DNA of 64,000 bases from positions 718,481 through 782,480 of the forward strand of contig OZ243946.1 in the NCBI GenBank assembly GCA_965214285.1, in the 5' to 3' direction. This document shows, piece by piece, positions 1-64,000 of this stretch. Made by a program: the position numbers and the translations under genes. Below the pieces are notes generated by a model. It was not told where the DNA came from, made no database searches, and saw only the letters and a list, made by a program, of their open reading frames with translations. The DNA is from Acidimicrobiales bacterium (lineage in GTDB: Bacteria; Actinomycetota; Acidimicrobiia; Acidimicrobiales; Aldehydirespiratoraceae). Position 1 is the stretch's first letter. Each line of letters opens with the position of its first letter.

Positions 1-639
1 GGTGAGCTTGGCCCTGCCATCGGCAAGCAGGGTCAGGCCCTGGGCTGAGCCGGTCGGAGCGCTGGCCAGGCCAGCCAGCGGATCGAGGGTCAGGGTGGCC
101 GGATCGATGGCCAAAGCCCTGGGCGGATTCGTGAGATCGTCCATGGGGCGGACCGTATGCAGGGGGTGTGACAGTCTCGCTCCGACAGCTCCAGCCACTC
201 CCGCAGCCCGACCGCTGGTCGAGTCATCGGCCGCACCGGCAGCCCGACCACCGGCCAGGCCATCGGCAAGCAGGGTCAGGCCATCGGCGTCACCGGCTCG
301 GCAGCCGGCCGTACCCGCCGGATCAGCGGTCGGGCTGGCCGGGCTGGCCGGGCCGACGGCCGTGTCGCTCTGATCAGCAGCCGGGCCGGCTGGGTCGCAG
401 GCCAACGCCCTGGGCGGATTCGTGAGATCGTGCATGGGGCGGACCCTATGCAGGGGGTGTGACACTCTCGCTCCGACAGCTCCAGCCACTCCCGCAGCCC
501 GACCGCTGGTCGAGTCGCCGGCCGCGACCTGTGCGCCGCCGTCGAGCATTGCCAGATCCCGGGCTGAGAGGGCCGGAGCAGCGGCCAGGCCAGCGGGATC
601 GCAGGCCAACGCCCTGGGCGGATTCGTGAGATCGTTCAT
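1..639 (-). CDS. REP13E12/DUF222-family repeat protein, N-terminal part (partial, runs off window start); three in-frame tandem units each beginning M(N/H/D)DLTNPPRAL
   Basis: Minus-strand frame has ATGs at 639, 435 and 144 (spacings 204 and 291 nt, in frame). No stop from 801 down to position 1. The peptide motif VSHPLHRVRPM.DLTNPPRAL recurs. It is homologous to the N-terminus of the IS-disrupted DUF222 gene at 61558. Confidence 0.4.
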   Translation of the reverse strand, partial: MNDLTNPPRALACDPAGLAAAPALSARDLAMLDGGAQVAAGDSTSGRAAGVAGAVGARVSHPLHRVRPMHDLTNPPRALACDPAGPAADQSDTAVGPASPASPTADPAGTAGCRAGDADGLTLLADGLAGGRAAGAADDSTSGRAAGVAGAVGARLSHPLHTVRPMDDLTNPPRALAIDPATLTLDPLAGLASAPTGSAQGLTLLADGRAKLT

Positions 640-700
640 GCGGCGTGTCCTACTGACGGGGTACGACACTCTCTGCGTCTGTTCGGATATCAGGACGCCC
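100..700 (-). repeat. Three tandem ~200-290 nt DUF222 N-terminal repeat units (core ~60 nt at 117-180, 409-472, 609-672)
   Basis: Near-identical string gccctgggcggattcgtgagatcgt(c/g/t)catg(g/c)ggcg...gggtgtgaca(g/c)tctc occurs three times. The same motif occurs in plus orientation at 61316 and 61521. Confidence 0.7.
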
Positions 701-804
701 GAGCACCGCGGACAGCAGGCATCGGTCTGCCTGGCTTGGCCTCTGGGCTGGTCTGCGCTAACCGGCGCCAGCTGCCGACTGGCGGACGACGGTCGGCTGT
801 CCTA

Positions 805-1050
805 ACGCCGCGTGGAGCCGGGGGTGATCGTCTGGGTCGGCAGGAGTCCCAAAGACCCACGCGCCTACTGGACGCTGAACGGCCAACGACATCCAGGGCA
901 CTGAGCTACTCTAAACGGACTCTAAACGGCCCGCGAGCCCGCTACCTGCGGTTTTGCGGCTACTCTAAACCTACTCTAAACAGTTTAGAGTAGCCGAACG
1001 GCGACAACCGGCCCGGATTCTCCTCGCCGAGCCTGCCCCAGTCACGCGCA
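805..1050 (+). pseudogene. Remnant 3' end of a paralogous AlbA_2/HATPase_c_4 regulator gene plus its downstream TACTCTAAAC repeat array
   Basis: nt ~810-905 match nt ~2420-2514 (the last ~30 codons of CDS 1075..2514) with few mismatches, including the stop codon. The block ggcccgcgagcccgctacctgcggttttgc and the tail agagtagccgaacggcgacaaccggccc are shared with 2538-2658. Confidence 0.55.
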
Positions 1051-1054
1051 ATCC

Positions 1055-1075
1055 TACTCTAAAGCGTTTAGAGTA
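1055..1075. promoter_or_regulatory. Perfect palindrome TACTCTAAAgcgTTTAGAGTA abutting/overlapping the ATG of the regulator gene; putative autoregulatory operator
   Basis: A 9-3-9 inverted repeat read directly from the sequence. The same half-site CTACTCTAA(A/C) recurs 10 or more times at 906-993 and 2516-2637. Confidence 0.5.
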
Positions 1076-2514
1076 TGGCCATGTCGACTGTGGCCGTTGA
1101 ACAGGCGCTCAATCTGGGGGTCGAGGCTCGTGGCACCGCTCTCCTCGAGCTTGCCGAGAATCAGTGGTTCGATCGCAAAGGGCCGCGGGTCGCTCCCAAA
1201 GACCTGGCCAATGCCCTGATCGGATTCGCCAACGCCGAAGGCGGCACCGTCGTGATCGGACTGGGGGACGGCAAGGTCGAGGGCATTGCCAGCGTCAAGG
1301 CGAAGCGGCACTCGGAATGGCTGCAGGCCGCCTTCGACTTCTCCAGGCCGACCGTTCCCTGCAGGACGCGGCTCGTCGACTGCCTCAACGACCGCGGCAG
1401 CCTCGACGAGCTCCTCGTGATCGACATCGACGCCAGCCGCCAGGTCCACGCCAACGCCAAGGACGAGGCGTACCTCAGGGTCGGCGACGAGAATCGGCGC
1501 CTGACCTTCGCCCAGCGACAGGAGCTGATCTTCGACAAGGGCCAGTCGAGCTTCGAGGGCAGCGTCGTGAGCGACGCAGGCATGGCCGACCTCGACAGCG
1601 CCCTGATCGCCTCATATGCGGAGGCACTCGGCGCTTCTGACCCTGAGCGCCTTCTCGTCAACCGGGGTTTCGCCAGTCCCGAGGGCAACCTCACCACCGC
1701 GGCGGTGCTCTTGTTCGCGGCCCAGCCGCAGCGCTGGTTTCCCGGAGCCAGCCTGCGAATCCTGCGCTATGGCGGCACCGAACGCGGCACCGGCGCTCGA
1801 CAGCAACTCCTGCACGACCGGCGCATTGAGGGTCCGATCCCGCACCAGCTCGACCAAGCAAGCGCGGAGATGAGCGATCTGGTCCCAACGCGCAAGGCGC
1901 TCGGGCCGAGCGGTCGATTCGAGGAGATCGAGTTCATCCCCAGTGGCGCTTGGCTCGAAGCCATCGTCAATGCCGTCGTTCACCGCTCCTACAGCGTGAG
2001 CGGCGACCACATCCGAGTCGAGATCTTCGACGACCGGATCGAGATCGAGAGCCCTGGCCGCTTCCCTGGCATCGTCGACGTCTCCGACCCGCTCCACCTC
2101 GTGCGCTTTGCTCGCAACCCCATGATCGCTCGAGTCTGTGCCGACCTCGCCTTCGGGCAGGAACTCGGCGAAGGGATCCGCCGCATCTTCGAGCAGATGC
2201 GCCTCGCTGGGCTTGCCAACCCCGAATACCTGCAGACAGCGGGGAGCGTACGGCTGACCCTGAACGCCAACGCCATCGACCACGAGCTGGAAGCCCGGCT
2301 CCCGGCCGGGGCGATTGACCTGATCCGCTACATCAGAGACGGCATACGGGTCAGCACGGGCGAGCTGGTCGAGGCCACGGGCCACTCACGCCCTCATGTG
2401 CTCAGCCAACTCAAGGCACTACGTGACGCCGGGGTGATCGCCTGGGTCGGCAATCACCCCAAAGACCCACGCGCCTACTGGACGCTGAACGGCCAACGAC
2501 ATCCAGGGCGCTGA
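1075..2514 (+). CDS. Transcriptional regulator with an AlbA_2 (Schlafen-like) DNA-binding domain, an HATPase_c_4 domain and a C-terminal winged HTH. It is often annotated as a RecG-like ATP-dependent DNA helicase, which is a misnomer.
   Basis: N-terminal motif FDRKGPRVAPKDLANALIGFANAEGGTVVIG matches AlbA_2. NAVVHRSYSVSGDHIRVEIFDDRIEIESPGRFPG is an HATPase_c_4 signature. The C-terminal segment LVEATGHSRPHVLSQLKALRDAGVI is wHTH-like. Confidence 0.75.
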   Translation: MAMSTVAVEQALNLGVEARGTALLELAENQWFDRKGPRVAPKDLANALIGFANAEGGTVVIGLGDGKVEGIASVKAKRHSEWLQAAFDFSRPTVPCRTRLVDCLNDRGSLDELLVIDIDASRQVHANAKDEAYLRVGDENRRLTFAQRQELIFDKGQSSFEGSVVSDAGMADLDSALIASYAEALGASDPERLLVNRGFASPEGNLTTAAVLLFAAQPQRWFPGASLRILRYGGTERGTGARQQLLHDRRIEGPIPHQLDQASAEMSDLVPTRKALGPSGRFEEIEFIPSGAWLEAIVNAVVHRSYSVSGDHIRVEIFDDRIEIESPGRFPGIVDVSDPLHLVRFARNPMIARVCADLAFGQELGEGIRRIFEQMRLAGLANPEYLQTAGSVRLTLNANAIDHELEARLPAGAIDLIRYIRDGIRVSTGELVEATGHSRPHVLSQLKALRDAGVIAWVGNHPKDPRAYWTLNGQRHPGR

Positions 2515-2660
2515 GCTACTCTAACGCTGCTCTAACGGGCTCGCGAGCCCGCTACCTGCGGTTTTGCAGCTACTCTAACGCTACTTGAACGCTACTCTAA
2601 CGCTACTTGAACACTGCTCTAACGGTCATCGAGTAGCCGAACGGCGACAACCGGCCCGTT
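2515..2660. repeat. Array of CTACTCTAACG / CTACTTGAACG direct repeats with a terminal inverted copy, downstream of the regulator gene
   Basis: Seven 11-nt direct repeat copies and an inverted gagtagc are read in the sequence. The block is homologous to 903-1016. Confidence 0.7.
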
Positions 2661-3186
2661 CAGCCCGCCGCTGACCCCACCCGGCCGACGGCTCGACGTG
2701 GGTCTTCAGACCCAGCCAGCCACCACCGCGACCAGGTGGATGGCGTCCAGCGGCAGCCACCAGCCTCGTCGTCGGTGGTGCGAGGGTTGGGGACGGCCCG
2801 CGCGATTCAGAGGCTTCAGCCAGCACCGGCTGTTTCGCCTGTGAGGGTACGAGGTCAGGCATGCGGCGATGCGGGCCCGTGACTCGCGCAGAGGCTTTGG
2901 ACGTCGAGACCGGCGGGGGTGCGGCGGCTGCCCAAAAAGGCGGGGGTCCATGGCCAGCGTAGAGGGGTCTGCCGCTGAGACGGGCGGGATGTGGGGGGTC
3001 AGGCCAGCGAGGCGAGAGGTTCATGACCAGCGCTGAGGCTCTGTCGCGGAGACGGGCCGAGGGTGCCAGTGCCAGGGCGGCGGAGGGTGGAGGTGGGGTG
3101 GCGGGAGTGGGCCAGGCGGGGAGTGGGCCAGGGGGAAGTGCGTCGGGTTAGCGACGACCCGCCAGGCCGAACTAGGGTCGCAGCCG

Positions 3187-8663
<5,477 letters not shown>

Positions 8664-8667
<4 letters not shown>

Positions 8668-8717
8668 CCGACACGGCCACAGCAGCCCAAGACCAGGCCC
8701 ACGGGAACCCCCGTTGA
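8664..8717 (+). other. 17-codon uORF (MTDTATAAQDQAHGNPR) created by a 19-nt direct repeat; its TTG overlaps the stop of gene 1 (TTGA) and its stop overlaps the TTG of gene 2 (TTGA)
   Basis: ccgttgaccgacacggcca occurs at 8661-8679 and 8711-8729. The frames were checked by hand. Confidence 0.3.
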
Positions 8718-11620
8718 CCGACACGGCCATCCCCGGCACGGCGACCGCGGAGTTCGCGCCCGGAGCGCTCGTCGCCACGCGGGGCCGCGAGTGGGTGGTG
8801 CTGCCCGAGAGCGAGCCCGACCTGCTGATCCTGCGCCCGCTCGGCGGCGGAGAAGACGACACCGCCGCGGTGTTCTGGGCACTGGAGCCCGTCGAGCAGG
8901 CCAGCTTCGCCCCGCCCACCGCCGCCGATCTCGGCGACGCCACGAGCGCCGCGATGCTGCGCACCGCGCTGCGCCTCGGCTTTCGCTCCACGGCAGGCCC
9001 GTTCCGCTCCCTCGCAGGCCTCGCGGTAGAGCCCCGCGCCTACCAGTACGTGCCGCTGATGATGGCCCTCAAGCAAGACCCAGGACCCGTGCGCCTGCTC
9101 ATCGCAGACGACGTGGGCATCGGCAAGACCATCGAGGCGGGCCTGATCGTCAGCGAGTTGTTGGCCCAGGGCGACGCCTCCCGCCTCGCCGTGCTGTGCA
9201 GCCCTGCGCTGGCCGAGCAGTGGCAGGCCGAGCTGCGCGAGAAGTTCGCCATCGACGCCGAGCTCGTCCTTCCCTCCACGGTCACCCGGCTGACCCGCGG
9301 CCTGATGCTCAACGAGTCGCTGTTCGAGAAGCACCCATACGTGGTCGTCTCGACTGACTTCATCAAGCAGCACACCCGTCGCCAGGAGTTCTTGAACCAC
9401 TGCCCGGAGCTGGTGGTGGTCGACGAGGCCCACAGCGCAGTGTCGGACTCGGCCGCCGCCCGCTCCCGGACCCTGCGATACGAGCTGCTGAAGGGCGTAG
9501 CCGCCGACCCGACCCGCCATCTGCTGCTGGTCACGGCTACCCCGCACTCCGGCAAGGAGGAGGGCTTCCGCAACCTGATCGGCCTGCTCGACCCCGATCT
9601 GGCCACGGTCGACCTCGAGACCCAGCAGGGCCGGGCCGCACTGGCACGCCATTTCGTGCAGCGCCGGCGGGCCGACATCCGCCATTACCTCAACGAGGAC
9701 ACTTCCTTCCCCAGCGACCGCCACACCAAAGACGCCCCGTATGAGCTGAGCCCGCAGTACCGGGCGCTGTTCGACAAGGTGGTCGCCTACGCCCGCGAGC
9801 AGGTGGCCGACCCCGACTCGCCGACCGGCCAGGTCCGCCAGCGGGTGCGCTGGTGGTCGGCGCTGGCCCTGCTGCGATCGCTGGCGTCGTCGCCTCCGGC
9901 CGCCGCTGCGGCGCTGCGTACCCGTGCCCAGTCCGCCGACGCCCAGACCCTGGAGGAAGCCGACCGCCTGGGCCGCGAGACGGTGCTCGACACAGGCGTG
10001 GCCGAGGTGAGCGAGGCCTCCGACGTGGTAGCCGGCGCCGACGAGTCAGTAGACGGCGACGAGGGCGAGGCGTACCTGTCGCAGCGCCGCCGCCTGCTCG
10101 GGCTCGCAAGGCAGGCCGAGCAGCTCGCCGGCCCCGAGCGGGACCGCAAGCTCGCCGCCGTCACCGAAGAGGTTGAGGGCCTGCTGCACGACGGCTTCAA
10201 CCCGATCGTGTTCTGCCGTTTCATCCCGACCGCCGGCTACGTGGCCGACCAGCTCAGGGCTGCGCTCGGCCCCGGCGTGAGGGTTGCTGCCGTCACCGGC
10301 GAGCTGCCGCCCGCCGAGCGGATCGCCCGCATCGCCGATCTCACCAAGAAGGGCGGGGCCGGTCGCCACGTGCTCGTCGCCACTGACTGCCTGTCCGAGG
10401 GCGTCAACTTGCAGGAGCACTTCCAGGCTGTCGTGCACTACGACCTGGCCTGGAACCCGACCCGCCACGAGCAGCGCGAGGGCCGCGTCGACCGTTTCGG
10501 CCAGCGCCGCGACATCGTGCGAGCCACGACCCTGTACGGAATCGACAACCGGATCGACGGCATCGTGCTCGAGGTGCTGATCCGCAAGCACCGCGAGATC
10601 TCCAAGGCGACCGGCGTGGCCGTGCCGGTGCCGGACCGCAGCGACAGCGTGGTCGAGGCGCTGATGGAGGGCCTGATCCTGCGGGGCCGCCAGGACATCA
10701 GCCAGCTCGTGCTCGACCTCGACGACGACATGCAGGCCCAGCGCGACCGCCTGCACCGCGAATGGGAGAGTGCGGCTGAGCGGGAGCAGAAATCCCGCAC
10801 CAAGTTCGCCCAAGGGACCATCCATCCCGACGAGGTGCGAGTCGAGGTCGATGCGGCCCGAGCGGCGCTCGGGCGCCACAAGGACGTGGAGCACTTCGCA
10901 CGCGAGTCGCTGCGGGCGCTCGGCGCAAGCGTCACCTCCGACCGCAATGTCGACGGCTTCGTCGCTCGCACGGCCACCCTCCCGGTGGGGCTGCGTGACG
11001 CCCTGCCGACGGGGCGCCGCGAGCCGCTGCCGTTCCACCGCGACCTGCCGGTGCCGCGCCGCGAGGCGCTGCTGGCCCGCACCGCCCCGCACGTCGGCGC
11101 CGTCGCCCGTTTCGTGCTCGACGCCGCCCTCGACCCCTCGGCGCTTGCCCCCGGCGTCAACCGCCCGGCCAGCCGCGCAGGCGTGATGCGAACCGGCGCA
11201 GTCAGCACCCGGACCACGCTGCTGGTGCTGCGGCTGCGCTTCCATCTCGACCTCCCCGGCACGACCGGGCTGCGCAAGCTGGTCACCGAGGACGCCCTGA
11301 CCGTCGCCTTCGAGGGTTCCCCCGCCAGCGCCGCCTGGCTCGATGGCGATGCCACCGAAGCGCTCCTGGGCGCCGAGCCCGATGCCAACGTGCCCGCCGA
11401 TGCCGCAGCCCATGCCCTGCAGCGCATTCTCGACGGCCTGGGCGACCTCTCCGGGCACCTCGACCGGCTCGCCGACGACTCCGCCGATCAGCTCCTCGAA
11501 GCCCACCGCCGGGTGCGAACCGGCGGCGGCATCGCCAAGCGCGGCCTCAAGGTGGAGGCAGCCAAGCCCGTCGACGTGCTGGGCGTCTACGTGCTGCTCC
11601 CCACCGTCACAGCACCATGA
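8714..11620 (+). CDS. SNF2-family helicase (DISARM DrmD-like)
   Basis: DDVGIGKTIEAG Walker A, VVVDEAHS DEAH box and the C-terminal helicase motifs VLVATDCLSEGVNLQ and HYDLAWNPTRHEQREGRVDRFGQ. TTG start. Confidence 0.8.
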   Translation: MTDTAIPGTATAEFAPGALVATRGREWVVLPESEPDLLILRPLGGGEDDTAAVFWALEPVEQASFAPPTAADLGDATSAAMLRTALRLGFRSTAGPFRSLAGLAVEPRAYQYVPLMMALKQDPGPVRLLIADDVGIGKTIEAGLIVSELLAQGDASRLAVLCSPALAEQWQAELREKFAIDAELVLPSTVTRLTRGLMLNESLFEKHPYVVVSTDFIKQHTRRQEFLNHCPELVVVDEAHSAVSDSAAARSRTLRYELLKGVAADPTRHLLLVTATPHSGKEEGFRNLIGLLDPDLATVDLETQQGRAALARHFVQRRRADIRHYLNEDTSFPSDRHTKDAPYELSPQYRALFDKVVAYAREQVADPDSPTGQVRQRVRWWSALALLRSLASSPPAAAAALRTRAQSADAQTLEEADRLGRETVLDTGVAEVSEASDVVAGADESVDGDEGEAYLSQRRRLLGLARQAEQLAGPERDRKLAAVTEEVEGLLHDGFNPIVFCRFIPTAGYVADQLRAALGPGVRVAAVTGELPPAERIARIADLTKKGGAGRHVLVATDCLSEGVNLQEHFQAVVHYDLAWNPTRHEQREGRVDRFGQRRDIVRATTLYGIDNRIDGIVLEVLIRKHREISKATGVAVPVPDRSDSVVEALMEGLILRGRQDISQLVLDLDDDMQAQRDRLHREWESAAEREQKSRTKFAQGTIHPDEVRVEVDAARAALGRHKDVEHFARESLRALGASVTSDRNVDGFVARTATLPVGLRDALPTGRREPLPFHRDLPVPRREALLARTAPHVGAVARFVLDAALDPSALAPGVNRPASRAGVMRTGAVSTRTTLLVLRLRFHLDLPGTTGLRKLVTEDALTVAFEGSPASAAWLDGDATEALLGAEPDANVPADAAAHALQRILDGLGDLSGHLDRLADDSADQLLEAHRRVRTGGGIAKRGLKVEAAKPVDVLGVYVLLPTVTAP

Positions 11621-11687
11621 CCTCACTGCCGCAGCGCCATGACCCCCGCCATCAGCCCACAGCCATGAGCCCAGCCATGACCCTGCC

Positions 11688-14600
11688 ATGAGCCTCCGCG
11701 AGCAGCGCAGATCCGAGGCGCTCACGACCATCCGAGCCGTCGGCTCGGCGCTGCCCGCTGACGTGCTGAGCGCCGTGGTGTCCGGCGACGAGGGGCTCGA
11801 AGGGCTCAGCTCCGACGCCTACCGCCTGGAGATCGGCGTGACGCCCCGCGAGGCGGCCAACCGTGCCTGGAGCGTGCTGAGCGGCGCCTACGCCGGCTAC
11901 CGCAGAGCCCTCGCCGAGCGCCCCGACGGCGACCCGGCGGTCGGGCTGACCCGCGAGAGGTGGCTGGCCATCCTGTTGCGCGAGCTCGGCTTCGGCCGGG
12001 TGCCGACCACACCCGCCGGCGGCCTCAGCGCAGACGACCGCGGCTTTCCGATCTCACACGCCTGGGCTGCAGACGCCGTCCGCGTCACAGAGCCCGATGC
12101 CGTCCACGTGCCAGTGCATCTGCTCGGCTGGGGCGTCGAGCTCGACAAGCGCACGCCCGGCCAGGCGGGTGCTGCGGACCGTGCGCCGCACGCCATGGTG
12201 CAGGAATACCTCAACCGCAGCGACGCTGCGCTGTGGGGGCTGGTCGCCAACGGCCGCAAGCTGCGCCTGCTGCGTGACTCGTCGACCCTGATCGGCCAGA
12301 GCTTCGTGGAGTTCGACCTCGAGACCATGTTCGACGGCGCGGTGTTCTCGGAGTTCGTGGTGCTCTACCTGGTCTGCCACGCCACACGGTTCGAGACCAC
12401 GACCCCCGACGGCAGCGTCCCCGACGAGCCGACCGCAGCCGACTGCCGGCTGGAGCGCTGGCGCACCCACGCCGCCGAGACCGGCATCCGCGCCCTGACC
12501 GCCCTGCGCCCGGCGGTCGTCGAGGCCATCGAGGCGCTCGGCAGCGGCTTCGCCGGCCACCCCCGCAACGACCTGCACCGCCGCCTCGCCGCCCGCGAGA
12601 TCACGTCGCACGACTTGCACCAGGCTCTGCTGCGCCTGGTCTACCGGCTGCTGTTCTGCTTTGTAGCCGAGGATCGCGGCCTGCTTCTTCTTCTTGATCC
12701 CGATGCCGACCGCACCGCCCGTGAGCGCTACGCCGACTGGTTCTCCACCGCCCGGCTGCGCGGCATCAGCGAACGCCGCCGCGGAACAGCGGGCCACAGC
12801 GACCTCTGGCGGGCTCTGAGTGTGGTCTTCGAAGGCCTCGGCCTAGAAGGTGGTCGCCCCGAGCTGGCCCTGCCCGGCCTGGGCGGCATCTTCGAGCTCG
12901 GCGCGTCCGACGTGATCGCAGACATGGAGCTCCCCAACTCGGCCCTGCTCAAGGCGATCCGCTGTCTCACCGTGGTGCAGCCCGCAGGCGGCGGGCCGAA
13001 GCGGCGGGTCGACTACCGCAATCTCGGCGCCGAGGAGCTGGGCAGCGTGTACGAGTCGCTGTTGGAGTTCGAGCCCCGTTACGACGAGTCCCGCCGGGCC
13101 TTCTCGCTGGAGACGGTGGCGGGCAACGAGCGCAAGACCTCCGGCTCCTACTACACCCCGGCGTCGTTGATCGACTGCCTGCTCGACTCGGCCCTCGACC
13201 CGCTGCTCGACGACGCCGAGAAGGCCGACAACCCCGAGCAGGCGCTGCTGCGGATGACCGTCTGCGATCCGGCCTGCGGCTCGGGGCACTTCCTGGTTGC
13301 CGCCGCCAAGAGGATTGCCGCCCGTCTTGCCTCCGTGCGCGCCCGGGCCGAGGATGCCGAGGAGCCGACCCTGCTGCATGAGCAGGCGGCGCTGCACGAG
13401 GTGGTCGACCGCTGTATCTACGGCGTGGACCTAAACCCGATGGCCGCCGAGCTGGCCAAGGTCAGCCTCTGGCTGGAGAGCGTGCAGCCCGGCCGGGCGC
13501 TCAGTTTCCTCGATGCCCACATCAAGGTCGGCAACGCCCTGCTCGGCGCCACGCCCGCGCTGCTTGCCGAGGGCATCCCCGACGCTGCCTTCAAGGCGCT
13601 CGACGGCGACGACAAGAAATGGACGGCGTCGCTGCGCAAGCGCAATCGCCGGGCGCGCGAGATTGTCCAGGGCCAACTGTTCGATGCTGACGTGCTGGGG
13701 GTGTTCGACGCCGGCCTGCGCTCCCGAGCCGCCGAGATCGATCAACTGCCCACCGTCTCGCTGGCCGACGTGCACCTGGCAGCCCGCCGTCATCGTGAGT
13801 TCGAGCACTCGCCGGGCCTGCGCCGAGATCGGCTGGTCGCCGACGCCTGGTGTGCCGCCTTCATGGCCATCAAGACCCCGGACCGCCCTGCGATCACAAC
13901 CGCGACCCTGCGCCGCCTGGCCGAGGACCCAGAGGCCGCCTTCTCGCCCAACGCCTCAACCGCAGCGACCCAGCAGGCGGCGCTGCCCAGCCTCGCCGAC
14001 GCCCCGGAGCCGGTCTCGCCGGAGGGCTCTGTCGCCTCTGTGAATGGGGGGGGGGTCCCTGGCCGCCGAGGAAGCCGCAACGGTGCGCCAGATCAGCGAC
14101 GAGTACAAGTTCTTCCACTGGCACCTCGAGTTCCCGCAGATCTTCCGCACCGGCGGAGATGCCTCGGCGACCGACGGGCCGGGCTGGGACGGCGGCTTCT
14201 CCTGCGTGCTCGGCAATCCTCCGTGGGAGCGGGTCAAGCTGCAGGAGAAGGAGTTCTTCGCCGCATCCGATCCGGACATCATTGAGGCGCAGAACAAAGC
14301 AGTCCGCGAACGGCTGATCAGGACGCTGCCCGAGCGGAAGCCGCAACTGTTCGACGATTTCGTTGCGGCGAAGCGCCGATCCGACACTGTTAGTCATTTT
14401 CTCCATCAGACAGGTCGATATCCTCTCTGTGGCCGCGGTGACATCAACACCTACTCTGTATTCACTGAACACGGTCGCACCACCCTGGCAACGACCGGAA
14501 GGCTCGGCGTTATCGTTCCGACCGGCATTGCGACCGACAAGACGACGAGGCACTTCTTCAAGGATCTTGTCCAGAGGGCGTCGTTGGTGTCGCTCTACGA

Positions 14601-15882
14601 CTTCGAGAACCGCCGACATCTCTTCGATGCGGTAGATAGCCGGTTCAAGTTCTGCCTGTTGACCGTCGCCGGCAGGGACGAGCTTGTCTCACAGGCCGAC
14701 TTCGCTTTCTTCCAACTCGATCCCGACGACCTGGCTCGCGAAGGCACTCGTTTCGAGCTCACTCCCGATGAGATTCGCATCCTCAACCCCAACACCGGCA
14801 CCTGCCCCGTCTTCTCCAGCCGCCGGGTTGCCGAGATCACGATCGAAGTCTATCGCCGCCACCCCGTCCTCGTCAATGAGAACCTGCCTGAAGACGAGGG
14901 CAATCCATGGGGTTTATCGTTCACCACCATGTTCCACATGTCCGGCGATTCTCATCTCTTTGAGACACGAGAACACTTGGAATCCGATGGCTGGCTCCTC
15001 GAAGGCAACGTCTTCACCCGGGGCACAGATCAAATGCTCCCGCTATATCAAGGCATGATGCTGACCTTTGATGACTATCGGGCAGCCTCGATCGTCAGAA
15101 GCCCGACAGCGACGACACGCCAGAACCAGCCCAGCTACCTGACCGATGCCGAGAAGGACGATCCTGGCTGTGCAGCTCTGCCTGCGTATTGGGTTGGGGC
15201 TGCGGAAGTTGATGATCGATTGAGCCTCGACAAACCGATGCCCTGGTTGATGGGAATGTCGGACATCACTAGCGCGACAAACATGAGGTCTGCCGTACCT
15301 TGCATCTTCCCGCGAGCGGGTGTCGGACACAGCACGTCGCTTGCATTCTCGCGGCAGTCTCCTGTCGACCTGTACTGCATCCTCTCGTGCCTTGCCTTCG
15401 ACTTCCTGGTCCGTCAGAAGCTCGGTGGACTGCACATGTCCTACTACATCGTTGAACAGCTCGCAGCGCCGATCCCAGCCGACTTCGCCAGACCCTGCCT
15501 CTGGATCTCACACAGCACCACTAGTGAATGGGTCGCCCCTCGAATCGCGGAGCTGATCTACACCTCGCATGCCATGAGCGCCTTCGCCGACGAGCTCGGC
15601 TACGGCGGCGAGCCGTTCCGATGGCACGTCCCGCGGCGCAAACAGCTCCGCGCTGAGATTGACGCTGCAATGTTCCACATCTACGGCCTCAACCGCGCCG
15701 ACACCGAGTACGTGCTCGGCACCTTCCCCATCGCCAACGAGAAGGACCCCGACCTCACCCCGCGAATCCTGCGCGAGTACGACGCCATGCAGCAGGCGAT
15801 TGACACCGGCGTCGCCTATGCAAGCCCCCTCGACCCCCCGCCCGGCCACGGCCCCCGCCACCCACCCCGTCCAACCCCCTGA
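11688..15882 (+). CDS. N6-adenine DNA methyltransferase, gamma-class Type IIG/Eco57I-like (DrmMI/PglX-like), ~1,398 aa. It is interrupted by a +1/-2 frameshift at a poly-G tract (frame 0 ORF 11688..14285, frame 1 ORF 14044..15882).
   Basis: Motif I MTVCDPACGSGHFLV (~13270) lies in the upstream frame. Motif IV GNPPWERV (~14212) and FHWHLEFPQIF lie in the downstream frame. The frames switch exactly at G10 (14046-14055). Confidence 0.8.
14046..14055 (+). repeat. Homopolymeric G tract (~10 G) inside the methyltransferase ORF; candidate slipped-strand phase-variation switch (a 1-nt contraction restores the full-length ORF)
   Basis: The ORF-track translations on both sides imply a G10 run. Frame arithmetic (the downstream protein continues at tcc 14056 in frame 1) supports it. 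Confidence 0.7.
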
Positions 15883-15899
15883 CCCAATCCAGAAGAGGA

Positions 15900-16589
15900 G
15901 TGCGCTGTGCCCGAGTTCAGCGAGAACGTGGCGTGGTGAGCGACCAGTCCCGCCCCTCGCCGAGCCTGCTTCGGCGGCTGCCGCGCCCCAGCCTGGACTG
16001 GCTGTGGTTTGTGCTCAGCGGAGCTGTCATGGTCGGCTTCGTGGTGTCGCTCTGGAAACCGCTACTCCTGCTGCTTGGTGTCCTAGCATTCGGGTTCGTG
16101 GTCCTGGCGGTTCTCGTGGCGATTCTCGAAGCGCTGTACAAGTGGGCCGACAGGGCGCTAGGAGCGCTGTATAGGTGGGCCGACAAGAGGTGGGGCCACA
16201 ATGGCGCTGACGGATCCTCAGACGAGGAGATGGTGCTGAGGGAGGAGGCCTGGGATTGGTGGGCAAAGGTCGATGACCTGCTGACCTACGCCAACCCGAT
16301 GCGAAGCCTGCGTGATGCTGAGTCCACGCAGGAGAACCGGGAGTGTCTTCATCGATGGAACCAGACGCTGCGTTCTCTCAAAGCTGACGTTTACGGCATC
16401 CGAAAACGAACAGTTGACATGCAGGAGCAGCATGGGGAGGACGCCCTGGTAGAGACCTGGGCCACGGTGGTGGTGGCGCTCGACTGCCTGGATGCCGAGG
16501 TCGCCTCCGCCGGATACCTGCTGGACGAATGGGATTCCTGGGAACGCCTGGCCAAGCTGGCGGAGGGATGGGAGCAGGGCTACCCCTAA
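15900..16589 (+). CDS. Hypothetical membrane protein (two predicted N-terminal TM helices, internal repeat YKWADRALGALYRWADKRWG) in a lower-GC segment
   Basis: Hydrophobic segments WLWFVLSGAVMVGFVVSLW and LLLLLGVLAFGFVVLAVLVAIL. No recognisable domain. Start uncertain. Confidence 0.4.
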   Translation: MRCARVQRERGVVSDQSRPSPSLLRRLPRPSLDWLWFVLSGAVMVGFVVSLWKPLLLLLGVLAFGFVVLAVLVAILEALYKWADRALGALYRWADKRWGHNGADGSSDEEMVLREEAWDWWAKVDDLLTYANPMRSLRDAESTQENRECLHRWNQTLRSLKADVYGIRKRTVDMQEQHGEDALVETWATVVVALDCLDAEVASAGYLLDEWDSWERLAKLAEGWEQGYP

Positions 16590-16686
16590 TCGCCGGGCTT
16601 GTCGCTATCGAGTCTCGGACCGGGCTCGCCGCGAAGCCGGCGCTTGCTCGCGGTGCGAATTCTTGATGGAGCGCCGATGGTCGGGG

Positions 16687-17091
16687 TCAGTGCCCGAAAT
16701 CGAGCCGTTCGCGCAGCCAGGCCGCCATCCAGGCCTCGTCTGCTGTGCCAGCGGCCAGCGCCACCATCGCCTGTTCCGCTGCATCCGCGTCGGGCACGGC
16801 AGGGGTCCATGTTCCGCCGTTGATCTTTGCGAACCTTCGCAGCGACATCCATGCCGAGCGCTTGTTGCCGTCGGGCAGAGGGTGGTTCTGCACCAGCCGG
16901 CAGCAGAGCACCGCCGCCTTGTCGATCAGGCTGGGGTAGAAGTCCTCGTCGCCGAACCCGGCTTGCGGAGCGTGCAGGGCACTGTCGGCGAGGCCGATAC
17001 GGTCGGACTTCTTCAGCACCTCCGAGCTGATCCCGGTGACCTGCTCGGCGAACTCCAGGTACGTGAGAAGGTCCAGGTACTTGACGCTCAC
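16687..17091 (-). CDS. Doc-family (Fic/Doc fold) toxin
   Basis: NHPLPDGNKRSAWMSL matches the Doc HxFxDGNKR motif. Probable GTG start overlapping the antitoxin stop (GTGA). Confidence 0.7.
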   Translation of the reverse strand: MSVKYLDLLTYLEFAEQVTGISSEVLKKSDRIGLADSALHAPQAGFGDEDFYPSLIDKAAVLCCRLVQNHPLPDGNKRSAWMSLRRFAKINGGTWTPAVPDADAAEQAMVALAAGTADEAWMAAWLRERLDFGH

Positions 17092-17246
17092 TGGCCTGCG
17101 AGCCGGTCGAGGAGCTCCTTGTCCTCCTCCATCGTCTGCTTGATCCACTCCTGTAGTTCCTTGTCCGCACGGACGCGGGCCATGCCCTCCTCGAAGGTCT
17201 CGTTCGGCTTGGCCTTGGCGGGGCTCGGCGTGGTGGTGTCGGTCAT
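17088..17246 (-). CDS. Small antitoxin partner of Doc (52 aa, MTDTTTPSPAKAKPNETFEEGMARVRADKELQEWIKQTMEEDKELLDRLAGQ)
   Basis: Hand-translated minus-strand ORF immediately upstream of Doc with a 4-nt overlap. It is absent from the ORF track because it is shorter than 60 aa. Confidence 0.5.
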   Translation of the reverse strand: MTDTTTPSPAKAKPNETFEEGMARVRADKELQEWIKQTMEEDKELLDRLAGQ

Positions 17247-17380
17247 CCGTCTCTCCGTCTCTCGCGCTATCTCAGTGGGTGCAGCCTACGGCATCTCTGG
17301 CCCCAGAGTAGCCGCTGTCGCCCAGTCCGCCACGGGAACGATCCACCGACATCCCCGGCGGGCGGATCGGCGGCTGACGG

Positions 17381-18490
17381 TCAGCGGACTGTGCGGCCAA
17401 AGACACCCGAAAAGCCGGCAGTGTCTAACGCGACGATGCCGAAAGTCCCCGGAGGGAGTGTCACCGTCGGCAGTTCCCGGCGCCACCTATCCAGGCGGTC
17501 CGAGTTCTCCCGCATGAACCGGGCTTCGTGCTCCAGCCGAACCTCGGAGCGGACCCGTTCCAGAGGCGCCTTGCAGGCGAAGTCCGCGGTGGCGATCTCC
17601 ACCTCCAAGGCCATAAGGGCGTCGATCTCGGCCTGCAGGGCGTCGTCGATGCGGTTGGGGCCTCCCGCAGCATTGACACGGGGCATCAGGGTGACGAAGA
17701 CGTCGTTGAGAGAGGCGTAGATGGCGTCCTCGTCGGCGTAGCGATGCCCGCGCTCTGCCATGCAGGATGACCACTCGGCGGCGGCCGCAGCGATGCGAGG
17801 ATCGGCGGCGATCTGCTCGTCGAGCGATGCGGTGATCTCGTTGAACGCCATAACAGCTGCCGCGGGAGGCGACAACTTGTCCAGCGCCTCCTGGTAGCAC
17901 AGGTTGAATTGCTCTTGCCATGCCCTGCGCTCGGTCTCGGAGAGACCTTCCCGAAAGGCATCGTTGGGGTCGGGAGAATAGACCCCAGTAGGCCCGAGGG
18001 GCGTCATGAGGGCGTCAGCCATCCCGTAGCCCATCTCCGGTCCGGGCTCTTCGCCCGGCTCGAGCAGATCTGGTTGCGCGGCTCGGCTAGCGGCCTCTTC
18101 TGCAAGCCAGTCGCGCACGACGTACCGCAGCCCCTGCCTGGCCATGCAGCTGCGGATCACCTGGTCTTGGGCGACCATCGGATGCGCCGTGACGAGATCG
18201 GGGAACGTCTCGAAGATGTGGCTCCTCATGAACTCGCCCAACCCGGTCGGGGATCGCTCATCGGATGCGTTCTCGTCAGCAGAACCGCCGTCGGCTGGGC
18301 TCGCAGCCGAAGACGCGCTGTCGTCCGAGGCGGCTTGCTCAGAGTCCGCGGCCCCGGCGGCCTGTTCGCCGGGCGCGCTGCTCCCGTCCTGCGAATACGA
18401 GCCTGTGCCCGAGTCCGAGCAGCCCGCGGCCAGCACCGTGACCACCGCTGCGGCAGTCAGCCAAAGCGCACAACGGATGCGATGCACCAT
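17381..18490 (-). CDS. Secreted lipoprotein, paralog 1 of 3 (signal peptide with lipobox LAAGC)
   Basis: MVHRIRCALWLTAAAVVTVLAAGCSD, an acidic low-complexity N-terminal region, and a C-terminal half paralogous to 18777..19880 and 20707..21804. Confidence 0.6.
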   Translation of the reverse strand: MVHRIRCALWLTAAAVVTVLAAGCSDSGTGSYSQDGSSAPGEQAAGAADSEQAASDDSASSAASPADGGSADENASDERSPTGLGEFMRSHIFETFPDLVTAHPMVAQDQVIRSCMARQGLRYVVRDWLAEEAASRAAQPDLLEPGEEPGPEMGYGMADALMTPLGPTGVYSPDPNDAFREGLSETERRAWQEQFNLCYQEALDKLSPPAAAVMAFNEITASLDEQIAADPRIAAAAAEWSSCMAERGHRYADEDAIYASLNDVFVTLMPRVNAAGGPNRIDDALQAEIDALMALEVEIATADFACKAPLERVRSEVRLEHEARFMRENSDRLDRWRRELPTVTLPPGTFGIVALDTAGFSGVFGRTVR

Positions 18491-18583
18491 CAGTCTGGAC
18501 CTGCTCCTCGGTCGGGGGAGGGGATTGCACGGCCATTGTCGCAGACTCCGCGCCGCCGCGCAATGGATTCGCCGGCGGGGGTC

Positions 18584-18770
18584 AGACGGAGACGGCGATC
18601 TCGACGGGGTGGTGGCAGGCGACCCAGTGATCGCCGTCGCCGACCTGGGTCATCACAGGCTCCTCGCTGCTGCAGCGATCGCTGGCATGCCCGCAGCGGG
18701 TGTGGAACCGACAGCCCCCCGGCGGGCGGATCGCGGACGGCAGCTCGTCTGGGATGCCGGAATCGGGGGT
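18584..18770 (-). repeat. Duplicated 3'-terminal fragment of oppF/dppF (~185 nt), copy 1
   Basis: Encodes ELPSAIRPPGGCRFHTRCGHASDRCSSEEPVMTQVGDGDHWVACHHPVEIAVSV, nearly identical to the C-terminus of CDS 22474..23577. Confidence 0.75.
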
Positions 18771-18776
18771 CCCGTT

Positions 18777-19880
18777 TCAGAAGATGAAGCTCCCGGGTGG
18801 CATGGTCATAGTGGGGGCTTCTTGGCGCAGCAGGGCCAGGCGGTCTTGGTTGTCGTCGAGGAACTGTTGCTCGTGTTCGACCTTGACTTCGTAGCGGACC
18901 TGTTGCAGGGTTTCCTCGCAGGCGAGGTCGGCCACGGCGATCTCGGCTTCGATGGCCTGCAGGGCGTCGAGGTCGGCCTGGAAGGCGGCGTCGATGTGCT
19001 CGTGGCCACCCAGGGCCCGCAGCCGGTTGAGCAGCGGATTGGCGATGCCGTTCAGGTAGGCGTGGATTTCGTCCTGGTCCGAGAAGCTGTGCCCGCGCTC
19101 TGCCATGCACGCCGACCACTCGGCGGTGGCCTCAGCGATCCGCGGGTCGGCGTCGACACGCTCTTGCAAGGCGGCGAGTTCGTCTTCCAGCGCCAGGTAG
19201 ATCACCCCTGGGCGGCTGATCTCGGTTTGGGCGTGATGGACGCATTCCCGGCGATGGCTTTCCCATGCCTCGAACTCGCTTTGGGACATGCTGTCGCGGA
19301 TGGCGTCGTTGGGATCCACGTAGCCGTGCTCGAACACCTCGGGCGCGTCGATGCTGTCGGCGTAGCCGTAGCCGTGCGTCGACATGTAGTCCTCTTCGTC
19401 AACGGCGGGCGTGACAGCGGCCCGCGCTGCGCTCTTGGCGGCCCAGTCGATCATGGCGTAGCGGAAACCCTGTTGGGTCATGCAGTCGTATTTCATCTGC
19501 TCGATGGCAGCCATCGGATCGGAGAAGTCGTGATCGGGAAACGCTTCAGTCCTGAGATCGGCCAGAAACGCCCCAAGCGGCGACCACAGCTGCTCGTCGG
19601 CACCATCCTCAGCGGAGCCGTCGCTGGCCTCTTCGTCCGGGTCGCTCTCGTCTGAGCCGCCGTCTCCTTCGCCAGACGGGTCCTCCGCTGAGACCGAGCT
19701 CTCAGCCGGTTCGGCCTCAGCACCGCCCTGGGCGTTCTCCGAGGCGGCCTCAGCACTCAGTTCAGCGGACACGCCCTCCACAGTCTGGGATTCCGAGCCC
19801 GTTTCCGAGCAGCCCGCGGCCAGCACGACGGCCACCACTGCGGCAGTCAGGCACAGCACACAGCGGATTCGATGCACCAT
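18777..19880 (-). CDS. Secreted lipoprotein, paralog 2 of 3
   Basis: MVHRIRCVLCLTAAVVAVVLAAGCSE. Start chosen at the signal-peptide Met; the track ORF is extended to 20036. Confidence 0.6.
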   Translation of the reverse strand: MVHRIRCVLCLTAAVVAVVLAAGCSETGSESQTVEGVSAELSAEAASENAQGGAEAEPAESSVSAEDPSGEGDGGSDESDPDEEASDGSAEDGADEQLWSPLGAFLADLRTEAFPDHDFSDPMAAIEQMKYDCMTQQGFRYAMIDWAAKSAARAAVTPAVDEEDYMSTHGYGYADSIDAPEVFEHGYVDPNDAIRDSMSQSEFEAWESHRRECVHHAQTEISRPGVIYLALEDELAALQERVDADPRIAEATAEWSACMAERGHSFSDQDEIHAYLNGIANPLLNRLRALGGHEHIDAAFQADLDALQAIEAEIAVADLACEETLQQVRYEVKVEHEQQFLDDNQDRLALLRQEAPTMTMPPGSFIF

Positions 19881-19912
19881 CGGATTGGGGCCGCCGCTCC
19901 TGTCAGCGGCGC

Positions 19913-20323
19913 TCAGTACCCGGTGATTTCGACCCAGATCTCGGTGTCGCCTGGGAATCTGGTGCGGTTGACGCGCACCCATGCCTGCGAGTCTCCTGTC
20001 TGATCGAAGAACAGGTGATTCGTCCAGCGCCTGCACGACCAGGCCTGGACGAAGTCCCTGCCGCCGTCCTCGTACACGGCAGTCACGCAGCTACCGTCCG
20101 TATGCACGTCGCGGACCTTGGCAGCGATGATGCCATCACCGTCATAGGTCGAGGGGTCCCGGATCTCCCATTTCCCCCAAGGGGTGTACTCCCACCTTCC
20201 GGCGACAAATACCTCGAAACCTTGGCTGAAGTCGCGCACTTGGGCTGCGTGGGCGGGCAGAGCGGTGGCGATCATCAGCGACAACGCTGCGATCACTCCG
20301 ATCAGGCTTCGGGTGGTCTTCAT
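19913..20323 (-). CDS. Small secreted protein (136 aa, Sec signal peptide, 2 Cys), paralog A
   Basis: MKTTRSLIGVIAALSLMIATALPAHA signal peptide. Paralogous to 21837..22247. Confidence 0.6.
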   Translation of the reverse strand: MKTTRSLIGVIAALSLMIATALPAHAAQVRDFSQGFEVFVAGRWEYTPWGKWEIRDPSTYDGDGIIAAKVRDVHTDGSCVTAVYEDGGRDFVQAWSCRRWTNHLFFDQTGDSQAWVRVNRTRFPGDTEIWVEITGY

Positions 20324-20518
20324 GGCTGGCTCCCTTCAGGGGCGTCAAGCTTGCACGGCCATTATGGCACACAGCGCGGAGTTCTGCATGGGGTCTGCGA
20401 CGCCAATCGCTAGGCCCTCGCTCAGGCCGGAGGGAGGGGTAGGACGGGCGGCTGCCCAGCACGTCTGATGCCGGACGAGGGGCGTCGGGAAGAGCACCCC
20501 CGGGTTGTCGAGGGCGTC

Positions 20519-20700
20519 AGACGGCGATCTCGACGGGGTGGTGGCAGGCGACCCAGTGGTCGCCGTCGCCCACCTGGGCTATCAGCGGCTCCTCGCTGCG
20601 GCAGCGGTCGCTGGCATGCCCGCAGCGGGTGTGGAACCGACAGCCCCCCGGCGGGCGGATCGCAGACGGCAGCTCGCCTGCGATGTCGGAGTCGGAGACT
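20519..20700 (-). repeat. Duplicated 3'-terminal fragment of oppF/dppF, copy 2
   Basis: Same C-terminal peptide as 18584-18770 and 22476-22665. Confidence 0.75.
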
Positions 20701-20706
20701 CTCGCT

Positions 20707-21804
20707 TCAGCAACACGAAAAGTGTCCGGGTGGCATGGTCATCGTGGGCAGTTCCTCGCGCAGCAGGGCCAGGCGGTCCTGGTTCTCGTCGACGAATCGC
20801 TGCTCGTGCTCGAATCGAACCTCTTCACGGACCTGTTGCAGGGGTCCCTCGCAGGCGAGGTCGGCTACGGCGATCTCGACCTCGATGGCCTGCAGAGCGT
20901 CGAGGTTGGCCTGGAAGGCGGCGTCGATGTGCTCGTGGCCGCCCAAGGCCCGCAGCCGGTTGAGCAGCGGATCGGCAATGCCGCTCAGGTAGGAGTGGAT
21001 CTCGTCCTGGTCGGCGAAGCTGTGCCCGCGCTCTGCCATGCACGCCGACCACGCGGCGGTGGCCTCAGCGATCCGCGGGTCGGCATCGACACGCTCCTGC
21101 AAGGCGGTGAGTTCGTCTTGCAATGCCAGGTAGATCACCCCTGGGCGGCTGATCTCGGTCTGAGCATGATGGACGCAGTCGCGCCGATGGCTCTCCCAGG
21201 CTTCGAACTCGCTTGCGGACATGGTTTCTCGGATCGCGTCGTTGGGATCCACGTAGCCGTGCTCAAACACCTCCGGCGCGTCGATGCTGTCGGCGAAGCC
21301 GTAGCCGTGCGTCGACATGTAGTCCTCTTCGTCAACGCTGGGCATGACAGCGGCCCGCGCTGCGCTCTTGGCGGCCCAGTCGATCATGGCGTAGCGGAAA
21401 CCCTGCTCGGTCATGCAGTCGTACTTCATCTGCTCGATGGCAGCCATCGGATCGGAGAAGTCGTGATCGGGAAACGCCTCAGCCCTGAGATCGGCCAGAA
21501 ACGCCCCAAGCGGCGACCCATGCTCCTCGGCGGGAACGTCCTCCGCGGAGCCGTCGTCGCCCGATTCGCTCTCGTCTGAGTCGCTGCCTTCGTCGCCCGG
21601 CGGATCCTTTGCTGAGACCGGGCTCTCATCTGGCTCGTCCTCAACCACGCCCTGGGCATCCTCCGAGGCGGCCTCTGCACCCAGTTCAGCGGGCACCACC
21701 TCCGCAGTCTGGGACTCCGAGCCCGTGTCCGAGCACCCCGCGGCCAGCACCGCGACCTCCACCGCCGCAGTCAGCCACAACGCCCAGCGGATTCGACCTG
21801 CCAT
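20707..21804 (-). CDS. Secreted lipoprotein, paralog 3 of 3
   Basis: MAGRIRWALWLTAAVEVAVLAAGCSD. Start chosen at the signal-peptide Met. Confidence 0.6.
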   Translation of the reverse strand: MAGRIRWALWLTAAVEVAVLAAGCSDTGSESQTAEVVPAELGAEAASEDAQGVVEDEPDESPVSAKDPPGDEGSDSDESESGDDGSAEDVPAEEHGSPLGAFLADLRAEAFPDHDFSDPMAAIEQMKYDCMTEQGFRYAMIDWAAKSAARAAVMPSVDEEDYMSTHGYGFADSIDAPEVFEHGYVDPNDAIRETMSASEFEAWESHRRDCVHHAQTEISRPGVIYLALQDELTALQERVDADPRIAEATAAWSACMAERGHSFADQDEIHSYLSGIADPLLNRLRALGGHEHIDAAFQANLDALQAIEVEIAVADLACEGPLQQVREEVRFEHEQRFVDENQDRLALLREELPTMTMPPGHFSCC

Positions 21805-21836
21805 CGGATCGGGGTCGCCGCTCCTGTCAGCGGCGT

Positions 21837-22247
21837 TCAGTACCCGGTGATCTCCCACCAGATCGCGGGGTCGTCTGGGAATCTGGTGCGGTTGACGCGT
21901 ACCCATGCCTGCGAGTCTCCTGTCTGGTCGAAGAACAGGTGATTCGTCCAGTGCCGACACGACCTGGCCTGGACGTAGTCCCGCTTGCCGTCTTCGTACA
22001 CGGCCGTAACGCAGCTCTTGTCGGTGTGCACGTCGCGGACCTTGGCGGCGATGATGCCATCACCGTCATAGGTCGAGCGGTACCGGATCGACCACAGCCC
22101 CCAGGGGATCTCCTTGAGCTTTCCGTCGACCACTACGATCAGGCTTTGGTCGAAGTTAATCACCTGGCCTGCGTTGGCGGGCAATGCCGTGGCGATCACC
22201 AGCGACAACGCTGCGATCACGCCGGTCAGGCTGCGGATGGTCTTCAT
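21837..22247 (-). CDS. Small secreted protein (136 aa), paralog B
   Basis: MKTIRSLTGVIAALSLVIATALPANA. 60-70% identical to 19913..20323. Confidence 0.6.
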   Translation of the reverse strand: MKTIRSLTGVIAALSLVIATALPANAGQVINFDQSLIVVVDGKLKEIPWGLWSIRYRSTYDGDGIIAAKVRDVHTDKSCVTAVYEDGKRDYVQARSCRHWTNHLFFDQTGDSQAWVRVNRTRFPDDPAIWWEITGY

Positions 22248-22473
22248 GGCTGGCTCCTTTCAGGGGCCTCAAGCTTGCACGGCCATTATGGCACACCGCG
22301 CGGAGCTGTGCATGGGTTTCGGCCGGGCGGTCGGTGGGTCCCGGTCAGGCGGGAGTAGGGGGGATGGGATCGTGCCTCTGCCCAGCTCAGCTCCCCGGTG
22401 CCGAGGGGCGTCGGTGTGAGCCTGTCCCCGGTGCTGCGGGGTGGCAGGCGAGCGCGGCCGGTGCGGAGGGCGG

Positions 22474-23577
22474 TCAGACGGAGACGGCCACCTCGACCGG
22501 GTGGTGGCAGGCGACCCAGTGGTCGCCGTCGCCGACCTGGGTCATCACAGGCTCCTCGCTGCTGCAGCGGTCGCTGGCATGCCCGCAGCGGGTGTGGAAC
22601 CGACAGCCCCCCGGCGGGCGGATCGCGGACGGCAGCTCGCCGGCGATGTCGGACTCCGATGGGTCCACCGTCGGAGCAGGCTCGGGGATCGAGGCCAGCA
22701 GCGCCCGCGTGTAGGGATGCCGGGGCTGCTCATAGAGCGCATCGGCGTTGCCGACCTCGCACACCTTGCCCAGATACATCACCACGATCCGGTCGCTCAC
22801 GTTCTTCACCACCGACAGGTCGTGGCTGATGAACATCAGGGTCAGCCCGTAGCGGCGCTTCATGTCCTGGAGCAGGTTGAGGATCTGCGCCTGCACCGAC
22901 ACGTCCAGCGCCGACACAGGCTCGTCGCAGATCAGCAGCTTCGGGTCCAGCGCCAGCGCCCGAGCCACACCGATCCGCTGGCACTGGCCGCCGCTGAACT
23001 GATGCGGCCGCCGGTCGCCGATCTTGGGGTCGATTCCGACGCTCTCCATCAGCTCGTCGATGCTGTCGTCGGACCACGAGCCCCGCTCGTCGCCCCACAC
23101 GCAGAGCCCCTCGGCGATCACGTCCCGGATCCGCCGGCGGGGATTCAGCGAGGAGATCGGGTCCTGGAAGATCATCTGCAGGTCGGGGCGGACCGCCCTC
23201 AGCGCCTCGCCCTCCAGCGCCGCCAGGTCGTTGCCCCGGTACTCGATGGCGCCGCTCTTGGCGTCGTTGAGCCGGATGATCGTCTTGGCGACGGTGGACT
23301 TGCCGCAGCCCGACTCGCCGACGATGCCCAGCGTCTCGCCCTCCACGATGTCGAAGCTCACGCCGCTGACCGCATGCACCACCTCGCCGCGCCCGGCGGC
23401 GAACTCCACGGTCAGGTTGCGGACGCTGAGCAGCACGCCGGGCTCGTCGCGCAGCGTGGAATCGGCGGGGCCTGCGCCCGGCGCAGAGGCCGTCTGCGAG
23501 GAGCCCCGCCGCCTGCGGAGGATGACGACGACCGCCACGGCCGCCACGATCACAGCCAGGATCAGCACGGCGCTCAT
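22474..23577 (-). CDS. Oligopeptide/dipeptide ABC transporter ATP-binding protein (OppF/DppF-like)
   Basis: Walker A GESGCGKST, signature SGGQCQRIGVARAL and the C-terminal oligo_HPY region. Confidence 0.85.
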   Translation of the reverse strand: MSAVLILAVIVAAVAVVVILRRRRGSSQTASAPGAGPADSTLRDEPGVLLSVRNLTVEFAAGRGEVVHAVSGVSFDIVEGETLGIVGESGCGKSTVAKTIIRLNDAKSGAIEYRGNDLAALEGEALRAVRPDLQMIFQDPISSLNPRRRIRDVIAEGLCVWGDERGSWSDDSIDELMESVGIDPKIGDRRPHQFSGGQCQRIGVARALALDPKLLICDEPVSALDVSVQAQILNLLQDMKRRYGLTLMFISHDLSVVKNVSDRIVVMYLGKVCEVGNADALYEQPRHPYTRALLASIPEPAPTVDPSESDIAGELPSAIRPPGGCRFHTRCGHASDRCSSEEPVMTQVGDGDHWVACHHPVEVAVSV

Positions 23578-24770
23578 GTCGGGCCGCCTTTGCCGGAGTC
23601 GTCAGGGGCGGGAGAGTCGTCGGCTGCGGAAGGGTTGGTGACGGCAGCCACACTGTCGCCGGGCTTGTGGTCGCCATCGCCCGCAGCGTCCGCATCGACG
23701 GAGCCCGCGGCCGCATTCCCGCCAGCAGCGGGCTCGCCGGTGACGGCCAGGCCGGCGGCGTTGGCCCCGGCGGCGATGTTGGCATCGAGCGCCTCGCGGC
23801 CCCGGAGAGTGCCTGCGGGATGCAGGCAGGCGTACTCGTGGCCGCCCGGCACGCCGCCGACCGCCGGCACCCCGCCCAGGCAGTCGGGTTGCGCATAGCG
23901 ACAACGCGGCGCGTAGGCGCAGCACAGCGGCGGGTCGATCAGCTCGGGCGGGCGGCCCGGTATCGGATCGAGGCGGGTGTGGCTCGGCTGGTCGATGCGC
24001 GGGATCGAGCGCAGCAGCGCCTCGGTGTAGGGATGCCGGGAATCCGAGAACAGCGCATCGGCTGGCGCCCGCTCCACGATCCGCCCGGCGTACATCACCG
24101 CCACGTCGTCGCAGCGGCCGTGCGCCACGCCGAGGTTGTGGGTGATCAGGATCATCGACATGGCCCGCTCGCGGCGCAGCGTGTCGAGCAGGTCCAGCAA
24201 GTGCTTCTGCACGGTCACGTCCACGGCAGTGGTGGGCTCGTCTGCGATCAGCAGCTCGGGCTCACACGCCAGCGCCATGGCGATGACCACCCGCTGGCGC
24301 AGTCCGCCGGAGAGCTCGTGGGGGTACTGGTCCACCCGCTTGGCCGGATCCGGCACGCCGACCTGCTCCAGCAGCCCGGTCGCCTCCGACAGTGCCTGGC
24401 GGCGGTCGCGCCCCAGGTGATAGCGCAGCGTCTCGGCGATCTGCTCGCCGCAGCGTTTCACCGGGTTGAGCGAGGTCATGGGGTCCTGGAAGACCATCGT
24501 CATCTTCACGCCCCAGAAGTGCTTGGTCCGCTTGGCGGCCAGGGCCCGCACGTCGGCGCCGTCGAAGAGAACCTCGCCGGAGACCTCGGCGGTGCGCGGC
24601 AGCAGGTTCATCAGCGTCTTGGCGGTGACCGACTTGCCGCTGCCGGACTCGCCGACGATGCCCAGGGTGCGGCCCTTCTCGAGGTCGAAGCTCACGCCGT
24701 TGACCGCCTCGACCACGCCGCGGTGCGTCGGGAAACGCACCGCCAGGTCACGAACCGACAGAAAAGCCAT
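23574..24770 (-). CDS. Oligopeptide/dipeptide ABC transporter ATP-binding protein (OppD/DppD-like) with an extended Ala/Gly-rich C-terminus
   Basis: GESGSGKS, LSGGLRQRVVIAMAL and a 4-nt overlap with the downstream gene. Confidence 0.85.
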   Translation of the reverse strand: MAFLSVRDLAVRFPTHRGVVEAVNGVSFDLEKGRTLGIVGESGSGKSVTAKTLMNLLPRTAEVSGEVLFDGADVRALAAKRTKHFWGVKMTMVFQDPMTSLNPVKRCGEQIAETLRYHLGRDRRQALSEATGLLEQVGVPDPAKRVDQYPHELSGGLRQRVVIAMALACEPELLIADEPTTAVDVTVQKHLLDLLDTLRRERAMSMILITHNLGVAHGRCDDVAVMYAGRIVERAPADALFSDSRHPYTEALLRSIPRIDQPSHTRLDPIPGRPPELIDPPLCCAYAPRCRYAQPDCLGGVPAVGGVPGGHEYACLHPAGTLRGREALDANIAAGANAAGLAVTGEPAAGGNAAAGSVDADAAGDGDHKPGDSVAAVTNPSAADDSPAPDDSGKGGPT

Positions 24771-24788
24771 GCCGCTCCCTCAGACCCC

Positions 24789-25727
24789 TCAGAATGCCGT
24801 CTCGCGCACGTCGAAGTATTCCCGCAGCCGGTCGCCTGCGAAGTTCAGCGCCAGCACCGTCACGAACATCACGAAGATCGGCGACATCGCCACCCAGGGG
24901 TTGTCCTGGAGGTCACGCGACTGCGAGCCGTCGACGATCGACTTGCCCCAGGAGATCGCCTCGCCCTCAACGGACAGCCCCAAAAACGCCAGCCCGCCCT
25001 CGGCCACGATGGCGATGCCCATGCCCAGCAGGGTGAGCGCACCCATGGGGATCACCACATTGGGCAGCAGCTCGCGCACGATGATGCGGACGTGGCGGGC
25101 GCCGATCACCCGGGCTGCCTGCACGAACTCGCGCTCGGCGAACTGCAGCGTGCTGGCCCGGGCCAGGCGGCCGACGGGGGCGATCGCCAGCACGCCCAGG
25201 GTCATCCCCACGGTGATCAGGCTGCGGTCGATGGCGGCGGTGATCAGCAGCGCCAGCACCAGCGCCGGGAACGACAGCAGCGAGAAGAACACGAAGCCCA
25301 CGACCTGGTCGAGCACGCCCCGGAAGTAGCCCGAGACGACGCCCAGAGAGCCGCCGATCACCATGCCCATGACGATGGCCAAAAAGCCAACGAACAGCGA
25401 GATGCGAGCGCCCCAGATGGTGCGCGAGAACACGTCACGCCCCAGGGCGTCGGTGCCGAACCAGGCTGATCCCGACGGGCCTTCGCGGGGGCCGCCTGCG
25501 CCGATCCTGCCGGGGTCCTCGATGGGCAGCCAGGGCGCCAGCAGCGCCAGCACCGTAATCGAGCCCAGCCAGCACACGGCCACCCAGAAGGCGGTGCCGA
25601 GCCGCTTGCGCACGGCCTCCGCGGCGGCGTCGGCATCGTCGGCCAGCTCGATCGCGGCTTCGGTCACGGCCACGGCCTCGGGTGCGGAGGCGGGCGAGGG
25701 TGCGGAGGCGGGCGAGGGCGCGGTCAT
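24789..25727 (-). CDS. Peptide ABC transporter permease (DppC/OppC-like)
   Basis: Start reassigned to MTAPSPASAP... (ATGA overlap with the dppB stop). The track ORF 24789..26459 is over-extended in another frame. Confidence 0.8.
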   Translation of the reverse strand: MTAPSPASAPSPASAPEAVAVTEAAIELADDADAAAEAVRKRLGTAFWVAVCWLGSITVLALLAPWLPIEDPGRIGAGGPREGPSGSAWFGTDALGRDVFSRTIWGARISLFVGFLAIVMGMVIGGSLGVVSGYFRGVLDQVVGFVFFSLLSFPALVLALLITAAIDRSLITVGMTLGVLAIAPVGRLARASTLQFAEREFVQAARVIGARHVRIIVRELLPNVVIPMGALTLLGMGIAIVAEGGLAFLGLSVEGEAISWGKSIVDGSQSRDLQDNPWVAMSPIFVMFVTVLALNFAGDRLREYFDVRETAF

Positions 25728-26728
25728 TGCGCACGCACCCGAGGATCGAGCCAGGTGTAGAGCAGGTCGACCAGGAAGTTGATCAACACGAAGGCCACGG
25801 CGATCACGATCACCGCGCCCAGCACTACCGGGAAGTCGTCGCGGATCACTGCGGTGACCAGCTCGCGGCCCACGCCGGGGATCGTGAAGATGTTCTCCAC
25901 CACCAGCGACCCGCCGATCAGCGCGCCGGTCTGCACGCCGAACACGGTGATCACCGAGAACAGCGAGGGCCGCAGGGCGTGGCGCAGCATCACGTAGCGG
26001 TCCGGCATGCCCTTGGCGCGGGCCATGTGGACGAAGTCCTCTTGCAGGGTGGTGATCAGGTCGGTGCGCAGCAGGCGCTGATAGGTCGCCGCCAGGCCGA
26101 GCCCGAGCGACAGCGCCGGCAACAGCAGCGACTTGACCTCGGCGAGAAGCGACGAGCTGTCGTAGCTGGCCGGCAGCCAGCCCCAGCGCAGGCCGAACAC
26201 ATAGAGCAGGATCACGCCCAGCGCGAAGTTGGGGATCGACAGCAGCCCGAAGGAGGCGACAGAGAGCACTTTGTCGTCCCAGCGGTTCGCCCGGTAGCCC
26301 GCCCAGACCCCCAGCGGCACGGCCACGCCCAGGGCGATCAGCTCGGCGAAGATCATCAGCTTCAGCGACACCGGGAATTTCGAGCGCAGCACCTCGTTGA
26401 CCGAGAGGTTGTTCTTGAACGAGGTCCCGAGGTCGCCTGAGATCGTGTCGCCGAGCCACAGCGCGTAGCGGGTGAAGAACGGCTCGTCGAGGCGGTACTC
26501 GGCGCGTGCCTCGGCGACGATCTCGCAGTCCGTGCGCAGGTTGTCCAGCGATGTGGTGGTGGCCTCCGCCTCGCCGCGGGCCACCGCCTCGCAGTCGAGC
26601 TCGGCCAGCGGGCCGACGATGTTGACCAGCGGGTCGCCGAGCAGGTTCATGGCGCTGAACGCCATGAAGGTGACGGCCCCCAGGACCAGGACCAGCAGGA
26701 CCAGCCTCCGTGCAGCGAAGCGGGCCAT
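25724..26728 (-). CDS. Peptide ABC transporter permease (DppB/OppB-like)
   Basis: Multi-TM permease with a typical N-terminus MARFAARRLVLLVLVLGAVTFMAFSAMNLLGDPL. Confidence 0.85.
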   Translation of the reverse strand: MARFAARRLVLLVLVLGAVTFMAFSAMNLLGDPLVNIVGPLAELDCEAVARGEAEATTTSLDNLRTDCEIVAEARAEYRLDEPFFTRYALWLGDTISGDLGTSFKNNLSVNEVLRSKFPVSLKLMIFAELIALGVAVPLGVWAGYRANRWDDKVLSVASFGLLSIPNFALGVILLYVFGLRWGWLPASYDSSSLLAEVKSLLLPALSLGLGLAATYQRLLRTDLITTLQEDFVHMARAKGMPDRYVMLRHALRPSLFSVITVFGVQTGALIGGSLVVENIFTIPGVGRELVTAVIRDDFPVVLGAVIVIAVAFVLINFLVDLLYTWLDPRVRAQ

Positions 26729-26825
26729 CAGCCGCTCAACGCTGCACCGGAGACGTGGTCACAAGCCGGTCTTCTCCTGGGCTCCCTGGGTGCCTGCGGT
26801 CCCTCCGGGTCGGGTCGCCAGGCGC

Positions 26826-28583
26826 CTATTCGGCCAGCCAGACCCCGTGGAAGAACCCCCGGCCCTGGTTGTTGCAGAACAGCACCACGTCGCCTGGGCC
26901 GGTCTGGCCGCAGACGTTGCGCACCTTCTCGCTCATGCCGACCGTCCAGTTGGCATGGGTGGTGAAGATGTAGGCGTAGGTGTCCTTCATCTCCTGCTGG
27001 ATCTCCTGCCAGATCTCGATGCGCCGGTCCAGGTCGTCGGTCGCCCGCTGCTCGAACAGCAGCGCATCGCGGTCCTCGTTGCAGTAGCGCACCCAGTTCA
27101 AGGTGATGCCGCCGGTGGCGGTGGCGCACTCGAGCCAGACCACCTCATTGTCGGGGTCGACAGCGCCGAACTGGCGCCAAGTGACCACGTCGAACTGGCC
27201 GATGGCGACCTCCAGGATGTGCTGGTCCTGGAGCAGCTCCTGCTCGGTGACGTTGAAGAACGGCTCCCAGTTTGCGGTCAACAGGTCGGCGATCCGGGTC
27301 TGGGTCACCGACGGGCCCGAGTACTGCAGCTCCATGTTGATCTTGCCGTCGGTGCAGTTGTCTGCGAAGTCCGCGCAGTACTCGGCCACCAGCGGGCCCG
27401 AGCGGTCGGGCATGTTGCCCTCCTGCACCACGTCGGGGTTGTTCCACACCAGGTCGGGGTGGAAGATCGAGTCCGCCAGCGGCGAGGTTCCCTGGCCGAT
27501 CAGGGTGGCATACGCCTCCCGGTCCGTGGCGAAGGTCAGCGCCTGGCGTGCGCGGATGTCGTCGAAGGGCGCCTTGGCGGTGTTCATCATGATGTCGTTC
27601 TCGCCAGAGAGCAGGTTCTCGATGGTCACCACGCCCGTGGCTTCGCGCAGGGTCAGGATGGCGTCGGGGTTCGAGGTGATGAGCATGTCGAGGTCGCCCG
27701 AGGCCACCCGCTCCGCGGCGATGGCGGTGTCGGTGATCACGTGGAACTCCACCCGGTCGAGGTAGACGTTCTCGGCGCCGCGCCAGTAGTCCGGGTTCTT
27801 GACCACAGCGGTCACGCCGTCCTGCACCCGGCTGTCGAGCATGAACGGGCCGGTGCCGATGGGCGCCTGGTTCAGGGCGCCGTCCTCGACAGCGGCTTCG
27901 GAGTACTCGCTGGGCACCACCATGCCCAGCTGGCTGGTGACGTTGACGGGGAAGTGAGCCGACGCTCGGATCAGGTTGTACTGGACCGTGTAGTCGTCGA
28001 TCTTTTCGATCTGGTTCTCCGCCGGGAAGTTGGGCCGCACCGCCAGGCTGATGATCGGATCGGCGAGCTGGGCGTTGAAGTTGGCGATGATGTCGTCGGC
28101 GTCGAGCTCGGTGCCGTCGTGGAACATGATGCCCTCGCGCAGCTTCATCTGCCAGGAGTTGGTGCCCGCCACCGGCTCGAACGACTCGGCCAGCCACGGG
28201 AACCAGTTGCCGTCGGCGTCGAAGTAGGCGATCGGCTCGATCATGGTGTAGGCCATCAGGTAGGCGGACACCGGGAAGTTGTTGGCCGTCGGGTTGAGAC
28301 CGTCGGCCTCGGCCTCCACGCCCACCCGCAGGGTCCCGCCCGAGACGGGGCCGGTGTCTTCGGGCTCGGGCTCGGCGACGGTGACGGTGGGCGTGACGCT
28401 CTGGCCTTCGCCGTCGTCTCCGTCGTCGCCGGAGTCGCCGTCGTCGCCCTCGGCGGAGTCGCTGTCGGAGTCGGTGGCGACGTCGTCTGAGTCGTCGCCT
28501 CCGCAGGCGGCGGCTACGAGCGCAAAGGCAAGGAGCAGCGCCAGCAGCCTCAGCAGGGTGGTGCGGGCATGTCGGATACGCAT
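26826..28583 (-). CDS. Peptide ABC transporter substrate-binding lipoprotein (SBP family 5, DppA/OppA-like)
   Basis: Signal peptide with lipobox LVAAAC. Family-5 SBP length (585 aa) and sequence character. Confidence 0.8.
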   Translation of the reverse strand: MRIRHARTTLLRLLALLLAFALVAAACGGDDSDDVATDSDSDSAEGDDGDSGDDGDDGEGQSVTPTVTVAEPEPEDTGPVSGGTLRVGVEAEADGLNPTANNFPVSAYLMAYTMIEPIAYFDADGNWFPWLAESFEPVAGTNSWQMKLREGIMFHDGTELDADDIIANFNAQLADPIISLAVRPNFPAENQIEKIDDYTVQYNLIRASAHFPVNVTSQLGMVVPSEYSEAAVEDGALNQAPIGTGPFMLDSRVQDGVTAVVKNPDYWRGAENVYLDRVEFHVITDTAIAAERVASGDLDMLITSNPDAILTLREATGVVTIENLLSGENDIMMNTAKAPFDDIRARQALTFATDREAYATLIGQGTSPLADSIFHPDLVWNNPDVVQEGNMPDRSGPLVAEYCADFADNCTDGKINMELQYSGPSVTQTRIADLLTANWEPFFNVTEQELLQDQHILEVAIGQFDVVTWRQFGAVDPDNEVVWLECATATGGITLNWVRYCNEDRDALLFEQRATDDLDRRIEIWQEIQQEMKDTYAYIFTTHANWTVGMSEKVRNVCGQTGPGDVVLFCNNQGRGFFHGVWLAE

Positions 28584-28812
28584 TGGTGGTTTCCCCCAGG
28601 TTCACAGACGCAACGGACGTGGCGTCTGGGTGAATGATCTACCACGCGACGGCCCCAAGACAAGCCCAAACCGCGCGACCCGCCGAAAACGGTCGATCCG
28701 CGGCGTGGTTCGGGGCGGTTCCGCGGCGGGCCTGAGGCGTCGGTCGGGCCGCGGTCTTCGGCGGTTCTCGGTGCGGGTTCGGGGGTGCGGGGAGGGCGCG
28801 GCTGGGCCCTGC

Positions 28813-29568
28813 TCAGGGGTGTTGCGAGCTGACGCTGACGACCTCGCCGGTCATGTAGGACGCCAGGTCGCTGGCCAAGAAGAGCATCACATTCGCCACC
28901 TCCACCGGCTCCGCGGCGCGCCCGAAGGCCTCGGCTGCGGACAGCTCGGCGAGCAGCTCGTCGCTGGTGACCTTGGCCAGGAACGGGTGCATGGCGATGC
29001 TTGGCGCCACGGCGTTGACCCGGATGCCGTGCTCGGCGGCCTCGACCGCCGCGCAGCGGGTGAGCGCCATCACGCCTGCCTTGGCGGCTGCGTAGTGGCA
29101 CTGCTCGCGCTGGGCGCGCCAGCCCACGACCGAGGCGTTGTTGACGACGGCGCCTGCGATGCCGGCCGCGATCATGTGGCGCAGCGCCGCGCGGGTGCAG
29201 CGCATGGTGCCGGTGAGGGTCACGTCCAGCACCGCCGACCACTGCTCGTCGGTCATGTCCACGAGCGGGGCCGAGCCGCCGAGGCCTGCGTTGTTCATCA
29301 TCACGTCGATGCCGCCCATGGAGTCTGCGGCGGCGTCGATCAGCGAGGCCACGTCGGCCTCGGAGGTCACGTCGCACACGGCGGTGATCGGGCGGGCGCC
29401 GGTCGAGTCCGCGAGACGCTCGGCGGTCTCGGCGAGGCGGCGCTCGTGGATGTCGGAGATCAGCACCTGCGCGCCTTCCTGCAGGCAGCGCAGCGCCACC
29501 GCAGAGCCGATGCCGGTGCCCGCGGCGGCTGTGACCACCACCCGCTTGGCGCTCAGCAGGCCGCCCAC
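28813..29568 (-). CDS. SDR-family oxidoreductase
   Basis: VVVTAAAGTGIGSAVA Rossmann motif. GTG start assigned just after the stop of the upstream SDR; the track ORF extends to 29736. Confidence 0.7.
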   Translation of the reverse strand: MGGLLSAKRVVVTAAAGTGIGSAVALRCLQEGAQVLISDIHERRLAETAERLADSTGARPITAVCDVTSEADVASLIDAAADSMGGIDVMMNNAGLGGSAPLVDMTDEQWSAVLDVTLTGTMRCTRAALRHMIAAGIAGAVVNNASVVGWRAQREQCHYAAAKAGVMALTRCAAVEAAEHGIRVNAVAPSIAMHPFLAKVTSDELLAELSAAEAFGRAAEPVEVANVMLFLASDLASYMTGEVVSVSSQHP

Positions 29569-29570
29569 GA

Positions 29571-30500
29571 TCAGCCCGCCGGCTTCTCGGCCATCTCGGC
29601 CATGCGGCGCTCGAGGTCGGCCACGAACGGGTTGGGCTCCTGGCCTACGCCGTCGGGCAGCGCCGCTGCGATCTCCGCGGGGCTCCAGCGCTCGCCGGCC
29701 GCGGTCATGGAGCGCACCTCGGCGGGCTGGTTCCACACCGAGATGCGCCGGCCGACCACGGTGTAGACCTGGGCGTTCACGTCACGGCCCGCGTCGCTCA
29801 TCAGATAGATCGCCATGGGGGCGATGTCGGCCGGGTCGCCGGTCTCGATCTCGAACGGCACGTTCTCGCTCATGCGGGTGCGGGCCACCGGGGCGATGCA
29901 GTTGGCGTTGATCGCCGGGCCGCCCCGCAGGCGCAGCGACGCCGCGATCAGCGCCGCCGAGCGGGTCAGGCTGACGATCCCGCCCTTGGCCGCGGAGTAG
30001 TTGGCCTGCGCGGTGGAGGCGGTGAACGCCCCAGAGGTGAAGCCCACCAGCGAACCGCCGCCGGGCTGCTTGCGCATCCTGGCCAGGGCGTGACGGAACA
30101 CGTTGAAATGGCCCTTGAGATGGACCGCCACCACGTGGTCCCACTCGTCCTCGCTCATGTTGAACAGCATCCGCTCGCGCAGCACCCCCGCGGGGCAGAC
30201 CACGCCGTCGATGGTTCCCCAGGCCTCGCAGGCCGCCTCGACGGTCTGCGCGCCCACCTCGAAGCGCGAGATGTCGCCGCTCACGGTGACCGCCTGGCGC
30301 CCCTTGGCCCGGACCGCCTCGGCCACCGCCTCGGCCACCTCGCTGGAGGGATCGGCGCCGTCGATCGACACGCCGTAGTCGGCGACCACCACGTTTGCGC
30401 CCTCGTCAGCGCAGGCCAGGGCGATGGCCTTGCCGATCCCCGCCCCGGCGCCGGTGACGGCGATGTTCTTGCCCTGCAGGTATCCGTCGGCGGCATCCAT
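29571..30500 (-). CDS. SDR-family oxidoreductase
   Basis: KNIAVTGAGAGIGKAIA glycine-rich NAD(P)-binding motif. Confidence 0.75.
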   Translation of the reverse strand: MDAADGYLQGKNIAVTGAGAGIGKAIALACADEGANVVVADYGVSIDGADPSSEVAEAVAEAVRAKGRQAVTVSGDISRFEVGAQTVEAACEAWGTIDGVVCPAGVLRERMLFNMSEDEWDHVVAVHLKGHFNVFRHALARMRKQPGGGSLVGFTSGAFTASTAQANYSAAKGGIVSLTRSAALIAASLRLRGGPAINANCIAPVARTRMSENVPFEIETGDPADIAPMAIYLMSDAGRDVNAQVYTVVGRRISVWNQPAEVRSMTAAGERWSPAEIAAALPDGVGQEPNPFVADLERRMAEMAEKPAG

Positions 30501-30548
30501 CAGGCCTCAGGTCCCATCCGGTCGTCTCCCATCAGCGCGCGGATTCCA

Positions 30549-31247
30549 TCAGATCGCCGAGCGGTCGCCGAGCGGGGCCACCGGCGCGGCCAGCATCTCC
30601 ACGGCGTGGTGCAGCTCGCTGCTCACCGAGCCGTCCGAGGCCAGCCCCGAGGCCCAGCGGCTCAGCGCCGAGGTCCACACGTGGCCCATCAGGCGGGCCA
30701 CGCCCTCGGCGTCGATGCAGCGCACCTCCACGGCGGCATAGGCCCCGGCGTCGGCACTGGCGTCCACGCAGCGCCCGTCCGCATCGACCTCGGACTCGTG
30801 GCCGATGGCTGTGGCCACCAGCGCCCGGAACTCCTCGTCCACCTCGAGCTTGGGCTCGCGCACGCCGGGGTCGGCGGAGTTGTAGGCCCGCACCAGGGCG
30901 CCGATCAGCAGGCGATGCCGGTCGGTGGACTCGGTCAGGCGGTCCAGCAGCCAGTGCAGCCGCTCACGGGGAGTTGCGCCCCGTGCGCCGCCGGCCTCGA
31001 CGCGGCGGCGGGTGCGGCCCAGCCAGCCCGCCAGGCCCGCCGTGAGCAGCTCGTCCTTGCCGGAGTAGTAGCGGTAGATGGTGCCCACGGCCACGTCGGC
31101 CCGGTCGGCCACGGCGCGCATGGTCACGGCCTCGTAGCCGCCCTCGCCGGCCAGCGCCATGGCTGCCTCGATGACGCGTCTGCGCCGCTCTCGGCGGCTC
31201 AGTTCGCCACGGGTGGGCTCGGCAGGCATCAGCGCAGTGTCGCCCAC
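30549..31247 (-). CDS. TetR/AcrR-family transcriptional regulator
   Basis: N-terminal HTH RRVIEAAMALAGEGGYEAVTMRAVADRADVAVGTIYRYYSGKDELL. Confidence 0.8.
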   Translation of the reverse strand: MGDTALMPAEPTRGELSRRERRRRVIEAAMALAGEGGYEAVTMRAVADRADVAVGTIYRYYSGKDELLTAGLAGWLGRTRRRVEAGGARGATPRERLHWLLDRLTESTDRHRLLIGALVRAYNSADPGVREPKLEVDEEFRALVATAIGHESEVDADGRCVDASADAGAYAAVEVRCIDAEGVARLMGHVWTSALSRWASGLASDGSVSSELHHAVEMLAAPVAPLGDRSAI

Positions 31248-31295
31248 GACGGGCGCGGCGTGCGAATCGGCCGCTCGGCCGGCACGAGCCTTTGC

Positions 31296-32705
31296 TCAGG
31301 CGGGCGTGGGCGGAGGCGGCGGCAGGTCGCTGTCGTCGCCGCTGTCGGCAGCGTCTTCGCCTGCGTCGGTGGCCCCGTCGCTGTCCGCGTCGCTGCCGGC
31401 GTTGGCCCCGTTGCCGGCCGTAGTCGTGCCAGCCCCCACAGCCGCCGCGGGCGCGTCACGCAGGCCCTTGAGGATGTCGACGCCGGTGGCGGCCTCGATC
31501 TGCTCGGTCAGGCTGATCAGCGCGCCCGGCAGCTGCGACATCACGCCGCCGATGCCCTTGCCGTCGCCGCCGGTGCCGTTCTGGTCGATGACCACCACCC
31601 GGTCGATGTCCACGCCCTTCACGGTGGAGGCGATCTGCTCCACCAGCTCGGGCAGCATGGTCAGCACGAAGATGCGCTGGCCCTCGGCGCCGGCTGCCTG
31701 GTACTGGTCGGTGAGCCGGCGGAACACGTCCACCTGCGCCTTGCCGTCCTCGACGATCTTGGCGGCCTCGGCCTGCGCCGCAAGCTGCTTGGCCTCGAGA
31801 TTCGCCCTGGCCGGGGTGACCACGTCGGCCTCCAGGCGGCGGCGCTCCAGCTCGATGCGGCGCTGCTCTAGCTCTTGCTCGGCCGTGGCTCGTGCGATGT
31901 CGCCTGCGACCTCGGCCTCCTGCTCCTTGGCACGGCCCAGGCCGTCGAGCTCGGCGGTGCGCACCCGCAGCTGGTTCTGCTCCTCGACGATGTTCTTGTC
32001 GGCCTGGACCTGGGCGATCTGGGCCGTCTCGCGGGCCCTGGCCTCGGCCTGCTCGGACTCGGCCATGCGGTTCGCCTCGGCGACCCTGGCCTCCTTGACC
32101 ACCTCGGCGGTGAGCCGCCGCCCCACCGACTCCAGGTACTGGTTGTCGTCGGTGACGTTCTGGATCTTCATCACGTCCAGCTCGAGGCCCAGCGTCTTGA
32201 TGTCGTCGTCGGCCTCGTCGATGAGCTGCTGGGAGAACTTGAGGCGGTCCTCGTTGACCTCCTCGGGCGAGAGCGTCGCCAGCACGCCGCGCAGGTTGGC
32301 CTCCAGGGTCTCCTTGGCGATCTGGCCGATCTGCTCGTGGGGCACGTTCAAGAAGCGCTCGGCTGCGTTGTCGAGCAGGCCTTCCTTGGACGACACCTTC
32401 ACGTTGGCGATGCCCTGCACGTTCAGCGGGATGGCGCCGGCGGAGTAGGCGTTGGTCACCTCGACCACCAGCGGGATGGTGTTGAGGTCCATCCAGGCCA
32501 CCCGCTCGATGATCGGGATGCGCAGGGTGCGGCCGCCCTTGAGGATGCGGTAGCCGACCTGGCGGCCGTCGCTGAGGGTGCGGCTGCGGCCCGAGATGAC
32601 CGCCACCCGGTTCGGGGGGCAGACGATGATGAGCGAGTTGACGATCCAGATCACGAAGAAGATGATCCCGACGACGATTCCGGCGCTCAGGATGGCGGTT
32701 GACAT
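31296..32705 (-). CDS. SPFH/Band-7 flotillin-like protein
   Basis: N-terminal TM followed by an SPFH core. A long E/R/A-rich coiled-coil region and a C-terminal Ala/Gly tail. Confidence 0.75.
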   Translation of the reverse strand: MSTAILSAGIVVGIIFFVIWIVNSLIIVCPPNRVAVISGRSRTLSDGRQVGYRILKGGRTLRIPIIERVAWMDLNTIPLVVEVTNAYSAGAIPLNVQGIANVKVSSKEGLLDNAAERFLNVPHEQIGQIAKETLEANLRGVLATLSPEEVNEDRLKFSQQLIDEADDDIKTLGLELDVMKIQNVTDDNQYLESVGRRLTAEVVKEARVAEANRMAESEQAEARARETAQIAQVQADKNIVEEQNQLRVRTAELDGLGRAKEQEAEVAGDIARATAEQELEQRRIELERRRLEADVVTPARANLEAKQLAAQAEAAKIVEDGKAQVDVFRRLTDQYQAAGAEGQRIFVLTMLPELVEQIASTVKGVDIDRVVVIDQNGTGGDGKGIGGVMSQLPGALISLTEQIEAATGVDILKGLRDAPAAAVGAGTTTAGNGANAGSDADSDGATDAGEDAADSGDDSDLPPPPPTPA

Positions 32706-32774
32706 GGCTCCTGCTTTCTGCGGGGGTGTTTGTTGCTGGCGGGACTAAGGGCCTCAGAGGCGAGTTGTTCGTGG

Positions 32775-32900
32775 TGGGGGTGTGGTCGGGTGGGCCGGGC
32801 TGGTTGGGGTGGTTGGTGTGGTCGGGTGGGCCGGGGTGTTCGGTGTGGTCGGGTGGGCTGGCCTAGTGGGGCTGGCGTGGGCTTGTGCGGTGATGTGCGG
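32775..32900. repeat. G-rich tandem repeat (3 copies of GTGGTCGGGTGGGC...) in the nfeD-flotillin intergenic spacer
   Basis: tgtggtcgggtgggccgg occurs at ~32790, ~32826 and ~32857. Runs of GGG/GGGG on the plus strand. Confidence 0.6.
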
Positions 32901-32956
32901 CGGAGTGGGCTCGGGGCTGCGGATGACCCGCTGGCGACGGCGGTCCATGGTGAGCG

Positions 32957-33481
32957 CTATTGCAGATCCAGGTCGCTGTGCAGCGGGGCGACCAGGGCGA
33001 CGCCGTTCTCGATGCGCACCACGACCACGTGATCACCGGTGCTGATGTCGGATCCGTCCACCGGCGAGGCGGTCATCTGCTCGCGGGCGCCTGCTATCTC
33101 GAGCACGATCTTGCCGCGGCGCTTGCGGCCGATCGGCATGGACGCAGTGGCGATGGTGCCCTCGATCTCGCGGTCGCTGATGTCGCTGGAGTTGGAGTTG
33201 CGCCGCAGCCAGGCGAACACGGCGCTGTTGACGGTGCCTGCCGCCAGGCCCGCGGCCAGCGCCAGGACGAGCGTGAGCACGGCGTTGACGCCGCCGAGGT
33301 CGAAGACCAGCCCGGCGAGCCCGAAGAACGCCATCGTGAAGGCGACCGTGGACAGCGGGATCACCGCCAGCGGGCCGCTGCCGTCGCCGCCGAGGCCGTC
33401 GGCGTCGCCGTCGCCGGCGAACGCGAACCACACCAGCAGCGGCAGGCCGACGGCGAGGAAGAAGATGTAGAAGGCGGTCAC
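32957..33481 (-). CDS. NfeD-family membrane protein (OB-fold), partner of the flotillin
   Basis: Hydrophobic N-terminal half and a C-terminal beta-rich domain. Gene order is typical of an nfeD-floT operon. Confidence 0.65.
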   Translation of the reverse strand: MTAFYIFFLAVGLPLLVWFAFAGDGDADGLGGDGSGPLAVIPLSTVAFTMAFFGLAGLVFDLGGVNAVLTLVLALAAGLAAGTVNSAVFAWLRRNSNSSDISDREIEGTIATASMPIGRKRRGKIVLEIAGAREQMTASPVDGSDISTGDHVVVVRIENGVALVAPLHSDLDLQ

Positions 33482-33707
33482 TGCCGAGACCGTAGTTCAG
33501 CGCCGCCCCGCCCGGCTAGCCCGGATTCTGCCCTGCCCGCCCGCCGTCTGGCCTTCCGGCCCGTCGAGAGGCTCGGCCAACGTCGGTCGCCTTCGTCCGC
33601 CGGCTTGCCCACTCGGCGGACAGGGCCGTGCTGCGGCGTGTCGCCTGTGCGCCCGTCGGCGCCGCCGTCTCGGTTCTCGCCTGAGCCGCCCCCGCTAGCG
33701 TGACCGG

Positions 33708-34718
33708 GTGACCGAGCACATCGCGCCGAGATTTCGTGCCCCGCCGGCACTGAAGCCCGGATCGCGTCTGGCGATCGTCAGCCCATCGTCCGCAGCAGCC
33801 GCCGCGTTCCCCCGACGGGCTCAGCAGGGCATCGCCGCGCTCGAAGCCGCCGGTTTCGCTGTGGTGATGATGCCCAATGCCGACGCCTCCGCTCCGTTCA
33901 CGGCCGGCACCGCCGAGCAGCGGGTGGCCGACATCGAGCAGGCCTTCGCCGATCCCGATATCGATGGCCTGGTCTGCTCCATCGGCGGGACGCTCAGCAG
34001 CCAGCTGTTGGATCGCCTCGACTACGGCCTGATAGCCGACAACCCCAAGGTCTTCTGCGGCTACAGCGACGTGACCACCCTGCACTGCGCCTTCGGCAAG
34101 CTGGCCGGGCTCTCGACCTTCTACGGGCCCGCGCTGCTTCCCGAATGGGGCGAGCTGCCTCAGCCGGCGGTGGAGACCGCCAGCGGGTTTCTCGCGGCGA
34201 CCGCCTCGACCACCCCGATCGGGACGCTTGCCCACCCTCCCACCGAGATAGTCGAGCACGTGGATTGGTCCGAGGATCGGCCCCGGCGCAGCAGGGCCGC
34301 GCCTCCGCCGGTGGCTGTCGTGGAGGGCACGGTGACCGCTCCGCTGATCAGCGCCTGCCCGCCGGTGCTTCGTGAGTTGGTCGGCACGCCATGGATGCCC
34401 GAGCTCTCCGGCACGGTGCTGCACCTCGATCTCCCTGAGCACCCCTACCGTGCGCTGGACCTGCTGACGGACCTGACGCACCTCCACAACTGCGGCGTTC
34501 TCGGCGAACTGGCCGGTCTCGTCGTCAGCAGGCCGCATCTCGGCCGGGGCGTCGGCGACGTTGAGCAGGCGTTGAGGCTGGCTCTGCAGCCACACCTGTT
34601 CCCCGCGGTTCTGGGCATCGCCTGTGGCCACACCGCTCCCACCCTCACGCTTCCCCAGGGCGCGGTCGTGGAGCTGAGCGGCACCGACCTGCGGGTGCTG
34701 ACGCCCGGCGTCTCCTAG
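33708..34718 (+). CDS. LD-carboxypeptidase (peptidase S66 family)
   Basis: RLAIVSPSS...VCSIGGTLSSQLLDRLDYGLIADNPKVFCGYSDVTTLHCAF is an S66 signature with catalytic Ser. Confidence 0.75.
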   Translation: MTEHIAPRFRAPPALKPGSRLAIVSPSSAAAAAFPRRAQQGIAALEAAGFAVVMMPNADASAPFTAGTAEQRVADIEQAFADPDIDGLVCSIGGTLSSQLLDRLDYGLIADNPKVFCGYSDVTTLHCAFGKLAGLSTFYGPALLPEWGELPQPAVETASGFLAATASTTPIGTLAHPPTEIVEHVDWSEDRPRRSRAAPPPVAVVEGTVTAPLISACPPVLRELVGTPWMPELSGTVLHLDLPEHPYRALDLLTDLTHLHNCGVLGELAGLVVSRPHLGRGVGDVEQALRLALQPHLFPAVLGIACGHTAPTLTLPQGAVVELSGTDLRVLTPGVS

Positions 34719-34771
34719 CAGGTTTCGGCTGCCCCGACTCTGGACGAGTCCAGCGACTGTCTTCTTGGAGT

Positions 34772-35137
34772 TCAGCCGTCGGCAGCACCCGGGTCAGCGT
34801 TGCCGCGTTGCTCGAGGATGGATCGCAGCGCAGCGGCGAACTCTGGGACATCGGCTTTCACAACCTGCCACAGCTCGTCGTAGTCGATGTCACCATATTC
34901 GTGGGCGATGACATTGCGCAGCGCTTTTGCCTTTCGAATCGGCAAAGTTGGATGCTCGGCCTGAAACTGATCTGACAATCTGGATGCAGCCTCACCGAGT
35001 ATCTCCAAGCGGCGCTCGGCGACGTCACGCTGCTCCCAATCAGAGTCGAATCGCCGGCGTCCTCGGGCGACGACCACGGCGATCTTGTCGGCAGCGTCCA
35101 AGATGTCGCTGACGTACACGACATCGCGTTCGTTCAC
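34772..35137 (-). CDS. HepT-like (DUF86) ribonuclease toxin
   Basis: RX4HXY motif RNVIAHEYGD. GTG start overlapping the MntA stop. Confidence 0.7.
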   Translation of the reverse strand: MNERDVVYVSDILDAADKIAVVVARGRRRFDSDWEQRDVAERRLEILGEAASRLSDQFQAEHPTLPIRKAKALRNVIAHEYGDIDYDELWQVVKADVPEFAAALRSILEQRGNADPGAADG

Positions 35138-35427
35138 AGCGGGATCGCTTCGCCCAGCATGCTCCGTCGGCGGGATCCCTTGACACCTTTGGCGTTCACC
35201 ACATCCACCTTTGTCCCCAGGAGATCCTCCAGGTCATGCATGAGGCCGATCCGGTCGAACAGGCTGGCCCCGTCCGCGAAGCGAACCAGGAAGTCGAAGT
35301 CGCTGTCGTCCGTGTCGTCATCGCGGGCGACCGAGCCGACGAGCGCAATGGACTCCGCCTTGTTGCGAAGGGCGGCCTGCCTGATCTCCTCGCGGCACCG
35401 AACCAGCACGATGTCGCGGCGGCTCAT
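35134..35427 (-). CDS. MntA-like nucleotidyltransferase antitoxin
   Basis: GSVARDDDTDDSDFDFLVRF (GS...D.D nucleotidyltransferase motif). Start placed at MSRRDIVL. Confidence 0.65.
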   Translation of the reverse strand: MSRRDIVLVRCREEIRQAALRNKAESIALVGSVARDDDTDDSDFDFLVRFADGASLFDRIGLMHDLEDLLGTKVDVVNAKGVKGSRRRSMLGEAIPL

Positions 35428-35654
35428 CTGCTCGCCGGCAGCGCCCGGAGCCGTTGACCGCCGGACGGGCTCGTCGCTGGTCTCATCGACGGCCACGAAC
35501 CGTCCGTCAGGCCCGCGCCGGCAGGCCTCCTCGAACTCAGGATTCTTCGGTTGGCGGAGCGTGTGTGGCATGGCCTAGTCCGGGATCGGCTTCCAAGACA
35601 GCGTAGCTACCGGCACGCGCGGCTGGGGCGTGGCGCGGCGCTACCGTCGCGGCC

Positions 35655-36584
35655 GTGCCTGTCGTCGTCAACCACACCGGCTACCCCATGCCGCCGAGCG
35701 TGACCTCGCTGCCCGGCATCGAGCTGGTCGACGCGCCTCTCGATGGCGCCATCGACGACGGTGTGGCCGGCGAGATCGTGCTCACGAGGACCCAGCCCGG
35801 CCCCAACCTGGCCGACCTGCTGGCCCGCGGCGCCAAGTGGGTTCACACCCTGGGCACCGGCGTGGACGAGTTCGCCTTCGACGCCCTGAACGGCCAGATC
35901 CTCACCTGCGCCCGCGGGATCAGCGCCGAGCCCATCGGCGAGTGGGTCTTCGCCCAGATGCTCGCCCACGCCAAGGGCCTCCCCGACGTGTGGCTCGACG
36001 AGGCCCCGGAGCAGCTGCACCGCGAGCCTCGGATCGGCTCGCTGCGCGGAGCGACCGTGGCCGTGCTCGGCATGGGTGGGATCGGCACCGAGGTGGCCCG
36101 GCTCAGCCTGGCGCTCGACATGAACGTGATCGGCGTGCGGCGGACCTCCGCCGGTGCGCCGCTGCCGGGCGTGCGCATCGCCGCCGATCTCGCCGACGCC
36201 GTGAGCGGGGCCGACCACCTGGTGCTCGCCGCTCCCCACACGCCCGCCACGCATCGGGTGCTCGATGCCGGCGTGTTCGCTGCCGCCAAGCCGGGCCTGC
36301 ACGTGGTCAACGTGTCGCGTGGGCCGATGCTGGACCAGGAGGCGCTGCGGGCCGCCCTCGACGACGGAACCGTGGCGCTGGCCTCGCTGGATGTGACCGA
36401 TCCCGAGCCGCTGCCGGCCGGGCACTGGATGTACGCCCATCCTCGGGTGCATGTGACGCCGCACGTGTCGTGGGCCGGGCCGGGGGCGTTTGTCGAGGTG
36501 CTGTCGACGTTCGCGGACAACTACCGCCGCTGGCAGGCCGGCGAGCCTCTGGCCGGCGTGGTGGACATCGCCGAGGGCTACTGA
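35655..36584 (+). CDS. D-isomer-specific 2-hydroxyacid dehydrogenase family protein
   Basis: NAD-binding motif VAVLGMGGIGTEVARL and a conserved C-terminal catalytic region. Confidence 0.75.
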   Translation: MPVVVNHTGYPMPPSVTSLPGIELVDAPLDGAIDDGVAGEIVLTRTQPGPNLADLLARGAKWVHTLGTGVDEFAFDALNGQILTCARGISAEPIGEWVFAQMLAHAKGLPDVWLDEAPEQLHREPRIGSLRGATVAVLGMGGIGTEVARLSLALDMNVIGVRRTSAGAPLPGVRIAADLADAVSGADHLVLAAPHTPATHRVLDAGVFAAAKPGLHVVNVSRGPMLDQEALRAALDDGTVALASLDVTDPEPLPAGHWMYAHPRVHVTPHVSWAGPGAFVEVLSTFADNYRRWQAGEPLAGVVDIAEGY

Positions 36585-36637
36585 AACCCCACCCCGCCGA
36601 GCGGGGCTGGGGCGCTGCGGGTGGGTACTGTGAGGAC

Positions 36638-37597
36638 ATGTCCTTCGACGAGCGCTTTCACGAGGTGGCAGCCGAGGTCCGCAACTGGGGGCGCTGGGGC
36701 GACGACGACCGACTCGGCACCCTCAACCTGCTGACCGACTCCGCCGCCGCCGCCGGCGCAGCCACCGTCCGCTCGGGCCGCCGGGTGTCGCTGGCTCTGG
36801 ACCTGGGGCGTGACGGGCCGCAGATGGGCCAGGTCCCCGGCCGGGTCAACCCGCTGCGGTCGATGAACTACATCAACAGCGCCGACCTCGGCGACCCCGA
36901 GGGCGATGGCATGGTCCCGCACTTCAACGACGACCACGTGCTGATGGGCCTGCAGGCGGCCACCCACTGGGACGGGCTCTCCCACGTCAGCTACGGCGGC
37001 AACCTCTACAACGGCGTGCCCGCCGACAGCGTGACCGCCCGCGACGGGGCCACGGTGCTGGGCATCGAGCACGTGCGCACGGTCGTGGGCCGCGGCGTGC
37101 TGCTCGACATGGCGGGCTTCCGCGGCGAGGAGCAGGTGCCCGGCGGCACCGAGATCACCGGCGACGACCTCGACGCCTGCGCCGACTGGGCCAAGGTCGA
37201 GGTGCGCTCGGGCGACATCGTTGCGATCCGCACCGGGCGCATCCGCAGCTTCTTCGACGGCGGGGCGATGGCCTATGTGATGGGGCCAGCAGGCGACGCC
37301 TCTAATCCGGGGCCGGGCATCGACGCCGTGCGCTGGTTCCGCCGCCGCGACGTGGCCGCCGTGGCCGACGACACCTACGTGTTCGAGGTCTTCCCCGGCG
37401 ACGCTCCCCACAACATGCTGGCCGTCCACTGCCTCGGCGTGGTCGACATGGGCCTCACGCAGGGCCAGAACTGGAACCTGGAGGAGCTGGCCGAGGTCTG
37501 CGCCGCCGAGGGCCGCTACGAGTTCTTGCTGGCGGCCAACCCCGAGCCGTTCGTCGGCGGCTGCGGCTCGCCGGTGAGCCCGGTGGCCGTCTTCTGA
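36638..37597 (+). CDS. Putative cyclase / kynurenine-formamidase-like protein
   Basis: MSFDERFHEVAAEVRNWGRWGDDDRLGTLNLL is typical of Pfam Cyclase-family proteins. It is embedded in the over-long track ORF 35630..37597. Confidence 0.6.
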   Translation: MSFDERFHEVAAEVRNWGRWGDDDRLGTLNLLTDSAAAAGAATVRSGRRVSLALDLGRDGPQMGQVPGRVNPLRSMNYINSADLGDPEGDGMVPHFNDDHVLMGLQAATHWDGLSHVSYGGNLYNGVPADSVTARDGATVLGIEHVRTVVGRGVLLDMAGFRGEEQVPGGTEITGDDLDACADWAKVEVRSGDIVAIRTGRIRSFFDGGAMAYVMGPAGDASNPGPGIDAVRWFRRRDVAAVADDTYVFEVFPGDAPHNMLAVHCLGVVDMGLTQGQNWNLEELAEVCAAEGRYEFLLAANPEPFVGGCGSPVSPVAVF

Positions 37598-37647
37598 GCG
37601 GCCGCCGAGGACTGACGGCCGGCCGCCGTGAACAGGGCTCAGCCGAC

Positions 37648-38544
37648 ATGAGCGAGATCGTCGTCGTCGGCAGCATCAACCTGGATCTGGTGGTGCCCGT
37701 GGATCGGGTGCCGCTGGTTGGCGAGACGGTGCTCGGCGGCGACCTGCAGCGCATCGCCGGCGGCAAGGGCGCCAATCAGGCGGTGGCCGCGGCCCGGCTC
37801 GGCCGGCGCGTGGCCATGATCGGCCGGGTCGGCGACGACGACGCCGGAGAGATGCTGCGCTCCGCCCTGCAGGGCAACGGCGTGGACACCGCCGCTGTGG
37901 CCGCCACCGAGGGCACGCCCAGCGGCGTGGCGCTGATCGCGGTGGCCGCCGACGGCGACAACGCCATCGTGGTCAGCCCCGGCGCCAATGCCCGCCTGAC
38001 CCCGGCGGACCTGCAAGCCGCAGGCCCGGCCCTGGCGCAGGCGTCCGTGGTGCTGTTGCAGCTGGAGATACCGTCGGCGACGGTGGCCGCGGCGGCAGCC
38101 GCAGCAGCCGGGCTGGTGATCCTCAACCCTGCGCCTGCGCCGGCGGGGCCGCTGAGCGCCGAGCTGCTCGCCCACGTCGACGTGCTGGTGCCCAACCAGA
38201 CCGAGCTGGCCACGCTCAGCGGGCACCGAGGCGGCCTGGACCCGCAGACCGCGGCGCGCCTCGCCGCTGAGCTGCCGTGCAAGCAGGTGGTGGTGACCCT
38301 CGGCGCACAGGGCGCGCTGGCCGTGACCGACGGCGAAGCGGTGCATGTGCCGGCACCGAGCATCGAGCCGGTAGACACCACCGCCGCCGGCGATGCCTTC
38401 TGCGCTGCTCTGGCCGATGCCCTCGCAGACGGCGCCGAGTTGGTAGATGCCGCCCGCTGGGCTGTGCGGGTCGGCGCAACCGCCTGCCTTCGACCCGGCG
38501 CGCAGCCGAGCCTGCCCACGCCCGCCGAGGTGCTCGAAGAGTAA
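37648..38544 (+). CDS. rbsK: Ribokinase
   Basis: VVVGSINLDLV, the GGKGANQAVAAARLG motif and a C-terminal AAGDAF anion-hole motif. Confidence 0.8.
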   Translation: MSEIVVVGSINLDLVVPVDRVPLVGETVLGGDLQRIAGGKGANQAVAAARLGRRVAMIGRVGDDDAGEMLRSALQGNGVDTAAVAATEGTPSGVALIAVAADGDNAIVVSPGANARLTPADLQAAGPALAQASVVLLQLEIPSATVAAAAAAAAGLVILNPAPAPAGPLSAELLAHVDVLVPNQTELATLSGHRGGLDPQTAARLAAELPCKQVVVTLGAQGALAVTDGEAVHVPAPSIEPVDTTAAGDAFCAALADALADGAELVDAARWAVRVGATACLRPGAQPSLPTPAEVLEE

Positions 38545-38553
38545 TCTGGGCCG

Positions 38554-39546
38554 ATGGATCTCGAGGAGAGACTCGGGGACACTTCCCCCAGCGCGCCGAG
38601 CCGGCCCCCGATGCTGATCGACTGCGACCCCGGGGTCGACGACGCCATCGCCTTGCTGGTGGCCGTGAGCCGGGCCGATCTGGTCGGCGTCACCACCGTC
38701 AACGGCAACGTCTCGATCGACCACACCACCCGCAACGCCCTGGCGATCCTGGAAGCAGCAGGCCCCGCCGGCGCGCAGGTGCCCGTCCACCGGGGCGCGG
38801 CCCAGCCGCTGATCGAGCCAGTGTTCGACGCCGGGCACGTCCACGGCGCTGCCGGGCTCGGCGGCATCGAGCTGCCCAAGCCCAGAGCCGACATCGCCTC
38901 GGCTGACGCCGTGGGCTTCATCTGCGACTCGGCCCGCAGCATCGAGAACCTGCAGCTCGTGGCCGTCGGGCCGCTCACCAACGTCGCCACCGCCGTCATG
39001 GCCGACCCAGCGCTGCCCGAGCGTCTCGGCGGCCTGACGATCATGGGCGGCGCCGTCGCCGGCGGCAACGTGACGGCCACCGCAGAGTTCAACATCCGCG
39101 CCGACCCCGAGGCCGCGGCCGTCGTCTTCAGGGCCTTCCCGATGACCACCATGGTCGGCCTCGACGTCACCATGCAGATCCTGCTCGGCGAGCCCGAGCG
39201 GGAACGGCTGCACACGGCGGGCACCCCGGCGGCGCTGCTGGCAGCGGGCCTGCTCGATCACGCCATGGCCCGTGCCTCCGCCCTCGCCGGCCTGACCGCA
39301 GCGCCGATGCACGACGCCACGGCGATCGCGGCGGTCCTGCGGCCCGAGCTGTTCGAAGGCGCAGACCTGGCGGTGGACGTGGAGCTCGCGGGAACGCTCA
39401 CCAGAGGCATGACAGTGGCCGACCGCAGGCCTGCCGGGCGCGACGGCACGCCCCCGCAGCCGCCCAACGCACGGGTCCTGCTCGGCGCCGACTCCGCAGC
39501 GGTGGCCGGCGAGATCGTCGATGCCGTGATCGCACTGCGGGCCTGA
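38554..39546 (+). CDS. Nucleoside hydrolase (IU-NH family)
   Basis: LIDCDPGVDDAIALLVAV aspartate cluster at the N-terminus. Confidence 0.8.
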   Translation: MDLEERLGDTSPSAPSRPPMLIDCDPGVDDAIALLVAVSRADLVGVTTVNGNVSIDHTTRNALAILEAAGPAGAQVPVHRGAAQPLIEPVFDAGHVHGAAGLGGIELPKPRADIASADAVGFICDSARSIENLQLVAVGPLTNVATAVMADPALPERLGGLTIMGGAVAGGNVTATAEFNIRADPEAAAVVFRAFPMTTMVGLDVTMQILLGEPERERLHTAGTPAALLAAGLLDHAMARASALAGLTAAPMHDATAIAAVLRPELFEGADLAVDVELAGTLTRGMTVADRRPAGRDGTPPQPPNARVLLGADSAAVAGEIVDAVIALRA

Positions 39547-39568
39547 GAGCCGGCAGCGGAGACGGCCC

Positions 39569-40471
39569 ATGGAGCGCCTCGAGACCTACTTCGAGCACCT
39601 TGAGGGGTTTCTCGAATTCCTCGACAGCGAGCGGGTCATCTACACGTTCGTGCTCGTCTGGGCGCTGGCGGGCGTGGTCTGGATCGTGCTCGACTGGCTC
39701 GCCAACCCCAACCGCGGGGGCTTCAAGCCGACCCGCGACCGGCGAGCCCGTGGCTTCAAGGCCAGAAGGGCCCATCGCCGCATCAAGAAGGCCCAGCGTG
39801 ACGCGGCGGTGCGGGCCACGCTGCGCGACGCCTACGGCGTGTCGAGCCTGCGGTCCGTGTGGAGCCGTGACCGCGAGGCCCGCACCCTGGCTGCGGACAA
39901 CCGCCTGGTCCATGAGCTGCCGCCGTCGGCCTACCCGCGCCGCAAGCGCAAGCTGCTCATCCGGCTGCGGGAGCACCGGCCCGCCGACCACGGCGCCCAG
40001 ACCAAGGTGCTGCTGGCGACGCTCGACGGCGACGACCCGGCGATTCTTGCCGACGGCTCTGCGGGTTCGCCCGAGCCGCTTAGGCCCCGGGGCCGCTGGA
40101 GGCTGGGCCTCGACCCGCTGATGCTGAGCCCGGACGGGCGTCCGCCCAATCCGAGGACGTTGCGCAGCCGGGTCTGGAAGAACTGCGCCGACCGCCCGAT
40201 CTGGGGCGTCGAGAACCGGGCACGGATGAGTGCCGGGAAGCCGCCGGTCCGCTGGCACCCGATCCACGGGGAGCAGACCGCGTTCGTGAACCTGATGAGC
40301 ACCCAGCCGTGCTGGCCCGACACGTCGTTCGACCCGTTCTCGCCGCGGGCGCCGGCGGAGCTGCCCGCTGCGGAGCCGCCCGACAACGCCGGCACGAATG
40401 ACGGCGCTGACCAGGCTGCCACGGCGGGCGGCGGGGGCGAGGCGGCCAAGACGGGCGGGGGCGAGCGGTGA
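39569..40471 (+). CDS. Hypothetical membrane-anchored, Arg-rich protein
   Basis: N-terminal TM YTFVLVWALAGVVWIVL. GTGA overlap with the downstream ORF. Confidence 0.45.
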   Translation: MERLETYFEHLEGFLEFLDSERVIYTFVLVWALAGVVWIVLDWLANPNRGGFKPTRDRRARGFKARRAHRRIKKAQRDAAVRATLRDAYGVSSLRSVWSRDREARTLAADNRLVHELPPSAYPRRKRKLLIRLREHRPADHGAQTKVLLATLDGDDPAILADGSAGSPEPLRPRGRWRLGLDPLMLSPDGRPPNPRTLRSRVWKNCADRPIWGVENRARMSAGKPPVRWHPIHGEQTAFVNLMSTQPCWPDTSFDPFSPRAPAELPAAEPPDNAGTNDGADQAATAGGGGEAAKTGGGER

Positions 40472-41481
40472 GCGACAGGCCGTACTTCGTCTCCTTCGAG
40501 CTGGCCGCCGAGACGGTCGTCTTCGTCAGCCGCGGCCTTCACTCGGACCTGCGTCCCCAGGGGCTCGTGCTGCATCACCAGAGCGGGCTCTTGGTCAACG
40601 ACGCCAGTGCAACCGAGGTCGTGCTGTGGAGCGACCGCAGCCCGCACAGCGTGGAGGTGCTGGCCCCGGCGGGAGTCCTCACCGTGTGGAACGTCTGGCG
40701 GGAGGGCCGTGAGACTTTCGGGCTGATCGGCGAGGCCGGGATCGCCACCACCGATCTCTTCGAGGGAGCGGTGATGATCGAGTGCAGCGACGGACATCCG
40801 CCCGCCGAGTCCGTCGACCTGAGGGTGGAGCTGGCCTTCTGGGATGCTGTGCCGTCTGAGGGAGAGAGCGCCGATCTCGACGGGGCGGACTTGGACGTCG
40901 CCGCTGCGATCCGGCCCGACGAGGTGCTGCTGGCGTCGAGCATCGGCTCGGTCGAGGCCCCCGCAGACGGCCACGGGCCTCGGATGCCCAGGCCGGGCTG
41001 GCTTCGGGCGCCGCGTCACCCGGTGCTGTGGCAGTTCCGCCAGGTCGAGAGGCTGCCCGCGTCCGGCGCCGAGCCGACGGCAGCGCCGAGCGCAGACGGC
41101 CACCGGCCGCGGTCGCCCAGGCCGGGCTGGCTTCGGGCGCCGCGTCACCCGCTTGCGTGGCAGTTCGACCAGGCCGACGTCCCAGGCCGCAGACGCCGCA
41201 CCGCCCGCCGCCTTCTTGGCCGCGACCGCCACGATCCCGAGCAGCACGGTCCCGAGCAGCACGGTCCCGAGCAGCGCGATCCCGACCGGCTCAGCCCCGA
41301 CCGGCCAGGCCCCGCAGATGCAGCGCAGGACCGCCTCGAGAGCGCGGCCGCTAGTCGCCCGGGCGGTGAACTGCTGCCAGCCAGCGTCGCGGCGAGTCCA
41401 GCACCGACTGCAGACGGCCCGCCGCCTCGGTTGCCCAGGCCAGGATGGCTTCGGGCGCCGCGTCACCCGGCAAGTCGATGA
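40468..41481 (+). CDS. Hypothetical protein with three ~40-aa repeats (DGH.PR.PRPGWLRAPRHP)
   Basis: DNA repeats at 40989-41024, 41112-41147 and 41437-41472. The 3' ~130 nt overlap a convergent ORF, so the true extent is uncertain. Confidence 0.35.
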   Translation: MSDRPYFVSFELAAETVVFVSRGLHSDLRPQGLVLHHQSGLLVNDASATEVVLWSDRSPHSVEVLAPAGVLTVWNVWREGRETFGLIGEAGIATTDLFEGAVMIECSDGHPPAESVDLRVELAFWDAVPSEGESADLDGADLDVAAAIRPDEVLLASSIGSVEAPADGHGPRMPRPGWLRAPRHPVLWQFRQVERLPASGAEPTAAPSADGHRPRSPRPGWLRAPRHPLAWQFDQADVPGRRRRTARRLLGRDRHDPEQHGPEQHGPEQRDPDRLSPDRPGPADAAQDRLESAAASRPGGELLPASVAASPAPTADGPPPRLPRPGWLRAPRHPASR

Positions 41482-41846
41482 CGATCCCGTTCTTGGCGTG
41501 GTCCTGGCGGCGCAGCCAGCCCGCGGGCAGGTCCAGGCCGTCGTCGGCCAGGCGGGCCAGCGCATTCGGGCCGGTTCCGTGCTCGATGCCGAGCTGGGCC
41601 GCCCGCGCCCGCCCCTGCGTCGCCGCCGGCACCCAGGTGGCCATCGCCACAGCCGGGCCGCGGCCCGAGAACCAGGCAGCGAGCGCCGAGCGCTGAGGCA
41701 CCCGGGCGGCCTCGTCGTCTGAGAGCTCAGGGCCGATGTTGACCCAGCCCTCGCCGTCTCCTCGGGCGCTCAGCTCGCGCATGGCGGCGGCGACCGGCCC
41801 GTAGTCCCCGGTCTCGAACGGGATCGTGTCCCGCCGCACGGTCATG
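41351..41846 (-). CDS. Hypothetical protein
   Basis: Non-repetitive ORF starting MTVRRDTIPFETGDY. Overlaps the 3' end of 40468..41481. Confidence 0.35.
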
Positions 41847-42039
41847 CCCGCACCGTAGCGGCCCGGAGGCCGGCACTGAAGCTGCCAATGCCGCCGCAGC
41901 GACCGGCGGCACGGGTACTTTGGGGCGGGTGCGGCCCCCGACCCAGCGACCCAGGACACGGCTGAGGATCCGGCTGAGGACGCGACCGAGGACGCGACCG
42001 AGGCTCCGGCGCAGGCAGCTCCGAGCCGTCCTGGTGGTC

Positions 42040-43497
42040 ATGGCGCTGCTCGCCCCGGCGCTGGCGACCGCCGGGCCTGCGGCGAGCCAGGACGGCGGCG
42101 AGCTGGCCCGGCTCGAAGGCGAGCGCAGCCGGTTGGCCGCCGAGATCGCCGCCAAGGACGACCAGATCACCGGGATCGAGGGCGAGCTGGCCGACCTGGA
42201 GGCCCTGATCGTGCGCCGGCGGGGCGTGATCGCCGTGGTCGGCGACAAGCTGGAACGCACTGTGGACCAGCGCCGCCTGCCGGCTCGCATCCGCTCGGAG
42301 ACGCTGCTCGCCGACTTCACCGGCAGCGGCCGCGAGGACTACCTGTCGGAGATCTTCGTGCTGGAGGGCAACGAAAAGCCCGCCCGCAACCGTGAGCTCT
42401 ACGCGGCGGTGATCGACCATGCCCAGGCGAGGGTCGACGCAATCGACGAACGGCTGCGCTCGCTGGCCGGCGAGCTCGACGATGCCGAGGCCGCCCTCGG
42501 CGAGGCCCGTGCCGGCCGTGACGCCAGCGATGCTGCGCTGGCCGCGGCCCGCAGCGAACGGGCCGCTCTGGCCGCCGAACTGGAGGACGTCGAGGAGCGC
42601 ATCGAGGATCTCAAGGCCCGCCAGACCAGGGCGCTGCTCACGGGGCTGGTGATCTACGACAGCATCAACCGCCCGGCGCTGACCGTGAAGATCGACAACG
42701 CGCCCAAGGCCCGACCGCAGGCCGGCATCAACGGGGCCGACATCGTGTTCGTCGAGCTGGTCGAGGGCGGGCTCACCCGCCTGGCCGCCGTGTTCCATTC
42801 CCAGATTCCGTCGGAGGTCGGCCCCGTGCGCTCGATGCGTACTGGCGACTTCGACCTGCTGGCCCAGTTCAACTCCCCGCTGTTCGCCAACTCCGGCGGC
42901 AACCGGGTCACCCGCCGTTACCTCGCCGAGTCGACTCTGGTGGACGTGGGCGTCAACGCCATGTTCCGCCACTACTACCGCACGTCGCGCCCGGCCCCGC
43001 ACAACCTCTACACCAACCCCGGCAACCTGTGGGCGGCTGCTGCCGGCTCGGGCTTCGACAGCGGGCTGCCGTCTGCCATCTTCGCCTTCCGAGACTCGGC
43101 CGACGCCGGTCCCTCCGGCGATCAGGTCAACGGGGTGACGATCAACTACGGCGCGACCCGGGTGGGCTACCGCTGGGACGGCAGCGGCTGGCTGCGCACC
43201 CAGGACGGCACGGCGACGGCGGACTCCGCGGGCACGCGGGTGGCGCCGACGACGGTGATCGTGCAGTTCACCGACTACCGGGTGTCCGAGGCCGACGCCG
43301 AGTCGCCCGAGGCGATATCGGTGGGCGAGGGCGAAGCCTGGATCCTCACCGACGGGCGGCTCGTCAAGGGCCGCTGGAGCAGGCCCGGAGTCGGCGACAC
43401 CACCCGCTATCTCGACGCCGCCGGCAACGAGGTGCGGATCCTGCCGGGGCGCACCTGGATCGAGATGCCCCGGCCCAACTCGGCCAGCGCATCCTGA
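42040..43497 (+). CDS. DUF3048-domain secreted protein with an N-terminal coiled coil
   Basis: Signal-like MALLAPALATAGPAAS. YDSINRPALTVKIDNAPKARPQAGINGADIVFVELVEGGLTRLAAVFHSQ matches the DUF3048 N-terminal domain. Confidence 0.65.
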   Translation: MALLAPALATAGPAASQDGGELARLEGERSRLAAEIAAKDDQITGIEGELADLEALIVRRRGVIAVVGDKLERTVDQRRLPARIRSETLLADFTGSGREDYLSEIFVLEGNEKPARNRELYAAVIDHAQARVDAIDERLRSLAGELDDAEAALGEARAGRDASDAALAAARSERAALAAELEDVEERIEDLKARQTRALLTGLVIYDSINRPALTVKIDNAPKARPQAGINGADIVFVELVEGGLTRLAAVFHSQIPSEVGPVRSMRTGDFDLLAQFNSPLFANSGGNRVTRRYLAESTLVDVGVNAMFRHYYRTSRPAPHNLYTNPGNLWAAAAGSGFDSGLPSAIFAFRDSADAGPSGDQVNGVTINYGATRVGYRWDGSGWLRTQDGTATADSAGTRVAPTTVIVQFTDYRVSEADAESPEAISVGEGEAWILTDGRLVKGRWSRPGVGDTTRYLDAAGNEVRILPGRTWIEMPRPNSASAS

Positions 43498-43597
43498 GCC
43501 CGCCTGCTGAGCCCGAGTCGCAGGTGTCGAGAGCGCCGTTGGACTCGATGATGTCTTTGGCGTGGGGTGCCTGCCGGCAGCAGAGCCGGGATGGCCC

Positions 43598-44323
43598 TCA
43601 GGGTTCGGCCTCGGGCTCGGCGCTGTCGTACATGTAGCCGATGCGGCGCACGGTCACGATGCGCTGCGGGTCCTGGGGGTCGGCCTCGATCTTGGCCCGA
43701 AGGCGCTTCACGTGGACGTCGAGCGTCTTGGTGCTGCCCACGTGGTCGAAGCCCCACACCCGGTCCATCAGCGTCTGGCGGGTGACCACCCGGCCGGCGT
43801 TCTCGATCAGCAGCGCCAGCACCTCGAACTCCTTGCGCGCCAGCGCCAGCGGCTCGCCGTCGGCTGACGCCTCGCGGCGGTCGCGGTCCACCACCACCCC
43901 GCCGACGCTGATTCGCCCGCCCGCGGCGCTGCGGCGAGTCGAGGCCCGCCGCAGCACCGTGCGCATCCGCGCTACCAGCTCCCGCACCCGATACGGCTTG
44001 GCCACGTAGTCGTCGGCGCCGATCTCGAGGCCGACCACCGTGTCGATCTCGGACCCGCGCGCCGACACCATGATCACCGGCGTGTCGCCGGCTGCCCTGA
44101 TGCGCCGGCACACGTCGATGCCCGAGATGCGGGGCAGCATCACGTCCAACAGCACCAGGTCGAAGGGCCGCGACTCGAACATCGCCAGCGCCTGCTCGCC
44201 GTCGCCGGCCACGTCCACCACGAACCCCTCGGCACCCAGCGCCACGCTCAGCCCCTCGGTGAAGGCCGGCTCGTCGTCGACGACCAGCACCCGGTACGGG
44301 CCGGCCTCGGGCTCGCTGCTCAC
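43598..44323 (-). CDS. OmpR/PhoB-family response regulator, divergent from pstS
   Basis: Receiver domain LVVDDE...DLVLLDVMLP and winged-helix C-terminus VTVRRIGYMYD. GTG start assumed. Confidence 0.8.
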   Translation of the reverse strand: MSSEPEAGPYRVLVVDDEPAFTEGLSVALGAEGFVVDVAGDGEQALAMFESRPFDLVLLDVMLPRISGIDVCRRIRAAGDTPVIMVSARGSEIDTVVGLEIGADDYVAKPYRVRELVARMRTVLRRASTRRSAAGGRISVGGVVVDRDRREASADGEPLALARKEFEVLALLIENAGRVVTRQTLMDRVWGFDHVGSTKTLDVHVKRLRAKIEADPQDPQRIVTVRRIGYMYDSAEPEAEP

Positions 44324-44456
44324 GCCCTCATTGTGGCCCGTGGCAGCGCCCAGGCCCTGATGGTGGCGCCGGTTCACCGAAAGTTCACCGCAGTTGGCCG
44401 ACTGTTCAGCGGGATCGCCGCAGCCCAGCAACCAGGCGTGCCTAGCTTGCGGCTCA

Positions 44457-45520
44457 TGAACAAACCAGCATGCAACATCCGCCCTCGACGCCGACGGCTC
44501 GCCCTCTGGGCGCTCGTCGCGGCGTTCGCCCTGATCGCAGCCGCCTGCGGCAGCGACGACAGCGACTCCGGCTCGGCGTCGGGCGGCGACAGCGGCGCAG
44601 CCGACACAGGGTCCGCGGCCACGATGTTCGGCGAGGTCTTCATCTCGGGATCGTCCACGGTCGAGCCCATCTCGATCCGGGTGGCCGAGCTCTTCGAGGA
44701 CGCCGCGCCCGACGTGTCGGTCTCCGTGGACGGGCCCGGCACCGGCGACGGCTTCAAGCTGTTCTGCGCAGGCGAGACCGACATCTCCGACGCATCACGC
44801 CAGATCAAGCCCGCCGAGCTGGCGGACTGCTTCGCTAATGGGATCGAGCGGATCGTGGAGCTCAAGGTCGGCATCGACGGCATCGCCGTGATGACCAACG
44901 CCGCCAACGACGCCGTGGAGTGCCTCAGCTTCGCCCAGCTCTTCGACCTGATCGGGCCGGCCGCCGAGGGCACGTCGAGTTGGGCAGAGGCGTCGCCGGG
45001 CCTGCCCGATGTGCCTCTCGACGTGTTCGGCCCCGGCGAGGAGTCCGGCACCTTCGACTCGTTCCTGGAGATCGTGTTCGAGGATCTGGCCGAGGAGCAC
45101 GGCCTGGAGGCCACCACCCGCACCGACTACAGCCCGTCGGGCGACGACAACGTCATCCTGCAGGGCCTGCAGTCCAGCGACACCAGCCTGGGCTGGGTCG
45201 GCTTCGCCTTCGCCGTCAACGCGAGCGGCGTGCGCCTGATCCCGATCGACGGCGGCGACGGCAGCTGCGTGGAGGCCACGCCCGCCTCGATCGCCTCCAA
45301 CGAATACCCGATCAGCCGCGACCTGTGGATCTACGTCAACGTCGACCGTGCCGAGGCCAACCCCGCCGTGGTCGCCTACGTGGACTACTACGTGACCGCC
45401 GCAGGGCTCGAGCGGGCAGTGGCCGAGGTCGGCTATGTGCCCCTCACCGATGCCGCGGCCGCCGAGACCGCCGAGCGCTGGGACAGCCGGATGCTCTTGG
45501 CCGCGCCCGAGGGCTCCTAG
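44457..45520 (+). CDS. pstS: Phosphate ABC transporter substrate-binding lipoprotein
   Basis: Lipobox LIAAACGS. A PstS-like fold sequence followed by pstCAB-phoU. Confidence 0.8.
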
Positions 45521-45571
45521 AGTTGGCGCGACCGCGATCCGCCTAGCACCGAGTAGTCCTGTAGGCATCCA

Positions 45572-46729
45572 GTGACCGACACCACGGCAGGCGCTACAGT
45601 GCCGGCGGCGCTCACGCCTCAGATGCTGCGGATCGCGCCGAGGCGGCGCAGTCGCGAGGTGCTGATCCGCTGGGTGCTCTTCGTGGCCGCCCTGGTGTCG
45701 GTCCTGGTGAGCGCGCTCATCCTGTGGACCCTGTTCAGCGAGGCATGGACGTTCATCGCCGAGGTCGCCTGGGCCGACACCTGGGGGCAGGCCGGCTGGT
45801 TCCCCCGCCGCGGCCTCTACGACATCCCCACCATCGTCGTGCCCACCCTCATCATCACCGCCATCGCCATGCTGGTGGCAGGGCCGCTGGGCCTCGGCGC
45901 TGCGGTGTATCTCTCCGAGTACGCCAGGCCGCGGGTGCGCTCGCTGCTCAAGCCGGTCCTGGAAGTGCTGGCGGGCATCCCGTCGGTGGTGCTGGGCTTC
46001 TTCGCCCTCACCTGGGTGGCGCCCAACATCGTGGGCCGCATCGGCAAGCCGGCGCTGCTGGCCGTGGGCCTCACGGTGCTGGGCGGCTATGCGCTGGCCG
46101 CCGTACTGCTGGCGCGCTGGCGCTACAAGCACTGCCGTGAGCGTCCCGGCGACCAGTCGGCGTATCTCGGTTTCGCGGCGCTGGCGGCCGCGCTGTCGCT
46201 GGCCTTCGTCGGCTACGTGGTCTGGCTGCTCGACATCGTCGAGGACTTCGCCCCGGCCAAGGCGGGCTCGATGGCCGCGGCCGGCATAGGCGTGGGCCTG
46301 CTGTCGATCCCGCTGGTGGCGTCGGTGTCCGAGGACGCAATGGCGGCGGTTCCCGAGGATCTCAGGCAGGCCTCGGCCGGCCTCGGGGCGCGCAAGCTGG
46401 CCACCTCCACGCGCATCGTGGTGCCGGCGGCGATCTCGGGGATCGTGGCGGCCTTCATCGTGGCCACCTCACGGGCCATCGGCGAGACCATGGTGGTGTT
46501 CCTGGCCGCGGGCGTGGCCGACGCCGCCCGCTACGCCGACTCGCCTTTCGAGGGCGGCATGACCATGACCGCGGCCATGGCGTCGCTGGCGTCGGGCACC
46601 GACAGCGTGGTCGGCGAGGGGCTCACCTTCCAGAGCCTGTACTTCGTGGGCCTGCTGCTGTTCGCGATCACGCTCAGCCTCAACGTGGTCGCGGCGCGCT
46701 TCGTGGCCCGAGTGCGGGAGCAGTACTGA
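45572..46729 (+). CDS. pstC: Phosphate ABC transporter permease
   Basis: Multi-TM permease immediately downstream of pstS. Confidence 0.8.
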   Translation: MTDTTAGATVPAALTPQMLRIAPRRRSREVLIRWVLFVAALVSVLVSALILWTLFSEAWTFIAEVAWADTWGQAGWFPRRGLYDIPTIVVPTLIITAIAMLVAGPLGLGAAVYLSEYARPRVRSLLKPVLEVLAGIPSVVLGFFALTWVAPNIVGRIGKPALLAVGLTVLGGYALAAVLLARWRYKHCRERPGDQSAYLGFAALAAALSLAFVGYVVWLLDIVEDFAPAKAGSMAAAGIGVGLLSIPLVASVSEDAMAAVPEDLRQASAGLGARKLATSTRIVVPAAISGIVAAFIVATSRAIGETMVVFLAAGVADAARYADSPFEGGMTMTAAMASLASGTDSVVGEGLTFQSLYFVGLLLFAITLSLNVVAARFVARVREQY

Positions 46730-46789
46730 GGATGCAGCGATGAGAGCAATGAGAGCAGCGATGAGCACAAAGAGAACGAGGGCGCCGCT

Positions 46790-47752
46790 GTGATCTCCCG
46801 GATCATGGACGACAGGTCCAAGGAGGCGATCGCGGCCTCGCTGAAGGGCCGCCGCATCGACACCCGCGGCCTGCTGTTCCGCACGCTGCTGCAGGCCGCC
46901 ATGATGCTGATCCTGGTGCTCTTGGCCGTGCTGTTGATCACGGTCTTCGCCGACGGCTGGAGCCAGTTCGGCCGGCGTCTCGGCGACTTCCTGAGCGGCA
47001 CGCTGCGCTCGCGATCCGACGACGCCGGGCTGGGCGTTCACCAGGGCATCTACGGCTCGCTGTGGATCGCCGTGATCGTGGCGCTGCTGGCCTTCCCGAT
47101 CGGCATCGCCGCGGCGCTGTACCTGGAGGAGTACGCGCCCCGCAACCGCCTGACCGCCTTCATCGAGGTGAACATCCGCAACCTCGCCGGCGTGCCCTCG
47201 GTGGTGTACGGGCTGCTGGGCCTGGCGATCCTGGTCAACGGCGACGTGTTCGGCCTCGACCGCCTGACCGGCGGGCGCAGCACCCTCTCGGCGGGGATCA
47301 CCATGGCGGTGCTGGTGCTGCCGATCGTGATCATCACCTCAGGCGAGGCCTTCCGGGCGGTGCCCAATGCGCTGCGCGAGGGCGCATACGGCGTGGGCGC
47401 GACTCGCTCGGAGATGATCCGCTCGCAGGTGCTGCCCTATGCGGCGCCGGGCATCCTCACCGGCACGCTGCTGTCGATCGCCCGTGCGGTGGGCGAGGCA
47501 GCGCCGCTGATCCTGGTCGGCGCGGTCACCGGGCGCCTCGGCGACAACCCGGCCCTGCTGGATGTGAGCGCCCTGGACGACCGCTTCACCGCCCTGCCCA
47601 TGGTGATCGCCACCTGGACCCAGCAGTCCGGTCGCGACGGGGGGTTTGCAGCAGCGGCCGCAGGTGCCATTGTTGTGCTGCTGGTGCTGGTGTTGCTGAT
47701 GAACTCCGCGGCCCTGGGGCTGCGCAATCGTTTCGAGAAGAAGAGAGGCTGA
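46790..47752 (+). CDS. pstA: Phosphate ABC transporter permease
   Basis: Multi-TM permease with EAA-like loop SGEAFRAVP. Confidence 0.8.
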
Positions 47753-47759
47753 CAGGCCC

Positions 47760-48764
47760 ATGACCGATGCCGTCGCCCGCCAGGCCGACAGCCCGCCCGC
47801 GGCGTCGCCGGCCGGCGAGTTGGCGCCGGCTGCCGGGTCCGAAGAGGCGCCTGCCGTCGTGACGCAGCAGCCTGCAGCCGCCGCGTCCGTCCAGCCTGCC
47901 GGGCCCGGCGAGGCGCCTGCCGTCGTGACGCAGCAGCCTGCAGCCGCCGCGTCCGCCGAGCCCGCAGTCGCCGCGTCCGCCGAGCCTGCCGCGGTGTTCC
48001 ACACCAAGGATCTCAACGTCTACTACGGCTCGTTCCGGGCGGTGCGCGACGTGTCCTTCGACGTGGCACGCCACGAGATCACCGCTCTGATCGGCCCGTC
48101 GGGCTGCGGCAAGACCACCGTGCTGCGCTGCTACAACCGCATGAACGACCTCATCGACGGGGCCAGGGTCACCGGCACCATCGAGTACCACGGCGTCGAC
48201 CTCTACCACGAGCAGGTCGATGCCGTGGAGGTGCGGCGGCGCATCGGCATGGTGTTCCAGAAGCCCAACCCGTTCCCCAAGTCGATCTACGACAACGTGG
48301 CCTACGGGCCGCGGGTCGCCGGCCGCAAGAAGGGCCTGGACGAGACCGTGGAGATCTCGCTCACAAAGGCCGCCCTGTGGGACGAGGTGAAGGACCGCCT
48401 CAACGACTCCGCATACGGCCTCTCGGGCGGCCAGCAGCAGCGGCTCTGCATCGCCCGAGCCATCGCCGTGGACCCCGACGTGCTGCTGATGGACGAGCCC
48501 TGCTCGGCGCTCGACCCCATCGCCACCGCCCGCATCGAGGATCTGATGCAGGAGATCAAGCGCGAGTACACCATCGTGATCGTCACCCACAACATGCAGC
48601 AGGCCGCACGGGTCAGCGACAAGACGGCGTTCTTCACTGCCGAGGCCCGTGCCGAGGACGACACCCGCACCGGCGTCCTCGTGGAGTGCAACCGCACCGA
48701 CGTGATCTTCTCCAACCCGTCCGACGAGCGAACCGAGAACTACGTGACCGGCAGGTTCGGCTGA
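47760..48764 (+). CDS. pstB: Phosphate ABC transporter ATP-binding protein with an unusual Ala/Pro-rich, internally repeated N-terminal extension
   Basis: [25 protein letters not shown] and PstB-specific ends. The upstream 69-nt tandem repeat spans 47838-47960. The real start may be GTG ~47991. Confidence 0.8.
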
Positions 48765-48798
48765 GCGACCGTGACAGAGCAGCAGTGACCAGGCAGCG

Positions 48799-49518
48799 AT
48801 GACAGAGCAATCACGCAGGACATTCCACGAGGATCTCGAGTCGGTCCGAGACCTGATCGTGCAGCTCGGCGCCGAATCCGCCGAGGCAGTGGCACGGGCC
48901 ACGCAGACTCTGCTGGAGGGCAATCTCCGCGGTGCGCAGGCCGTGATCGACGGCAACGAGAGCATCCTCGGCGCCGCTTTCGAGATCGAGGAGAGCTGCC
49001 AGCGGCTGCTGGCGCTGCAACAGCCCATGGCCATCGACCTGCGCCGCATCATGGCCGCCACCTGGATCGCCGCTGAGCTGGTGCGCGTCGGCGGCTTGGC
49101 GGCCAACATCTGCAAGGGCACGCGGCGCATCTTCGGGGCCAGCCTCTCGCCGAGGATCCGGGGCCTGATCGCAGAGATGAACGAGGAATCGCTGCGCCTG
49201 ACACGCCTCGCGGTGGACGCCTACGTGGAGGAAGACGCAGGCCTGGCGGCGGCCCTGGAGGACATCGACGACCGCCTCGACTCGCTGCACCGCAGCCTGG
49301 TGCGCACGATCATCGAGGAGCAGGGCGAGGGCGGCCTGTCGATCCAGCCGGCGGTGCAGCTGGCGCTGATCGCCCGCTACTACGAGCGGATCGGCGACCA
49401 CGCCGTGAACATCGGCGAGCGCACCTGCTATCTGGTCTCGGGCTGGACGCTGGAGCAAGGCCCCATGGCCGAGGACGAACAGCCAGACGCTGCCGCCGAC
49501 AGCCCAGACGCGCAGTGA
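48799..49518 (+). CDS. phoU: Phosphate transport system regulator PhoU
   Basis: Two PhoU repeats (ERIGDHAVNIGE) immediately after pstB. Confidence 0.8.
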   Translation: MTEQSRRTFHEDLESVRDLIVQLGAESAEAVARATQTLLEGNLRGAQAVIDGNESILGAAFEIEESCQRLLALQQPMAIDLRRIMAATWIAAELVRVGGLAANICKGTRRIFGASLSPRIRGLIAEMNEESLRLTRLAVDAYVEEDAGLAAALEDIDDRLDSLHRSLVRTIIEEQGEGGLSIQPAVQLALIARYYERIGDHAVNIGERTCYLVSGWTLEQGPMAEDEQPDAAADSPDAQ

Positions 49519-49558
49519 GCCCGTTGGGCACGGTGGCCGGCGGGCTGAGGCCGCTGCC

Positions 49559-50854
49559 GTGACAGTCCTGGCGGTGATCGGCGCCCTGGCGGCAGGGGCG
49601 CTGGCGGCCCTTGCCATCCAGCGGGTCCGCTTCGCAGCGCTGGCCCGTGCCGCGGCCGCAGACGCCGGAGACGGCGCCGGCAGCGGCGGCTCGCGGTCGC
49701 CGACCGACGTGGCGGAGCGGCTGCTGCGCCGCAGCCGGCAGGCCGAGGCGGCGCTGGGCGAGGCATCCTCGGCGCTGCAGCAGCTCCGGGGCGGCATCGA
49801 CGAGCTGCCGGTCGGCGTGGTGCTGTGCGATCCGGACGGCAACGAGATCGTGCGCAACCGCCGGGCGGTCGAGCTCGCCGGCGCCGGTCTCGGCGAGGCG
49901 CTTGTCGCCAAGGCCGTCGACGAGCTGCTTGCCGAGGCCCGCAGCGGCCGGGCGGGCTCGCGTCAGGTGGAGCTGACCCAGTCGCGCCACGCCTATGCGG
50001 TCTCAGCCGTGCCGCTGCTGGCAGCCAGCGGCGGCTCGAGCGCCGACGGGGGCTCCGGCGTCGACACCGGCGGCCGCGGCGAACTGCTCGGTGCTGTGGC
50101 GCTGGTGCGCGACGTCACCGAGGAGCTGCGGGTGGAGCGGGTCCGCCGCGACTTCGTGGCCAACGTCAGCCACGAGCTGAAGACCCCGATCGGGGCGCTG
50201 GCCCTGCTCACCGAGGCCCTGACCGCAAAGGTCCAGGCGCCCGACGCCGACCCTGAGGCGTCGCTGTTGGCCGAGCGCATCCACAACCAGGTCGAGCGGG
50301 TGACCCGCACCATCGACGACCTGATGATGCTCAGCTACATCGAGGACGGCACAGACCACCTCGACGAGACGGCCGACCTCGCTGCGGCGGCGGCGGGCGC
50401 CATCGAGCGCATCTCCGAGGCTGCCGACCAGCACGGCGTGCAGGTGATGCCCCCGGAGGCAACCGCTGCCTCGGCTTTGGTGCGAGGCTCGACGGTGCAG
50501 CTCGAGTCGGCCTTGTTCAACCTGCTGGACAACGCCGTGAAGTTCAGCAAGCCCGGCGATGCCGTGATCGTCTCTGTGAACTGCGAGCCCGACCGGGTCG
50601 GCGTGAGCGTGGCGGACCACGGGATCGGCATCCCCGAGCCCGAGCACGACCGCATCTTCGAGCGCTTCTACCGGGTCGACAGCGCCCGCAGCCGCGACAG
50701 CGGCGGCACCGGGCTGGGCCTGTCGGTGGTGCGCCACGTGGTGATCAACCACGGCGGCGACCTGCGGGTCAGCTCGCGCGAGGGCGCCGGGTCCGTGTTC
50801 ACGCTCAGCTTCCCGCGAGCCGACCCGCCCGACACGGGCGGCGGCCGACAGTGA
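49559..50854 (+). CDS. Sensor histidine kinase (SenX3/PhoR-like)
   Basis: H-box FVANVSHELKTPIGAL and HATPase motifs DNAVKF and GGTGLGLSVV. Confidence 0.8.
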   Translation: MTVLAVIGALAAGALAALAIQRVRFAALARAAAADAGDGAGSGGSRSPTDVAERLLRRSRQAEAALGEASSALQQLRGGIDELPVGVVLCDPDGNEIVRNRRAVELAGAGLGEALVAKAVDELLAEARSGRAGSRQVELTQSRHAYAVSAVPLLAASGGSSADGGSGVDTGGRGELLGAVALVRDVTEELRVERVRRDFVANVSHELKTPIGALALLTEALTAKVQAPDADPEASLLAERIHNQVERVTRTIDDLMMLSYIEDGTDHLDETADLAAAAAGAIERISEAADQHGVQVMPPEATAASALVRGSTVQLESALFNLLDNAVKFSKPGDAVIVSVNCEPDRVGVSVADHGIGIPEPEHDRIFERFYRVDSARSRDSGGTGLGLSVVRHVVINHGGDLRVSSREGAGSVFTLSFPRADPPDTGGGRQ

Positions 50855-50914
50855 CCGTTGTCTGCGTGTTTGCAGCCAGGTTGCATTCCGGTTACGAAGT
50901 GACGGTGAAACCGC

Positions 50915-51478
50915 TTGCACCGCAGGACGCCGATGACGGCTGAGGCGGTCGAGGCGCGGCCCGCGGCCTCGCTGGTCGTGCTCGACGACCGCGGTGCCCT
51001 GCACGTTCTCGTCGGGCGGCGGCGCCCCGACCTGGTGTTCGCCCCCGGCCTGGTGGTGTTTCCGGGCGGTGCCGTCGAGGAGGACGACGCCTCGCCGCTG
51101 GCGGCGGCGCTGCGCGAGACCGGCGAGGAGACCGGCTGGTGGCCGCAGCCGCCCGATCCGAGTGGCGAGCCCGCGTACCCTTACGTCGGCCACTGGATCA
51201 CCCCAGAGCCCTCGCCCCGCCGATTCGACACCCACTTCTTCCTGGGCCGCTTCAGCGGCGGCGGCCCCCTGGTGGCCGACGAGAACGAGTTCGACGCCCT
51301 GTGGTGGGACCGTCCCGCGGCGCTGCTGCGCGACATCGAGAGCGGCGCGCTGGAAGCGATTACACCCACCCTGTCGATGCTCACCTCGCTGGCCGCCTAC
51401 CGGGATGCAGACGCTGCTTTTGGCGGCGTGATGCGCGGCATTGTTCGCCGCTTCCCGTGGGGCGAGACTTGGTTCTGA
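50915..51478 (+). CDS. NUDIX hydrolase
   Basis: Nudix box GGAVEEDDASPLAAALRETGEETGW. Confidence 0.7.
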   Translation: MHRRTPMTAEAVEARPAASLVVLDDRGALHVLVGRRRPDLVFAPGLVVFPGGAVEEDDASPLAAALRETGEETGWWPQPPDPSGEPAYPYVGHWITPEPSPRRFDTHFFLGRFSGGGPLVADENEFDALWWDRPAALLRDIESGALEAITPTLSMLTSLAAYRDADAAFGGVMRGIVRRFPWGETWF

Positions 51479-51739
51479 ATCATGCCCTGTGGACAGCCAT
51501 TGTGAAGCATCAGAACATCGTCAGAAAACGAACGTCAGTGCTCATGTTGCGATTTCTTTGCGAATTGATTAGGAATTGCCCAGAACAGCCGCTACCGTGT
51601 GCCTCAGTTAGGTGCTGCACGGGTGCAGGGTCGTGCAGCTCCCGGCTCGGGGGCTCGGCCCCCATCTCCCCCTCCAGGGAATCTGGGGTACGGTCGGTAT
51701 TCATGGGCCGGCCGGCCCCAGACCCCGGAGGCTGGCGTC

Positions 51740-52423
51740 ATGACCCGGCCTGACTTGGGCCGCTGCCTGCTGGCGGAACTGCTGGGCACGGCCCTGCTGC
51801 TCGTCAGCGTGATCGGCTCGGGCATCATGGCCGAGCGCCTCAGCGACGACACCGCCGTGGTGCTGCTGGCCAACGCCGCGGCCACCGCCGGGGCGCTGTA
51901 TGTGATCATCGCCGTCCTCGGGCCGGTCTCGGGCGCCCACGTCAACCCGCTGGTGAGCATCGCCGAAGCGCTGCTGCGGATGCGGCGCTGGCCCGAGACG
52001 GCCGCCTACTGCGCGGCTCAGTTCGCCGGCGGGGCACTGGGCACGATCGCCGCCAACGTCATGTTCGGCCTCGACGCCGTGAACGTCAGCAGCAAGGTGC
52101 GTGACGGCGCCGGCATCTGGTTTGCCGAGGCGCTGGCCAGCTTCGGCCTGCTGCTCGTGGTGTTCGGGCTGATCCGCAGCGGCAAGGCCGCCTCGGTGGC
52201 GTCTGCGGTGGCCTGCTATATCGGCGGCGCCTACTTCTTCACGTCGTCCACGTCGTTCGCCAACCCGGCGGTCACCGTGGCCAGGACCCTCAGCGACACC
52301 TTCGCCGGCATCGACCCGTCGTCGGTGGCGGGCTTCGTGGCCATGCAGCTCATCGGCGGCGGGCTGGCGATCCTGACGGTGCGCTGGCTGTACCCCGAGC
52401 CCAGCCGTCGACAGCAGGCTTGA
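51740..52423 (+). CDS. MIP-family channel (aquaporin/glycerol facilitator-like)
   Basis: SGAHVNPLVS (NPA-like box 1) and FANPAVTVA (NPA box 2). Start set at MTRPDLGRCLLAELLGTALLL. Confidence 0.7.
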   Translation: MTRPDLGRCLLAELLGTALLLVSVIGSGIMAERLSDDTAVVLLANAAATAGALYVIIAVLGPVSGAHVNPLVSIAEALLRMRRWPETAAYCAAQFAGGALGTIAANVMFGLDAVNVSSKVRDGAGIWFAEALASFGLLLVVFGLIRSGKAASVASAVACYIGGAYFFTSSTSFANPAVTVARTLSDTFAGIDPSSVAGFVAMQLIGGGLAILTVRWLYPEPSRRQQA

Positions 52424-52432
52424 GCGGCTGGG

Positions 52433-53527
52433 TCAGATCCTGGTGTCGGGTCGCAGGTACGAGGTGCCCGGCCCCGAGTACGACAGGCCGTAGCCGGGCG
52501 GGAAGGCCCAGTCGATCAGGGGCGGCTCGGCGATCGCCTCGCGCCACCAGGCGATGAGTCGGTCCTCGCCTTCGTAGTCGAAGGGGTCCTCGAGGATCTG
52601 CTCGGTCTCGCCGCCCGGCGGCGGCGGGTTCTGCGCCCACCAGCGCGCGGTCAGCGCGACCGCCTCACGGGCAGGCACCACATCCGCGTAGCCGAGCACC
52701 GTGCGCAGCGCCGTGGTGTCGAACACCCGGTGATGCGAGGTCGGCCCGGCCAGCAGCGGCCAGGCGGGCCGTGCCAGCTCCGCGGGCATCGACACCAGCT
52801 CCCAGTCATGGCCCAGCGCCGCCGCGCAGATCTCGACCACCTGGCGGATGCTCAGGGTCTCGCTGTCCGCGGCGTGGAACAGGCGGCCCTTGGCGGCCTT
52901 GGGCTGGTCCAACGCCAGCAGCACCGCATGGGCGAGGTTGTCCACGTAGCCGAACGAGTTGAGCATGGCGCCGTCGTCGGGCACCACGATGCTCCGCCGG
53001 CGGTCGAGGATGCGCCGCACGATCGACCACTCCCGCGGGGCGAGCTGGCGCGGGCCGTACACGTAGGGGTAGCGGAAGTGGGTGGCCTCTGGGATCGTCT
53101 CGAACACGATCCGCTCGGTGCGGGCGATGCGATACGACTTGCCGTCGTCGTCGGTGTCGGCTGTGGCGGCCGTCTCGGGCGCAGGCACCGGCAGCCCCGC
53201 CGGGTCGTGGCGCCAGGGGTCGAAGTAGCCGCGCAGCGCCGGGCCTCCGCCGATGGAGATCAAGTGCCCGACCCGCCCGGCGAGCACCTCCACGATGGTG
53301 CGCAGCCGCCCGTAGGTGACGATGGCGGCGTCCCAGGTCTCGGCGCCGATCGTGGCCGCCAGTGCCTGGCGGTCGCGCACGTCGACGTGGAGGTGGCGCA
53401 GGTGCATCACCTCGGGCAGCTCGTGGGCGCCGGTGTGGCAGATCACCGGCTCGTGGCCGCGTGCTTCGAGGCCTGCCACGATCGCCGGGCCGGTCGGGCC
53501 GGTGCCGCCGACTACCAGGACCCGCAT
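52433..53527 (-). CDS. NAD-dependent epimerase/dehydratase family protein
   Basis: MRVLVVGGTGPTGPAIVAGL Rossmann motif. Confidence 0.75.
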   Translation of the reverse strand: MRVLVVGGTGPTGPAIVAGLEARGHEPVICHTGAHELPEVMHLRHLHVDVRDRQALAATIGAETWDAAIVTYGRLRTIVEVLAGRVGHLISIGGGPALRGYFDPWRHDPAGLPVPAPETAATADTDDDGKSYRIARTERIVFETIPEATHFRYPYVYGPRQLAPREWSIVRRILDRRRSIVVPDDGAMLNSFGYVDNLAHAVLLALDQPKAAKGRLFHAADSETLSIRQVVEICAAALGHDWELVSMPAELARPAWPLLAGPTSHHRVFDTTALRTVLGYADVVPAREAVALTARWWAQNPPPPGGETEQILEDPFDYEGEDRLIAWWREAIAEPPLIDWAFPPGYGLSYSGPGTSYLRPDTRI

Positions 53528-53594
53528 CTGCTCATCCGCGCCGCGCTGGGGATCAGCCGCATCTTGCGCGCTCCCTGACCGGCACCGGCCGTCG

Positions 53595-55160
53595 TCAGTC
53601 GACCGCCACGTCGGCGAACTGCTCGCGCAGGATCCGCTTGAGGATCTTGCCGGTGGGGTTGCGCGGGATCGCGTCTGTGAACCGCACCGCCTTGGGCTGC
53701 TTGAACGGCGCCAGCCTGCCTTTGGTGTGGGCCAGCACCGCCTCCGCGGTCACGGACTCCTCGGCGCGCACCACCACGGCCAGCGGCGACTCCCCCCAGC
53801 GGGCCGAGTCCACGCCGATCACGGCGACCTCGGTCACGCCGTCGAGCGACAGGATCACGTTCTCGATCTCCGCGGGATACACGTTCTCGCCGCCGGAGAT
53901 GATCATGTCCTTCACCCGGTCCTGGATGTAGACGAAGCCGTCGTCGTCCATCACGGCGATGTCGCCGGTGTGCAGCCAGCCGTCCACGATCGTCGAGGCG
54001 GTGTCGTCGGGGCGGTTCCAGTAGCCCAGCATGATGTTGGGGCCTCTCAAGAGCACCTCGCCGGGCTCGCCGCGGGGCACCTCGGCGCCGTCGCTGTCCA
54101 CGATGCGCACGTCGCCGAAGAAGAACGCCTTGCCGGTCGAGCCAGCCCGCTCCAGGGCGTCGCCGGGCGAGATCAGACAGCCCGGCCCGCCCGACTCGGT
54201 GAGCCCGTAGACCTGATGGACCTCGATCCCCATCGACTCGTAGGTCTTGATGAGCGTCTCGGGGACCGGCGCAGCGCCGCTCATCACCCAGCGCAGCGAC
54301 GAGTGGTCGTGGCTGGCGGCGTCGTAGGTGAGCAGCATGAACTGCAGCATGGCGGGCACCGCCAGGGTGACGGTGATGCGCTCCTCGCCGAAGATCTCCC
54401 AGATGCGCACCGGGTCGAACTCGCTCATGATCACCGCCGTGCCGCCCAGGAACAGCACGGTGAGCAGCGGGTTGAGCGCCCCCACGTGGAACATCGGCAG
54501 GCAGATCAGGTAGCGGTCGTTCCAGCGCACATCGGCGGTGGCGGTGGCCGTGAGCAGCGACCACATGGCGGTGTTGTGGCTGTGCATCACGCCCTTGGGA
54601 AGGCCGGTGGTGCCCGACGTGTAGAGGATGAACAGCAGGTCGTCGTCGCCTGCGACGATCTCTGGCTCGGAGTCCTCCGCTGCGGCCAGGGCGTCGGAGT
54701 AGCCCTCGGCGAAGTCGGGCCGCTCCGAGGGATCGCCCACGTGGATCCAGCGGTCGATCTGGGCGCCGATGTCTCCGCGGGCCTGCAGTTCGCCGATGAC
54801 CTCGTTGAAGGCGCTGCCGAAGACCATCACCGTGGCGCCGGAGTCGTCGAGGATGAACGACAGCTCGTCGGCCACGAGCCGCCAGTTGAGGGCGACGATC
54901 ACCCCGCCGGCCTTGGCCGCGCCCAGGAAGGTCTCGACGAACTCGGGGCCGTTCATCAGCAGGGTGGCCACACGGTCGCCCGCTTCGAGGCCGCCGTCTG
55001 CGAGCGCCCGGGCGGCCCGGTTGACGCGGGCGTTCAGCTCGGGGTAGCTGAGCCGGGTGCCGCTGGTGACGTCGTAGATCGCCTCGGTGCGGGGGTTGAG
55101 CAGGGCTCTCTTGGCGAGGAAGCCCCCGATGTTGTTGCGCATGCTGCTGTCGTTGTGCAT
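53595..55160 (-). CDS. AMP-dependent synthetase/ligase (fatty-acyl-CoA synthetase-like)
   Basis: YTSGTTGLPKGVMHSH AMP-binding motif. Start re-set to MHNDSSMRNN; the track ORF 53595..55643 is over-extended. Confidence 0.8.
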   Translation of the reverse strand: MHNDSSMRNNIGGFLAKRALLNPRTEAIYDVTSGTRLSYPELNARVNRAARALADGGLEAGDRVATLLMNGPEFVETFLGAAKAGGVIVALNWRLVADELSFILDDSGATVMVFGSAFNEVIGELQARGDIGAQIDRWIHVGDPSERPDFAEGYSDALAAAEDSEPEIVAGDDDLLFILYTSGTTGLPKGVMHSHNTAMWSLLTATATADVRWNDRYLICLPMFHVGALNPLLTVLFLGGTAVIMSEFDPVRIWEIFGEERITVTLAVPAMLQFMLLTYDAASHDHSSLRWVMSGAAPVPETLIKTYESMGIEVHQVYGLTESGGPGCLISPGDALERAGSTGKAFFFGDVRIVDSDGAEVPRGEPGEVLLRGPNIMLGYWNRPDDTASTIVDGWLHTGDIAVMDDDGFVYIQDRVKDMIISGGENVYPAEIENVILSLDGVTEVAVIGVDSARWGESPLAVVVRAEESVTAEAVLAHTKGRLAPFKQPKAVRFTDAIPRNPTGKILKRILREQFADVAVD

Positions 55161-55189
55161 GCCGCGGATGCTAGACCCTGGCTGCGCCC

Positions 55190-56311
55190 CTAGAGCTTGC
55201 CGAGCATGCGCTCGGCGAACTCGAAGGTGTGGCGCGGGCTGACCATGGCGTGCTGCGAGCCGGCGTGCAGGTCGCGATAGCAGCGCTGGAACGGGCTGTC
55301 GCGCAGGGCCGCGGTGCCGATGTGCAGATACAGGGCCTGCAGCGCCCGGATGCCCTGCTGGTGCAGGAAGGTCGTGGCCTGGCGTGCTTCGCCCTCGATC
55401 ACCGGGTCCGCCGGCTTGCCTGCGAGCACCCGCTGCTCGGCGCGCTCGAAGGCGTCTCTGATCCAGCCCTCGCCCGAGCGCAGCACGGACTCGGCCATTG
55501 CCAGGTCGTACTGGAACCGCGGGTCGTCGCTCAGCTCGCTGCTGCCGGTCATCCGCCGCCGGCCGGCCAGCGCCGCGGCCTCGTCGATGGCGCGGCGCAT
55601 CACGCCCATGCACCAGCCTGCATGGCCGACCTCGGTGAGGCACAGCACGCCGAGGTCATACATCGGCCCGCCGCGGTGACGGGTGAAGCCGCCGAAGCTG
55701 AAGGTGCGCTCGGCGGGCACCACGCTGTCGATCGTGTAGTCATACGACGCCGTGCTGCGCAGTCCCAGCACGTCCCAGTTGCCGGTCACGGCCACCTCGC
55801 CTTTGGGCACCACGGCGAAGATGTAGTCGGCGTCCGCGCCGTCGGGCGGCTGGGTGAACGACCCGCAGCCGACCCACTCGGCGTTGTTGATGCCCGAGCC
55901 GAAGCTGTAGTCGCCGTTGATCTGATAGGCGCCGCCGTCGGCGGACGGCACGGCGATGCCGTTGGGGGCGAACTGGCCGGCCACGATCGGCACCCGTTGG
56001 CCTGAGAACATCACGTCGGTGAACTCCTCGGGGCAGTACGAGCCGAAATAGCAGGCCGCGGACGACGCCGCCATCACTACCCAGCCGGTCGAGCCGTCGG
56101 CGCGGGCCAGCTCGCTGAAGACGTCGAGCGAGTCGGCGATGCAGTACTCGGCGCCGCCGACGTCGCGGGGGATCATGGTGCCGTACAGCCCGGCGGCGTG
56201 GCAGGCCTCCACTGCCTTGTCGGTCATCGGCAGGTTCTCGGCCTCGGCGCGGCTGCCTTCGGCGTCGAGCACCGGCGCCAGGTCGCGGGCGGCGTCGAGC
56301 AGTTCGGTCAT
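55190..56311 (-). CDS. Acyl-CoA dehydrogenase family protein
   Basis: ACAD-like N-terminus MTELLDAARDLAPVLDAEGSRAE and a C-terminal helical domain. Confidence 0.65.
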   Translation of the reverse strand: MTELLDAARDLAPVLDAEGSRAEAENLPMTDKAVEACHAAGLYGTMIPRDVGGAEYCIADSLDVFSELARADGSTGWVVMAASSAACYFGSYCPEEFTDVMFSGQRVPIVAGQFAPNGIAVPSADGGAYQINGDYSFGSGINNAEWVGCGSFTQPPDGADADYIFAVVPKGEVAVTGNWDVLGLRSTASYDYTIDSVVPAERTFSFGGFTRHRGGPMYDLGVLCLTEVGHAGWCMGVMRRAIDEAAALAGRRRMTGSSELSDDPRFQYDLAMAESVLRSGEGWIRDAFERAEQRVLAGKPADPVIEGEARQATTFLHQQGIRALQALYLHIGTAALRDSPFQRCYRDLHAGSQHAMVSPRHTFEFAERMLGKL

Positions 56312-56516
56312 CCCGCGATGATGGCCGGCGCGCCCTGCTGCCATCAACTCGGACGCACCGCCCCGGCTGCGCCTGCTCGACCGTCGCGGTTCGGCTTGCG
56401 CCCTCCACCCTCGCCCGCCCGGCTGCCTTGCTCGGTCTGCGTGCTCCGGCCCGCTCGGCCTGCGCGGCCTGCTCGGCTTCGGGCTGGTCGGCCGGCGCCG
56501 TTAGCTTGGCTCACCC

Positions 56517-57983
56517 GTGAGCCCTGAATCGCTGCCGGTCGTGGTCGGCGCTGCGACCGTCACCCGAGAGCCGCAGCAGCCCGACGAGGCCGCGGACTGC
56601 GCCGAGCTGCTCTGCGCCGCAGCGGCCGCAGCCATCGACGACAGCGGCGCGCCGGGACTCGCCGCATCGGTCGACGAGGTGCTCGTCACCCGCGGCCTGG
56701 CCCGCCTCGACGACGGCGCAGGACGCATAGCCGCGGCCATCGGCGCGCCAGGGGCCGCGACCGTCGCCTACGAGCCGGGCATCCCTCAGCAGACGCCGAT
56801 CAACCGGGCGATCCAGGCGGTGCGCTCCGGCGCGGCGCGGGCGGTGCTGGTGGCCGGGGCGGAGGCCAAGCGCAGCGACGACCTGGCCCGCCGAGCCGGC
56901 ATCGAAGCGCCGCCGCGCTCGCCGTTCGCCGGGGAAGCGGACCGGCTGATCGCCCCCGAGGGCGAGATCGTCGCCCGAGCCGAGGTCGCCGCGGGCGCAG
57001 TGTCGCCGGTGATGCAGTACGCCATGATCGACAGCGCCCGCCGGGCGACGCTGGGCTTGTCGCTGGATGCCCACCGCGACGACATCGCCTCGCTGTGGGC
57101 CGGCTTCAACGCCGTCGCCCGGCACAACCCCGAAGCGGCCTTCCCGGCGCCGCTGAGCGCGGCGCAGATCCGAGAGCCGTCGCCTGCCAACCGCCTGCTG
57201 GCGTTCCCCTACAACAAGTGGCACAGCACGCAGTGGTCCGTCGACCAGGCCGCCGCCTTCGTGATCGTCTCCACGGAGCTGGCCGACGAACTCGGCATCG
57301 ACGCCGAGCGGCGGGTGTTTCCCTGGGTCGGGCTGGAGTCGTCGCATCAGGTGTCGCTGAGCCGCCGGGCCTTGCTGCACCGCTGGCCGGCAATGGGCGT
57401 GCTGGGCACCGCTGCCGAGCGGCACCTGGGCCGGTCGCTGGACTCGCTTGAGCACAGCGAGCTCTACTCGTGCTTCCCGGCCGCGGTTCGGGTGCAACAG
57501 GCCGAGCTGGGCCTCGACCCGCAGCGCCCGCCGACGATCACCGGCGGCATGGCCTTCGCAGGCGGGCCGCTCAACAGCTTCGTGTTCCAGGCGACGGTGG
57601 CGATGATTGCGCGGCTGCGCGCCGAGCCGGGCTCTGTCGGCATGGTGAGCGCCGTCAGCGGGTTCCTGACCAAGCCGGGGCTGAGCGTGTGGAGCGCGGC
57701 TGCACCCGAGCGCCCGCCGCTGGTGGCCGACCTGCGCGACGAGGCCGCCGCTGCCACCGGCACAGTCGATGTCGACCCCGATGCCGACGGCGAGGGCGTG
57801 ATCGCGGCCTGCACGGTGGTCCCGGTGGACGGCGAGCCGCTGCGGGTGGTCGCCATCGTCGATCTCGACGACGGCTGCCGTGCTGTCGCAGCCGCAGACG
57901 ACGGCAGCCTCGCCGCGCAGGCGATGCGAGAGGAGCTGATCGGCGCCCGAGTCGGAGTGAAAGCCCAGGCGCTGCTGCCCTAG
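56517..57983 (+). CDS. Thiolase-like superfamily protein (function uncertain)
   Basis: Ala/Gly-rich thiolase-like segments LVAGAEAK and GMVSAVSGFLTKPG. No clean catalytic-Cys motif was seen. Confidence 0.4.
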   Translation: MSPESLPVVVGAATVTREPQQPDEAADCAELLCAAAAAAIDDSGAPGLAASVDEVLVTRGLARLDDGAGRIAAAIGAPGAATVAYEPGIPQQTPINRAIQAVRSGAARAVLVAGAEAKRSDDLARRAGIEAPPRSPFAGEADRLIAPEGEIVARAEVAAGAVSPVMQYAMIDSARRATLGLSLDAHRDDIASLWAGFNAVARHNPEAAFPAPLSAAQIREPSPANRLLAFPYNKWHSTQWSVDQAAAFVIVSTELADELGIDAERRVFPWVGLESSHQVSLSRRALLHRWPAMGVLGTAAERHLGRSLDSLEHSELYSCFPAAVRVQQAELGLDPQRPPTITGGMAFAGGPLNSFVFQATVAMIARLRAEPGSVGMVSAVSGFLTKPGLSVWSAAAPERPPLVADLRDEAAAATGTVDVDPDADGEGVIAACTVVPVDGEPLRVVAIVDLDDGCRAVAAADDGSLAAQAMREELIGARVGVKAQALLP

Positions 57984-58014
57984 CCCGCCCGCCGGCTCAG
58001 GCGAGGCGCGGCTG

Positions 58015-58644
58015 TCAGGTGAGGCCGAGCTCGGCGATCCGCTCCAGCACCCGCGGGCGCTCGTCGCCGATCAGGGTGGTGTCGCCGTGGCCGGTGTGTA
58101 CCACGGTGTGGTCCGGCAGGCTCAGCAGCCGGTCCCGGATCGAGCGCAGGATCGTCGGCTCGTCGCTGAAGCTGCGCCCCGTGGCACCCGGCCCGCCGCA
58201 GAACAGCGTGTCGCCGCTCATCACCGCGCCCGTCTCGGAGTCGAAGAAACAGCAGCACCCCGGCGAGTGACCCGGCGTGTGGATCACCGCCAGCTCGTGG
58301 CCGCCGGCGCTCAGCACAGCGCCGGGCACCACGTCGGCATCCGGCGACGACTCGGGGTAGACCACGTCCCAGAGCATGCGGTCCTCGGGATGCAGCATCA
58401 CCGGGGCGTCCACCGCGTCGCGCAGGGCCGCCGCCGCGTTGATGTGGTCGTTGTGGCCATGGGTGAGCACGATGGCGGGCACCCGCCTGCCGTTCACCGC
58501 CTCGACGATCGGCCGATGGTCGTGGGCGGCGTCGAAGACCAGCACCTCGCGGTCGTCGCCGACCAGCCAGATGTTGTTGGTCACCTCCCACTCGCCGCCG
58601 TCGAGGGCGAAGATGCCGTCGGTTGTCACAAGCTCGATTGCCAT
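58015..58644 (-). CDS. MBL-fold metallo-hydrolase
   Basis: LTHGHNDH (HxHxDH) motif. Confidence 0.8.
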   Translation of the reverse strand: MAIELVTTDGIFALDGGEWEVTNNIWLVGDDREVLVFDAAHDHRPIVEAVNGRRVPAIVLTHGHNDHINAAAALRDAVDAPVMLHPEDRMLWDVVYPESSPDADVVPGAVLSAGGHELAVIHTPGHSPGCCCFFDSETGAVMSGDTLFCGGPGATGRSFSDEPTILRSIRDRLLSLPDHTVVHTGHGDTTLIGDERPRVLERIAELGLT

Positions 58645-58734
58645 GCGCTGCTTCTCGGGGCTCTGCGGGTTGCCAGGGTCTGCGGTTTCTCGGGATTGGA
58701 TGCGGACCGGTTCTGCGGGCGGGCAGGCGGGCGG

Positions 58735-59826
58735 TCAGCCGCCGACCATCACCACCGAGCGCAGCACCTCGCCGCGCTCCATCTTGTGGAAGGCCTCCTC
58801 CACGCCGTCGAGCGGGATCGTCTCGGAGACGAAGCCGTCGAGGTCGAGGCGGCCCTGCTGGTAGAGGTCGATCAGCATCGGGAAGTCGCGGCTCGGCAGG
58901 CAGTCGCCGTACCAGCTCGACTTGAGCGCCCCGCCGCGGCCGAACACCTCGATGAACGGCAGCTCGATGGTCATGTCGGGCCGGGGCACGCCCACCAGCA
59001 CCACGGTGCCTGCGAGGTCCCGGGCCTCGAAGCACTGCCGGTACACCTCCGGCAGCCCGATCGCCTCGATGGCCACGTCCACCCCGTTGCCGCCGGTGAT
59101 CTCCTGGATCCGGGCCACCGGGTCCTGTTGCGTGGAGTTGACGGTGTGCGTTGCGCCGAAGCCCCGCGCCCATTCGAGCTTGCGGTCGTCGATGTCGACG
59201 GCGACGATCACCGACGCCCCGGCCAGCTTCGAGCCGGCGATGGCTGCGTCTCCCACCCCGCCGCAGCCGAACACCGCCACCGAGTCGCCCCGGCCGACGC
59301 CGCCGGTGTTGATGGCCGCGCCGATGCCGGCCATCACGCCGCAGCCCAGCAGCCCCGCCGCCGCGGGCGAGGCAGTCGGGTCGACCTTGGTGCACTGGCC
59401 CGAGGCCACCAGCGTCTTCTCGGCGAAAGCGCCGATGCCCAGCGCCGGCGACAGCTCGGTGCCGTCCGCGAGGGTCATCTTCTGGGCGGCGTTGTGGGTG
59501 TCGAAGCAGATGTGGGGCTTGCCGCGCAGGCAGCTCCGGCACTGGCCGCACACGGCCCGCCAGTTGAGGATCACGAAGTCGCCGGGTGCCACGTCGGTCA
59601 CGCCGTCGCCGACGGACTCCACGATGCCGCTGGCCTCGTGGCCCAGCAGGAACGGGAACTCGTCGTTGATCCCGCCCTCGCGGTAGTGCAGGTCGGTGTG
59701 GCACACGCCGCACGCCTTGATCGCCACCACGGCCTCGCCCGGCCCGGGGTCGGGGACCACGATGTCGGCGACTTCCACCTCGGCGTCTTTGGCCATGGCC
59801 ACCACGCCCTTCACGGTCTGCGTCAT
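58735..59826 (-). CDS. Zn-dependent class III alcohol dehydrogenase / S-(hydroxymethyl)mycothiol dehydrogenase-like
   Basis: [10 protein letters not shown]...[12 protein letters not shown] zinc ligands, [15 protein letters not shown] site and structural-zinc cysteines [15 protein letters not shown]. Confidence 0.8.
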
Positions 59827-60082
59827 TGCTGTTCCTCCTGTTGCCCTGCCTGTCGGCTGCTGTGTCTGCGGACTTCTGTGTCTGTCGGGACCGTCTCTTG
59901 CTCTGGCTGCCGCGGCGTTGCGCGAGCGCCGACCACGACACTAGTTGCAGCCCGCCCTGCGCGCCCATGCCGACCCCGCTGCCGGTGCCGTCCTCCACAA
60001 CGACCACCAGCGGTCGACGCCGAGAGCGCCTCGGCGGGTGCCCGATGCGGCGATTCGGGCGGCGGGCTGCAAGGATGCGGGC

Positions 60083-60950
60083 CATGAAGTTCGGAATCGG
60101 ATTCGCCAACACCATGCACTTCGCCACCGGCCCCGGCGCCCTGGAGCTGGGCCGTGCCGCCGAGGCAGCGGGCTTCGAGTCGCTGTGGACCGTCGAGCAC
60201 ATCTTCTACCCCGAGGGCTACGAGTCGGTCTACCCCTATGCGCCCGACGGCAAGATGCCCGGCACCGGCGCCAACCCGATCCCCGACCCTCTCGTGTGGC
60301 TTGGCTACGTGGCCGCCGCCACGTCTGAGATCAACCTCGCCACAGGCATCTCGCTGCTGCCCGAGCGCCACCCGATCACCTTCGCCAAGGAGGTGGCCAC
60401 CGTCGACTCGCTGTCGGGCGGCAGGGTGATCCTGGGCATCGGCATCGGCTGGCTCCGCGAGGAGTTCGAGGCGCTGGGCGTGTCGTGGCCGCGCCGAGGC
60501 CCGCGCACCGAGGAGTACGCCGAGGTGATGCGCAGGCTCTGGGCCGACGACGACGTGGACTTCGACGGCGAGTTCGTCAGCTTCACCGGGGCGACCTCGA
60601 ACCCCAAGCCCGTCGACGGCCGGGTGCCGATCCACATCGGCGGGCACAGCACCGCCGCGGCGAAGCGGGCGGGTCGCATGGGCGACGGCTTCTGGCCAGC
60701 GGGCGGCGATCTCGCCGAGCTGTTCGACATCGCCCGCCAGAGTGCCGCGGACCACGACCGCGATCCCGAGGCGATCGAGTTCACCGGCCAGCACCTGGGG
60801 ATCTTCGGCGACGACCCCGCCGCTGCGGTCGAGGAGGCTGAGTCGTGGGGCTGTGATCGCCTGATCGTGCCGTCGTTCCTGTTCCGCAAGGACGCCCCCG
60901 CTCAGATCGCCGAGTTCGGCGAGGCCGTCGTCAGCCAGTCCCCCGCCTGA
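60083..60950 (+). CDS. LLM-class F420-dependent oxidoreductase (luciferase-like)
   Basis: MKFGIGFANTMHFA...LWTVEHIF is typical of LLM-family Rv1855c-type enzymes. Confidence 0.75.
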
Positions 60951-61333
60951 GCCCTCAGCAGAACCCCGCCTGAACCCCCGGCAGAGCCCCAGACCGAGCC
61001 CTCAGCAGGCCGGCAGTTCCCCGCCTGAGCCCCCGACAGTGCCCCTGTGGGGGTTCACGGCATCGGAAAGGGATGTGTCAGGGCATCGTCAACCACAAGG
61101 GCGGCAATGGTGGGCGGTGCGGAAGCGTCGTGGGCTTGTCGGTTGTCCTCGCGAGACGGTTGTCGGGCTGAGGCGGACCCTCGCCGGTGGGGGCCTCGGC
61201 TGCGCGGCGGAGGCATCCGCGGTGTGCGCCCGGTCCGGCTGGGCGTGCGGCAGCGGTCCTGGTTGTCGGGGCGTGCGCCAATCACGTCCGGCGATCCGAA
61301 CAGCCATAGAGAGTGTCACACCCCGTGCTTAGG

Positions 61334-61561
61334 GTCTGTCTGATGCGAGATCTGTTGATTCCGTCTGGGGCTTCGGCGTTCGGCATGGCGGCTCCGGCCG
61401 TTGGTCTGGCCGGTGCGGCCGGGGGTTTGGCCGGTTTGGGCGACGGCGCGGCCGCAGGCCCTGCCGCAGCATTCGGAAGGCTTGATGCAGACCAATCTTC
61501 AGCAGATGTCATGGACAGGTGTTGCAAGTGTCACAGTACGCCGATAGGGTGTGCAGCATGA
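61334..61561 (+). pseudogene. Degenerate extra DUF222 N-terminal repeat unit (72-aa ORF MRDLLIPSGASAF...), out of frame with the next unit (ATGA overlap)
   Basis: Upstream motif agagtgtcacaccccgtgcttagggtc matches the repeat core at 117-180, 409-472 and 609-672. Confidence 0.4.
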
Positions 61562-61832
61562 ACGCTCTCTCGAACCCGTCCGAGGCTTCGGCCCTCGATC
61601 CCACCGGCCCAGCGGCTGATCCGGCCGCCCCGGCCCGCGACTCGGCTGGCCCGGCCGCTGATCCGGCGGGTGCGGCTGGCGGTCGAGCCGGTGACGCCCC
61701 GGGCCTTACCCTGCCTGCCGACGGCACTGCCGGCGGTCGGACTAGTGGGGCTGCTGGTGCGGCGGGTGCTGCTGGTGTGGCTGACGGGACCGATGCGGTG
61801 GCGTTGTTTGGCCGGGCTGAGGCCCTGGTGCG
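61558..61832 (+). pseudogene. 5' part of a DUF222/REP13E12-family (HNH-endonuclease-associated) gene split by IS3 insertion
   Basis: MNALSNPSEASALDP...ALFGRAEALVR continues in frame after the IS at 63152 (EVRPGGRSLGELRAAAGAAKS...). Confidence 0.6.
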
Positions 61833-61892
61833 TGTCCTGGGTCAAGATTTGTGGCACAGGTTCTGGTTTGGGTCTGAGACAAGGAGTGTCTG

Positions 61893-62207
61893 ATGTCGAA
61901 GTCGTCGAAGAAGTCTGTGGAGGAGAAGCTGACTGCGGTGTTGTCGGTGCTGCGCGGGGAGCTGTCCGCGGCGGAGGCGGGCCGCAGGGTGGGGGTGTCT
62001 GAGCAGACGGTGCGCAACTGGCGGCGGGTGTTTTTGGAGTCGGGCCGGGAGGGCCTGGAGCGGGGGCAGGGTCGCCGGTCGTCTCGGGAGCTGGAGCTGG
62101 AGGCCGAGAACGAGGAGCTGAAGGCGGCTCTGGGGGAGGCTCATGTGCAGATGAGGGTCCTAAAAAAGGGGGCGCTGTTGCTGCCCCGTTCGAGGAGCTC
62201 GAGATGA
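61893..62207 (+). CDS. IS3-family transposase OrfA (HTH)
   Basis: MSKSSKKSVEEKLTAVLSVLRGELSAAEAGRRVGVSEQTVRNWRR and a leucine-zipper-like ELELEAENEELKAAL. Confidence 0.85.
   Translation: MSKSSKKSVEEKLTAVLSVLRGELSAAEAGRRVGVSEQTVRNWRRVFLESGREGLERGQGRRSSRELELEAENEELKAALGEAHVQMRVLKKGALLLPRSRSSR
62162..62168 (+). promoter_or_regulatory. A AAA AAG programmed -1 ribosomal frameshift site for the OrfAB transposase
   Basis: taAAAAAAGgg is read in the sequence. orfB is in the -1 frame relative to orfA, with an ATGA overlap. Confidence 0.7.
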
Positions 62208-63142
62208 TCCGCGCCGACGGGGGGCTGAGCGTGTCGAGGTTCTGTGTGCTGGTGGGGGTGCCTCGGCGCAGCTACCAGCGCCGTCTGGCGCGTCTGCGGG
62301 CGGGGGACCCGCTGAAGGGCCCGTGGCCGGCGCCGGTGGTGGACCGCATCGAGCCGGTGGCGGCCAAGTACGCCCAGGCGTGGCCTGCCTGGGGCTATCG
62401 CAAGATCCATGCCATGGCCGCCGCTGACGGCGTCGACATCGGATCGGCGTCGTCGGTGAGGCGCGCCATGGCCCGCCGTGACCTGTTGCAGCCGGTGCGC
62501 CGCCAAGCCGAGCGCCGCCTGATCGCCGCCGGCCGGCGCCAGGCGTTCGCGGAGCCGCCGGGCCGCCGCAACCGCGTCTGGCAGGCGGACTTCACCGAGT
62601 TCGAGACCGCCGGCCAGGGCACCTGGCGGATCGCAGCCGTGCTCGACTACCACACCAAGCTCGCCCTGGCCTGCACCGTCACGACCACCAGCACCGCCGC
62701 AGACCTCATCGCCGCCCTCCAAGCCGCCGTCGACACAGCCGAGGCGCTGCTGGGCCGGTCCCTCGCCGAGGACTGCGCCGACCCCGACACCGGCGAGATC
62801 ACCCCGCTCACGATCGTCACCGACAACGGCCCCGCCATGAAATCGCACGCCCTCGCCCGCTGGATCGACGCCCGGCCCCAGCTCGCCCACGTGCGCACCC
62901 GCAACCGCTCCCCGCACACCAACGGCGTCGTCGAGCGCTGGTTCCAGACCCTCAAATACGACCACCTCTACCGCCACGACATCCCCTCCGGCATCGACCT
63001 CGCCGCCCACGCCGCTGAATTCACCGACCAATACAACACCATCCGCCCCCACGAACACCTCGGCCAGCAACCACCCATCCAAGCCCACCTACACCCGCCC
63101 ACCCGAAAACAAAACCCGCCCGAAACTGAGCCAAAAACTTGA
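62204..63142 (+). CDS. IS3-family transposase OrfB (rve integrase core, DDE)
   Basis: WQADFTEF...TDNGPAMKS...ERWFQTLKYDHLYRH. Confidence 0.85.
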   Translation: MIRADGGLSVSRFCVLVGVPRRSYQRRLARLRAGDPLKGPWPAPVVDRIEPVAAKYAQAWPAWGYRKIHAMAAADGVDIGSASSVRRAMARRDLLQPVRRQAERRLIAAGRRQAFAEPPGRRNRVWQADFTEFETAGQGTWRIAAVLDYHTKLALACTVTTTSTAADLIAALQAAVDTAEALLGRSLAEDCADPDTGEITPLTIVTDNGPAMKSHALARWIDARPQLAHVRTRNRSPHTNGVVERWFQTLKYDHLYRHDIPSGIDLAAHAAEFTDQYNTIRPHEHLGQQPPIQAHLHPPTRKQNPPETEPKT

Positions 63143-63151
63143 CCCAGAACA

Positions 63152-64000
63152 TGCGTGAGGTGAGGCCGGGCGGGCGTTCTTTGGGGGAGCTGCGTGCTGC
63201 GGCTGGGGCGGCGAAGAGCTTGCAGGGGGGTCTGGACGCGGCGATGTGTGACATCACCGCGGAGATCGCGGCGTTGACCACCCCGGGTCGTGCTGCGGGG
63301 GTGATCTCTGAGCAGACCGGCAAGTCCAAGCGCGACGCGTCGCGGTTGGCCAAGGTCGCGCAAGGCCTGGCGGCGATGCCCAACACCAAGAAGAGGCTCG
63401 CAGAGGGCGGTTTCACGATCGACCACGCTGCTGCGCTGGTCAACACCGCGCAGACCGCCGGGGCCGAGGCGGTGGACAATGACGAGGCGCTGTTGGGCCT
63501 GGCGGAGTCGAAGCCTGCGGATGTGTTCGCCGGTGACGCCAAGCGCGCCGAGCTCAAGGCCAGCCGTGATCGCGGTGAGGCTGAGTTGAAGCGTCAGCGC
63601 AACGCCCGGCGGGCGTCGCTTGGCACCGATCGTGATTCGGGGATGGGGATCTTGCACGCCGAGCTCGACCCGGTCAGCCACGGCCTGCTCGCCCAGGCCC
63701 TAGAGACCCACGCCGACAGGCTCTGGCGCACCGACAGCAAGGCAGGCAACACCAAGAGCCGGACTGCTCCCCAGCGGATGGCCGATGCGCTGCTGGAGAC
63801 GATCACCGGCCTCGACGCTCTCACCCACCAACCCCTCCCCGCCACCAGCAGCGGCGGCAAGGGCAGCGGGCGGCCGCAGTTGATCATCACCGCAGACATC
63901 GGCCTCTTCGACGGCCGCAACCCCCACGGGGCCTGCGAGATCATCGGCACCGGCCCCGTCCCACCGGCCATCCTCGAAACGCTGTCGCCTGACACCGCGG
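63152..64000 (+). pseudogene. 3' part of the disrupted DUF222/REP13E12-family gene (partial, runs off the window end)
   Basis: The open frame from 63152 to the window end contains KRLAEGGFTIDHAAALVNTAQTAGAEAVDNDEALLGLAE and HAELDPVSHGLLAQALE, characteristic of DUF222 proteins. Confidence 0.55.

Follow-up and report, generated by a model that had tools for sequence, protein, structure and literature searches.

A slippage-prone poly-G tract in the armB methyltransferase gene of an actinobacterial ARMADA type I cassette: a candidate on/off switch of phage defence

In Haemophilus, Neisseria and Helicobacter, type III mod phasevarions and type I hsdM and hsdS genes are turned ON and OFF reversibly by repeats within the open reading frame, and in phase-variable restriction-modification the loss of the methyltransferase disables restriction too. 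Those are classical restriction-modification systems of low-GC pathogens with documented length polymorphism among strains, whereas the tract considered here comes from one genome of a high-GC environmental actinobacterium. The pglX tract of Streptomyces coelicolor, accurately named as a precedent in the preliminary description of this locus, is ON with 8 G's, OFF with 7 G's, and switches at 1e-2 to 1e-4 (PMC4365076). The likeness to Pgl lies in an actinobacterial host, a large PglX-type N6-adenine methyltransferase within a multi-gene phage defence, a coding poly-G tract and inactivation by a single base. The two differ in tract length (10 nt here, 8 nt in pglX) and in that switching was measured in Pgl and is deduced here from sequence; furthermore, PglX is toxic without PglZ, whereas ARMADA has no known counterpart of that relationship. 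In Mycobacterium tuberculosis, homopolymer indels are unusually frequent and serve the cell as adaptive switches that can be reversed (PMC10334774); both hosts are actinobacterial, but in M. tuberculosis the indels affect genes of metabolism and drug tolerance, as opposed to a defence methyltransferase. The actinobacterial NucS repair system leaves indels uncorrected. A mycothiol-dependent formaldehyde dehydrogenase (660 bits against a cut-off of 513) and F420 enzymes mark the host of the present locus as actinobacterial.

Among defence systems built from similar parts, ARMADA type I is abundant in Actinomycetota, and the YprA homologues of ARMADA are closest to Druantia (bioRxiv 10.1101/2025.09.15.676423; PMC13463889). 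The experimental work concerns type II, in which armD is present as a fourth gene; there, deletion of armB or mutation of its NPPW motif (N971A) abolishes defence, and a delta-armB strain is viable in the native host (bioRxiv 10.1101/2025.09.15.676423; PMC13463889). Phase variation, frameshifts and homopolymers are mentioned in neither of these two ARMADA papers. Class 1 DISARM (DrmD, DrmMI, DrmA, DrmB, DrmC) likewise combines its large adenine methyltransferase with two helicases, one of the SNF2 type and one associated with DUF1998, and no autoimmunity was seen when its methylases were absent.

The window, the whole 64-kb stretch of DNA that was analysed, carries a YprA/DruE-like helicase gene, an SNF2 helicase gene and a PglX-like methyltransferase gene (armB, 11688-15882) in that order, which recurs in 81 of 86 related loci (Table 1). 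The three proteins and their order match those of ARMADA type I, and armD, the fourth gene of type II, is absent from the window and its relatives. The cassette is assigned to ARMADA type I, with armB as its third gene, and not to Pgl/BREX, from which the preliminary description took its precedent. Two other assignments were weighed by their partner genes and by curated cut-offs. Pgl/BREX type 2 was rejected, the neighbours being two helicases without PglW, PglY or PglZ; on P0001, the orthologue with 74% identity, the NCBIfam models of BREX PglX reach 24-42 bits, where the cut-offs are 400-900. Class 1 DISARM was rejected as well: its DrmA and DrmB are separate and its gene order differs, whereas here a single DruE-like protein unites helicase and MZB, and armA reaches only 288 bits with the NCBIfam DrmD model, under the cut-off of 610. 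A DrmC PLD domain was not found in the cassette or the neighbours examined.

Both helicases are intact, as had been stated at the outset. The armC product matches Pfam DEAD (7.7e-25) and MZB (31.7 bits against a cut-off of 24.2), PADLOC DruE (1e-90) and PDB entry 9tu7 (2.7e-46). A BrxA-like helical insertion after RecA1 and a clade of their own in the YprA tree are further marks of ARMADA YprA homologues; in the armC product, some 700 residues separate the DEAD and Helicase_C matches. This product is 84% identical to its orthologue in the nearest related locus, L001; for armA the figure is 87%. The nuclease partner that had been described alongside the helicases comes down to a weakly detected Vsr-like domain at the C-terminal end of the armC product. 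ARMADA carries a Vsr-type (PD-(D/E)xK) nuclease on its YprA homologue; in armC the C-terminal 186 residues give sub-threshold matches to REase_MTES_1575 (E 2.6e-4; 21.4 bits against 38.2) and DUF559 (E 0.049) and no PDB sequence match. The best PADLOC match of ArmB, once its frame is repaired, is DrmMI (1.9e-64), and ArmB is predicted from its motifs to be a gamma-class (Eco57I/MmeI/PglX-like) N6-adenine DNA methyltransferase. GC is lower in the stretch around the cassette, where there are also tandemly duplicated genes and an ORF for a Doc-like toxin. Between armA and armB runs a chain of small ORFs linked by ATGA overlaps, a hint that translation is coupled in this operon.

Table 1. Coordinates of the cassette and of the features of armB (positions in the window)
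Feature	Position	Strand	Remarks
armC, YprA/DruE-like DEAD-box helicase with MZB (DUF1998)	3187..8667	+	Intact; Pfam DEAD, Helicase_C, MZB
armA, SNF2/RapA-like (BrxHII/DrmD-like) helicase	8714..11620	+	Intact; Pfam SNF2-rel_dom, Helicase_C, ResIII
armB 5' ORF, 865 aa, frame 0	11688..14285	+	Residues 1-789 native, then a 76-residue out-of-frame tail and stop
Motif I, CDPACGSGHF, AdoMet binding	13263..13292	+	C526-F535 invariant; Pfam N6_Mtase/MmeI_Mtase, residues 474-600
Hypervariable, indel-rich linker hosting the tract	13923..14097	+	Between blocks …ITxATLxRL… and …YKFFHWHLEFPQIF; from alignment
armB 3' ORF, 612 aa, frame +1	14044..15882	+	Motif IV, variable C-terminal module, conserved tail
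G10 homopolymer, frameshift site	14046..14055	+	In frame if G6, G9 or G12; G10 out of frame
Motif IV, NPPW, catalytic	14215..14226	+	N843-W846 invariant; Pfam Eco57I, residues 800-855; downstream of the frameshift
Variable C-terminal module, putative target-recognition domain, lower GC	14926..15639	+	From comparison with L001

The interruption of armB is a matter of one base. Inspection of positions 14040-14062, which read GTGAATGGGGGGGGGGTCCCTGG, gives exactly ten G's at 14046-14055, where the preliminary description had placed a change of frame at a run of about ten. Its account of the frames was borne out by the ORF positions, with CDPACGSGHF in frame 0, which stops at 14285, and FHWHLEFPQIF and NPPW in frame 1, which is open from 14044. 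Removal of one G repairs the gene, giving a single ORF of 1397 aa plus stop (about 1,398 aa had been expected) with motif I upstream and NPPW downstream; as assembled, motifs I and IV lie in different frames, and they are joined in one polypeptide only once that G is removed. When the repaired protein was placed on the DNA by tblastn, residues 1-789 matched 11688-14054 and residues 787-1388 matched 14047-15852, which puts the frame change inside the G10 tract itself. The assembled allele therefore truncates ArmB after residue 789, retaining the N-terminal domain, SAM-binding motif I and a helical insertion and losing the catalytic NPPW and the variable C-terminal module; the truncated product of 865 aa is on record as protein cluster P0014. 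The 3' ORF, which opens right at the tract with ATG GGG GGG GGG TCC at 14044, contains zero stop codons and keeps every family-invariant residue (invariant columns out to R1390), and no second lesion was found in armB, armA or armC. The tract is thus a repeat within an ORF whose length sets the frame, as in contingency loci, and it is longer than the proven G8 of pglX.

In 70 loci compared, the linker in which the tract lies is 51 to 132 aa long, with no homopolymer there longer than 6 nt, and alignment gives the window an additional insertion of about 25 residues. Further downstream, the variable C-terminal module of the window and that of L001 share 37-52% protein identity, compared with 70-93% elsewhere in ArmB. 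A fall in GC at about 14 kb was considered as a recombination breakpoint at the tract and rejected, because L001, L002 and others share the 3' drop, which accordingly belongs to the variable module.

How unusual the tract appears depends on the yardstick. It is the sole homopolymer of at least 7 nt in the window, where G/C runs of 3, 4, 5 and 6 nt number 1796, 401, 87 and 12, runs of 7-9 nt are absent, and a single run of 10 follows. In 1.39 Mb of related high-GC loci, G/C runs of at least 9 nt number only three, two of which, G11 and C10, form a pair immediately 3' of the stop codon of armB in L016. Three successive GGG codons are likewise unexpected, since GGG makes up 13% of the glycine codons in the window. 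Against this, dinucleotide-preserving shuffles of the 70% GC window lead one to expect about two G9 matches, so that by composition the tract is not surprising. The real sequence, however, strongly avoids runs. The empirical run-length spectrum was preferred to a composition-only null; measured against it the tract is a clear outlier, the significance depending on the null model chosen. Across the 86 loci, armB makes up 20% of the bases and has 6 of the 55 repeats of at least 7 nt, no significant concentration compared with the flanking DNA.

Comparison with related genes places the origin of the tract in the lineage of the window. One reading frame runs across the linker in all 86 related armB genes, and none of these loci has a run there longer than 6 nt. 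In the nearest relative, L001 (74% identity), a G6 that keeps the frame occupies these codons between identical flanks (AAT GGG GGG TCC CTG GCC GCC), and in the alignment the NGGSLAAKE of this orthologue stands opposite NGGGSLAAEE, the junction after repair; other relatives encode the Gly-Gly by the interrupted codons GGC GGC, GGC GGT or GGA GGG. It follows that the tract grew in the window's lineage, inside a hypervariable linker, and that it is lineage-specific and not a conserved switch. Growth from G6 to G10 by single bases passes through the out-of-frame G7 and G8 and the in-frame G9, and the 3' part is still free of lesions. The comparison of G6 with G10 is one between two different lineages, not between conspecific strains. 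The window ArmB is the single member of its 90%-identity cluster, a plasmid database yielded no similar entry, and a metagenome scan for tract-length variants with the pattern AATGGGGGGN{0,8}TCCCTGGCCGCC returned five matches, all by chance and without armB homology.

Repeats also occur at a second place in the gene. Among the more distant armB genes, three from genomes of Mycobacterium, Brooklawnia and Marihabitans carry them at the junction of the enzyme body and the variable C-terminal module: L007 has G8, L029 has G8 and L065 has (GA)15, in frame in L007 and out of frame in L029 and L065. The titles of all three records point to short-read assemblies, and the two out-of-frame repeats hence argue that real OFF alleles exist in the armB family. 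In all three genera a stand-alone second module gene always lies downstream.

The anatomy fits both of the alternatives raised in the preliminary description, a switch assembled in its OFF state and a homopolymer error. The favoured explanation, held with moderate confidence, is that the tract is a slippage-prone repeat acting as an on/off switch of armB and caught in the off position. The linker tolerates extra glycines, and multiples of three (G6, G9, G12) give full-length ArmB. A contraction by one base or an expansion by two through replication slippage would restore the gene; the probable frequency, judged by the shorter G8 tract in Streptomyces pglX, is about 1e-2 to 1e-4. Defended and undefended cells would then coexist in a population. 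The in-frame G6 of the nearest relative and the repeats at the other armB junction in three genera strengthen this reading; selection on the switching, and an OFF allele that truly prevails in the population, are inferred. As for the consequence of ArmB loss, the methyltransferase had been expected to leave the system either toxic or inactive when OFF. Inactivity is favoured and toxicity is not, since in ARMADA type II loss of ArmB removes defence and leaves the cell viable, and class 1 DISARM is free of autoimmunity when it lacks its methylases; extrapolated to type I, the OFF state is most likely one in which the whole defence would be turned off without killing the cell.

A serious though unlikely alternative is that armB is intact and that the real tract keeps the frame, with G9 or, had the run been under-called, G12. 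The source is a single 3.22-Mb contig (3,222,374 bp), the nearest relatives lie on contigs of 3.15 and 5.08 Mb whose names (ctg150421c, ctg4868_12.40x_c) are typical of long-read metagenome assemblers, one of them indicating about 12x coverage, and ten-base homopolymers are a classic residual fault of long-read assemblies. The lesion, moreover, amounts to one base and coincides with the window's sole long homopolymer, in a gene whose remainder is intact, as are both partner genes, and at a site that is in frame in 86 of 86 relatives. On the other side, no other split gene was found among the approximately 50 genes of the window, a weak gauge of indel error because the window offers no other long homopolymer as a control; and the out-of-frame repeats of L029 and L065 come from records whose titles indicate short reads. 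It is possible, if somewhat doubtful, that the split amounts to a long-read consensus artefact of this kind, and the tract would even then be unusually long and prone to slippage.

It is improbable that the lesion is real and non-adaptive, that is, that a tract expanded by drift within the tolerant linker slipped and killed armB, leaving a decaying cassette with a pseudogene. Such decay is consistent with the lineage-specific tract, the other relatives having at most 6 nt, with the want of general repeat enrichment in armB, and with the lower GC, the Doc-like toxin ORF and the tandem duplications, which fit rapid gene turnover. However, armA, armB and armC are without a second lesion, and within the armB family three other genera also have repeats where two domains meet. 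In addition, G10 reverts easily, so that a dead and a switchable gene would differ only in selection on switching.

A homopolymer permits perfect re-pairing of the tRNA after a +1 shift. Expression from the G10 allele, by slippage of RNA polymerase or ribosome or by assembly of two fragments with the 3' ORF read from the ATG at 14044, is very improbable: such re-pairing on the G run, the start of the 3' ORF at the tract and the ATGA-coupled small ORFs upstream would allow it, but about 17 nt separate the ATG from the closest GGAGG upstream, too far for a typical Shine-Dalgarno, the upstream frame stops 240 nt past the ATG, which makes stop-start coupling unlikely, the same ATG occurs out of frame in L001 and so appears incidental, and a natural split at the tract site is found in 0 of 86 relatives.

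Returning to the on/off switch, a wider proposition may be put forward tentatively, and its likelihood is rated low: type I ArmB may repeatedly evolve simple-sequence switches at inter-domain linkers, either of the ON/OFF kind between motifs I and IV or of the kind between body and C-terminal module, the latter toggling specificity. With a repeat between body and module, the enzyme might alternate between two forms, one with module A fused to the body and one whose truncated body is joined in trans by module B. If true, toggling of this kind would change the target specificity of the defence rather than merely turn it off.

ARMADA was described only in 2025-2026, and its regulation and cost to the cell are without a published account. 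A slippage switch in armB would provide, in its G9 and G10 alleles, a natural genetic handle for testing whether methylation by ArmB marks self DNA. For frameshifted defence methyltransferases in long-read metagenome-assembled genomes, reads should be checked before a pseudogene is annotated or the frame "corrected" by polishing. If the armB slippage switch is true, it would mean that actinobacteria hedge ARMADA at the level of the population, as Streptomyces does with Pgl.

The armB gene, which encodes the PglX-like methyltransferase of the cassette, is split as assembled. Window positions 14040-14062 read GTGAATGGGGGGGGGGTCCCTGG and contain exactly ten G's; the upstream ORF carries motif I (CDPACGSGHF), and an ORF in frame +1 carries FHWHLEFPQIF and motif IV (NPPW). 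In silico deletion of one G yields a single ORF of 1397 residues. Placed on the window by tblastn, residues 1-789 of this repaired protein fall on 11688-14054 and residues 787-1388 on 14047-15852, so that the frame changes inside the G tract and at no other place. The preliminary description of the split is borne out in all particulars: the G tract, the two ORFs and the one-G repair. The 3' part of armB is free of stops throughout and keeps all family-invariant residues, and the upstream genes armC and armA are intact.

The repaired protein contains N6_Mtase/MmeI_Mtase (residues 474-600) and Eco57I (residues 800-855) domains, and in a defence-library search its top match was DrmMI, followed by type IIG enzymes. 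Its first upstream partner, ArmC, is a 1826-residue DEAD/Helicase_C/MZB (DUF1998) helicase nearest to DruE, and the second, ArmA, is a 968-residue SNF2 helicase nearest to DrmD/DpdE. None of the proteins scanned reached the curated NCBIfam cut-offs for DISARM, Dpd or BREX matches, the methyltransferase being represented in that scan by P0001, a 74%-identical orthologue, and not by the window protein. In its gene content and gene order the cassette corresponds to ARMADA type I, which is abundant in Actinomycetota and consists, in this order, of a YprA homologue, a BrxHII-like helicase and a PglX-like methyltransferase (bioRxiv 10.1101/2025.09.15.676423); armC and armA directly precede armB, in the same order, in 81 of 86 related loci. 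Judged by an S-(hydroxymethyl)mycothiol dehydrogenase above the equivalog cut-off and by F420-dependent enzymes in the window, the host is an actinobacterium. Of the intact helicase and nuclease partners proposed earlier, the helicase genes stand, whereas the Vsr-type nuclease assigned to the C-terminus of the ARMADA helicase (bioRxiv 10.1101/2025.09.15.676423) is only weakly detectable in ArmC (MTES_1575, E 2.6e-4; DUF559, E 0.049; both sub-threshold).

Other repeats occur within the cassette. The 3' end of armC contains (GGCCAG)x8, encoding a GQ/DQ-rich tail; being in frame, the repeat could change in length without shifting the reading frame. At the armA-armB junction a unit of 11-12 nt with CCATGA is repeated about five times in tandem and creates a mini-ORF that shares one ATGA with the end of armA and another with the beginning of armB; in the closest related locus, L001, the two genes overlap directly through a single ATGA. 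Two homologues of armB, both full length, occur in one locus, L070 (Plantactinospora sonchi).

The tract lies in an indel-rich linker of 51-132 residues between two conserved blocks, to which the window adds an insertion of ~25 residues. This region is in a single frame in all 86 related loci, and the best 120 protein homologues are full length (1296-1387 residues) with two exceptions, the window's own 865-residue fragment and a 1047-residue match covering 78% of the query. In L001 (74% identity) the homologous codons are AAT GGG GGG TCC CTG GCC GCC, an in-frame G6 whose flanks are identical to those in the window's AAT G10 TCC CTG GCC GCC; other relatives with Gly-Gly here have GGC GGC, GGC GGT or GGA GGG, and no linker run exceeds 6 nt among the related loci. 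The pure G run thus arose in the window/L001 lineage and, by this comparison, has gained four bases in the window; added one at a time, these take the tract through two lengths that break the frame and one, G9, that keeps it.

The choice of null model decides whether G10 exceeds chance. When the 70% GC window is shuffled with its dinucleotides preserved, ~2 G9 matches are expected, so composition alone leaves the tract unsurprising. Against the empirical background it is an outlier. Run avoidance is strong in the real window sequence, with 1796, 401, 87 and 12 G/C runs at lengths 3, 4, 5 and 6, none at 7-9 and one at 10, and 1.39 Mb of related high-GC loci hold three runs of at least 9 nt, two of which are a paired G11 and C10 just after the armB stop of L016 (Actinomadura physcomitrii). 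Three successive GGG codons are likewise unexpected, because in the genes of the window GGG accounts for 13% of the codons for glycine. Repeat enrichment in armB across the 86 loci is unsupported (6 of 55 repeats of at least 7 nt, in 20% of the bases). The L016 pair, 22 nt apart, adjoins a run of N; it may form a hairpin, or it may be an artefact of an assembly gap.

The intact 3' part and intact partners are compatible with a very recent lesion, with a reversible one and with an artefact, three cases that sequence alone cannot separate. We lean towards a genuine slippage switch, assembled in its OFF (out-of-frame) allele. The Pgl precedent invoked for it is sound, the S. coelicolor pglX tract being ON at G8 and OFF at G7 and switching at 1e-2 to 1e-4 (PMC4365076); mycobacterial NucS mismatch repair does not correct indels, and M. 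tuberculosis offers documented cases of phase variation at homopolymers (PMC10334774). The gene may instead really be in frame (G9 or G12) and the tract miscalled, in which case it would remain hypermutable. The source contig is 3.22 Mb, and the contigs that carry the nearest relatives are of megabase size and have names in long-read-assembler style, one of them at ~12x coverage, which makes the miscalling of a single base in a 10-base homopolymer a serious, though less likely, rival; no other split genes were seen in the window, but this says little because the window offers no second long homopolymer as control. A non-adaptive, pseudogenising slip is improbable, and expression of the G10 allele, via slippage or as two fragments, very improbable.

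If the slippage switch is genuine, a cell in the OFF state most likely lacks the defence and does not restrict its own DNA. The G10 product lacks NPPW. In ARMADA type II, deletion of any gene, armB included, abolishes protection, as does the NPPW mutation N971A (bioRxiv 10.1101/2025.09.15.676423); delta-armB mutants of the native EHEC host, their helicases intact, could be constructed and grown. Class 1 DISARM without its methylases shows no autoimmunity. Extrapolated to the window, these cases favour the inactive over the toxic of the two outcomes suggested for an OFF methyltransferase.

In three armB genes (~50% identity) a simple repeat occupies another junction, between NGNVFER and MLPLYEAKM, where the variable C-terminal module starts. 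At the two out-of-frame loci, L029 and L065, the body ORF stops 2-6 codons past the repeat. All three lie on contigs whose names (k141_…, '(paired)_contig') suggest that short reads were assembled, so the out-of-frame states are probably real, and these loci, taken as assembled, show that repeat-mediated frameshifts occur in natural armB genes. At exactly these three loci a second C-terminal module, 45-47% identical to the fused one, is encoded just downstream by a stand-alone gene with its own ATG; the remaining 83 lack such a gene. The junction repeat could be pictured as choosing between a fused and a trans-encoded module, that is, as a specificity switch, a proposal drawn from three related loci. 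In the window, the ArmB C-terminal module is 37-52% identical to the closest orthologue (rest of the protein, 70-93%), and a lower GC marks the module in every relative. Probably a target-recognition module has been swapped here, and the window system and that of the orthologue would then likely differ in the sites they recognise.

Upstream of armC lies a gene for a Schlafen AlbA_2 and HATPase_c_4 protein, flanked by 11-mer direct repeats of low GC (GCTACTCTAAC and variants) that may be regulator binding sites. Downstream of armB, an ORF has the HPLPDGNKR motif typical of Fic/Doc toxins, and L001 has a weak Fic match at the same place. Beyond it are three tandem paralogues (~1.93-kb period, 65-88% DNA identity) with no match in Pfam, NCBIfam or PADLOC; the one sequence inspected, the first in the table, has a hydrophobic, signal-peptide-like N-terminus. 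These genes stand in place of the defence islands found downstream of armB in L002, L088, L090 and L091 (McrBC-like GTPase/nuclease pairs, DarT and Macro, or PLD and extra SNF2 genes).

Coordinates of features in the window and in related armB loci
Sequence	Feature	Position	Remark
Window	11-mer repeats	908-981; 2515-2624	
Window	Schlafen AlbA_2 gene	1075-2514	
Window	(GGCCAG)x8	8605-8654	
Window	armA-armB junction repeat	11615-11695	
Window	Mini-ORF	11617-11691	24 codons
Window	armB 5' ORF	11688-14285	865 aa
Window	armB 3' ORF	14044-15882	612 aa
Window	G10 tract	14046-14055	
Window	C-terminal module	14926-15639	
Window	Doc-like ORF	16687-17148	minus strand, 153 residues
Window	Paralogue region	17381-22700	minus strand
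Window	Tandem paralogues	17381-18490; 18777-20036; 20707-21960	
L007 (Marihabitans)	G8	12162-12169	in frame
L007	Stand-alone module gene	13310-14356	
L029 (Brooklawnia)	G8	11067-11074	out of frame
L029	Stand-alone module gene	11788-12636	
L065 (Mycobacterium sp. ST-F2)	(GA)15	12124-12153	out of frame
L065	Stand-alone module gene	12803-13636	
L016	G11; C10	13111-13121; 13144-13153	
L070	armB homologues	5239-9219; 13492-17469	same strand, ~4 kb apart

Repeat-driven phase variation is well established among defence methyltransferases, type III mod genes being one example. Another is Pgl pglX (PMC4365076). The two published descriptions of ARMADA make no mention of phase variation, frameshift or homopolymer (bioRxiv 10.1101/2025.09.15.676423; PMC13463889). 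If true, the armB tract switch would add ARMADA to the defence methyltransferase systems with repeat-driven phase variation; selection of a fused or a trans-encoded module by a junction repeat would be the more novel of the two possibilities.
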